A stretch of DNA of 64,000 nt. Source: Ginglymostoma cirratum. Its lineage: Eukaryota. The DNA is taken from assembly GCA_024137785.1 (NCBI GenBank), contig JAHRHZ010000021.1:36407126-36471125 (forward strand), read 5' to 3'. The translations under genes were made by a program, and so were the position numbers. How positions within the stretch are numbered: position 1 is the stretch's first letter; every line of letters begins with the position of its first letter. The notes under the pieces are model-generated. The model was not told where the DNA came from and did not search any database. It saw nothing but the letters and a program-made list of their open reading frames with translations. Shown here one piece after another: positions 1 to 64,000 of the stretch.

Positions 1-630
1 AGGAGGGTCTGAGATATGAAAACAGATTACACAGGCTGAGATTGTTTCCTTTAGAACAGTGAAGGATGGTAGCAATCTATTAGAGGTGTGTAAGTTAATT
101 CAGTTGCCTAGACAGCTACCTTATAGTGCACAATGATGCAAACAGCACAGGTTCAGTTCCTGCACTGGCTAAGTTTACTATCAAGGTCATGCCTTTTCGA
201 GCTTGCATGTCACCTGAAGCTTGATGATCCTCATGTTGAACTGATTACCAACCATCTCTCTATCTCATGAGAGAGCAGCCTTCTAGGACTGTGGTAACTG
301 TACCTTTTACAAAATTACAAGGGGCATCAATGGATGAAGACCTTTGGAGGGGTAAATAACTGGGGCTGAGTCTTAAGGTGCGAGGTAGAAGGCTTAGGGA
401 AGAGTTGAGGAGAATTTTATTTCATTAAGGAGGTGGTAGAAGTCTGAAACTCAATGTCTAAAAGGGTGATTGAGTGAGAATCTCTCAGCATTTAAACATT
501 ATTTAAATATTCAAAACCATTGTCATAGTCTCCAGGGCTATAGGCCAAAAGCTGAAAAATGGGATTAGTGAGTGAGAAATTTGTTGACCAGCATGGTCAC
601 AGTGGGCTAAATGACCTGCTGTGCTGTAAA
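1..630 (+). mobile_element. CR1-type LINE 3' end, decayed, interrupted by a SINE-like insert at ~90-310
   Basis: Degenerate CR1 ORF2 C-terminus (GGLRYENRLHRLRLFPLEQ...) followed by a CR1-like 3' UTR (ggtcacagtgggctaaatgacctgctgtgctgtaa). Confidence 0.7.
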
Positions 631-3600
631 TGTTTGAGTTTATAAATTCTCACCTTCATCTTCATTCTCAAAAGATTGCTGTTGTTCCCCTATTTTGCCT
701 GCTCACAGAACATTTCCTTTTATCTGCACCAGTAAAGAGCATTGCATGCCGTTATCTTACAGGGTACCCTTTCTGGGCTATACTGCGAAGGTCCACTGGA
801 GTGATCCAGGCAGCAAAAGGAGGCCTAATGCCTGTTCCATTATGGCTCTTGTGGCAGTGCAAACAACATTGTAACTTAGTTCTGTCTCAGTCTCAGGGTT
901 TTGGAAAGGTGGCATTAGCCGTGTTTGGAGGGGTAGACTAGCAGCCAGCCTTGTATGGCCCTGGTTCATTGGAAAGAGGCAGGAGCTCGTGAACTCTCCA
1001 GTTTGAAAAGATTATGGCAACTCTGAGGATACATGACACAGACCTCAAGAACTTGGCATCAGTGGTCATATATAATTTGAATTTTGAACATCAATGGAGT
1101 GGAAGCCATTTCTGTTGATTGAACTCTGGAAGTTGGTGGTAGGGTGCTCTTAAAGCAATAGGGGTACAGTCTATTGTGCCCTGGACCTAAGGAGCACAAC
1201 AGTGGAGGAAGAATCCCCATTGCCCAAGCTGCATGACCCTCATCATCACAGGGGAAGGGCAGCTGTATTCTTTACAAAATAGCATCAGTTACATCCCAGA
1301 TACATTTATGTGTTGAGGATTGGAGATGCCACACAGGTCCCCAATTTCTCCTTGAAATGAATCACTGGCATAAAAATTCAGGACAGCTTGACCTTGACAA
1401 CTACTGGGATGGGATTTCCATCCAGTCCTGCTGAACACAAGCCCTGCTCCAGTAAATTACATTGTCCAGTGATGATAGATTAGAACATCCTTAATCAGTG
1501 CCTTTGCTGCCTTTTAGACTGTTGAAGAAAATAGCAGAGAAACCTGTAGATCCAGGATTTCAATATTCTCCTCTGCCTCCTTGGTGAAGCTTCACCTGCT
1601 CCTTCTCCCTCTGCATGCTGTGCAGTTGCCATTGGACATTGCTGTTCTTTCAGGGTTCATTGATTAAGTGTTAATTACCGACTCCTTCTATGTTGTCTTC
1701 AGAGTTCACCAAGGTCACAATAACTCTAGCCATTGTATTCTCCATGTGACAACTATCAGCAAATAATCTGCAGGGAGTGAGGAAAAGTTAATATAGTTTT
1801 ATTGAAGGTACTCCTGTCACATCCATCACAATGAAGCTTTGTTACGCCCTCCCAGAGGGTGCCATGGAGGCTTCCCAAGGTGGTCAATGTCACACCTTTA
1901 TAAGGAGCCCTGAGGTATTTGCTGTTATCCACTTATACGTTTTGCAAGCAAAGTTTTCATGCTGGCATAGAATTCTGGCAGTAAACTACCATGACAGCAC
2001 CCACTCCCACAAATAAAAGAGCACTTTTTCACATCACAAAACATGTCCTCACAGGCTTATAGTTCAGTGTGTGAATCAGGCTGCAAAGCATTTTCTTCTT
2101 CATTATTGAAGATATTTGTGAAATGAGAAATTCAGATTCTGCTTTAAGTACCTTGTTTGCTTGAAATCATAATTTTTAACATGCATTCTTGGATAATGAT
2201 GACCTGCTAATGAGTGCAAATTGAAGCCAGATTGGTGCCATTACTGAATCAGTGAAGTAATGATTACTGCAATTGTCCCTAATAGGGTTTCCACTTCTAA
2301 GAGTTTTAATCTACCCCTGAAGAAGTAACGGTAACTTATTCGGCTCACTTTTCATGCTGTACCAGCCATTTTATGTATTTTTTGTACAGTTAACTTTTGA
2401 CCTGATATGGTAAGGTTTCGACTTTGGTTTAATGTGAGTGACTTACTGGCTCCACTTGTGATGTATAAATTTCCTGCCATCCTTGAATATTGTTGTTCCT
2501 GTGGCCCCTGTGACCTTCTAGTCTCCCCCATTTCTGTTGAGCACCTTTATGCAAGTATTACTATCCCCACGTTACCCCCAGAACCCATGATCTTGGAAAT
2601 GCCCATGTAGTCATTGACCCTACATCCTTCCCACGTAGGAGCCAAAGCTACTATGATCTGTTTGACATCCCCTCTCCCCCTACTTCTGGCTCTCCCAGTT
2701 CTCTCCCATTCTCTAGGAAGTCCCAGCTGACTATCTCTTTTTGACCCCTGGTACTGTCATCATTCCCTCAGTGATGCAGTACAATGAAACCTATTCCCAA
2801 AACATGAGGTTGCTTGCTTTCCTCAGGACTACAAGGATTGCTCCCTGATGAACCCCTTGACCATTACTGACCAAACCCACCGACTGACTAGGAAACCGAG
2901 CCCTAATTGACCACAGCTCACCCCCTGTAGTAATGTCTCCACAATGCCTTGACTGACCGACCAGTAATTGCCAGATGGCTTATATTTGACCTGCAGGACC
3001 GATTGGACCCTAATCCCTGGACTGCAAGGAATGGAGCCCTGGACACTGGTAATACGAAACACCTGCCTGGCATTTATGGTACCTCTGACTGACAGTAGGA
3101 CTGCTTCACGCTGTTAAGGATTGGTCCCTTTGATTTTCACACATGGCCATTTGCGCAAAGCACATGTGGTATGTTGCCACCTAGTGTGTGTGACTTCTGA
3201 CTTTGCCATGTAAGCTGCCAGCACATGCTGCAGGTGTGATATTTACATATCATGATGCTGCACAACCAACATGCCGACCCATAGTACTGATAGATTGCCT
3301 GTTCAGTGCACTCTATAACATGCTGTCGCTTCTCCCTCTGAGTTGAAAAGCAAAGCAAGACACAAAGACTGGAAGCCTGTAACAGCGCAAAACACTCTGG
3401 GCTTGAAGAAAACAATATGAGTCATACATAGGCTGGTAGCTGGTAACTGAGCTCTAAAAGTCATGTGCACAGAGGCCAGCAGCCTGTAAATGCTGAAGTT
3501 AATGACTATGTGTTAAGAAAGCAATGTAAAGAGCACAGAGTTTGACAACCCACAAGCTAATCCAAAGTAAGTGAACACTAAGAAAGCAATCTAAGACCCA

Positions 3601-3879
3601 CAAGTTGCATTTGTGTCCCTGCGTGCAAAGTGACCTGGAAGAAGCATGCAAGTCATAGATCTCCCTGATTTCCAAAATAAAGTGCGAGTTTGTCAAGGAG
3701 TAGGCATGATGATGTGGCAAGATGATGGTTTGCCGATGCCAATTTGCATGGATGCAAGGTCAAGTGGGAAGATGGCCTTGGAACATGCAGGTATGTTGTT
3801 GTGAAGCAACATTCACACAATGGCTGAGATCAGCATTTAGCAAACTGCAGCCCCTAGGACCTGCTCTGATTTAAATGGA

Positions 3880-4222
3880 GAGGCAATGGTATAATGGTAA
3901 TGTCGTTGCACTTGTAATCCAGAATCCCACAGTAATGTTTTCAAGACATGGGTTTGGATCCCACCTTGGCAGATGGTGAAATTTGAATTCAAATAGAAAA
4001 ATATGGAGTAGAAAGCTAGTCTAATGATAACTATGCAATCACTGTCAGTTTCCTAGTGAACTTTAAGGAAAGCACTCTGCCTTTTTCACCTGGTGTGACC
4101 TACATGTAATCCCAGACTCACTGCAGTGTGGTTGACTCTTAGCTGCCTTCAGGGCAGTAGGAGATGAGTAATAAACACTGACCTTGCCAGTGATGCTCAT
4201 TACCCATGAATAAATGAAAAGA
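3880..4222 (+). mobile_element. tRNA-derived Deu-SINE-like element (SacSINE1-like)
   Basis: tRNA-like head (ggtataatggtaatg...gggtttggatcccacc), Deu-type core (gacctacatgtaatcccagac...gtggttgactctt) and an L2/CR1-derived tail ending aataaatgaaaa. The same tail occurs at ~6630-6700 (-) and ~40940 (-). Confidence 0.65.
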
Positions 4223-4399
4223 AATCAGGAATTTGTGCCATTGAGTCTCTATTTGAAAGAGAGGAGGATCGGAAGTGTCATGCGAATAAGATGAGTTAGA
4301 GATTTAATTAGATGCAAATGCATGGAAATAATGTATTCTGAAGTTGTCATTTAAGAGAAAAACTTTTCTAAACAACAAGAATCTGATATTTTCATTCTC

Positions 4400-5075
4400 A
4401 TGGAATTTTCTTATCTCTGTCACCATTATTCTTGCCACACTAAGGAGGGGATAATTCTGCTCCTAACGAAGAAACAGAACAACATTTTATCATCCATAAA
4501 GGAGGACCATGATCATAAATTTATGAAAATTCTGAAAACGTTGGAGGATGCTGGCCCAACCTTCAAGGACAAATGTGAATTTGCTTAGCTTATAGTCAAC
4601 GTCTTGGTTCACATTGTCAAAGCTTCGGTAAAAATAGTGAGCCTCGGTTAAGAGTGACAAAGATTCCTGGGGATGATAGATAAGAAACCAAGTAACTAAT
4701 CTATTAGCAATTGAACTCTTGAAACAGCTGTTGCTATAAAGCAGACAATGATATGGAATATCTATCAGAGAAAGTCTTTCAAAAGGTTTAAGAAATTGTT
4801 AACTTTTACAAAGTATTGGTGCATTACAATCCGCAGTTATCAACAATATCTCTGGATTCAGCATCCATAGATTTGGGTGCAATAATGCTACAAATCCTGT
4901 AAGATGTAAAACATAAGCCAATATATTATGTTTCAATGACTGTAGTAGAAACAGAGAAAAGATTCACTGTAATTGAAAAATAAACCTTACAGCAAAGTGA
5001 GTATGGGGGAAGTTCTTGGACTATGCTGTGGGGTTGAGGTTAAAGATTGAAAAGATGACTAAATCATTGATTTCT
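4400..5075 (+). mobile_element. Gypsy LTR-retrotransposon RT/RNase H remnant
   Basis: ORF 4400-4588 contains DHDHKFMKILKTLEDAGPTFKDKCEFA (Gypsy RT C-terminal pattern). Downstream HYNPQL...DSASIDLGAIMLQ resembles the RNase H start. Heavily frameshifted. Confidence 0.6.
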
Positions 5076-6159
5076 CGATATGAAAACATCCTCCAATCAT
5101 TCCTTCATATATTGAGTTTCCTCTCTTCAAATTATTGTCCACTCCACATCCCAGTATGCTGCCTTCAATACCCAGAATTGACTTGCAATACTTCCTTACC
5201 TTGGCAATGACCCCCAATAATCTTCCTTGACTTTCATTGAGCCAAGCCCTCAAGGCTAACCATGGCTCAGCCCCTGATCTACTTGGATGGACAACCCTGA
5301 CTGATCCTTATGCACTTCTCTGACTGACATACTACAATTCCTCAACTGGTTGCACTTCATCTGCAGGACTCATTGTGGCCCATTCTGTGGACTGCAGTAA
5401 CCTAGACCTCTGATCCTGAATGCCCCAAGCAGACTGTGTCCAAGCTCTGGACTGATATTGGACACTAACTACCACACTGGCTTTTATGTCAGGAATTATC
5501 CCTCTCATTTCTATTTGATTGGTCAGAGAATGGGAAACTGCCTTGTCAATGAGGCAGGATTACGTGCTAATAGCATGCTAATGTCGGCCCATGGATACAA
5601 ATAAGTCTCTCCCCATTCAGTTGTGAGATTCTCGTCTCGATATTCAAAACTTGGTTGGAGAATTGGATTATTTATTCTCGATGTCAAGAATCTCATTGCT
5701 GCTGAGCTCACCCTATTTTCTCAACTGACTCACCAATGCCCACAGGGGCTTTCAAGATTCTGCCTATAATCATTGTTTTTGTATTTATGGTTAGCATAGT
5801 TCATCACAAGGTTAATATAAGACCTTTTGTCTGCATCTAAATTTTTTATTATATTATATTTTACAGTCAGAAAAAGTACAAGCCCTTTACTTGGTATATT
5901 TATGTATTTTTTTCACTTTCCTGCTCTTTATCTGTCAGTCTGTTTAGTATCTGTTTCTTTATATAACATTGCAAACATCCTTCTAATAACTGTTAACTAT
6001 ATGTTTCCATGTTAACACAAGAATTTTTTAAATCTAGTATTGAGTTCTCTACATCAAATTGTCAGTCTAGATAAGTCTGTTTTTCCATGTTTTTATCTAT
6101 CTAAATTTATCGACTATCCCACATATTTGCTAATATCTATTGGAATTTTTTTAATGAAG

Positions 6160-6253
6160 GTGATGAGGAGTTGCTGCAAGAGGTTCTCTTTGATGCTGTA
6201 GTAACTGCTCCAATTGAAGCTTACTGGACAGCTATAGCCATGAACATTTCTGA
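6160..6253 (+). CDS. CACNA2D4: Voltage-gated calcium channel auxiliary subunit alpha2/delta-4, internal coding exon
   Basis: aag|GT...GA|gtaagt, 94 nt, phase 1 to 2. Translates [31 protein letters not shown], which matches recalled human CACNA2D4 ([31 protein letters not shown]). Confidence 0.95.
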
Positions 6254-7159
6254 GTAAGTATGGCAATTGCAAAAAACTTCAAACAATAGTGAAGTATGTT
6301 TTAGAATTATGCTAATTGTCAGCATTTGACATTCTTCTACTTTTAAAGATAAGTGAACAGAAATTTTAAAATGTATAGTTTTGTGGGGGGCTTCTGCTCC
6401 ATGAATGCAATCATTTAGGTGTGTGTTACTGATTAATTATTGCTTTGATTTGATTGTCTATCTGCTGATCTATGAATGTATTTGTCAACATTCCTGTTAT
6501 GGAATATCTTGAGTAATTGCTGATTTATGTTTAATAAATTATTAACTCCTTGATGTTCCCATTAGTTTAATTTGTTAATTCACTTGCTGTCCCAATTAAT
6601 TATTGGTGCCAACTATTCCATTCTTGATTGTTTTTTCATTTTCTCGGGATATGAGTGTCACTGGCAAGGCTAGCTTTTGTTGCCCATCTCTAATTGCCCA
6701 TGAAAAGGTGGAGGTGAGCTGCTTTCTTGAACTACTGTAGCCCATCTGGTGCAGATATATCCACAGGGTACTTACTGCCAAGTTTACCCACTGCTTCATT
6801 AATCTATTGACAGCTGACTGCTATATTTTGATTCGTTTGTATGTCTGAAGCTCTGTTAATTTAATTCATTAAGTCACTGATGCATTCATAAATAATAACT
6901 TGTGCAAAGTTTGTAGAATAGAGAAAAGAGTGAAAAATATTCATTGAGTATAGGGGTTACGATTCATATTTTACATTTATATTTTAATTTTAGTGGCATA
7001 GGCCTCCATAATATTATTAGGCTTACTTTATAGCTGGAACCATTATCCCTTTATTATTTGACATATGCCAGATGCTCTGTGAGGGTAATTCATGCTTTTA
7101 TCCTGATATTATATAGAGAAAAGCACATATTTTGTCAACTTTCTTTGACTCTTCTACAG

Positions 7160-7255
7160 AAATAATAAAGATGGTGTTGAAATGGCTTTCCTGGGCACTC
7201 GTGCAGGCTTGATGCGAAGTTGTCTCTTTGTAGGAAAGGAGAAGAGCTCAAACAA
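7160..7255 (+). CDS. CACNA2D4: CACNA2D4 internal coding exon
   Basis: cttctacag|A...AA|gtaggt, 96 nt, phase 2 to 2. [32 protein letters not shown] matches [28 protein letters not shown]. Confidence 0.95.
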
Positions 7256-7289
7256 GTAGGTGCAATTTAATCAAATATTGGTATTATCT

Positions 7290-8122
7290 GAACTGATGCT
7301 ATTACTGGATAAGTCAGATCCCAGATTGATATCTGGCTTAATAGATCATATTTTGTTTTGGTTTTAATCTGGTTGCCTCTCACTAAAGCACAAGCATGCA
7401 GTGTCCAGATTTTGTCTTAACAATAAAACAGAAGTTTATTATGCAAAATAAATTAAGGTAAATAGAATAAACCAATATTTACTTATATCACAAATTTTAA
7501 AAAAAATTTAAACACACTGGAATTGCTTTTTTAACAACTTGATAAAGTAGTATAACTGTGACGTTAACTCCTAGACCAGCTATAACTTTAACTTCCAGAC
7601 TGAAGATACTCATAGCTTATTCTAGGAGTTATCATATATGCTCAGCTTCAAGTAACCACTTCAAGTTTGGAACAATTACTAACTAACTCTAAGATGATCT
7701 AGTTTTACTATATTCTCCCTTTCTCAGGAGTGCTGTTCCATTCATGCATCTCCATACAAGTACTTCACAGAAATTCCCAAATCAAAATAAAATTGACACA
7801 AAAGTATCTTCCAACAAGCTATGGGCGTTTTCCTTAAGTTTAAAAATACTCCCTAAGTTTTGACAATTCTAACAGACCTTAAAGCGCAATGGTTCACCCT
7901 GCCGAGTCATAAAATCTTTAAGGAGACGCAAACCCATTAGGATGTCAAAGTGACCTTCGCAAACTGATTTAAAAGAAATCACCGCGACTACGTAACTTCT
8001 TACCAGTTAATGATTAATTTCAGGCATGCAGAAAACCCATATGTTATTAACTCAAAATTCAAAACTCTAACTTAAATAAATAATATTTTATATATAAAAT
8101 ATATATAAATCTCATATCATAC
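7290..8122. repeat. Probable solo-LTR-like interspersed repeat
   Basis: Shares motifs (acaagtacttcacag; aataaataatatt...atcaca/atcataca end) with 46230-47505. No coding remnant. Confidence 0.35.
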
Positions 8123-9723
8123 AGAAATATGTGCACTGGCATTTCATCCTGTTAAAAGTAAGATAAATTGCAGAGAGGATTTCATAATTTACTGGAAATT
8201 TAACAAAATATGTTTTGCAAGAACATGGTAACTGATTAGTTAAGCTTTTCTATTGAACATTAAAGCAGTTAATTAAGTATTCAGTTGTTAGCAATGCTGG
8301 CAACTTTACATTTCAGACATTACTAGATTAGTTTTAACTGAAAAAGCCTTCTGTATTTGCTACGTATTGCAAAATTGTAAATGGATATTTGTTTACATCT
8401 ACCTTTTTTAATCATAATTTCCAAAGACAGTAAATAGCCTTTGCTAACACAGTTAAATATTTGATCCAGGTAGTGATAAATTTGCTGTAGATCCATATGG
8501 ATATAATTGGGTGAGGATATCAGTCAGATTTCCCTTTCCTCCCACACAATCTAACATCTGCTGTTCTTTATTAGGGATGCAGTAAAAATTGTCATGGATT
8601 TTCTACAGCTTAAGTATTTGTCTCCCTGATCCTCCTCCTACATGCTATGATTCAACAGGGTATTTAAATTTTGACTGGAAATCTCCTTACAGCTTTTAGA
8701 ATTATCCTGCCATAACTGTACAATTAACAGCAAAGACTTTTAATTCTGTCAGCAGTTTAAAAAAAACAGATTGCTTCTTTATTTATCTGATTCCCAAGTG
8801 GTTCCATGTTGCTCTCTGCTACTTGTCACAATGCAAGCAGTATCAATTTAATTATGATAAAGGATATCCTGTATTATGTAAACTAATGACTCCTGTCTAT
8901 TTCCTCCTCCATTATGCAAAGTATAATGAGATCCATGTCAGGCCTTGTATTATTGTGGAACCAACATAATCTTCCACTGTCTCTGTAGACTGGGGAAGAA
9001 TTGCAGCATAAACAATCAAAGTCTCCACAATAGTAGTGCTGCACTGGATTTGTAGTGCCATGTTTATTGAAGGGCCTTCCAGAAGCACAGCTGAAGAACA
9101 ACTGAATGAGATCTCAAAGAAGACAGATTAGACAATATCTGCTGAACATTGCCTTCTGCAACCTACAAGTAAAGAGGCAACTGTCCCTTGCGGATTTTAC
9201 CATGACACATTCATGCATTTTACCTTTTCCCTTTAACTATCTTATCTTTCTAAGTGAAATCCTCAAAAAAAGGAAACAAAATAACCTAAGAGCAAAAAAT
9301 CTGAAAACAGAACTTTTCTTCAGTGTTTTTTATTAGCCTCATTAGTATTTGCATAAAATGCTTCTTTCTCTTACTAGGTGTATTACTACTTGCTAAATAT
9401 TCCATTTTAAAGTTTGCATCACTATTTATAACAAATCCTTCCTTTTTATATTGTGTTCCTTCCTGGTGTTGCTTCATGGTGTTTTTAGTTCTTTCCTGAT
9501 TTTTCCAATTGAATGTTATCTGACGTACAGGAACATGAGATGTTTAAGTGCAATTTGGTGTCCTGTGGCTTTTAATGAAAGTTGTGTTGAAAGAGTTAAC
9601 ACTTGGTTAAGCGCAATAAATATTACCCACAGTAATGATGCCATGAGGACTTGGTCAGTGTTAAAAAAGAGCTTGTAGGAGATAGAACTGGGGTAAGTGG
9701 GTTCCTCACTGCAGTAAAATTGA

Positions 9724-9932
9724 ATATATGGAATCTGAGATAACAAGCATGGGGCTAGATGAACACAGCAGGTCAAGCAGCATCATAGGAGCAGGAAAAC
9801 TTGACGTTTCGGGCCTAGACCCTTCATCCTATGATGCTGCTTGACCTGCTGTGTTCATCCAGCCCCATGCTTGTTATCTCGGATTCTCCAGCATCTGCAG
9901 TACCTTTTATCTCTGATATATATGGAATCTGA
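9724..9932 (+). mobile_element. Short palindromic Penelope-like insertion (family A) with TSD
   Basis: 54-bp inverted arms at 9737-9790 and 9827-9880 (1 mismatch), 3' tail 9881-9916, and a 15-bp direct repeat atatatggaatctga at 9724-9738 and 9918-9932. Confidence 0.85.
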
Positions 9933-9959
9933 AATTAGTTACAGTAATGCAACACACCT

Positions 9960-11520
9960 CAATGCTTACTCAACAAGACTCCTTGAGTGAGGCCAAAAAG
10001 GTGGATATCATAATTCTTTCGAGAGCACTTCAGACTTGAAGAAAACCACACACAAGAAGGTGGCAACAGTGTGGCAACACACAATACAGATTGAAGAAGG
10101 AAGCCAATGGCACAAAGCATTTCTGACATGACACGAGATGTGCAGGAACAAAAGAAACCTGCAGGCCCAAGATAGAGCTCACATCATGAAGCAGTGCTTT
10201 GTGGGAATGGTGCTTTAAACCAGTGAGCTAATCAGATGGTGAGGATTCCATGAGTCAACACCAAAAATCGTTTGTACAAGATGAAAGTATTAAATTGTGC
10301 AGTAATTCAGTCTGCAACAATTGCAATTTTAAAGAGAAGTCACACTTCAATTGGGTGCCGCCATGATAATGCATGGATATCATGAGTCAGGGTTGTGAAG
10401 ATGAAACTAAAGAGGGCTACAGGAGAAAATTTATACAGTGGAGAGTGCTAGGAGTGGAAAACTGGAAAAATTGCTGGCAAAAATACTTAAAGGACTTAAG
10501 TTTGGAACAAATTAAAGAAATACGTAGCCTGATCTGAGTAAAGAAATTTTTTTAAGGAAGGGCTACCCACACAAAGAGATAAATGAGGTACAACAGTGTC
10601 CTGTAGAGGTTAATCCCACTGTTTTCCTAGAGAAAATCAATGACCCAGATCAATCATTTACATCAATGGGCATCTCATTAATTTCAGTTTAGACACTGGA
10701 GTATGCATCACGTTATTGTCTTTTAGAGAATTTTGCTTCTGATTACAGCTGATAGAAGTTCAGCTAAATGGTCCAATGGGCCTTGAACTTAACTCCTCAA
10801 GGTACACTACAAGACACTCTCCAACATAAGGGACTTCAGATACAAGAAAATCTTTATGTACTGTGTAATCAAAAGTGTCACTCCTGAGTAGAAGTTACTT
10901 GTATTGATCTCAATTTTTTTCATTAGGTGGAAGAGGTTAAACAACAAAAAGTCAAGAAAAACCCAGTAGAATGTTTTATGGTCCCTGTAAACTCATGGTA
11001 GAACTTAAAGAAAAAAACAAAATTTTGTAAGATTGGTCATATTGGAGTGAAAATTTTGTTTTACACTATCAAAGAAATGGAAACAGATCACTATGGTGAT
11101 CAAGGTGAAATGTTTCGCACTGCTATCAAAACTGAAAGAAATTCAAATTTCAAGTTACAACAAAGTTCAAGATGAAGTTCAAGCAAAAAGGCAACAGCTG
11201 CACTATTTACATCATGTGAGTTTGTATAGTGATAGACGGAATCTGCAAGTAAATGGATTCGGATTGCACAACAGTGCATAAGTCTTCGTGGCAAATACAA
11301 GTCTGACATTAGATGCTGAGATGATTAGAAGGGACAAGTTCAACCAAAACATCCTACGTCTCCATCTTCCAGTGAAGAATCTTCAAAAGCAGCAAATTCC
11401 ACATGATTCAAATTGAAGATCTGGCACACTCGATTCCATGGAGGATAATTAAGAAGAGTCAAAAAATGTGCAAAGATCCAAGATGTTGCAAAGAGAAATC
11501 ACCTGCTACAGGAAGGACTA
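9960..11520 (+). mobile_element. Highly decayed LTR-retrotransposon (Gypsy-like) internal remnant
   Basis: A-rich coding-like composition with scattered gag/pol-like fragments (e.g. GHIGVK at ~11035, similar to the integrase zinc-finger region). No intact ORF. Confidence 0.35.
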
Positions 11521-13993
11521 CACCAACAGCTAGAAGGAAAAGACGTACATTCCCAAGTGCTTTGCAAAAGAAATAAAAAAAGTTCAAAAAAAAACTACAG
11601 AGCTCAGACCACCAGGAAGACATTTCAAGTCTCTACCCATCAAGCTAACATTCTTCCAAAGCTGCAGGGAACATGTTTTCGGAGAAACTTGGAAATTCCA
11701 GATCATCTGAATTTGTGAAGTCAAATACATGGGTTGCAAGGGGAGGTGAGAGAAATGGGATAGGGTAGAGGTAGTAATCAATATGTAAACAACTGTATAA
11801 CAATTTAATAATTATGAGGGAAAATACTTGTGAGGGAATATTGTATTTGGATCTGAAAGGGTTCAGAATGTATATACTTGATTGAGTGCAATAAGTATCA
11901 TCCACTGTGATGATGTGAAGGAAACTTGGATAGAGTAAAGAAGGAGCTTATAGGCAGTAGATCTGGGGTTAGTGTGCTCCTAAAAATCTCCATATTAATA
12001 TTTATGTAATACACTTCATATTGTTTATTCAACAAGACTCTTACAGCTAAACTGGATTTCAATACTCAATCAAACCGGGCTTGAAGGAACACACATGCGA
12101 CAGGTAGCCCTTGGAGGCCGGTGACAACCACTAAATTAGCTTTTCAAGTGGAAAAGCAGTGTGATCCTTCAGCTTCCTATTTCTTTGACCAAATATCTGA
12201 GGATGCCAATTGGAAAGTTCAAGAGGTGTTATCAAAATCAATCTCACTCCTTCTGAACACACAAAGGTAAAGGGGAATTCACTTTTAAATCCCGTGTTCT
12301 ACAGAGTCGCTATATGATATTGACAATTATCCCACCAATTCAGTCCAAGAACTGTAACTGGATCCTGGATATGATGTATGATCCCAGTTTAACTCTGTAT
12401 AGTTCCAGTTCTCCAACCATGGGCTAAGGGACTATCACATTGTGGCAACAATGGGGCAGTAGACCCAGCCCCTGTTTTTGGACAGTGCAGCCCCATTACT
12501 GACTTGAAGGAGGGTAAAAGTTAGGCTCCATGATTTTATAAGAAAGTAGGTATGGTGTGATGCAGATGAAGGAAAGCAACAAGATTAATTGATTCAAGAG
12601 CAAAATGCAGTAGATGCTGGAAAACTAAATAAAAATGAAAAGCTTTTGACATACCACAAGATCAGGTTGTATTTGCGAAGAAAGCAAGAACAATAATAGC
12701 TAGAGTTTTGAGGTCTGGGCTGGGAGATGGGAAGACATGGGTGAGCATGGAGGTGGAAGTGACAAAGGGATTGTCCAGTTGGGAAAATGCCCTGGGAAAG
12801 CCATTGAAGACTGGTGGTCTCCCAATGAGGTTGGAGGATGGGTGCTTCTTTCTTGATGGGCCACCCAAACAGTAATTGTGACACCATGGCAATAACTACC
12901 CTCTCTATCTATGGCCAGTCCAGTAAACTTCAGCCCAGATATTCACATTGATGCTATATTGTTGAAATGTATTCATTTGTGGCTATCTTGCTGTTCCCAA
13001 AGCCTTTTCTTTAAAATTATTTTTTGAAAAATTCAGTACACAAATATTTTATTTACCTTTAATGTTTGGGCAATGAATGCTGGAAAAGTCAGTGAAGTCC
13101 AAATCCCATGAACAGATTTAAAGAAATGTTTAATTCTTTGTGTCTGTGAAGCTTAACTTGCATTTATTCATTTGTTGAGTTTATTTGTTGAGTACCCAGT
13201 GGTTTGCTTCCTGTGAAGTTAAATTGAATGTATTGAAGGTGGATTGATTAAAGCCTGCTGACTGCACTTCTTGATTTAATTCTTGGCTGCAGTGTTCCTT
13301 GGAGTTACTGTTGAAATGTGTTGAGGTCAGATTGACGTAGTTGTTTAATTATGGACTGATGTATTTAATTATCGTGTGAAGTCCTACTTTCCTCAATTTA
13401 TCTAGAATCATCCATAAGTGCAGCAACTGTATTAATGGTAATTTATCTTCTGTAGAAAAGATGAATATTTCCTACAGCTATGTATAAAGGCACTATATAA
13501 AGATCTGTGGTACCTATTTACCAATCATATTTTAGTTACTTTGACTGCCCCGCTGTAGGTAACTGGATTACATTAGTTCTCTCAACAGAATATAATTGGA
13601 TTTCATTCTATACATTTTTAGGTTAATTACCTCCAGCTAATTTTCAGTCACTTTGAGGTTCTCAGACTGTTTGTACGGACCAGAAATTCCTTCATGTTCA
13701 CTAACATTTGTGATTCTTCTCAGATAAATTGAGATAACATTCAAATATTTAATCCTGAGTTGCTGAGTCTCGAGTCAAAGCTGTGTATCTGGATGTCTGA
13801 AACATTTGCTACTACATTTATCCAAATCAGCATCTCTGCTGAAATGTCATGTTATAAGCGAACTTCTGTGTTTAATGTAAAACAACATTTTATTGCTATG
13901 AATTTTTGGCCAGAGGGCTGTGGATACTCAGTGTTTGGGTAATCAGTGCTGAAAGCAATGGATTTTCCAACTCAAGGGATATAGGAAGGGCTG

Positions 13994-14088
13994 TGAGGAG
14001 GGGTTACTTAACCCGAAACGTTAACTTTGATTTCTTTCCACAGTTGCTGCCAGACCTGCTGATCTATTCTAGCAACTTCTATTTATGT
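13994..14088 (+). mobile_element. Penelope-like 3' fragment (family C) starting at a hammerhead core
   Basis: tgagga-g-gggtta-ct-taaccc-gaaacgtt-aact followed by gctgccagacctgctga...agcaacttct, homologous to 23910-24000. Confidence 0.75.
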
Positions 14089-16324
14089 GTCAAAGGATAT
14101 AGGGATCAGATAGGAAAGTAAAATTTGGCCTACATCTTGCCTACTCTTGTACCTATTTCTTATGTTTTCATTAATAGCAAATTTCTAGAGAATGAATAAG
14201 AACAGCTCTGGAATGAAATGAAGGCAGTAATCTAGGCATTCATTTTTGCTTGTGAAATCTAAACTTGACATGTTGGGCTGAAATTTTTTTTTTGGTTCTG
14301 TGTGAGTTGCAACAGGCATTTTGAAGAATTTTTCACCATGAAGTCTAGAGAGATTTCTTACTGTAACCTACTAAACTCACCTTATTAAGTACTTATTTCA
14401 CCCCTACGGCACCATCTAATTCTAGCGCCAACTTACCACATGCCATTCCCAAAGCAATTCTCAACTCAGCAGATATCTGCCAAATGACTGGCATACCTTG
14501 TGCCAACACCATCTTTAAAAGGTCACTGTGCAGCCAGACCAGCCTTGACATTCCAGTGTTACCTCTCAACAGCAATGTAATGGCATAATAGTCAAAAACC
14601 AATGCTGACCACGCACATAGCGGCGTGGTTGACACTCCCTTGTGTATACAAACTCACCTTTTCACCTTAGTTGCTGTATAACTACCAGGCCGCAAACTTC
14701 ACCTGTCTTTAGCTGCATCCAATTTAAACAGCCTCTCTAAGTTACCATTACTCTGTTCTCAATGCCCACTGGACAGTTTGTCATTGTTCAGTAGAGAACA
14801 TCACAAACAGGCAAATAATTAAACAATTCTAGACAGAAGCTATTATATACAGTCACTAAAACTGAACTCAATCAAAATGAGTAAAGGCTGCAGTTTGCCC
14901 TCACAATGCAAACCAAATGCTAGCGTCATGTCCAAAGACAATTTTACACTCAATGATGGTCCACTGCACCCAGCTGTACTCTAATTGTAACAAGGTACCA
15001 ATCATATCCTGTCTGGCTTGTAGCCCCTGATGTAGATGAGCTCTATCATGCCCAAAGAGACCTTCATTCTCTTCAATATCTTGTCCTCTTCCTTGGAAGA
15101 CTGCTCCCATTCCAACAGTTCCTCAGTATCTATCACATTGCCTCATTGCCTGCTCCAATCGTGCAGAGCACATCATGCCGGAATGATGTGACGTACTTTG
15201 TTTAGCCTATACTAGAGTACCCCTCCAGCACCACTCCCAAACCAGTCCAAGCAGGGGCACAATACCTTAAGGAGCTCTATTGTTTAGTCCACCACGGTCC
15301 TGGTTGTAGCCTGTGAACCAACTCGGTGAAGGTGCCATACCAGCTGAGTGACCAACATATTACATTGAAAAAAGAAGTGCCTGTTGTGCTCCAATCCCCT
15401 TCCCACTGAGACCCACCTCAATCATTCAAACGATCATTGCATTCAGCAGGGTCCACTATCGTATTCTCCTAAGATATAATTCAGTGATGTTCCTCTCATC
15501 ACACAGCAACCATGTAAGTTTCACAATTGATGGAACACTTTTGGCCAGCATTCGCCTCCTTTTTAAGACATCATTGAGATGGCAATGTTAGATTTGCAGG
15601 TACCTATGTCATGGTGCAATTCAACTTTGTCCAACATTTGGAACCTAAGCATGCTCACTCCACTGTGTTACAAATAGGCAAAGCAATGTTTGCAAATGAA
15701 AGATAGCTATATTTTGCAGATATGTACTTCATGTATTTGCCTCTTCAGTGTAGATATGGATCTCGTGCTTTCATCCATCAAACTGATTCTGATTTCATCA
15801 TCCTTTGCTTTGTCCCAGCAATTTTCCAGTTGCAGGGAGCATCTATAGATCAGCAAGAGATATTAGGCATCACATCTCATAGTGGAGACCGTCAGCACCA
15901 TGTTCTGAGCTCCTCCTTCATCGTGAAATATCTCCCCTCCAACGTACACGTGTGCACATGCACACTCGCATGCGCATACACACATCCATATCCATGTCAC
16001 CTTCTACCTCACTCTACCCTGACATTCAATTTCTACTATCACATTCAACCCCATCACATTGAACTTTGCCTCTTCTGTCCTCCTTGCCCCTGAGACCCAT
16101 CATTACATTGTAATAATGCCCACTCCGTTCCTGTGCCCTATCCTGTGTGGATGCTGTGGTGGTGGTTACTGTTAATAAAATGTCTTTCCACAACCTGTCA
16201 TGCTTTCCACTTTTGTTCCATTTACCTCCCATTCACCTTGAGTTTCCCCTGTTTCCATCCTTGCCCCCACCTCTGCACATTCCTCTGCTTTACACCACCT
16301 GTTTTGACAATAACTCCCCCACTG

Positions 16325-17205
16325 CCCCAGTTAAAAGTTAATTGGAGTAGACTGTTTACAGGTAAAGGGATGACTGCCAAATGGCAGGCCTTCAAAAAGT
16401 GTGATAATGAGAATTCAGAGGCAATATATTCCTGCTAGGGTGAAAGGCAAGGCTGGTAAGATTTGAGAACAATGGATAAATAAAGATGCTGACGTTCTAG
16501 TCAAGAATAAAAGAAATCATAGATATAGATAACTAGGATCAACTGAATGTCTTGAAGAGTATAAAGGGTGTAGAGGCATTCTTAAGAAGGAAATCAGGAA
16601 GGCAAAGAGGGGATATTAGATAGCATTGGCAGATAAGATTAAAGATAATCTAAAAATATTCTACAATACATTAAGAGAAAGAGAACAAAGAGAGAGAGAG
16701 TAGGACCCCTTAAAGATGAACCACGTTGCCTTTATGTTGAACCTCAGGAGGTGGGAGAGATATTAAATGAATATTTTGCATCAGTGAATACTGTTGAGAA
16801 AGAAATGGAGACTAGAGAACTGAGGGAAATAAATATTGATGTTTTGAAAACAGTTCACATTACAAAAGAGGAATTGTTGGAGGTCTTCGAAAGCATAGAG
16901 GTGGATAAGTCTCTGGGACCTGATCAAATGTATCCCAGGATATTGTGGAATGTTAGGGCAGAAATTGCAGGGCACCTAGCAGAAATATTTGTATCATCTA
17001 TAAACATGGATCCATAGAATCCCTACAGTGTGGAAACAGGCCATTCAGCCCAACCTTCCAAAAAGCATCCCACCCAAACCCATCCCTCTACCCCTGTAAC
17101 CATGCGCTTCACATGGCTAATGCATCTAATGGCCTCTTCTGGAGTACTGTATGCAGTTCTGGAAGGATATTATTAAAATGGAGAGGCTTCAGAAAAGACT
17201 TACCA
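16325..17205 (+). mobile_element. CR1 LINE ORF2 fragment with an inserted SINE 3' piece (17013-17128, -)
   Basis: MGEILNEYFASV...DKSLGPDQMYPRILWNVRAEIAGHLAEIF is the typical CR1 segment preceding the RT domain. Confidence 0.85.
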
Positions 17206-17581
17206 GGCTCCAGACTGTGCTCAGATCGATCCCCTGACTGTGAGCATTTCTGGCTGATGCCTGATGTTGGCCAAGCCCTTGACTCTGTACAGACTGTGCC
17301 CATGACTGATCACACTCGGACCCCCTGACAGACAGCACCCTATCTCCGCCCAACTCTTTACTGAGGACTAGTCTGCACCCACTTCTTGACATGGCCATTT
17401 GGTTGAAAGAATGTGCAGGGTGCTTGCCATATAGGCAGCTGTCATATCCTGCAGATGTTAAATTGATGTCTCAGTGTACTGTGCAGCAAGATGTTCTCCC
17501 GCAAGGCCCAGACAGATCTCAATTGATAAGTAACTTATCCACGTGCCTGTGCTAAATATTGCCTCAATATTGGCAGTACTG

Positions 17582-17994
17582 ACACAAACACGGAGATTGC
17601 TGGAGAAACTCAGTTGATACTCGCAGCATCTGAGTAGTGAGAAACATTTTGAGTTCTTCTTCAGAACAAGGTCAAAAATCACATGATAACAAGCATGGGG
17701 CTGGATGAACACAGCAGGTCAAGCAGCATCATAGGAGCAGGAAAACTTGACGTTTCGGGCCTAAACGTTTCAGGTGTTCATGCTGTGTTCATCCAGCCCC
17801 ATGCTTGTTATCTCGGATTCTCCAGCATCTGCAGTACCTTTTATCTCTGATACAAAAATCACATGATACCAGGTTATAGTCCAACAGGTTTATGTGAAAA
17901 GCAACCTGTTGGACTATAACCTGCTGTCGTGTGATTTTTGACCTTGTCCACCCCAGTCCAACACCGGCACCTCCACATCACTTCTTCAGAACAA
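17582..17994. mobile_element. Three nested Penelope-like fragments (family C > family B > family A)
   Basis: Inner element with TSD caaaaatcacatgata (17673-17688 / 17853-17868). Middle element with TSD cttcttcagaacaa (17656-17669 / 17981-17994). Outer decayed family-C fragment on the - strand. Confidence 0.8.
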
Positions 17995-18595
17995 CAGTAA
18001 TGATATCTGCTGGCTCTGGCTGAAGTATCAACTCACAACAGGCATGGCGTGGCAAGACAGGACATGGACTGTGAACATACAGGTAGGGTGGTAAGAGAGC
18101 AAGCGAGCATCTCTGAGATGCGGTCTGACCCAATCTGTGAGCTGGGTGCCTATACCTGAATGCCAAGTATCTTTATAGTAGCATCCCAATGCAAAATGGG
18201 GATTTTACTTACGGATGCTGCTGAAATGCAAGTCTGTGCTTCCTAAGCATCCTGCAAGAGGATTGCAGAAGTCCCATGATGATCATGAGGGCTTGACAAA
18301 GATCAGATGCCAATGTCTGTGGATGAGGGGGTGCTTGCAGCTGGTGCCAGTGGATTGTGCTCTGAGATGCTGTTTGGTGTTGAGCAAATATGGAGACTGT
18401 ACATAGCTAACGGTGTGCTGAAGTCACTCAGTACCTGCTGTTTTCAATGTTGCGAATTCTCAACATCTAGCTTGTTCAGCACATTTGGTAAGATAAGATG
18501 CTGAATATTAATGAAGTGGGTTGTGGTATTAATAAGGCATTTTACAAGCTATAATAGACTTATAAGCCAATGACTAACAAGAAACTCACCTTTAG

Positions 18596-18920
18596 ATCAT
18601 AGAATCCCTAAAGTGTGGAAACAGGCCCTTTGGCCCAACAAGTCCACACTGACCCTCAGAGCATCCCCCCTGAGATCCATCCCCCTCTCACCCACCTAAT
18701 CTACATATCCCTGAACATTACAGGCAATTTAGCATGGCCAATCCACCTAACCCTGCACATCTTTGGACTGTGGGAGTAAACCAGAGCACCCAGAGGAAAC
18801 CCACGCAGACACAGGGCGAATGTGCAAACTCTACACAGACAGTCGCCTGAAGATGGAATCAAACCCAGGTCCCTGGTGCTGTGAGGCAGCAGTGCTAACC
18901 ACTAAGCTACTGTGTCACCT
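18596..18920 (-). mobile_element. HE1-type V-SINE, full length
   Basis: The - strand has a tRNA-like head (tagcttagtggttagcactgctgcctcacagc...gggtttgattcc), a V-domain (gagtttgcacattc...gtctgcgtgggtttcctc) and a CR1-derived tail (gggattctatga). Confidence 0.9.
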
Positions 18921-20779
18921 CTCTATTGTAAATGCACAAAAGATGTATTGGGTTGCTCCCAACATTGAGATGGACCTCACCGGATTTCTCATGCAATTCT
19001 GCCACAAATTGCCCTGTTGCCCGTGTTGTCAAGCTTTTATAAGATTCTGCCCATAAATTTTGTCAATCCTTTTGATCCTGATGCTCTATAAATTGTTAAG
19101 GAAATCTTAAGATCTTTATACGTCTTTTCATGTGCTCTATCCTTACTAATTAATTATGGCATGACAGATGTTATTGTGAACAAAGACTCCAGTAATGAGA
19201 CAGTTTCTACAAAGTTGGGATAGTAAATCTAATTATTATCTAGGTGTGTAACTAATCAAGCTGAATTCATTGTCTTGATTCCTTATCTTGAATCTGTCTT
19301 GCCTCTCTCAATTCACAATGTGGCAACGAAAATAATCTACAGGCATGAATTAATTCTGCACCTCAAAAAAAACGGCTGTAAACAGTGCAGTCAGTTAAAT
19401 TATACCCTGACATTATTAAACCCTAAATCATCCTGGGAATGAACAGCTCTAACCATTTCATTATTTCTTGCTGTCATATCAATCTACAGCCATTTATAAG
19501 TAAAAGGAAGGCAAAAACCTTAATCACATGAGATTAGTCTAAATCCTAACTCTGTATAGGTATGTATTCATGACTAGTTTATGTAACAATATGAAATATT
19601 CTGAAATTCAACTTCTTTTCTAGTATTTCTTTATAGCAATGGCTCCCTCTGCAGGATAAATGATAAAATCTCAAAAGATTCCCAACAATACTAACGATTT
19701 GGATGAATGTTAAAATTTTCCTGAAAAAGCTTTATGTTTCAACCTTAACAGAGATGTATAAAAAATGCCTCTATATGCATATCTTGTGACAATGGTATTG
19801 GAAGGAACCTGTTTCAGAAAGCTAGAAATATAAACAGTCAAGGTGCTGTGTCGAAACCACAACGAATCATTGGATATTAAGATTGCACATCTTCAAAGAC
19901 AGAGGGTTCTTAGTCACACAATTTCACTTGCACATATTTTCTTAATCCTCTCTGCTTGTCCCTCATCTCCTCCCACCAAGCATAAACACATACATACATA
20001 ACATTATTACGGGAAATTCTATTAACAGGACATTCTCCTTGCATTATATTGGAGTGATAATTCCATTTCAATTATACCTCTGGTTATGGTGACCATTCAG
20101 TTTAAGATGACTACAACTATATACATAAATAGATCTTCTTCACCTCTTAATATATTATTATAAATTTTATCTCAAGTGTTTTCCCAATAATGACTGTTTT
20201 GTTTACCAGGAAGACTGACTATATGTTCTTTTCACTTTAACTGGTAAACCACTTTATTGCATAGGAAACTGGACATATCTCCCAATCACTCTGCTTGGAC
20301 AATTCCATTCACATTCCAAAATTTGTCTGACTTTGCAAGTAGACAGTTTGTACGCAGATGTCTTCCCCTTGTTTTACTTGAAATTTGACTACATGCCTCA
20401 CCTCATTACTCCAAGAGTTCAGACACGTTTCATCCCTCCATCAAAATGTTTTGATACAAAAATGAGCTCTGCGATCAGAGATATTTCCAGGATCAGTGTG
20501 CGCTCAGTCCTATGGGTTATATAACAAAGTCCAGTCTCATGAGAACTCCATTATGCAGGAACTGTTTATGGACTGTTCCATTACGAATACACTGTCTTCA
20601 GTAATTGAGTATTTTTTGGGTGGATATTAGCCTTGCCACTCCCTCCAAACAAAACCTACGCTTTCCCAGTGGGCAAGGGTCAGTCATGTGGTTAAAACTG
20701 CAGTCAAAGGCTTCCTGCTGCATTCACAAGTGTGACCAATTTAACTACCAAACTATGTTGCAATATCAGACTTTTGTAA

Positions 20780-21485
20780 GCAATTGTAATTTAAAATGCG
20801 CAAGAGGTCAGAATTAGAGGAACATGGTTTGGAAGGTTTGTGGGGCTAGAGAAGATTACAGGGGTTATGAGAGATTTGAAAACAAGGATAATAATTTTAA
20901 ACTCAAGATGTTGTTTGACTGGGAGCCAATGTAAGATAATGAACACAGGAGCGATAGAGGATTGGGTTGGCTGGGAGATAAGAAATGGATAACAAAGTTT
21001 AGGATGACCTCAAGTTTATTGATTGTAGGAAGCTTGAATGAGATTTTCTGCAGTAAACGAATAAGCACAAGGGCAATTTTGAGTAATGCTGCAGAGTTGG
21101 AAGTAGATGGCACTGATCTGAGTTGGAAGCTCAATGTGGGATCAAGTTTAGCACCAAGTCTATGAACAGACTGGTTTAATACTTCAAGATAACAAGGTGT
21201 AGAGCTGGATGAACACAGCAGGCCAAGCAGCATCTGCAGTTCCTACTATCTCTGGTTTAATACTTCAACTGACAAAGGAGCAATGCTCCGAAAGCTTGTG
21301 ATTTCAAATAAACCTGTTGGACTATAACTTGGTGTTGTGTGACTTCAGACTAGTTTAATGTGGACTATTGCCAGGGAGAGAGATGTAATCATTAGCCAGG
21401 GGACAGAATTTAGGGACAAGGACCAGAAACAATAGTTTCAGTCTTGCCAATCATTCACTGGAGGATTTTTCCATTCATCTAGTTC
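20780..21485 (-). mobile_element. Old L2/CR1-like LINE fragment hosting two Penelope-like inserts
   Basis: Reverse-strand fragments resemble the L2 RT C-terminus. Similar sequence occurs at 63520-63930. Confidence 0.55.
21171..21359 (+). mobile_element. Two adjacent Penelope-like mini-insertions (collapsed family A-like, then family B)
   Basis: 17-bp direct repeat ctggtttaatacttcaa (21171-21187 / 21252-21268) flanks a 64-bp insert. It is followed by ctgacaa-a-ggagc-aat-gctcc-gaaagctt and aacctgttggactataac, and ends in cagactagtttaat (cf. cagactggtttaat at 21167). Confidence 0.8.
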
Positions 21486-21934
21486 TTTTTTTACTTTTTT
21501 TGGTTACCTGTGGACCAGATGGTTTGGCAGCAGGAGAGGAATTTCCATTGCTCTTGTCTTACACTCTCCTCCTCTGGCCATGATGAACCCTATATCCTCT
21601 CTCATTCCTTAATTTGTGTCATGGTGATAAAAAATGTGGACAATTGATTTTTAAATTTCAACTGCTGATTTAATGCCTGGGATTTTCATGGGCTGAGATG
21701 TTTTAAAACAGGACTAAAAATGCAGGCCTAAAATGACATAGGTGTCACAGGTTGACTAAGCTTCAGGAAATTGGAAGTGTTAGACAATTTTAGCAAAGAC
21801 AGTCTGAGCTGAAATGATAATTTATCCAAGGGCAATCGAACCAGCTAACCACTCACAATATGATATGTGAAAAGATCCTCCTCTCTTATTTGATTTGTAC
21901 TGTCAAAAGAACATCCACATGCTGGAGATGAGAA

Positions 21935-22125
21935 ATGGAAAGTAATGTTAGAAAATGTGATGGACGCCGATTCAGTTGAGGCATTCAAGAGGTGATTGGA
22001 TGATTATTTGAATAGAAATGGTGTGCAGAGATATGGGGAAAAGTCAGGAGATTCACAATAGGTAATAGAGCCAATGCAGGCATGATGGCCAGATGGCCTC
22101 CTTCTAACAATTCTGTGATTCTGTG
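21935..22125 (+). mobile_element. CR1 LINE 3' end
   Basis: ...gcattcaagagg...gatggccagatggcctccttct...ttctgtgattctgtga, the CR1 octamer tail. Confidence 0.75.
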
Positions 22126-22865
22126 AAACACTGCAGAATGAACTCAGCAGATGGAATATACTAGAAAGGTGCTATTTCAATGGGTAGTTTTTAACAGAGA
22201 TGATGAGATGATTTTAGACTGCAGAACTGCACACGGGCTGGAGAAGGTGCTCTCTTTCTCTTTCTCTCAGTGTCTTAAGAAGAAGAGTATCTGGTGGCAA
22301 TACTGACTAGAAAGAAACAATAGGAAACAGAAAACGTAAAATATAGCGACATTTGCTACTGCTGCTTGTCCAAAAAATTCAACTAACCTATTGTCTTACA
22401 CCTCAAGGTCACCCAAAGGAGTCTAAACAATATATTTTACTCTCCATTTATACTGCACACTTTTACATGTGTGTGTGTGCAAGGGTTGTGATGTGACTGC
22501 ACATTGGCTGTGTGCTTGATATTGTAGCTTTGTTATTTTCCTTGGAGTTAGCAGTTAATAAGCTTGCTATTTTTGAACTCAAGGAAGCTTTGTCATTGAC
22601 TTCTCACTACTGCAATAAAAATTAGTTAACTATTTTAACTGGTGAGATATAGAGCTTCATGCTAAAAAGATCTTAAACCTTTGTTGCGACTTTTCTAGAG
22701 GGAGTCAGTTCACCCTTTCTTATCTGGTTGTATTACATATGCCAGAGATTGTTCCCTCTAACCTCATGACATGCAAAATCTCACTGTTGGCCATTAGCCA
22801 ACTACATATTTCTACCAGATTTGAATGGCAATACATTAAAAACATTTTGATGAACTAGAGGACCT

Positions 22866-24056
22866 GCACAAATACAACAACAAAAACAGAAGTTGCTGGA
22901 AAAGCTCAGCAGATCTGACAGCATCTGTGAAGAAAAAAAATCTGAGTTAACGTTTCCAGTCCGGTGACCCTTCCTTAGAACTGATGGTAGCTGGGAAAAT
23001 GTCAGTTTATATACAGAAAATAGAAAGAGTGATGGGATAGGGAGTAAACGATAGGATAGAGCCTAAAGAGAAAGAAGAACACAAAACAGAAATTGCTGAA
23101 AAGCTCAGCAGGTCTGGCAGCATCTGTGAGGGAAAAACAGAGTTAATGTTCCAGGTCCGGTGACCCTCCCTCAGAACTGATGGTGGCTGGGAAAAAGTCA
23201 GTTTATATGCAGAAAAAAGGGGGAGGGGGATAGAGTAAGGAGTAAATGATAGGATAGAGCCCAAAGAGAAAGAAAGACAGTTGGACAGACAAAGAGTTGA
23301 TAATGATCAGGCTGGGAGGGTGAATAGTTGTTAATGGGGACTATTGGTGACTAATAGCGGGTAGAGTGTAATGGCAGGCTATGTGGTAACAGGGCCTGGT
23401 GTGTGGGGTTGGGGGTGGGACATGGGAGAGTTTAGGCCCTAAAATTATTGAACCCAATATTGAGTCCAAAGGGCTGCAGGGTTAAAGTGCCACTTTAACG
23501 CAACACCCTGTTCCCTGACCAACATGTCTGTCTCTGGCTTGCTGCAGTGTTCCAGTGAAGCTCAACGCAAGCTAGAAGGACAACACCTCATTTTCTGCTC
23601 GGAGACCTTGCAGCCCTCTGGACTCAATATTGAGTTCAATAATTTTAGGGCCTAAACTCTCCCATGTCCCAGTCCCCAACCCCACACACCAGGCCCTGTT
23701 ACCATATAGCCTGCCATTACACACTACCTGCTATTAGCCACTAATAGTCCCTATTAACAACTATTCACCCTCCCAGCCTGATCATTATCAAGACCCTGTC
23801 CAACCTCTCTTCTCCCTCTTTAGGCTCTATCCTATCATTTACTCCTTACCCCATGCCCTTCCCCCTTTTTTCTGCATATAAACTGACATTTTCCCAGCCA
23901 CCATCAGTTCTGAGGAAGGGTCATCGAATCCGAAATGTTAACTCTGATATTTTTCTTCACGATGCTGCCAGACTTGCTGAGCTTTTCCAGCAACTTCTGT
24001 TTTTGTTACTGATTTACAACAACCACAGTTCTTTTGGTTTTTATCCAGCACAAATA
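22866..24056 (+). mobile_element. Penelope-like element 3' end with long inverted pseudo-LTRs (family C)
   Basis: Left arm ~22878-23480 (containing a ~195-bp tandem duplication) is the reverse complement of ~23605-24008. Spacer 23488-23655 translates CHFNATPCSLTNMSVSGLLQCSSEAQRKLEGQHLIFCSETLQPSGLNIEFNNFRA*, a Penelope GIY-YIG C-terminus. gcacaaata is repeated at 22866 and 24048. Confidence 0.9.
23905..23946 (+). ncRNA. Minimal type I hammerhead ribozyme motif
   Basis: Stem I agtt/aact, core CUGAGGA, stem II gggt-catcga-atcc, then GAAA-UGUU. Activity is untested. Confidence 0.65.
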
Positions 24057-24116
24057 GTCTGAATTAAAATTTGGGCTGTTGACTAGATAATCTAACCACT
24101 TTTTGTTAATTTACAG

Positions 24117-24244
24117 GAAGTTCTTCACGACTCAGGATAGACATAGTATTTTCACAATGGACCATTTTCCACTCTGGTACCGACGGGCTGCTGAGCACCC
24201 AGCTGGACATTTTGTTTACTACATAGCTTTTGAGGAAGACTTAG
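24117..24244 (+). CDS. CACNA2D4: CACNA2D4 internal coding exon
   Basis: ttacag|G...G|gttagt, 128 nt, phase 2 to 1. [42 protein letters not shown] matches [34 protein letters not shown]. Branch-point-like tctaac at 24091. Confidence 0.95.
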
Positions 24245-24849
24245 GTTAGTGTTCTTCTCAACCATTGTTTCTCAAATACTGCTCTATTAGTAGTTATGTC
24301 TCATAGCCCATTTGTACATGTGTCTTCTCATGCCACATCATTTGTGTGAGTCTCTTAAAGCTGTGCATTTTGTTGTGTGCATTAGGAAGGAAATTACTGT
24401 CTTCCCCCCAAAGTCAGGAACTTGCTCACATTTTGTAAGAAAATATTTAGTTGGCCCTTCGAGGTTATAAATATTGAGTACACCTGAAATTTGCACTGTT
24501 TTCTACAATTTATGTTACCTCCATAGGCAAAATGGTGGTGAGTGGGATGTACATCTTGTCGGGTGAAGAAGGGTGGTAGAGTATTTTAGAAAGTTCAGCG
24601 TGCATATAATGAGAGGGAGGTTGGAGGCAGCAGTTAATACTGCAGTAGATGTTCAGGATTGTAGACTATTGCTATTTTCGAGACTCTCCATTGAACTAAC
24701 ATCACAAATTTATGTGATTAATACTAGGGTTTCATTGAGTGACCATTGCACATGGCTGAGTGTTGGATGTAAGGTTGAACCATAGCAGTTTTGCAGTGAG
24801 GAAGAATTTGAGTGAAGGAAGGAGAGGTGAACAGTTGGTCAGGGTCAGT

Positions 24850-25605
24850 CAGGCCACTAAGAAAGTTGGTGTTGCAGTAGTTGCAGAATGTGGTTGAGCC
24901 AATCATCCCTAAGATCATCCATACACTATTGGATAAGTCTACAGAGGTTTGACTACCTACACCCTTTTAAGCACCAGTACATTATCTCACCTGTGACTTG
25001 ATAAATAAGCTCCAGATGCTCGGGAGGCCACCCAAGTTTGGCAACAGTTAAGGTGACAGTAGCCTTGACATTCTACATCACTGGATCATTCCAGGCAGCA
25101 GACAGGGATCTCTGTGGAATATCGGAAGTATAAAGGTTATTACGATTCCTTATTGTGGGGAGCTTGGAAATTCATAAACCACACCAGACGAGGCTGGTCA
25201 TGATATGAGAATAAGAGGCTCTTATGCCCTAGAAACTATTCCTAACATGCAGAGAGTTGTAGACTGCACCTGTGCGGCTAGTAGAGCACATATGGGCCAG
25301 CCTTAATCCTTTGAAAATCACAAGGGGATATACTTTTTCAACATGCAGAGAGTGTCCTCCACCAATTTATTATACAGTCATGTGTGTGGTACCCTGGGTG
25401 TAATCATGACTACCACATCTTTCAAATACTCCCAGGTGCAGAGGTTTTTCAACCCAGCAATTGGATGAGTGGATTCTAGATGACAAGAGGTGTCCATTTA
25501 GGAGATGGTTAATGACCCCAGTGAAGAACATAAGAACAGAGCCAAAGCAAAAAGATAATGAGATCCACGTGACCATGCAGGTGACAATTAATCAGACCAT
25601 GGGCT
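24850..25605 (+). mobile_element. PIF/Harbinger transposase remnant (HARBI1-like DDE)
   Basis: Fragments KVTVALTFYITGSFQAADRDLCGISE, PNMQRVVDCT and WILDDKRCPFRRWLMTPVKN...HVTMQVTINQTMG follow the Harbinger motif order. Confidence 0.8.
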
Positions 25606-26390
25606 GAATCTTATGGTCCTCCGCCAGTATAGTTGAAACTGGAGATGTTCACAAAATAAAGCAGGTGTTCTGCCTACTGCCTTTCTGTCTACCCCAGACT
25701 TGTCTCCTAAAATACAGAAGGTATGTAGTGCACCCACAACCTATCTAACCCTGGACAGTAAGGACCATAACAGCTTCGTTCTGCCTTTATCGCCTGGAGG
25801 CCAGATGGGGAAGCCAACAGCTTTCATTGTGCATGCTGCTGTTGGGCAGAAATGGGGAGGAGGTCTGCCTCCTTATTGGGAGCATTCTGTCTCGGTCCCA
25901 AGAATCATGGTCTGCCTCTTTATTCCAACCCCTCTAAAACCTGACCCCATACCTCCCTCCCCAACCTCACTGGTGACTGCTAGGCATGCCCATATAAAAT
26001 TCCTGACTTATCTGAAGTCTTGAAACCATCACTTCTTCATCTTATATAGATGGCTATAATCCCAGAAGTGGCCACTATTTGATTCTAACACTGCTGCGAC
26101 CACAGAGCTGCTAGCTAATCCCATTCTGATCTAATTAATGCTGCACCCGGCATGTTACTACAGCAGGGAACTGGGATTCTGGTTGCTCTTCTCTGATGGA
26201 CTTTTTAGTTGGGAGGTAGACAGATGATGCATTCTCTTATAAATTCCACCCTCACAGGTCTGCTCTGAATGAGATTTAATTGCCAAGACAGCGCTTTTCA
26301 CTATTTGCCAGCGAGGGTCTCTAGCATCATGGTTTTGTGCATTATCCACAACTTGACATGAAGAATGGGAGAGGTGTGAGAACAGAAATT

Positions 26391-26720
26391 CATAGAATCA
26401 TAGAATCCCTATAGTGTGGAAACAGGCCCCTTCGGCCCAACAAGTCCACACCGACCCTCAGAGCATCTCGCCAAGATCCATACCCCTATAACCCACCTAA
26501 TCTACACATCCGTGAACACTACGGGCAATTTAGCACAGCCAATCCACCTAACCTGCACATCTTTGGTCTTGGGAGGAAACCAGAGCACCCGGAGGAAACC
26601 CACGCAGACCTGGGGAGAATGTGCAAACTCCAAACAGACAGTCGCCTGAGGCTGGAATCGAACCCGGATCCCTGGTGCTGTGAGGCAGCAGTGCTAACCA
26701 CTGAGTCACCGTGCCGCCAC
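26391..26720 (-). mobile_element. HE1-type V-SINE, full length, young
   Basis: The - strand reads ggcggcacggtgactcagtggttagcactgctgcc...gggttcgattcc (A/B boxes), then the V-domain and the gattctatgattctatga tail. Confidence 0.92.
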
Positions 26721-26934
26721 ATTCTTCAGTGAGAACACATTCTTCAGTGAGAATTCAGAGAAGAACGGTGAGGAGAACAACGAGGCAAAGCAACAGCAAG
26801 CATCACAGGCAGACCCTGAGCATACATGTAACTAGGGGCATGTGCTCCTGAAACTCAGGAGGTTCTAATCTAGTGATGCTTCACAGAACAAAGAAATGTC
26901 TGTGGAACTTCATTTGAAAGGGTTTCTTCCCAGA

Positions 26935-27504
26935 CAGGTAAAGCTCTTTGATAACAAGCATGGGGCTGGATGAACACAGCAGGTCAAGCAGCATCATAGG
27001 AGCAGGAAAACTTGAGGGTTTAGGCCCNNNNNNNNNNNNNNNNNNNNNNNNNNNNNNNNNNNNNNNNNNNNNNNNNNNNNNNNNNNNNNNNNNNNNNNNN
27101 NNNNNNNNNNNNNNNNNNNNNNNNNNNNNNNNNNNNNNNNNNNNNNNNNNNNNNNNNNNNNNNNNNNNNNNNNNNNNNNNNNNNNNNNNNNNNNNNNNNN
27201 NNNNNNNNNNNNNNNNNNNNNNNNNNNNNNNNNNNNNNNNNNNNNNNNNNNNNNNNNNNNNNNNNNNNNNNNNNNNNNNNNNNNNNNNNNNNNNNNNNNN
27301 NNNNNNNNNNNNNNNNNNNNNNNNNNNNNNNNNNNNNNNNNNNNNNNNNNNNNNNNNNNNNNNNNNNNNNNNNNNNNNNNNNNNNNNNNNNNNNNNNNNN
27401 NNNNNNNNNNNNNNNNNNNNNNNNNNNTGTTCATCCAGCCCCATGCTTGTTATCTCGGATTCTCCAGCATCTGCAGTACCTTTTTATCTCAGGTAAAGCT
27501 CTTT
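26935..27504 (+). mobile_element. Palindromic Penelope-like insertion (family A) spanning an assembly gap
   Basis: Family A left and right arms lie on either side of the Ns. TSD caggtaaagctcttt at 26935-26949 / 27490-27504. Confidence 0.85.
27028..27427. other. Assembly gap (400 N)
   Basis: Run of N. Confidence 1.
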
Positions 27505-29139
27505 CACCATTTTAAAACTTCCCTCACTGGGAAACCTTCACAAGTAGGCCACTTAAAATAACAGCCTGTCATACACTAAATCAGTATGTCATATTGTAGT
27601 GGAATCCCTTTAATCAAAATCAAATACATCCAAAACCATACATCCTATTGAAATCCATTCAAGGTCAAAATAAAGTATTAGAAAAAGTCAGTAGATATCT
27701 GCAACACATCACAAGTAATGATGTCTTATATGTGCTAACCAAATTTTCTTAAATGTTATCCACCCGCCAGGCTTTAGTATTGCTCCACTACTGCCAACAG
27801 AGCTGGATGCAGGCTGTTGAAGCTTGCCTGTAACGGCATTGGCAAGTTTTGTCTAGTGCCAGAAATCCATTTCCATTCAGTTTTTTTTTCATGATTTGTT
27901 GTTACTAACTTGTTTTTAGGTAGGCTAAATCTAATTGCCAGATCTAAAAATATAAGATAAAAATATTTCTCTCTTCGTCCAACAGCTTTAGATCTATAGA
28001 TCTATCTTATTAATGTCATTTGTCAAGGTAAGGTTTATAATTGGACATGGCAGTTTCTTCTGATACTTTTGCACAACTCTCACAACTTTCTGTAGTCTCT
28101 TCTATTAGCTTTGGATACAGTTCATGGGACTCTCCTTCTCAATCTCACTGCTTGTCTGGTATGGTGACCCTCAGGTTAAACCACTACCGGTCAGTTTGTC
28201 TCTAATGAGAGAGTAACCCACTGGTCCACTAGGACTTTGGTGACTTTTGCACTTCATCAACAATGTCTGCATTTTTAGTAGGATTTTCGAACGTTTAAGT
28301 AGTTAAATTGTCTATGTAACCTTAAAGCAACATGCTTCTTTCTTCCTGATTCTTATTACCTTATGCTATTGCTATTTTCTAACAATGCTAAAAACATAAG
28401 GTTTTGTTAGGTGAATACAGTAATGTGTGACTAGGGGAACTACAGATTGACTGGCTTTCAAAAAATAGTTATTTTATTACATTTCATATTAAGTTTCATT
28501 TGTGCCTTTTTCATAGAAAGCCTAGTTAAAAGTGCCTCACCCTAACTATTTACATAAAAATTACAACTCCCTTTAGTGACTCAATGTGCAATTATTTTTA
28601 TCGAGTACTGATCCTCACTGCTTAATGAATTAAAATAATAATATTATTATTAATATTATTAGTAATACTAATATTATTAGTTAAAATAATATTTTTACTA
28701 ATCCACATACTATCAAACTTCAAGCACAATCTCATACTGCATAGTTAAAAAAAGTCTGCATTAATACATTCATCACAAGACTAAAACTCCTTGAGGCCTG
28801 TATATCTTCTTCACGTGAATCTTTATTTTCATCCTCTTCCTCAGAATTTCTGTCATCTTGTGTAATTTCAAGAACTCTGCTTTGGTCAGTTCAGTACATA
28901 ATGATACTTTCCAATGTATCTGAAACTCCACTTAACAGTTTCTTGGACATTGTTTAATCATTGACCTATTCCTGTTCTAATTTTGTCTTCAGTGCTAATA
29001 GCCTGATTTATTAAACATGCTTTCATCCTCATTCTGCCTGTCTCTATTCTTTTCATTGTATTGCCCACCTCCATCTGGAGGTGGTATCTGGACCATTTCA
29101 AAAGTAAAAGTAAAACATGTTAATTATATGGCTATGTAT

Positions 29140-29702
29140 AAAAGCAACATCCTGGGGAGTACCAGTGACCAGAAACTAAACTGGATGAAGCATGTAAATA
29201 CTGTGGCTGCAAGAGTAGGCCAGAACCTAGGAATTCTGCAGCAAATAACTTGCCTCTTGACTCCTTAAAGCCTTGTTACTATCTACAAAACACTTGTCAG
29301 GTATGTGATAAAATACTCCTCCGTTACCTAGTTCAGTTCCAACAATGCTCAAAAAACTCAGCACTGCCTAGGACAAAGCAGCTGCTTGATTTGGCACTCC
29401 CAACTAAAACCTTCAACATTCATTCCTTCCACATAGATGTACAGTGACAGCATTGTGTAACATCTACAAAATGAACCGCACCAACTCCTCTTGAACAGCA
29501 CTGGCCAAATCCACAAACTCTACTACCTAGAAAGAAAGAGGCAGCCAACAAATGGCAATCCCATGATCTGCATGTTGCCCCCCCAAACTATGTTCCATCT
29601 TGACTTGGAACAATATCACAGTTCTTTGGATCTACATTCTGTAACTCCCTTCATAGTGGCACTGAGGGACTATAGCAGTTCAAGGAGGCAGCTCATCACC
29701 TG
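29140..29702 (+). mobile_element. CR1/L2-like LINE 3' fragment
   Basis: NILGSTSDQKLNWMKHVNTVAARVGQNLGILQ is an RT thumb segment, homologous to 37810-38450 and 40940-42830. Confidence 0.75.
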
Positions 29703-30732
29703 TGGTTTATCTGCTGTTTACAGAAAGTCCGTGACTTTGGAGAAGTAGGTCCTTATTGTCCTTAATTGCTGGAAGACTTGGCTTTGGAAAAACTATTGGG
29801 TCCTCAATGTTAATGATTCTGGACTTAGTTTTCTGTTTTACAGACTGAAGTAGAGTAAAGAAGAAACCCCATGATCTGCAAATGCCTCCTACTCTCTTTC
29901 CATAGAAGTTTTGGGAGCTTGATAAAGTTTCCAAATATCTGTAGAAGCCTTGAAAAGCTGACCTGTGGTCACTTTCCAAAGACTTGGATCCAGTTTGGTT
30001 TCAATCTGAAGATTTTCTATTAGTTTAAGGCTGCCTGCAACTTAATTTTGTCAACAGGAAACCTGGTGGACTATAAAAAAATCAAGTTCTATCTTTAGTT
30101 TCCAACATGGTGTTTTCTCTCTTGACCTTTTCTAAGAAAATCATCATCTCTCTGAAAACTTTTGTGCGTGTGTGTGTCTGCGTGGGAGGTTAAGGTGGTA
30201 TTGTTCTAATTCTGGATTAAAATATGTATGTTAACCAGTATTTACCACTTGTTCTAAGAAAAAAACTGGTGTTATAATAAATTAATTATTTAGAGTTCCT
30301 TAAAGGTGAGAGTCTCTTTCATACTGGTGGTAGTAGAATTAGCAGTTTGATTTTGAATTAGTAGTAGTAGTTTGAATCAATATATACTAATGGTGCAACC
30401 TGGTGGATCTTGATTATCAGCACATTCCTTCTGTCACTATTGGGTGACAAGAAATAACAAGAAATATTTTGAAAAGGAAATGCCTGTAGACACAGAAATA
30501 ATAAACAAAATATTAAAGCAAAGATAGGACCACTGAAGAAGGAGCAAGTTAAAGTCACAGGTAATTAAACAGAGGTGACAGTCATGTTGAATAACTGCTT
30601 CACTTCAGTTTTATTGATGAAACAGATACGATATTAGATGATGATCTTAAAAAGAGCATTCATGTTGTTGGATTTGACAAACTAGTAAAACTTATAAAGG
30701 ATCAGATCCCAGGTGTGGATGGAATGCACCCG

Positions 30733-33110
30733 TATTAACAACCCAAATCAAGGATCTCATAGTCAATAAGATCCACCTCCTTCTAATAACACTGCATCAC
30801 CACCCCCACCCCCCACCTCTGAAGTCCACGAATGTAGGCCTGGTCTTTCTGAGATAGGTTTGCTGCGACGATTTCGCTCCAGGTCAGGTTCCTCCGCCAT
30901 GGGCAGCATGTACTTGACTGTAGCCCATCACTTGTGCCCGGAGTGTCTCAGGTGAATTTTCTCCGTTTCCTCCTCTTCTTCCAGCAATAACAGTATTGAG
31001 GCTGCATCCATCTCAGACTCTGAGATTTCCTTGACACTAGACAGAGGGGAAGAACCCATAGTTTCTGACAAGCCTTCTGGCTGTTCTGAGAGGCCGAGTA
31101 AGATTTGCTCCTGCCCCTTTTATGAGGTAGCAGTTTTCATGTGATTTACATGTTTGTTCAGGACTGCCACAGCTACCTGAACTTCGTAAGTCACGGGACC
31201 TGGTCTCATGTTGACCTCACCTCGTACCCATACAGGGCCATTTCCATTGTTCCAGCACCAAACTTCGTCCGCTGAAAATATTGTCTCTCTTGCTTAGAGG
31301 AAGCATGTGGCCAACATTGGCATTCTTTTCACCATTACCCTCCCCACCCCCCCAACCCTGGGTCCAGGAATGTCAGATTTAACCTGGTGCAGAGTCTTCT
31401 CACCATCAGCCACTCTGCTGGAGCTGTCCCTGTGGTTGCGCAAGGGGCAATCTTATAATTGAACAGGAACTGGGACTGTTTGGTATCAAGTGAAGCTGTA
31501 GGCTGTTTTTTTTTAAGCCTGCCTTCAACATTCAGACCGCTCTTTCTGTTAGACCATTGGATGATGGGTGGAATGGAGCTGTTTGAACATGCCAAGTGCT
31601 ATTGGACTTTAGGAAATACTCAAATTCCCTGCTGGTAAATGACATCCCATTGTCCATGATCAATACTTCCGGGAGTCTGTATTGCCATCGATGTTGGTAG
31701 CTTTTCAACCATCATCCCTGAATTTGCCAAATGAACCCGATGCACATGCACAATGATCAGGAACATTGAGCCCATGAAACGACTGGCATAGTTGACATAC
31801 AGCCAAGTCCAGGGTCTACCTGGCCATTCCCACGAATGTGGGGGCTTTACTGGCAGCAATTTTTTATCTTGTTGGCACTCTGGGCACTGCCCCACCATTG
31901 TAGCTATGTCACCATCCAACCCTGCCAACCAGACATAACTTCTCGTTAAGATTTTCATTTTGGAACCCCCTGGATGACTCTGATGGAGTTCTGGCAGTAT
32001 CTGGCAGCGACCTTTATGCAAGACATTGCTCTCACTCCTAATTGTAATATGGTATCCTCTACAGTGACCTGGTCTCACCGGGTCTAGAAAGGTTTCAATC
32101 CTGGTTGTTATGACTCTTCTGTTTCCCTGATTACCACCAGCTGTTTTTCGTAGGAGACCACAACCAAAGTTATACCCTTATTTTGTAACTGTTCCCCAGT
32201 GTATGTTCTCAGCCTGGCCGAAGTCTTGCACAAACTTAACAGCTGGAGTCCAGAGCTAAAGTTGTTAAAAACAGGTTCAGTGACCACAAATACAGACCAC
32301 CAGTATCAGCCTCCATGAGAACTTGGTGACCATTTAACAAGATGTTAATTTGAATTGGTTCTGATTTAGATGTTGCTAAGCAATTTAATTTTTCCAACCC
32401 ACATGTAGGTAGACTTTCCAGGATGTGCACTTTCCTGGATACCAGCCTATGAGTTTTCTTACTCAAATCAGGCCTTGTGGGACCCTTTTGCTGTCTCAAG
32501 TCCAAGTGCCAGCAGCAACTACAGTGGCTTGCCGACCAAGATCCTGAAGAACATTTTAACCACTTGACCAAGGCTCAGCTTTGTTGTGGGGTCACTCTGC
32601 TCAGGATATGCTCTGCGTGAGGCTCTACGATTGCCTATACTCATGTGGTGTTCCCTGATCTCAATCAGACAGCTAAGGGTGTTCACTTCTGTTGCGATGC
32701 CCTGTAGCTCCCTTGCTCCACATGCCACATTTTCCAATGACAGAGCCAATTGTCGTACTGGTTTGAAATCCAGGTGGGTGTTAGCTAGTAGGCAGTTTTA
32801 CATGGTTACGTCATTAATCCCTCCTACCAAACGGTCTCTCAGCTTCTCATTCAGGATTAACCCAAAATCATTTGCCTTTGCCAGTCATCTTAATCTTGCC
32901 ACAAATAACTGTACAGAGGCTGGTACCCCATCACCAAGTCACCCTTTGTTTGCATTTACACAGTACATTGGCTGTGGTCAGCCAGCTCGGAGTCAGTTAC
33001 TGAAGTGAGGAGATTCTGAATGCCTTGTTTATATCTGTCAGCCAGGGCTCCCTGATTGGCCCAAGTTAACAAGCCCAATCAAGGATCTCATAGCCAATAA
33101 GATCCACCAA
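30733..33110 (-). mobile_element. Internally deleted Gypsy LTR retrotransposon
   Basis: Direct repeat (aatcaaggatctcatag.caataagatccacc) at ~30745-30776 and ~33077-33108. Polypurine tract on - at ~30800-30816. Aspartic protease motif MEADTG (ORF 32236-32571). Integrase HHCC region LHQSHPG...MKILTRSYVW...CPECQ (ORF 31620-32078). No RT was seen. Confidence 0.88.
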
Positions 33111-34007
33111 AATGTAAATCACAGCAAAATGTAAATCAGAAGCACAGATGTATCAGGTGAACAAGACTCGTTGCACATAAGAATGTGCGCAGTAGAATTT
33201 TGAATGATCTCAAGTTTATGGGAGATAGAATGTGGGAGACCAGCGCAAATAGTAGTCAATATGCTAAGGCAGACACAAAGTAGTGGAATGTTATGGCGGT
33301 GAAAGTAAGTAGTTTTAACAATGGTATAAATTGAAGGTTAGGAGCTCACCTTAGGGTCAAATGTGACATTGATTGATTAAGTCTCTGACTGTTGTTGGGG
33401 TAAGGGTTAGAATCAGTAACTAGAGAATAGTTTGGAGTGGGAACCAAAACCAATAGCCTCATCTTGCCAATATGCAGTTGGAGGACACTTCTGCTCATAC
33501 ATTGCAATGTTGGATAAATAGGCTGATAATTTAGCAGTATTGGAGACTCAAGAGAGTTAGTGACTGTACAGAATATAAAGTTGTCACTGATGATGTCAAT
33601 ATACACATGAAAGCTAGTGCTGTGTTTTCAGACGATGTCACTTACTATAAGTGCAAGATAGTTTCTAATAAATCCAGTGAAGAAATTTGTAAAGCACCAA
33701 TTTGGTGAGCTGTGATAAAGTTTCGTGGCTCTTGGCCAGGATTTTGGAACAAAGACAACATAGGATTCGATGTGGAGTAATAAAGGATAAACACCAGGCT
33801 TTGAAATGAAAAAGGTGGCATTAGAAGCTGCTTATTCCAAACTGTAGCTGGAATTGCTTTCCCTGATGGACTTTTAAAATGATAACAAAATTGAATCGAG
33901 TATAAAAAACAGAATAGACTGGTTGGCCTAAGTGATCTGTTTCTTTGCTGCATGTTTAGGAAATTTTATGTACCATTTAAAGGTCATGTTTTGGTTATTC
34001 GTTTCAG

Positions 34008-34088
34008 GAAAGAAGAACAGAAGTAAAATGGTAACAGCAAGTACGGTAGTAAGTGTTACTGTGAGCAAAAGGATGGCCATTGCAGCAG
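34008..34088 (+). CDS. CACNA2D4: CACNA2D4 internal coding exon
   Basis: gtttcag|GA...G|gtagga, 81 nt, phase 1 to 1. GKKNRSKMVTASTVVSVTVSKRMAIAA matches VVTASTAVAVTVDKRTAIAA. Confidence 0.95.
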
Positions 34089-34430
34089 GTAGGAAATCTT
34101 TGATTAAAACTATAATTAAATTTGACTTTACAATACCAAATATTCTCACTTTTGTTGTCAATAACTTCTTGTTATGAGATTTTTATTCAGAATAATTACA
34201 TTTACCAAAATTTATCTTGTGTACCTTGTCATTTGTATGCTCAAGAGAAATTGTCATAATTCACATAATAATTTTAAAAACAGATTCTCATTAAATTGTT
34301 TCAAACTCTTACACCTAAATTTCACAAATTATTAGGAGTGAATCAACAATACTGTATACTTTGCTCTAACAGAACACCAGGTCAAGTTGGCTTTCTCTAC
34401 ACATTGTGTCACTTGCGGAAGTATTTTCTC

Positions 34431-34722
34431 AACATAGAACATAGAACAATACAGCACAGTACAGGCCCTTCGGCCCACGATGTAGTGCTGACTTATATTC
34501 CTACTAAGATCAGACTACCTGCATACCCTGCATTTTACTATCCTCCATGTGCTCATTCAAGAGTCGCTTAAAAGTCTCTGAAGTATCTGACTCTGCTACC
34601 GCTGCTGGCAGAGTGTTCCACACGGCCACCACTCTCTGTGTAAAGAACCTACCTCTGACATCTCCCCTATACCTTCCTCCAATCATCTTAGAATTATATC
34701 CCCTCGTAATTGTCATTTCCAC
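34431..34722 (-). mobile_element. CR1 LINE 3' end
   Basis: TRGYNSKMIGGRYRGDVRGRFFTQRVVAVWNTLP, followed by a gttctatgttctatgtt tail. Confidence 0.9.
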
Positions 34723-36559
34723 CAACTTATGTGATTTGACCTGGGCTGATTGGAGAAGTATGAAATTCTGAAAATAATGAACAAATCAGTTGTGTGTGTT
34801 AACTGTAGATTTTAAGGGTGAGCCTATTGATTTGTCTAGATTATTAATAATTGTTTAGTTGAAAAGTTAACCAGAGATTTTTCTTTCCAGTAGAATTATC
34901 ATCTATTGGATTTGTTTCAGTGAACCTTGTGTGATCTGGTATTGAACTGTGTTCTAGATCTAAAACCTAGAGTTTCTCAATTGGTTTTACCTAATCTGAG
35001 CCCAACTGTGCACCATCAGTCACAGTGCCTAAACAAAGCACCGGCCAGTCTTTTGAAAAAGAAAAAAAATGCTTCTTGGTATCCTGTACCCATTTTTAAA
35101 AATTTTCTCCCATTGCATTATAAAACTGACATCTGGGAAGTGAAGATTTAAGAATAAAAGAGACAACATGACCACTGCTGACATCTCAGATGACATGAAA
35201 TGAGATAATGGTCAGGCTAAATATAAGAGAGTGATAAACGACAACAATAGTTAATAATGCCTACAAAGCCTCAGAGTAACATTGACAAAGCCTGTTTAAT
35301 TCTGAAGAAAATGAGCAAAAGAATGTGTATGTCAGCTGGAATGCTGAAACTGGAAACTGTGAATTAACAATGCAAAGGTAAGAATAAATACTACAGACTC
35401 AGACAGGAAGAACAGAGTTAACACATGACTATAGAACAAAAGAAACAGTAACATCACAAAACAGAGGAAGAAAACCAGTATGCACACGCTCTTAAATTGG
35501 CCTAGACTGTACAGTTCATTTAGTCATTACTCTGTAGGGAGTAATTTGCTAAATATCAGGGGACCCAGATTCTGTAATTTTAAGGGAAAATGGGAGTGAT
35601 CAGTGAATTTTATCCATGACAGAAATGTAGGAAGAAACAAAAATCCTGCCTGAAAATGCTGAAAGACAGCTTGCAAAATACTGTTGTTATCATGAATCTA
35701 TCTATGTTCTAATGCTTCAGCTTCTTTTGGTGCTTAGGTGTTCCCTGAGTTTCAGGGATGCTGGTGGTGATTGACTATTGTGTGGTGCCACTTTTTTTTC
35801 TCACCAAGGATTCGGGCTTTCGAATCTTGGAATAACTCTTCAAAGGGGTATTACAGGACTGAGGGAAGTTTTGTTCTGCAGAGATGATATGTACCTAGAG
35901 GTGTTTTACTTTACTGTTGCAGGAAGCATTAGAGAGCTTCTTAGTTTTCTCCATCTGTTTATCCTTGACACCATAGCCTGACTACCTTCTTTCCCACTTT
36001 AAAATAGACAATTCCTCAATCCATTCCCCATTATACCACATCAGCCATCAGCCTACTTTGCCTAGTCATGACTGTGCCTATAATCATTACCTGAATGAAT
36101 AGGTCAGCATCTCCACATGCAATAAAGAGCTATGCCAGTGCATTGCCTATATTAATGCAAGAATTATAAAACTGCAGCTACTCTCTTAGTTACTACCAGC
36201 TGCTTCCAATGGCCAAAGTGGGGTGCACAAGATGTAAAGCACCAGGACCTGTACTCTAGGAAGGGAGGTGGGGAGGTTGGATGGTATGGGGGGAGGGGTT
36301 CAAGCAAAAATTTCCACGTATGTGATGCCAACAAATTCTCCTTTTTTTATGTTAAAGTATTTTTGCACTGCTGCATGTTAAGTGTACCTCTGGGACAATC
36401 TTAGGTAATTAAAGTTCTTGTTGATTTCTACATGCAAGTTTTCAAAATTTGACATCTCCCTGTCTTTGAATAGAGGAGTGTGTGGTTTAACTAGGGAGGC
36501 AACATTAGCAGCCTTCTCCTCAGCCTCTGCTGGAAAGATGTTACATTTCAATCCACTTT

Positions 36560-37612
36560 TTGTTTCTCAAGTTCGATGCATGAACAGAATATTAAGAGGA
36601 TTCATCCATATTTTGAGGCAAAACTGAAGGCTAACTAATAGAAGACAGAGAGTTGAGATAAAGATGTCATTTTCAGGATTGCAACCTGTAACTAGTGGAG
36701 TGCCACAGGGATCAGTGATGGGACAATTGTTTACAATATACATTAATGACAGTGCATTGACTTCCATCAACAATCATGACATTTGCGTACAAACCAAAAG
36801 TAGGTGGCAAGGTAAGTAATGAGGATGATACAGGTTAAGTGAGTGGATAAAAGCTTTGCAGATGGACTATAACGTGGGAAAATGTGAAGTTATGCACTTT
36901 TGTAGGAGAATAGAAGAGCTCAACTTTTTTTTAAATGAAGAAAGACTACAGAAAGCTGCAGCACAGAGATATTTAGAGGCCATTTTTATAAGCCACAAAA
37001 AAGCTAGCATCCAAGTCCAGCAGATAATAGGGAAGGCAAATGGACTGTCAGCTTAATTTCAAAGGGAATGGAGTATAAAACAATGTAAGACACTAGTCAG
37101 ACCACTCCTGGAATACTGTGAACAGTTTTGGACCCCTCATCTAAGGAAAGAGATATCGGCACCGGTGACAGTCCACAGAATGTTACATTGATTGATCCTA
37201 ATTATGGAGGGACTATTTAATGAGGAGGGGTTGAGTTCATTGGGCCTGTGCTCATTGGAGTTCAGAAGAATGAGAGGTGACCTTATTGAAACATATAAGA
37301 TTCTTAGGGACTTGAGAAGGTAGATGTGGAAAGGTTGTTTGCTTTGTGGGAAAGTCTAGAACCAGAGGACATAATCTGAGAATAAGGAGTTGCACATTTA
37401 AAACAAATATGAGGAATTTTCCCCCTCAGTGGACAATCAATCTGTTCAATTCTTTACCATGGAAGGCTTTAGAGGGTGTGTCATTAAGTATTGTCAAGGC
37501 TGAAATAGATTTTTAATCAGTAAGAGAATCAAGGTTATGGGGGAAGGGTAGTAAAATGATGTTGAGGATCAGTATATCAGCCCTGATCTCATTAAATGAC
37601 TAAATGGCTTTA
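36560..37612 (+). mobile_element. CR1 LINE RT fragment to the 3' end
   Basis: VTSGVPQGSVMGQLFTIYIND and QMDYNVGKCEVMHF motifs. Confidence 0.88.
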
Positions 37613-37809
37613 TCTTATTGTCTCATGGTTACAATGAGATATTGTACTTTTTAAATAGAGGCACCACAAGGTCAACATGTGGAGCATGGACATATGTGTC
37701 AAAGAAGAAGAGACTATTCTGGAGGAAGAGTGTACAGGCAGTGCTCCAATTACCTTCAAATTACTTATTGTCAGAGCCACATAAGGCAACAACTCTGTAA
37801 GGAATAAAC

Positions 37810-38450
37810 CCCATCTGCAATATGATTTCAGGAGATAAAAGTTCCAACTGTGTGGGTCACCATCAAATATGGTGGAATGCCACCATAAAACTGAGCTGGA
37901 TCAGCTCGATAAATATAGTGGATACAAAATCAGGCTGGCAGTTCTGAGGTGAGTAATGTACCTCCTGACTGTTCAAAGTCTGTCCTTAAAGCACAAGTCA
38001 GGATTGTAATGGAATTCCCTCCACTTGCCTGAATGAGTGAAGCTCCAATAATACACAAGAAGCTTTACATCTTCCAGAATAAAACAGCCCACTTGATTGG
38101 CACCCATCCCCTATCGCCAGCGCTCTCCACCATTAGACTAACTGCAGAGTCTAATAACTGCAAGATGAACATCAGCAACTCACTGAGGCTACTTCCAAAA
38201 TCAAAGCCTCTCTCACCTAGAAAGACAAGTGCAGCAGGTACATGAGAATACCACATTCTGGAAGTTGATCTCCACACCACACACCATCCTGACTTGGAAC
38301 TGTATTGTTGTTCCTTCACTGCTACTGAGCCAAAACCCTGGAATTCACTCACAGCAGTGACACACACAACATGGATTGTGGTGATTTAGGAAGACAGCAG
38401 CCTACCACCACCCTTTTAAGGAATGCCACATCCAGCAAATAAATAAAGGC
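37810..38450 (+). mobile_element. CR1/L2-like LINE 3' fragment
   Basis: Homologous to the reverse complement of 40940-41500. Ends ...gccacatccagcaaataaataaa. Confidence 0.7.
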
Positions 38451-39300
38451 TTGAAAACCTCATAATATTCAAACCACAACTATATCAACCAGACTTTACC
38501 CAGCAATTACCCACTTGCAGCTTGTAGGAAGAAGGAGTCTGGTATCATTTACTGACAGCCTGGAAGATGGTATCCAGGAATTCATCATTAAACCATTGTG
38601 TTGTCCTTTCACTGTATAAAGTTCTGTTCTTCAAGGCTCCCAGTGAATTAGTACACAGTGAATTAAGCACAATGGAGTAACAGGATCACTATCGGTCTGA
38701 TGCCTACAGCTGCCCTTTACTGCCTTCCTTTGCAGTGACTTCTACCTTCTCCTCTAGCAACTGTCTCAAGTAAAATATAACTGCCGTTGTTTATTTAAAT
38801 GTCTGACTGGCAATTGCTTCCATATATGAGTCCATCCCCATTGCTAAGGCCACTGTTGGTTTTTCTGATGTGAGAATTTCTACTAGCTGACTGTTACTAG
38901 GCTGGGTAATGCCTGATGGATGCAGAAAGACAGTACTGGGTTAAAATGAACATTATGCCCAATTCTGTTTCAACACTTATGACCTACTGGCTCCCTGTTA
39001 AGTTCTGCTTTTATGATTCCCTGACTTTGTGAATCACCCAATAGCAAATCTTTATTGCTATAAATTCCATCCAGGTGAGTACAACATGGAAAGGTGATGG
39101 CATTTTAGTGCTGCTCTTAATTATTATTATTATCATATATGGTGGAGAAAGAAGATGGCGCTTAGGCCAGTTATGATTTTTTAAATAAATCTTCAGTAAA
39201 GATTAAAATTTTACTAAGTTGTCAATTTCATGACATTCGTTAGCACATTTGCCTGCATTTATGAGGTTGTTGAGTTGCTCGCCAAGCTGGCTTGTTTTTG

Positions 39301-39342
39301 TTCAGACGTTTCCTCACCATACTAGGTGACATCATCAGTGAA
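39301..39342 (-). ncRNA. Minimal type I hammerhead ribozyme motif
   Basis: The - strand reads uuca-CUGAUGA-u-gucacc-uaguau-ggugag-GAAAC-GUC-ugaa, with a 4-bp stem I, full core, stem II and GUC triplet. Confidence 0.75.
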
Positions 39343-39368
39343 GCCTACGATGAAATTTCATTGGAGGC

Positions 39369-39410
39369 TCCACTGATGATGTCACCTAGCATAGTGATGA
39401 AATGTCTGAA
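39369..39410 (+). ncRNA. Minimal hammerhead motif, degenerate second copy
   Basis: ucca-CUGAUGA-u-gucacc-uagcau-agugau-GAAAU-GUC-ugaa. Confidence 0.6.
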
Positions 39411-40934
39411 CAAAAACAAGCCAGCTCGGTGAGCAACTCAACAACCCCATCCACATCCCAAGTTACAGATCTTTGCCTGCATTTACTTTGGATCAAACAG
39501 GGGAGAAATTGGACCATCTTGTATCCAGTTTCTGGGCAGAAAACAGGTGCAATGAGGCAGCCAATCTCCCATACTTGAATTGCAGAAGAAACACATTTGT
39601 CACCAAACTGGTTCTAGTGTTACAGAGCAAACCTTAACAACTTTTCAAAATAGTCATCATGCACCTTTACTGAACAACAGTTTTAAGGTGCAAGCAGAAA
39701 ATTGGTTTGGTTGACTTCTGCCACATCCAAGATTATCTGATTTGCATGTAACCTAACCAACAGCTATTGAAAGGATCACTTGACATTGGCATCAAAATTA
39801 TAAGTTTAGACAATGTTTAATCTGCTTAATGTGGAGCCAGCTCAATATTAACACCAGTCACCATTCATGCACCTTCCCTCCTGACTGTCCCTTCTCCTAC
39901 ACACCTAACTCACCTCACCTGGAACACGCTATCAAATCATCTCTGAATAGCAATTAGCACCCATGTTTACCAATACCATAGGAAAAAAGACTAGGGGACC
40001 AATTCACTGTGGCCCTGCCACTGGTCTCATGAGGCAAACTATTCTGAGATTGTCCAATTTCTAGACTGCGGTTTGACTCTTGAAATTCATTAAAATTTCA
40101 TATGCAATTGTATTGTGTTTAAATGTTAATTGAACAATTCGGAAAATAAAGGAGAAAAGAAAAGTTGCACCAGGGGTCTTTATATGCTTGTGAGTTGTCC
40201 CTTAACTTGGCTGTACTAAAAATGTAAGACAGCACCCATTAGTCCTGATACAGTGACGTATATTTTAAAATTTTATATTTTATATTTTCTCCTACATTCA
40301 TCAGTTTGTTCTGCAGCTATTTCTTTACAGCAGCCAAATATTAATGAGTTATTGGCCAAAGTTGGAATAAAAATGAAATTTTGATTTAAAGTTAAATACA
40401 AATTATGTTATTGGTAGCGCAATATTATTCAAATATCAGCTGTTTACTCATGTGCGAAATAATAGCATGATGCCAATTTGATTGATCTCAATGACTCACT
40501 GCAATAACTTCTGAACAATCACAGTACTAGGGAACTCACAAATTTGAGTCTCTGACAAGTTTGATATAGGCTTGGGGTCAATATAAATGAAAGGAATTTA
40601 TCAGTAATCTTGCTTTACGCAGCAGTTTAAATGCACTGTGTTTACATACTGACAGACAAATGACAATTTTCTATTTTTGTTCGCTCTTACAGTATGTATG
40701 CTCCAGATGGTCTGCCTCAGCAATGACTTTAAATGAAATTTGCACATCTTTTTTATTATAAGATTTTTTTGGGATTTTTTTATTATCCAGTTTGCTTCGT
40801 TCAATATCAGAGAGAGAAAGCGCAGATCTGTGGGTAAGCAGTAGTGTATTTTGGCCTTTTTTTTGTATGAGACAATTGTATATTGTTATAAAAATGCTGT
40901 GAACCCCCTTTAGCACGGAAGTATATTTTCTGCA

Positions 40935-42830
40935 TTTTTTTTATTAATAGGATGTGAGCTTCGCTGATTAGGTCACAATTTAATGCTCATTATTACTTGT
41001 CCTTAAGATGCTGGTGAGCTGCCTTCTTGAATCACTGCATTCCTTGGGGTGTTATGAAGGGAGTTCCAGGAATTTGACCTTACAACAGTGAATTAACAGC
41101 AATGTAGTTCTAAGTAAGTATGGTTTGTGACTTGGAGAGGATCTTGCTGTTCGTGGCATTCCAATGATCTGCTGGCCTTGTCCTTCTAGTTAGTAGAGGT
41201 TCCAGATTTGGCAGTTGCTTACAAAGGTACCTTGATAAGTTCCTGCAGTACAGCTTGTAAATGGTCCATTCTGCTGCCACTGTGTGCCAGTGGTGAAGGG
41301 AGTGAATAGTAAAAGTGGCAGATGAGGTACCAATCAAGCAGAGTGCTTTCACCTAACTGGTACTGAGCTTCTTGAATGCTGTTGGAGCTGCACCCATCCA
41401 GGCCAGTGTGGAGAATTCCATTGCACACTCCTGACTTGTGCCTGTACATGATGGGTAGGCTTTGGAAGTAAGGATATGAATTATTCATTTCAAAATTCCA
41501 AATTCTGAGTAGACCAACCCTTGAAGCTGTTTTGTTCATGTGGCTTGTCACTTCAGTTTTGGTTCAGTGGAAGTCACGGGAGTTGATAGGAGATTCAACG
41601 ATGGTGATGCCTTTGAATGTCAAGAAAGGATGTCAAGAAAGGATGCACTGTTATTTGAGATGAGAAGTGTCTGTCACGTGTGGTGTGAATGTTACTTGCC
41701 CATCGTCAACCCAGTCTTGGGTACTGTCCAGGTCTTGCTAGATATGGACAGGGTCTGCGTTAGTTTCTGAGGAGTGAGAATGGTTCTGAACATTGTGCAA
41801 TCATCAGCAAACATCTCCACTTCTGACTTTAGGATGGAGAGAAGGTCTTTGATGAAGCAGCTGAAGATGGTTGGGTCCAGGACACTACCCTAAGGAACTC
41901 CTGCAGTGATGTCCTGGAACTGAGATGACTGACCTCCAATAACGATCACCATAACCATCTTCCTTTGTATCAGTTCTGAAGCCAACAAGTGTAGAATGTT
42001 CCCCTGATTCCCATTGACTTCAGTTTTGTTTGGGTTCTTTTTGGCAGATCCGTTCAAATGCAGTCTTAATGTCAGGGGTAGTCACTAGCAGCTCACCTCT
42101 GGAATTCAGCTCTTTTGTCCATATTGGAACCAAGGCTGTGATGAGGTCAGGAGCTGTGTGGCCCTGGAGGAACCCAAACTGTACATCACTGAGCAGGTTA
42201 TTGCTGAACAGGTGCTGCTTGATAGCACTGTTGATGACACCTTCCATCACTTTACTGATGATTGATGAATGGGGCACTAATTCACCCAGATTAGATTTGT
42301 CCTGGTTTTTGTGTACATACCTGGACAATTTTCCACATTGTTGGATGGATATCAGTGTTGTAGCTATATTAGAACGGCTTGACTAGAGGTATGGCAGGCT
42401 CTGGAATGCAAATGTTCAATACTGTTGTCAGGGGCCACAGTCTTTGCAGTATCCAGAGCCATCAGCTCTTTCTTGATATCACGTGGAGTGAATTGAATTG
42501 GATCTGTGATGCTGGGGATTCCTGGAGGAGGCCAAGGTGGTTCTTCCATTTGACACTTGGAGCCAGAAGATTGCTGCAAATATCTCAGCCTTATCTTTAG
42601 CACTGTTATTCTGATTTGTCATCATTAATGATGGAGATATTAGTAGAGCTTCCTCCTCTATTAAGTTGTTTAGTTGTCTACCACAATTCACGACTGGATG
42701 TGACAGGACTGCAGAGCTTAGATTTGATCTAGTGGTGTACAATAACTTATTATAAAATTAATTCCTTGCTGCTGCTGTTATGCATTTAACATTAAAATCT
42801 GACTTCAATGAGTTCACTGCAGTTGCTTCA
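40935..42830 (-). mobile_element. CR1/L2-clade LINE, RT domain to the 3' end, decayed
   Basis: SIISKVMEGVINSAIKQHLFSNNLLSDVQFGFLQGHTAPDLITALV...DIKTAFERI and IKKELMALDTAKTVAPD. Confidence 0.9.
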
Positions 42831-43379
42831 ACATATCTGGCCTTGGGATTGGAGAAACATCGGCCCGAATTCACTCCATTATCATTTTGCTGGAAACATA
42901 TATATATATTGGTATATGGTAAGAAAAAAAAGAAAAAGTCTTGACTGAAATGTAACACATGAATCGAAAACTTTCAGAAGATTATTGCTCTGAGGCATAA
43001 TTGAAGAATGGATGTGTGTAGAAAATATCATGGAGAACTATCAATGCCACGGCAGGATATTTACCATATGTCTTTAGAAAAGGCAAAATTGTTCTCTGCA
43101 TTTTGCTAAGTCTTATTGAGTATAATTAAAAATTAATATGATGTATTTTTAATGGCAGTTTTAAAATTTGTCTCAAATTATTTCATATGTTTGTTCTGCT
43201 AGCACTCAGTTTTCAGTGACTGAGAGAATTCTGCATGACATGGTCCAATATTTGCATACCTTTTGGCCTACAGCATGACAGAAAAGTAAAGTAGTTGTAA
43301 TATAGCTGCGACAAAATGGAGGAAGGCTGGAATTTGAGAAGAAGCATTTTTAACCTCAATGTTATGGCCGTGTCAGCCC

Positions 43380-43960
43380 AGAATATTGAGGAAGCAATGC
43401 TGCAACATGAATGTCACTAAGGACTCATGCTAGACGTCTGTGCCTATGGAATACCTCATTGAAACCTGCCACAAGCTGCATCAAAAACTCCTGTCAATCA
43501 TGGTTAACTGTATGCATGAACATTTATGCATCTTGCTCCTTCCAAGCTGGAGCAGGTATCATCTTAATTTTGCTATTAACTGTTGCACAAGGGAGCTTAC
43601 AGTGACTGTACATCCCAAAGGAACTGAATATATCTCATTCTTTCTTACCAGAGAAAAATAGATGGAGAAACACCTTGGATAGTTTCAGGTTTTTCATGCA
43701 TGCGGCGTGCCATTGAATGGACACAAATTATTTTGCAGGTGCTATGTGTTATTTCTGACATATACCATAGCCAGGAAGCATTCCATATCCTCAATGTACA
43801 GCTGATGTGTGGCCATTAAGTCAAGTGTATGATACAAGACCGTATATGAGATCCTGGCAGCTGCTATGATGCTTTCATTCTACAAAGATACACTACGTCA
43901 TCTATATAAACTATCAGTGCTGGAACACATGGCAGTGGCTGAAAAATCCTCCCCAAAATC
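43380..43960 (+). mobile_element. Very old Harbinger-like transposase remnant
   Basis: Fragment resembling GFP.V.GAIDCTH (gtttcaggtttttcatgcatgcggcgtgccattgaatggacaca). Otherwise degenerate. Confidence 0.4.
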
Positions 43961-44876
43961 ATCTAACGGCCTAAGAGGTTACAACAGGTGTTGGAGGAGG
44001 CAAGGGAATTGCAAGATGGATGTGGGGAAATTGGAAGGCTGCAGGGGAATGTTGAAGGACAAAGATGCTGTGAGAGTTGTGATTCAAGGAGGCTGCAAGC
44101 TGGTGGTGGAAATGGAGAAGGTGCAACGGGGATAGGTCAGGGTTGTGGTAAATGAGGAAGATAGGAAGACTACAAAAGGAATGGGCAAGAAAGGGCTGCA
44201 AGGGTTTGGGAGTTGATAGGAAGTCTGTAAAGAGAAGTGAAGAATTTCAAACTTGTGAAAAACGGGTCATACAACTTGCTAAGAAAGAGGAAAATCTGAA
44301 ATCATGTAGGTGATGAATTACTTGCAAATGAATAGGCTTTCTGGCTTAGGGCTGCATATAGGGCAACATGTAGTGGATGCCATTGTATTCAATATAGTGT
44401 CAATTATTAAGTTTAAATCTGAAATTGAAATCTAAAAGTCAGTAAAAAGAGTTGTAAATACTTGGTTAAAGTCTTCCAGCTTTGTCATTGTGCGATGGAA
44501 ATGCATTAGCTGTGATCTCACCAATGCGGAAGATATATTTAAGGTGGTGGATTTTGTGTGTAGGTGTGTGCATCAGCTATTCTGAAGAAAACTGTTTCTA
44601 ACTTTTGTTTGTTGCCTTGTGCCAGATTAAATACTGTGAAATTTATACTTTTTTGTGTGTTGTGGCTCTAATTTTAATGGACAGTGGATAATTATTCAGG
44701 ATATTGATGAATTCTTCCAGTTCTGCTTCTGTAAATCCAAATTCCCCATGCACCAACACAACTACAAAATATACTTGACATCATTGCAGCACCTAATAAA
44801 GGTCTTGGTGAGAATGAGAATGACTGTGTAAATAAATAAGAAACCCCCAAAATCAAATAAAAACCTTCAAAAGGAG

Positions 44877-45598
44877 CTACTGGAAAAAGAAATAAATAGG
44901 GAGAGAGGGGGAGGTGGATAGAGGATGGATAGAGGAGAGGATAGGTGGAGAGGAGGCAGACAAGTCGAAGAGGTGGGGATGGAGCCAGTAAAGGTGAGTG
45001 TAGGTAGGGGAGTAGGGAGGAGATAGGTCAGTCCAGGGAGGACGGACAGGTCAAGGGGGCGGGATGATGTTAGTAGATAGGAGATGGGGGTGTGGCTTGA
45101 GGTGAGAGGAAAAACAGGTCCTGCAATGCCACAGTGATGCCACCCGAAGGCTGCAGGAACAGCAAATCATATTCAGCCTGGGAACCCTGCAGCCCAATGG
45201 CACCAATGTGGATTTCACAAGCTTCAAAATCTCCCCTCCCCCAACCGCATCCCAGAACCAGCCCAGCTCATCCCCACCTCCCTAACCTGTTCTTCCTCTC
45301 ACCCCAAGCCACACCCCCATCTCCTATCTACTAACATCATCCCGCCCCCTTGACCTGTCCGTCCTCCCTGGACTGACCTATCTCCTCCCTACCCCCCTAC
45401 CTACACTCACCTTTACTGGCTCCATCCCCGCCTCTTCGACTTGTCTGCCTCCTCTCCACCTATCCTCTCCTCTATCCATCCTCTATCCGCCTCCCCCTCT
45501 CTCCCTATTTATTTGACCTGCTGTGTTCATCCAGCCCCATGCTTGTTATCTTGGATTCTCCAGCATCTGCAGTACCTTTTATCTACTGGAAAAAGAAA
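44877..45598 (+). mobile_element. Penelope-like 3' end with ~230-bp inverted arms (family A)
   Basis: Arms 44890-45119 / 45285-45514. The spacer translates LQCHSDATRRLQEQQIIFSLGTLQPNGTNVDFTSFKISPPP (GIY-YIG C-terminus). Family A tail present. 16-bp TSD ctactggaaaaagaaa (44877-44892 / 45583-45598). Confidence 0.9.
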
Positions 45599-46245
45599 AT
45601 TGTGTTCAATTTGCCATTTTGATAAAATAGAGGATTTCTGTTAGGCAACAAAAGCTATCTACTGGCCACATGGTTCATGACTATGGTGCACAACCCATGC
45701 TGTCATGGGCAACATAATCATACATGTATCATAAAAGCCTTGTTGCCACATGAAATGTGTTCTGTAATCTATCATCTGATGTCATGCAGTGTCAGCACCT
45801 TAGCTGATGGCACCAAATGTCTGAATTAGTGATTGTGTTTTTTCCGCATTGTTTTCTTTCCCTTTCATCTTTCTTCTTCCCCATTGTAGGTCTTGAGTGC
45901 CTGAAAAGAGAGAGTCAAGAAACAAAGGTTGTTGTGAGAGGAGGCAGGAGGGAAAGGAAGAGGTTGCTGCTTAGAGCACATGCAAATTATAGATGTAGGA
46001 AACATGTGATGTGCGTAAGAGAGCTAGGTGTGAGAATACCATTGTATTTGATGGCGACAGCCCTGTCATTGGCCATAGGACCAGTAATAGCTGCCCCATT
46101 GATGACAGCTACAATGTTACCCATGTGCGTGAGAATATTCCATGCTGCTGGTCCTCAGCTAGGTATGTATTGCTAACTGAGATTGTAGATTTACCTCTGT
46201 CCTGACAAGAAATAGCAAATTATGTTACTGCATGTACTGTCTGGA

Positions 46246-46337
46246 CTGAAGAAGGGTCCAGACCCGAAGCGTCAGGTTTCCTGCTCCTCTGATGCTGACT
46301 GGCCTGCTGTGTTCATCCAGCTCCACACCTTGTTATC
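46246..46337 (+). mobile_element. Penelope-like 3' fragment starting at a hammerhead core
   Basis: ctgaaga-a-gggtc-ca-gaccc-gaagcgtc followed by a family A-like arm (gcctgctgtgttcatccagctccacaccttgttatc). Confidence 0.8.
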
Positions 46338-46534
46338 ATCTACTTATAATACGATTTCAAAGATTTTCAAACATACATTAGAAGTATAATCTCGTTAATC
46401 CCAAAACAGTCTTTTATACTTTGAAAAGAAACAAAATAGCCTTTGTATAGTACTCAGAACACATCCCTGGCTCAGAATCCAAAACAACACTCATACAATA
46501 CACCAGTCTTGGTATATGCCAATTGGAAAAGTTT

Positions 46535-46910
46535 GTAGAGTCATAGAGTCATATAGCATAGAAACATACCCTACGGTCCAACTAGTCCATACTGACCAAG
46601 TTTCCCAAACCAGAACTAATCCCACTTGCCTGCACTTGGCCCAAATCCCTCTACACCTTTCCTATTCATGTACCTGTCCAAATGTCTTTTAAATGTTGTG
46701 ACTGTACCTGCATCTACCACTTCCTCTGGCAGCTCATTCCACGTATAAACCACCCTCTGTGTGAAACAGTTGACTCTTAGGTCCCTTTTAAGTCTTTCAG
46801 CTCTCACTTTTAAAATATGCCCCCTAGTTTTGAACTCTCCCACCCTTGAGAAAAGACCTTTGCTATTCACCTTATCCATATATCTCATAATTTTATAAAC
46901 ATCTATAAGT
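46535..46910 (-). mobile_element. CR1 LINE 3' end
   Basis: KTRGHILKVRAERLKRDLRVNCFTQRVVYTWNELPEEVVDAGTVTTFKRHLDRYM, followed by a gactctatgactcta tail. Confidence 0.9.
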
Positions 46911-49019
46911 CATTTGTGACTTCAACATTTAGACTAGAACAGCAGAAAGCTTCTCCCTGGAGCAATCATATACCTGAGCTTCAATGTACTCAATTTTAGG
47001 TAACCTCTTCAGGGTTTTATCCCAACACTTCTGGTCTGGGATCAACTCTAACTCCTCACTCTAAGATAACCTAATTCACTATATAACCTTCCCTTCTCAG
47101 GAGCATGGACTTGTACAGCCATCCAATTACAAGTACTTCACAGGACTGCACCACTCAAAGTAAAAACTGAAACCTAAAAGTCTCCCTCACTAAGTTATGG
47201 ATCTTTCCCTTATGCTGTCAAAGCAAAACAAAAATGTTTTAGAAGTCTCTAACAAACCCGTGGTCCCATTATTTACCTTACTAGGCCAAAAAAAGTCTAA
47301 AATAAAGTCCATTAGGAATGCACAAAACCAATTTATTCTAAATCCAGGTCTCAAAACTGTTTTAAAAGAAATGACTGTGGCTACAGGAATACTTACTAGT
47401 TAACTTCAGACATCCAGAAAACCTATCGGTTATGAAGTGAAAATCCAAAAACCCAAATTTACAATAAATAATATTAAAAATGATATAATCCCAGTTTATA
47501 TCACACTAACTTAATATAAAGATATTGAACTTTTTGAACTTATAGAACCTATATTGTGATTATAGATTGTAAATAGATGAGGTCTAGCATTGATCCCTGT
47601 GGTAGTCCACTAGTAACAGCTTGTCAATTCAAAAATGACCAATTTTATCCCTACTCTCTGCTTTTATTTGTAACCAATCCTCTATCCATCCCAAATTGTT
47701 ACCCCAACACCATGAGCTCTTATTTTGTGCAAAGTACTGCTATTCCACCTCCCTTTTCTCCTTCCTATTCTTTCCTGAACACTTTGTATCTTTGAATAGC
47801 AAACATCCAGCCCTTCCCATTTTAAGCCATATTTTTGTTGTTGCCAACAACATCATATTCCCACAAGGCTATTTGTGCTCACCAACCATAACTACTTCAC
47901 TTTGAGCATCCACTTACATACATTATAAACATGTCTCTATATTCCTCATGGTCTTTCTTAGTCTGCTGTCTTAGATGGAACTCTCCCTTCTCTAGTATTT
48001 TGTAACACTTTGACCTTATGCACCTTATCCCTCCTTTCCACTTTGAAATACAAACATCCGTCCCTCCTAATTTAAACCGTTCCCAACCACACTAGTGAAT
48101 CTGCTCTTTGGAACCATGTCAATGATTCGATTCCTTTAGAATTGGTGCCTTGTATCTTAGAACTAGTCCCAGGGAGAATTGGAATCCAAGAATTGGAAGC
48201 TCTGTTTTTGGATCATTCATCAAACCATTCAAGGATTCTCACCGTTTTCGTATTTCTAGTCTCCCTGATGTGTGGTTTTGAGAAGTAAAATCAGAGATCA
48301 CTACATTAAAGGTCCGACTTTTAAACTTACACCCTAGCACCAGAAAATCTGACCTTAGGACTTCAACGCCTTCTCTTTTATGTCAGTCACAAGATGAAAT
48401 TCAACATGTGAGAAAAGCAACATCAATGAGACTGGAACACAGGCCTCTAGCTTTCTGAAATGTGAGATTCCAACTTAAAAGGAGTGATCTCAGAGTTGTA
48501 CATATTTCAGCAAAAGAAAAGAAAATTTAGAAAGCTCTTTAGAATGCTGAGAGGCGTGGATACTGTGAAAAGGCCACACTATCTGAAATGTTGCATTTGG
48601 ACTAAAATCAGCAATCCTGTTTATTTTCAAGTAGGATAATTACATGGAAAGAGGAAAACACAGCAAGATACTTATGGTAGGACTCCTTAGAGAACAGTTA
48701 AGATTGAATCAGTCCACAAGGGTTTAATTTATTTACCAGAAGGCATTAAAAATGTCTTTTAAAAAGACGTTTGAGGAAAACAGCCCTCTGTGGTCTTGTT
48801 TATATAGGGTAAGAATTCTTAGTCATTACATAGTTCAGTAGATTTTCAATCAGTAACACTTTACACCCAAACAGCTAGAAGTGGGGCCCAGGCAGGCAAA
48901 ATGAAAATGTTCTCTTTTTGCACATCCATTGTAATTATGTGTAATTACAAGTGCAGATTTTAAATGTCCAAGAAGCATTCATGTGATATAAAGATAATTT
49001 TATATGTAATTCGTACAAT

Positions 49020-49610
49020 CATTGAATAGTTACGACATAAAAGGAGGCCATTCAGCCAAATGTGTCCATACTGACTTTTAGTGCCACTCTCCTTCCTTTT
49101 CTCTGAAACACTGTAAATGTTATTGCTTCAGATAATTATATAATTTTCTTTAAAAAACCTCATTTTAATCTTCCTCCAGCACAATGTCAAGCAGAGCACT
49201 TCAGATCCTAACCACATGTTGTGTAAAAAGATTTTCATCACAACACCATTACTTCTCTTGATAATTATCTCAACCTTCTGGTTCTCAATCATTCTGCCAG
49301 AAGGAACAGTTTCCTTTCACCTATTCTGTCCAGATCCCTCATAATGTTGAAAACCTATCAAATCTCCTCTTAATCTCCTCTTAATCTTCTCTTTGCTTCT
49401 CCAAACATCTATGCATCTAACTGAATTTTCTCATCCCTAGAATTATTCTCATGAATCTCTTCTATACCCTTTCTAATGTCTTCAAATCCTTTTAAAGTGT
49501 GGTGCCCAAAATTGAACACAGTATCCTGCTGAGGTCAGACTTGGGTTTTACATAGGATCATCATAAGTTGCAAGCTTTTGTATGTTATACCTCCATTTAT
49601 AAAGCCCCAT
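49020..49610 (-). mobile_element. CR1 LINE 3' fragment, old
   Basis: Degenerate homolog of 46535-46910. Another copy lies at ~50440-50950. Confidence 0.6.
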
Positions 49611-49744
49611 TTGAAATTTAAAATGGACGATTAAGGAGTAATACCATCATCAGAGCAAAGTTGGGGGAGATAATTTTAGAAAGTCATTGAAATGATTCAA
49701 AAGGCATCTAACGAATTGACAGCCCTTACTACATCTAAAAGGAA

Positions 49745-49880
49745 AAGGAAAATAAAATACTGCAAATGTTGGAGATCTGAAATAAAACCAGAAAATTCTT
49801 GGAAAATTCAGTAGGTTTGGTAGAATATGTGGAGAGAGAAACATTGTTAATGTTTCAAGTTCACAATGACTGTTCTGGAA
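49745..49880 (-). mobile_element. Old Penelope-like 3' fragment (family C-like)
   Basis: aatactgcaaatgttggagatctgaaataaaaccagaaaatt...gttaatgtttc is a diverged homolog of 22880-22955 including the tail. Confidence 0.65.
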
Positions 49881-51029
49881 GGATTCTCCTTGAATCCTCT
49901 GTCTGAAGGAACACCTTCCATAATTATTTGTGAACAAGCACTGTACCGTGACTCTTAAGACTTGGAGTCTGGGCTTGGTTTTACTTCAATCAGAATGGAG
50001 ATTGAATGGATGTCGTTGGTGTTATTCAAACCCACATACTAGTGGTCTACGCGAATGAGCTAATAAGTCACTGATTATAACTTTAAGACATTAATTAATT
50101 TGTTCTGTGCCCCTCATTTCCTGCTACCTGTAAATAGAGAACCTGTGCCTAAAGAAATAGAATGCAGGTTCACCCACTCATCTATTAATTTTTAAGTGAA
50201 ACTTTCACCTATTTCCATCACACTTCTAGCCTCTGTTACATTTTACAGAAGTAGAGATATGACATGCAATATAAGTTATAGATGTCTGGCTTACATAAGT
50301 CCTGACACAAAAATCTATATTTATGTGCCAATTACATCAAGAAATTTAAAAAGTGCTGATATTTATATTCTGCCCCTTATGATCTCATGATGTCCCAAGG
50401 TGTTTTAATAATAATGTACTTTTCAAGTTTAGTCTCAGTTACACAGAATCACATTGAAAATACAGTACAGAAACAGGTCATCTCGCTCAATCAATCTGTG
50501 GTGTCACTAATGTACCATTGAGCCTCCTCTTACCTTTCCTCATATAATTCTATCAGCAGAATTCCTTACTGACTGTGGTAATAGGCTACACATTACTCAC
50601 CACTGTCTACATTAAGAAGTTTCTTGCAAATCTACTTGATTTGATTTATTAGTGATTAAATTGATGACCTGTAGATTTGCTCTTCCCCGAAAGGTTACCT
50701 AATAGTTTTGTTAGGTTAGCCCTTAGTCTTTACAAGAGGAAAGGCAGGCCTAGTCTGATTGACCATCCCTGAAATGTTTACCCTCACATTTATGGTTCAT
50801 CCTTGTAAATCATTTTTATACCCACTTGAATGCCTGTATATCCTTTCAATAATACAATAACCAAAACTGTACATAATATTCCAAGTGTGATCTAATCAAG
50901 ACACAATTAGGTTTAAAGTAGCTTCTCTACTTTTTAACCCTATTTAGAAACAAATGATAGTGCTTCATTTTATTTCATTCAATGGCCGTATTAATCTACT
51001 TTTTGTATATTTGTTTATGTACTTCAGTA

Positions 51030-51700
51030 TTGCCGAAAAAGGAACTTATGTGTTGTTGAAAAAGACACATTTTGTCGAAGCTTTTTGTCATACATTCAGG
51101 TACAATTCACAAAGATACCAATTATACTACATGAGAGAATGGTGTTGCTTGGTTGGCAAGTGGACTGAGATGAGCAGAGATGCTGCCATGGAGAGTACAA
51201 CAATGAATGATGATTGACAGTTAACTGTTAGACTTTGTTCAACTTTTAAACCAGGCAGGTTGACTAATTGGTCAGCGTATTGCTCTGAAAACTTAAATAG
51301 CCTATGACTATCATCTATTTTGTTGAGTGGAAACAGGCACAGCGCAGTATAAATTCTTTCTGTTTATAAATAACAGCTCCCTATGTATTGATTAATGTAA
51401 CTTCCCATGCATAGAAGTGTGCCAAGCTGCAAAACAAACTGGCAATCCTAAATTGGCTGTCAGTGTAATTCTTCACACACTCAGGATTATATAACAAATG
51501 TTGTCCACTTGCGGGCTGGTTGGGTATGATCTGTACCTTGCTTATTTTTTATCAGTAATCATAGGGATGTCCTGGCATTGCAACAGCACTGAGATTCATA
51601 TACCACATTACACATTTGTGTGATATACAGCAGCACCCTGTTAATGCGACCAACACTCATACTGCATGGTCGTAAGCATGAACCAGCAAACTTCATCTGT
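51030..51700 (-). mobile_element. Penelope-like element (family E) GIY-YIG remnant and 3' end
   Basis: The - strand gives NVVYESQCCCNART... and SGQHLLYNPECVKNYTDSQFRIASLFCSLAHFYAWEVTLINT*GAVIYKQKEF, a Penelope endonuclease pattern. A degenerate hammerhead-like region lies at ~51075-51100. Confidence 0.75.
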
Positions 51701-51761
51701 TGCACAAAAGTCTGAGGTGGCTTAACCTTCTAAAGTAATCTGAGGTGGCCTGGCACTTTTA

Positions 51762-52238
51762 GAGTAATAGAGGAAACAGGCCCTTCAGCCCAACTTGTCT
51801 CTGTTGACCAGGTTTCCTAAACTGAATTAGTCCCATTTGCCTACATTTTACCCACATCCATCTAAGCCTTTCTCATCCATGTACCTGTACAAATGTCTTT
51901 TGAATGTTGTAATTGTACCCACCTCTACCACTTCTGCTAACAGCTTGTTCCTTATACACACCATCTTCATTGTGAAAAATATGCCCCTCAGATCCTTTTT
52001 AGTTCTTTCCCTTCTCATCTTAAACCTATGCCTTTTAGTTTTGGACGCTCCTACCCAGGGAAAAAGACCTTGGCTATTCACCGTATCTATGCCGTCATGA
52101 TTTTATAAACCACTATAAAGTCTCCCCTCAGCCGCCTACACTCCAGGGAAAAAGTCCCAGCCTGTCCAACCTCTCCTTACAACACAAACCTTCCAATCTT
52201 AGTAACATTCTTGTAAATCTTTTGTATCCTTTTTCTTT
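51762..52238 (-). mobile_element. CR1 LINE 3' end
   Basis: SKTKRHRFKMRRERTKKDLRGIFFT...VEVGTITTFKRHLYRYM. Confidence 0.88.
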
Positions 52239-52289
52239 AGGACTAAAAGTGTTTGTCTTAGAGTCTTGCAAGACTTTATGCGATATAAA

Positions 52290-54852
52290 TTATGGCCAAC
52301 GTCCTTGGGTAAGGCGAAGGGTGGTGGGGTATACTTCCTGATCAACACTTCCTGGTGCTCAGATGTAGTGACGCTGGCAAGCCACTGCTCCCTGGACCTA
52401 GAATGCTTTACAGTAAAATGCCATCTCTACTACCTACCACAAGAGTTCACCTCTGTAATGCTGACAGCAGTCTACATACCACCCCATGAAGATGTGAAGA
52501 ATGCCCTAGACGAGATTTACACCGCCCACAAACACTCCAGAGACATGATTCCCCAAGGCCCTGTTCATTGTGGCCGACAACTTCAACCAAGCCAACCTCA
52601 AGCAGGTGATGCCAAAATACCACCAAAACATTTCCTGCCCTACCAGAGGACTGAACTACTGCTACACAGCCATCAAAATGCCTACTGCTCAATCCCCCAC
52701 CCACACATCAGAAAATCTGACCACAACACTGTGTTCCTCCTCCCAGCTTACAAGCAGAAGCTGAAATGGGAGAATCCTTCATGAAATGAAGTACAGTGCT
52801 GGTCCGAGGCAGCAAAAGATTGTCTCTGGGACTGTTTGGACCTCAATGGACTGAACCATGTTCAAGTGTTCAGCGAAAAACCTAGACGAGTGTGCCACCA
52901 CCATCTCAGACTTCGTTAAGAAATGTGTGGAGGACTGTATACCAAAGAAATCAATCCGAGTGTTCCCCAATGGTAAACCTTGGATGAACCAGGAAATCCA
53001 TTCCTTACTGGAGACCAGAAGTGCAGCATTCAAGTTGGGTGACCTGGACCAGTATAAAAAATCCAGATATGACCTCCACAAAGCTATCAGGGAGGCCAAG
53101 AAGCAATACTGGACCAAATTATAGGCTCAGACCTACCAAATGGACTCCTGCTGTCCATGGCAAGGCCTAAATGACATTATGGGATACAAAATGAAATAGT
53201 GTAAGATAGTGGACAATGACACATCCTTCCCTGACATGCTTAATGTTTGCTATGCTTGGTTTGAGCAGAATACCACTGGCGTGGCAATGCCTGTCCTGAC
53301 AGCCCCAGACACCCCTGTTTCCTCTGTCACCACTTCACACGTCAGATCAGTCTTCCTGGGAGTCAATCCAAGGAATGCGACGGGCCTGGACAGTGTCCCC
53401 AGCCGAGCGCTCAGGTCCAGTGTGGACCAGCTGGCAGAGGTTTTCACTGACATCTTCAACCCCTCCCTACTACAAGCTGGAGTCCCAACCTGCTTCAAGA
53501 AGACCACCATCATCCCCGTAACCAAGAAAGTATATGTAGTGTGTCTTTATGGCTACTGCCCAAAAGCTCTGACTGCAATAATCATGAAGTGCTTTAAGAG
53601 GCTGATCATGGCCCACATCAACTCCAGTCTCCCAACCTTCCTCGATCCCCTACAGTTTGCCTACTGATATAATAGATCCACAGAAGATGCCATATCCCTA
53701 GCCCTACACTCATCTTTGGAAATCTGGACAACAAGGACACTTACTCAGACTCCTGCTCATTGACTACAGCTCCACCTTCAACACCATTATCCTCTCCACA
53801 CTGATCTCAAAACTGTGTGACCTTGGTCCTGGCTCCGCCCTCTGCAACTGGATCCTAAGCTTTCTGACCCAAAGCCCCAATCAGTGAGGATAGGTAACTG
53901 TATCTCCTCCACAATAAAACTCAACACTGGAGCCCCCCCAAGGATGCAGCCTCAGCCCCCTACTGTACACCATGTACACCTATGACTGTGTTCCAAATTC
54001 TGAACGAAAGTCATCTACAAGTTGTTGATGACACCACTGTAGAAGGACAGATATCTAACAATGTCAAGTCAAAATACAGAAGGGAAACTGGGGACTTGGT
54101 GAGGTGGTGCAGTGAAAACAATCTGTCTTTCAATGTCAGCAAAACTAAACCACTGATCATTGACTTCAGAAAGAAGGGAGGAGAATATGCCCCCATCAAC
54201 TCAATGGAACTGAGCTTGAGAAGGTGAAGAGCATCAAGTTCCTCAGAGTGACAATAACTGATGACCTGTCCTGGATTTCCCACGTAAGTGTGACAGTCAA
54301 GAAGGCACAACAACACCTCTTCTTCCTCAGGCAGCTCAGGAAATTTGGCATGATCATAAGGTCCCTCACAAGCCTTTACAGATGCACTATTGAAAACATA
54401 CTGTCCAGGTGCATAACAGCCTACTATGGCAACTGCTCTGCCCAGGACTGTAAGAAACTGCAGAAAGTTGTGTGCACAGACCAGACCATCACGGAAGCCA
54501 ACCTTCCATCCATGGAGTCTATTTACATGGCTCACTACTGCGGAAAAGCGGCCAACATCATCAAAGACCTATCGCACCCTGGTAATGACCTCGTACAACC
54601 TATCTGTCAGGCAGAAGATACAGAAGTCTGAACACATGCATAAGCAGGTTCAGGAACAGCTTCTTTCTGGCTGCTATCAAACTGTTAAATGGACTGTAGC
54701 CTCAAATAATGTAACCTGCAATGTAACCTTTATGCCTCTAAGCCTTTTCGATCTGGACATCCTTTGCTTGTTGTGATCTGCCTATACCACTCATAAACAA
54801 AACTTTTCACTGTATTTCAGTACACGTGACAACAAAATCAATCAATCAATCA
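52290..54852 (+). mobile_element. Rex1/Babar-clade LINE, near-complete decayed ORF (APE endonuclease + RT)
   Basis: GKAKGGGVYFLINTSWC...YYLPQEFTSVMLTAVYIPP, FPNGKPWMN, DQLAEVFTDIFN...PTCFKKTTIIPV...LDPLQFAY, VDDTTV and KKAQQHLFFLRQLRKFG. Ends in a (aatc)n tail at 54837-54852. Many stops and frameshifts. Confidence 0.92.
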
Positions 54853-57800
54853 GTATAGTGATAAAAAATCTGCTCTGGGTATCCTTTGTCACACAGGATG
54901 GCTTTGATATGCTGCATTTCAGCTTCAAGTTTGCATGGTGAACAAATGACTCAGGTGCTACTTATGAGATTGCTGATTTGGCTAATCATACAGTCTTGCA
55001 ACTGTAGGAATTCCAATTGTATCTTGATCAAACAAAGTAGACTTTCAGGAGAAGTAACTTGCTAAATGGTTGGATAAATCGCTACATACATGATGAATGA
55101 TTCTTCCACATTTGTGAAGAGTGTACGGGACTTGCACATTGATAGCAAAGTAAAGTCTATGTGCACAGTTGGCATTGCCAACCGGTGCACTAATACACCA
55201 CTCAAGGAAACTATAATTATTTACAGTGCAGCACCATGTTATGGTGATCTAGTTGTGTCAGTATTATGTAAATCATATCCATTGAACTTAGAAACCCAGT
55301 AACTCACAAAATTGAGTTCAGTTTCATTGACACTATGCTTGCCCAAATATTTGGTAGTGACGCTACCATGGTACCACAAGGGTCCTTTTTTTTATTGTGT
55401 CCTTATACTGCCAGACCCTTTTTGCTTATTTTAGTAATTTAGAGACTTATTACAATTAATATGTGATCTGATGTTTCTTACCAAAATGTAATTCTGCATA
55501 CTTATTTCTGATGAAAATGATTTGACAATTTTTGCTTATTCTACAGACTTATTAACGTCTTCTGGTAATTTGTTGGAATTCGTTCCAGTACAGTCTACTC
55601 CCACAATTAGCTAAAGTACATACAGTGTCAACAGGCAAGCAGCCCTAAAATGTAGCCTAATCCAGTTTGTGAGTTGGATGCCTATTGTTACATGCTGAGT
55701 GGCCATATCATCACCTTTCCGAGCCTGTTGCTGGTGCACCCTGAAACACAGGTCGATATGTCCTGCTAGGGGATCAGAAACGAACAATGAAGATTCTCAG
55801 GATTCTGAGGGATCAGCAAATATCAAGTGCCAATAATGATGGAGGGGTGCATTTGACTGGTGCCCATGAATCATGCCCTCAGATGCCATTGCATGGTGAC
55901 CAACATGGAGGCTCTTTGCAGCTTGGTAGCCACTCTGACTTCCATGTTGAGAATTACCAATGTTCATATTACTCAGGGTGGGTAATAGGAGAGGAAGCAG
56001 CATATTAATGAGATGATAGTGCAATTAATAAAGTTTTAAACAAGCAATAATCCCTTTTACTAGGTAACTCACTCCTTCTAAGTAAGAATCTTGCCTTGAT
56101 ACCTGGAATTAATTAAAAGATGGAGTGAGTTGCTCCCAACATCAAGTTAGGCCTTGCTGGGCTTCTCAGATGATTATGCAATAATTCGCATTGTAGCCCA
56201 TGTCATTCAAAACCCCCATAATATTCTACCTTTTATTTATCCAGAGTTTTCAATGATTCAGATTCTTTATTTCCTCTGCTCCTGCTTTATGCTGCATTGC
56301 TAAATGCATACCTACCAGAAGACTGACATGACTAAAATAAACTTTTTCTAGTCTACAGAAAGGTGGCATTAGTTTTAGAACATAGGGAGATCCTTATGCC
56401 TTGACACAATAGCAAGTAAACAATGTCCTGTTACTATCCTGGGCAGCTGCATACTAGCCTTATCTCTTGCTGCAATGAGGCAATATGTTATTTGACTGGT
56501 TGCTATACTCATGCTGCCATTTGTTTGGAACGAATGACTGAAGAATATCAAAATCATTAAAGTCTTATCCGATCTTTTGTTCCTGTAATGATAATGCCTG
56601 CATTTATCTAATAAAAACTCCTATAATAATTTGTGACTCTGCAGTTCCACCCTCTGGTTACCACGTAGCACTGCAAAGGAACTTTAATCAACACCCATTA
56701 CAGTCACTTCATTTTATTTTCTCTCCCTGGTTTATTTCTCAGATGGGGGTCTATAATTAATTCATTGTAAATATTTTTAGAATTAATATTGAATTTTCCA
56801 CTTATTTATTCTTATCCAATCACTGGACACTTCCATCAAAACCAATTTCTGCTTCTGCCTCACTTGCCCCAACCTAATGACCCAGAGTCAGCCACCTGCA
56901 AACTCCACAATTTTTGTTTAATAAATGTTCACCTTTGATGTTCTGCTCTAATTTCTTCCCAATGACTGTGACCTGGCTCCCTGCTCCCCGTTCTCTACTA
57001 CTCAAGCTTCCATGTTACTCCATGGTTCTATATTAGACTTTGGGCTCCCCACACTCACTATCACTGCCATTGCATGCACATACTATTGACTTAAAGTATT
57101 TTATGTCTGGTTTTTTGTTTTCTTTGCCTGTTCTTGTCCAGTGTCTCTATTGTGATATGGCCCTTATTGCCTGTTAGCTTATGAATATAAGAAGGAAGTT
57201 GTTCTTTGCAAATCCTGAATTTAGAAGACTGAATTTGCTGTCTTGGAGAAAATGTAGCCATAAACAGAAGAAAATCAGCATTACAACTGCTTTCAAATGA
57301 TCAAAAAAATTTGACTTCAGAAAGAATCAGTGCTCCAAATCAGCTGGACAATGAAGCTATTATTAAAATCTCTATTTTTGATTTTCTAATCAACCTGTTC
57401 AGAGATTTAAACCTGGAAGCTACATTACTATTATGCCACTATTACTATGGCATGAGAGGCCCTTCTTTAAACTTTTCCATTACTTTTGTTTCACTTTGCC
57501 ACAGGAGCTTATATCAGACATCTTTTTATTTAACATTTAATGGAAGCAAAAGGGCTGAGGCTGCACATGCAGCACCACAGAATAGCAACAGATTTTTTTA
57601 AAACAACATCCGAGAAAAGTAACAAGAAGCAAATCCAAGTTACAAGAAGCAAATTCAAACTTTATTGACATGTTTTAAAATCCAGAACATTCTAGAAGAG
57701 GGTTTCTTACAATTTCACTGCCCTGGAGAAAAAATAGCATTTTATCCAAATTCCTTTTGTAAAAGCAATGATTTCTTCAATATTTTATTCCATACACCCA

Positions 57801-60214
57801 TAAAAAGCTCAATCAGTTTTGAACCATTATATATACATTGTAGGATCTAATTCCTAAATCAAGCATTTATTTAAAATATCAAGTATTCTATGTTTCAAAT
57901 TGCCAGAATTTTGGTGCTAAGTCTCTAAAGTAGAAATAAGCTATTTCCATTTTGACAGGAGGTTTTAAACACAGTTTATCAGATTTATTTATTCATCACA
58001 AGTGTAAAGTGTACATGCAAGAAATTGTTTTTTCCCTGTAAAACTGGCTGGACATTATTATAATGTGAACTCCTCCATCCATCTACCTTCCTCCCACGAC
58101 ACACACACACACATTTTCTCTCTATCACTTTTTTTAGCTTCAGCTTTACATTGAAGAACTGTGTCAGTACATGTTTACTTTTGTTGTTTGATTAATATAC
58201 CGGGCCCTGTTCGATAGGAAAATGTAAAAATCTTCTTTCAGGTTAATAGCAAAGGAAAGCAGCTAATCAGTGTATAAAATACCTACAAGAGACTGTATAC
58301 TCTGAAATAGATTTGCCAACTCCAGCTGAGGGCATTTCTGGAGTTTCCTTTTGACTGCCATCTGACCTGTCAAGACAAACAGTCTTTGCTTCCCAATGTC
58401 CAATATTTTTACAGCTGATAACAAGGTGCCCAAAGAAAGTAGAAAGAATAAGACATTTTTAATACCATTATGATTTTTCTCCCAGATTGCTCACACCAGT
58501 GTCCAAAAAAAATCTTTCATTCCTGGATGCTCCAGGATAATCTTTGAGAGTTGGCAGCTCTATTCTGAGAAGGTATGAAAGTTGCAACTGGTAACTAAGT
58601 TTGGAAAGAAGGAATGCAAACTATAACTTCAAATTGATAACAAAACTATCACTTATAGACCAAAAGCATCCTTCCCAACTCATTGGTAATAGGCATAGAT
58701 ATCCTCCATTTTACATCTATACACCTATGTAAAGGAAGAAGCAGCTGCGTGATTATTCTGCTCTGTTGGCAGCTAGCATTAAAATGTATCAGTAGGTAAT
58801 GAGCTCATCAAAGTGCCAGTGTTATATTTTTCATTGTTGTCACTCAGTGACAGTAGTCACCATCAACAGTGTACGATGAACACAGCACAAAATCCCTACT
58901 ACACTTCCCAATAATATGTTGTTTCTGCAGTCCTTGGAGAGTATATTTTCCTGCATATGTGTGTATTGCATTTTCTATATCAAACAGTCTTTAGACCTCA
59001 CTGAAAGGAAAGCTTGCTATGTTGTGTTGCCTTGTGGACCTGTGTTTAGCTGAAACTTGAGGCTTAATAAACCTATTTCACTTAGGTCCTTTATAAGAAG
59101 CATCTCCCATTATAAGTAGCACATAGATAGTGGACTGAAGTTCAGTTCGATTTGATGATAATCCTCCTGAGGTGAGTCCCAAGAATCCTGGAGTTGGAAA
59201 TTTAAGTGACAAACTGGTGTGTTAAGAGATTCTCTTGAATTGATTTTAAGGTGCATTGCTAGGAGAAAAAGACAATTTTACTCAAAGGCCCAATTTATAC
59301 ATTGGAGTTAAACAAATACATGAGACAGAAGCTGAAATAAAGGAGACATAAATGTTTCCTGCAGGTAGACTTTTCTGCCATTAAATTTCAAACGATTTCA
59401 ACAAAATGACATTAGCAAAGTCCCAATCATTAATATAGCAGCATAGGTGTTGCTCGTAGCATCAATGACCAATATGCCGATGGCTACTGCAGGCAGAACA
59501 ACAAAGTCAAAATCAAATGACTCCTGGATCACAAACACATGAGAAATTAGAATGAAATATAGAAATCTGAATACAGTATCAAAGAGTTGAATGTAGAAAT
59601 TTCAGGGATCAGAATGTTTGTAACACTGAAGCTTCATTCTTTCAGTTCACATTGATCTTCCTGATAAAATTTGCTTGTAGCATATATATATGGCTTTATA
59701 TGGTTTGCAACCATTCCTCGTAATTCATTATTCTTCAAATATGAAACCCTTTTTTTCAGATTCCAGCCTGCAACACTGCCAGATATCTATTGTATTACAT
59801 ATTAATCATCTCAGTCTTGCTGTCCGGAATTCTATTCCAAAGGTTCTCACTCTCTTACACCTTTTATCACTTTCAAAAAGCTCTCAAAACCAACCCTTTT
59901 GGTCGCCTCCCTACTTTTTCTCCAATCACTGCTTAGTACCCAAATTCCCTTCCTATCATGAAATAACTTAGGCTGAAGACAGCAGCGAACAATCACTTTA
60001 AAACTTTGGAGCCAAGTGTATGGCAATTTTAGGTGGCATAATATATTACTAGGAATGCCATTTTTTTTGGATGCTCAACCAAGAACAAAGATTAAGTATG
60101 TTTTAAAAATTGTGGGCAACGCAAATTCAAGAAATTAATTCCAGGGGGCTTGGCTAGTCCTTAACCACAGATCTTCACGGATAAATGAGAAGTTGCCCAC
60201 TTCAATGGGAAAGC

Positions 60215-60740
60215 TAGAAAGGTTAATGTTAGGAGGGACCTGGATGTCCTTGTACACTGGTCATTGAAGGAAAGCATCAGATACAACAAGCAGTTAGGAA
60301 AATAAATTGCATGATGGCCTTCATTGTAAGTGGGTTTTAATATAGGAACAAGGAGATCTTCCTGCTGCTGCAGGGTGTTGCTGAGACCACATTTGGAGTA
60401 TCATGTGCAGTTTTGATCTGATTACCATTGAGAGAGGCAGCAAACATTCACCAGACTGATTCCTGGGATGGCAGGTTTGCCTTTAGAGGATGCAGTAGGT
60501 CAACTGGGCCTGTATTCACTGAGAGTTTAAAAGAATGAAAGAGGACCTCATTGAAACATGTACAATTCTAATGACTGGATGTGGGGATGATGTTTCACCT
60601 GGCTAGAGAGTTCCAGAACAAGGGGTTACGGTCTCAGAATATGTGGTAGGGCATCTCAGAGAGAGATGTAGTGAAATTTCTTCACTCAGAGAGTGGTGAA
60701 CCTATGTAATTCTGCATCACAGAAGGCTGTGGAGGACCAG
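60215..60740 (+). mobile_element. CR1 LINE fragment
   Basis: RDLDVLVH...RPHLEYHVQF and FFTQRVVNLCNS motifs. Confidence 0.8.
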
Positions 60741-62675
60741 TCATGTGTCCCAGCAACATGAATCAGAGCAACCCCTCTCTCAGGAATTGGAGTGCCCTCA
60801 GGGGATTGCACATCCTCCACACTGTCAGACATGGTGACACCACCTGGGATATCTTATCATACAGCCTCAAGTATTCCTCTCATGACTGGAAGCCAAGACT
60901 GACAAATCAAGCAGGCTTCCAGGTGGAGGGCCAGTCCATGATATAAATTACATGGTGTGAAGTAGCATTTGAGGAAAGACAGACTTCTGGGTCTGAATTT
61001 TTTCAGTCTTTTGGAGATGGGCTGGCAAGCGGGACAGCTGGCAATATAGCAGTGAAATGGAACTGTAAAGTGAACTCAAGAAGCTCAGCCACCGTGGCAT
61101 ATCGTCAGCTGTGGGAAGCTTAGCAGCAACTTCACAGTGGGTTACCACTGCCATCAGAAATGGATGTTGCATGTTCAATAGAACGGCTCCCCAGTGTCAA
61201 TAATATTTTCTGCACCCAAGGTGGTGCCACTGGAATGTTCCTATCTGCCTGTCCCTTCTTTCCTCAGAAATCCCAACTCTCTTCAAGGGCACCTGAGTAC
61301 AAAAGGGCCTTCTGCTTGGTGATACAATCTTAGAATTGATAAGCAATTGATAAGCATTGCCAAAGCTGCTGAAGGGCTAGCCCTCTGAAAGTGCTCAAAG
61401 CTATCATATTGGACCAGAGTCCTTAATTGCCATGGGCAAAATGCCTCCATAGAGTCCTGCCACATGCTGGAATAGGATCACCTCTCACCTTGGTTACAAC
61501 AGTGGATCTTCAAATTCCTCAGAACAATTCAGCCTTCAGGTTTCCAACATGTCACTTCCACCTACCCCCCATTCGAAACAAATCAAGTATATTAAAATTC
61601 TCCCTGTTATTTCATTGATGCATTACTTCAAGGTATATTTTCATAATTATGATTTTAGGACATTTTAATGAGATTTATTATCTTGTATACATTATCAGAA
61701 AAAAGCATCTAAAGCCCTGCATTAAAATTCTGCAACTTCATTAAATGGAGTCAGAAATTAAATTTTATAATGTTGCTGCCCATTCAACCCTAAAAAATAA
61801 TTTTGTTCTTGTTATATTGAGTACCTAATCGAACAACTGTTATTACACTACTGTTCGCAATGTTTTGCTATTTATGTTGCTGTTGAACCTCTTGATTATA
61901 ACTTTTCGATCACTCAAATATCCAACATTTTGTGTCAATCTGGATGGTAAAAGGTCTTTCTCATTTTTATGTTTGTAATTAAATAGGACAGGTAAATGAA
62001 TGTATGACAAATGTATTAAAATGACAAAGAAATATCTAGCAACTTTAGTTGAGATGCTCCAGTGAAATACTTAGAAAAATTGTTTGATTGCATACCCTAA
62101 AAATAAGCTGTTAAGTATCATTAAGTACCAAACAACGTTTTACAATTACAGAAGATATTACCCAACTGGAATGAGGGTTAGCTTTACTTCTGAACAATAT
62201 AAGGAATGGCTTAATGAGATTCCCATAATGAATAGCAGTTGATGCTGAAATTCAGAGTTATTTCATGCACACAAAAACCCTAGAAAAAACTGAAAGTTTC
62301 AGTATATTTTCCTCTAAGTACTGGAGCCAGCTGCAGGTACAAAGATGCAAACAGCCATTTTTTGCCTTGAATTCTAACTACTGTCAAAAAAATTTCATGC
62401 AAAAGAATTTTCAAGACAACCTTCCTCCTTTCTCTAGAATTCTCCATATCAGAGACTAAAATATCCTGTCAAGCCTCAGAAAACAAATTAAGCAGCATTC
62501 TGGCCTGTAGGATATGTTTCATTAAATGATTTGTGCTTTCCAATACTGTGATGAAACTAACAAGTCAATATTTGTATCAACACTGCAACAAGCACATAAA
62601 GGCCAGAGCTGGAGAAAACTGATGAAGGCAGCTTTTTTTTCCCATTGAAACCAATGCTATCATTGTACCTAATCC

Positions 62676-63131
<456 letters not shown>

Positions 63132-63519
63132 TTAATCAATTAATTAGGACTTGTATTCTGCTAGTCAAAACAATACATCATATTTTCCCAGTGTAACCAT
63201 TTCCTCAAGTAAGCAATGCTTACATTTATTAAGCAAGTTTTAGCAAACACATTTTATTCAACAATTTCCCATCTTTTTAACTGCCCCTCATAATATTTTG
63301 TTATTTCACTGGGGCGAGGACTTTATTGGGGCAATTCTGGATGTTCTGTAGGTGATGGCACTCTGTAGGGAAGTATCATGTGAAATCATTGGCATAGTGC
63401 TTAAGATTTTTATTCATATTTCCTCTGGTTTTAAAGGAAAGAAAATCATTGGCTGCAGTCTTTTATTTCCTCACTTTGAGCAGAAATTCAGCCTTCACAG
63501 TTGAATTAAATGGTCTAAT

Positions 63520-63930
63520 ATTTATTGACATGCTTCTTAGAAAAAATTGCAAGCTACAGCAAGAGCAGAAATACATTTAAATGTCCCAAAGTGCCTTATA
63601 GGAACATTATCAAACCAAATTTGAATTCAAGGTATTGAACGTGGCATTAGGAAAGGTGACCAAAAATGTGATCAAAGTGGCAGTTTTAAAGAATTGTCTC
63701 AAAAGAGTAGGGAAAGGTAACAGAACAGAAAGGTTTAAGTTGTCAGTTTCAGAGTTTAGGACCTTGGTGTAGCCATCAGTGTGGGCAAAGGAAGTTCAAG
63801 AAGTCAGAATTGGAAGAGTTTCAGAACAAGGCTGAGAATGTTATAATTGAGACATTGCTGGACCAGGAGCCAATGTAAATGAGTGAAAAATTGAGGTGAT
63901 GCGAACAGGACCTGATGTGAGCTAGGATAG
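63520..63930 (-). mobile_element. L2-like LINE 3' fragment
   Basis: Similar to 20780-20960, with an L2-type tail (tataaggcactttgggacattt). Confidence 0.55.
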
Positions 63931-64000
63931 AGACCACAAAACCATAATATAACAGTGCAGAATTAGACTATTCGCCCCATTGAGTCTGCTCCACCGTTCG

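Follow-up and report, generated by a model that had tools for sequence, protein, structure and literature searches.

A head-to-head pair of Penelope-like terminal repeats with a minimal hammerhead motif on each strand in Ginglymostoma cirratum

Penelope-like elements (PLEs) are retroelements with complex insertions, described here from the available sections of the papers cited. A 5'-truncated copy in inverted orientation may adjoin the 5' end of a copy, and one of the ends may carry a tail of 30-40 bp (PMC8557442); head-to-head palindromic PLE junctions with target duplications have been interpreted as products of self-priming (PMC3846280). Minimal hammerhead pairs also occur on opposite strands, 100-700 bp apart (PMC4209133). 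The enzyme of the Anolis carolinensis element PAc cuts and extends both strands, two internal reverse transcription (RT) start sites define the tail, and 5' shortening of the template leads to a shorter product (PMC11167929). Non-LTR retrozymes, defined by two or more tandem same-sense units that each carry a hammerhead, have been proposed to derive from PLE terminal repeats (both points in PMC7229834 and bioRxiv 10.64898/2026.07.22.740005, as far as their available sections go).

How does a fold-back with a hammerhead motif on each strand, found in 64 kb of Ginglymostoma cirratum DNA (the whole stretch analysed, hereafter the window), compare with these systems? It consists of two inverted arms of 95 nt each, 39261-39355 and 39356-39450, which are 89% complementary (10 mismatches in 95) and have zero spacer between them. 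Both strands fold as rods (z -19.6 and -21.1, with 0 of 200 shuffles as good), and each arm folded on its own is about as stable as its shuffles (z -1.3 to +1.2). The description of a spacerless fold-back in an earlier note on this DNA thus stands. An exact 14-bp direct repeat, 39248-39261 and 39472-39485, flanks the fold-back at the outer limits given in that note; other inverted copies of the family have flanking repeats of 12-16 bp, and the two copies are taken as a target-site duplication. The rod is a head-to-head pair of hammerhead-bearing PLE terminal repeats within a target duplication.

The repeat unit is numbered from window position 39356, the first base of the sense arm. The sense arm (39356-39450, plus strand), delimited by inverted-repeat detection and family matches, and the short inverted arm (39261-39355, minus strand) both represent unit 1-95. 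Only the sense arm continues into the PLE 'tail', unit 96-122, at 39451-39477 (plus strand, 27 nt); the inverted arm is tailless. The tail ends 9 nt short of the usual end at 131, and its last 6 nt (39472-39477) are identical to the first 6 nt of the right target duplication. This match suggests that microhomology may have primed this single event, which would differ from the homology-free initiation reported for PAc. At the head-to-head junction (39355/39356) each arm starts at unit 1-2, a family hotspot 30 nt 3' of the parental TATA box, which the insertion lacks. The earlier note saw no coding remnant, but 39356-39376 (plus strand) is a remnant of the parent's RT/GIY-YIG-like frame, namely its final six codons and stop, with the stop codon inside the hammerhead core. 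An ATG at 39379-39381 (plus strand), at the base of stem II, opens a frame that stops at codon 18 in this copy; by analogy with Anolis PAc (PMC11167929), it is likely to be the start codon of the downstream open reading frame in a tandem parent.

Assembled DNA contigs of organism A run from the left flank into the left arm in three of four runs and from the right arm or tail into the right flank in all four. The flanks there are about 3% diverged, and the centre of the fold-back is bridged by no contig from the four runs. Among sequencing runs recorded as RNA, none was listed with the locus; runs guessed to be RNA contain family-like contigs that are uninformative on starts or strand.

What was the parent element? 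With a locus arm as the query, the 4.36-Gb genome of the same species gave 2,909 first-look candidates, the best copies being 90-92% identical, and sequence upstream of the unit gave 45,511. Most other copies share sequence 5' of the unit; translated, it gives a GIY-YIG-like C-terminus with a stop codon in the hammerhead core. In L062, a long copy, a frame of 388 aa terminates within the unit and scores 30.6 bits with Pfam RVT_1 against a cutoff of 29.6; its 128 longer homologs mostly carry PF00078, and RVT_1 matches another copy, L061, at E=1.5e-4. Pfam GIY-YIG falls below cutoff on the parent frames (E 0.011-0.3), with the split motif visible in the translations, and just below cutoff (E=1.8e-4) on homolog P0004, which is 57% identical. 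By eye, the L062 translation has no CxxC zinc-finger linker between the RT and endonuclease domains, and absence of this linker is a criterion for the Penelope/Poseidon clade in the available sections of PMC8557442. The parent probably belongs to that clade, an assignment based on domain order and the linker as seen by eye rather than on a tree. Among the fetched loci there was neither a full-length copy nor a partial tandem bearing the repeat at each end, and none of 54 tailed arms shared sequence beyond the tail. The locus is almost certainly a decayed, very short inverted insertion of a PLE.

The usual insertion form of the family supports comparison with published Penelope/Poseidon insertions. 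Outward-pointing arm pairs are present in 38 of 68 fetched loci (one a duplicate), and in 35 of the 38 one arm ends near 94 and the other near 131; two are two-tailed and one is tailless. In a sample unbiased for 5' extent (a 33-mer has 401 exact matches, of which the first 100 were taken and 99 arms scored), 3' ends fall at 94-101 in 44 arms, like that of the short arm at the locus, and at 121-131 in 55. The distance between the arms of inverted loci ranges from 0 to 2,300 nt. Arms of one insertion differ less at shared polymorphic sites than arms of different insertions (0.18-0.22 vs 0.35-0.37, permutation p<=0.004). The locus and its family resemble the Penelope/Poseidon insertions, as available in PMC8557442 and PMC3846280, in a parent with an RT and a GIY-YIG-like C-terminus, a hammerhead in the terminal repeat, an inverted 5'-truncated copy, a tail on one arm, a target duplication and a junction palindrome. 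The locus differs in being an extreme short form without internal sequence, and in having its fold point at a hotspot rather than at a variable position.

The strict pattern CUGAUGA...GAAA-YGUC matches the window only twice, at 39373-39406 (plus strand) and 39305-39338 (minus strand), as the earlier note had it with one motif per strand; bare CTGATGA is not enriched (11 seen vs 15 expected). Rfam gives no hammerhead match in the window at gathering level, nor locally at E<=10, and locally returns just generic hairpin (microRNA) models far under their cutoffs. Both motifs are minimal type I hammerheads that retain every invariant core letter. As in the minimal hammerheads of PMC4209133 (available sections), the family motif has no loop III, a palindromic ACGU at 15.2-16.2, an extra nucleotide between A9 and G10.1 (here a U after A9), a 6-bp stem II and a short stem I, and opposite-strand pairs of this type are known in Schistosoma; the present motifs differ in that both locus copies have lost the G10.1-C11.1 pair and each is paired to its own complement. 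The minus copy has a 4-bp stem I, keeps the palindromic ACGU and, as claimed earlier, shows a single stem II mismatch; this falls, however, on the conserved pair (G10.1.G11.1, 39330/39313). Its predicted cut would follow 39305, and position 39307, where the earlier note had placed it, is the G of GUC. In the plus copy, with a predicted cut after 39406, G10.1-C11.1 has become G-U (39381/39398), a C.A occurs at the top of stem II and another in stem I, and AUGU replaces ACGU (15.2 is U instead of C). A highly conserved pair is therefore lost in both copies, and both arms fail the stem II check (a G10.1-C11.1 pair and a fully paired stem II). The unit also resembles PAc as described in the available sections of PMC11167929, with an ATG at the base of stem II, a cut about 26 nt downstream, and two 3' ends that lie about 71 and 108 nt downstream of the ATG and can be compared with the tail-defining RT start sites; the two were compared by description.

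Could the rod still be catalytic, as the earlier note proposed in calling it the window's best candidate for residual activity? Without a stem III loop, a 'full core' does not imply a ribozyme that works as a monomer. Single minimal motifs are reported as inactive and dimers as weakly active (PMC4209133), a dimer requirement attributed to Lunse et al. in the available part of PMC6765202, and for PAc cleavage was seen only with protein present (PMC11167929). At the locus there is one ribozyme copy per strand, and the strict pattern gives no second same-sense copy in the window. The core has an unpaired probability of at most 0.06 in the rod, and adopting the hammerhead shape would cost 54 (plus) and 60 (minus) kcal/mol. 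With damaged stems, a dimer-dependent type and a core buried in the rod, residual activity is unlikely, and folding predicts that the locus is very probably silent as a rod; the proposal finds no backing here. A read-through transcript would be a dsRNA hairpin and not a working ribozyme. At 6 of 61 positions each arm has a letter other than that of the family majority, a number equal to the family median, so the hammerhead damage represents ordinary decay. All four hammerhead checks are passed by 6 of 77 in-register family arms (from 90 long enough). At non-CpG positions the family core is changed in 21 of 770 cases vs 191 of 2,926 elsewhere (p=2e-5, uncorrected for base composition), and between own and sister families covariation is seen at stem pairs 15-54 and 28-41 (of 96 arms, 75 were in register; these are related sequences and not independent events). 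The motif looks maintained at the family level.

The earlier note raised the question of whether other copies share the fold point, and the answer is divided: at least 25 other loci do, at what is a hotspot, but most family fold points lie elsewhere and vary over more than 1 kb. The first part comes from a junction-spanning query, in which the count by eye was at least 25 other loci among 39 scored, vs 15 and 6 at two natural control junctions. Of the 17 loci fetched, 14 have the starts of both arms at 0-2; their junction letters differ and their flanks are unrelated. A whole-genome pattern for gaps of 14-44 gave 48 loci, from which the locus itself and nine that failed the family score (four of them sister-family by eye) were dropped. 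Of the remaining short fold-backs, 22 of 38 have a gap of 28-32 vs 16% expected (p=6e-9 against uniform), and the called start is exactly 0 or 1 for 31 of 76 arms, with 17 out-of-register sister-copy arms unplaceable. Two stricter gapped patterns found three and seven loci; in the latter, two of five family loci have a gap of 29-30. The second part comes from the 99 unbiased arms, whose starts spread from about -720 to +57. There the hotspot is modest, with three arms at position 1 and three each at -64 and -94, and near-symmetric junctions occur elsewhere too (10 of 54 pairs within 20 nt vs 4.5 expected). In a control region, -60 to -30 (11 loci, two dropped), gaps are scattered and 7 of 18 arms start at -32 to -29. 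This third, broader cluster at the upstream edge of the TATA box (L203-L213), to which several of the unbiased arms also belong, may reflect either an AT-rich site for the endonuclease or an anchor edge effect.

Why unit 0-1? Of 69 parent copies, 58 are in register; 45 of these have TATAAA at -30 to -25, and all 58 have a pyrimidine-purine step at -1/0. A TATA box 30 nt upstream has the textbook spacing for a polymerase II start. From these sequence features unit 0-1 is probably the transcription start, and the rod would then have been made by cDNA run-off there. The Penelope promoter of D. virilis, which lies in the pseudo-LTR, is reported as TATA-less in the available part of PMC2377424. At least three sister PLE families (L214-L261) have the same core and the same 0/1 fold hotspot, with compensatory changes in stems I and II.

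The explanation in which we have good confidence is a PLE insertion by double-sided priming, with likely run-off on an uncleaved transcript. The element's enzyme would cut the target and both cut ends would prime reverse transcription; as in Anolis PAc, from which these steps are taken, RT would start at two internal sites, unit about 94 and 131, and both target strands would be extended. Both cDNAs would then likely run off the 5' end of the uncleaved transcript. A template initiated at 0-1 would yield only 95- and 131-nt cDNAs, later joined, a step we propose here. Hammerheads on opposite strands would be a by-product of the inverted-arm geometry.

The same PLE origin might instead involve self-priming by fold-back, or joining through microhomology at a short palindrome, with the hotspots as favoured joining or pausing sites. 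Self-priming is how the available sections of PMC3846280 read junction palindromes, and joining could be favoured by the GC at 0/1, a palindrome of 2 nt (a 2-nt overlap is present there in 7 of 17 rods). The lengths of the two arms show a weak correlation (rho 0.30, p=0.03; not significant in a first set, rho 0.25, p=0.21, n=26), and arm starts in the sister families also cluster at two other short palindromes, position 54 with eight arms and position 50 with six, among the loci listed. Against this, arms start at 0-1 even when the partner starts elsewhere or the junction has inserts, and the own-family hotspot at 52, treated below, is spanned by neither a palindrome nor a direct repeat. We regard this route as unlikely, while giving it some weight. 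A purely random 5' truncation of two cDNAs, with the locus at the short end of a continuum, would account for the wide spread of unbiased arm starts and of inter-arm distances, but not for the excess of gaps of 28-32 or of arms at exactly 0 or 1, and is very unlikely. Finally, it is scarcely credible that the rod propagates itself, as a non-autonomous or viroid- or retrozyme-like RNA copied as a unit and cleaved in each polarity: the recurrence of a near-identical junction at other loci and the intact invariant core letters would fit, but among 14 rods the distance between arms (0.135) is not below that to the ordinary arms of 61 longer inverted loci (0.118), same-type and cross-type distances are equal (0.135 vs 0.135), 0 of 28 rod arms pass all four hammerhead checks, junction letters vary among rods, there is no tandem repeat, the TATA box is left out, and the single ribozyme per strand is of a type inactive as a monomer (PMC4209133, available sections).

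From these distances, rods appear as independent events and not as a lineage, and with that a viroid-like replicating unit fails as an identification. Non-LTR retrozymes and hammerhead viroids do resemble the locus in being short, non-coding and hammerhead-bearing with a rod-like fold, the likeness drawn in the earlier note. The retrozyme identity fails as well: the locus has no tandem same-sense hammerhead units, its ribozyme is minimal and not canonical, and its two polarities are mirror copies of one ribozyme. What had looked viroid- or retrozyme-like is DNA of a PLE terminal repeat, inserted with a target duplication.

Where do arms start if they do not start at 0-1? A pattern anchored 3' of the cut found 16 loci, all of the own family. 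Fourteen of their 32 arms (automatic call) start exactly at 52, the first base after GUC, and the runner-up position has four. At least one arm starts at 52 in 9 of the 16 loci (null 0.091, p=3e-6), and both do in five. Insertions that begin exactly there are fold-backs of about 120 bp and single arms (L188-L202 and L262, e.g. L191, L197 and L198; L136, L049 and L089); cut-site loci show the short-plus-tail asymmetry, and several have target duplications. Among the 99 unbiased arms, the automatic call gave no cut-site enrichment, with one start in 50-54. For the sister families, the family score was passed on both sides by 27 of the 50 loci listed from a total of 56; among the loci listed, 52 is again the mode (10 of 54 arms) and is used in 9 of 27 loci (null 0.069, p=5e-5). 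A sister-family peak at gap 26, predicted beforehand, was absent among the loci listed (2 of 27, mode 22). The replication of the pile-up in sister families is therefore partial.

The cut-site starts are likely to record in vivo cleavage by the parent ribozyme, as judged from where the copies end; a structural RT stop at the three-way junction, instead of cleavage, is a possible cause. According to PMC4209133, in vivo evidence for cleavage by the minimal PLE hammerhead is lacking. For PAc, the available sections of PMC11167929 report no RNA-seq reads beginning or ending at the cut, with uncleaved RNA as the main template, whereas genomic copies of the present family pile up there. No report of arm starts piling up at the cut was found in the literature covered, which consisted of openly accessible main texts. 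We lean towards a wider reading, in which the shortest fold-backs would be a fossil map of RNA 5' ends, the transcription start and the base after GUC; the minimal PLE hammerhead, weak in activity, would then cleave in the germ line and the cleaved RNA would template integration, which neither RNA-seq nor the PAc system in vitro has shown.

Other repeats in the window deserve mention. A second repeat family, at 22876-24007 and 13994-14090, has arms in direct and inverted orientation that contain hammerhead-like cores (22949-22978, minus; 23910-23939, plus; a degenerate third near 23145-23173, minus) and looks like another PLE. A 6-bp palindrome lies across its predicted cut, and the family was for this reason not used as a cut-site test. 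Two inverted 230-bp copies, 44890-45119 and 45285-45514, are 97.8% identical and separated by 165 bp; together they look like the interior of a 5'-inverted retroelement insertion. A palindromic repeat family has many copies in the window (9731-9918, 17677-17940, 21185-21345, 26949-27490, 45513-45584 and 46248-46339). The stop-free frame at 31620-32177 (minus strand), with an integrase zinc-binding domain (PF17921, E=1.5e-8), is probably an LTR-retrotransposon fragment. Elsewhere in the genome, the near-identical insertions L104/L105 and L207/L208, which lie on one contig at distances of about 85 kb and 235 kb, are probably local segmental duplications.

In itself the rod is a dead PLE fragment of an ordinary kind, with an inverted insertion form already published. 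PLE integration yields such ambisense hammerhead rods in DNA by the dozens, which calls for caution in scans that seek them. Whether minimal PLE hammerheads cut in vivo is the question that the cut-site pile-up addresses. This pile-up of cDNA ends constitutes a genome-only readout of hammerhead cleavage, one that can be repeated in any PLE-rich assembly.
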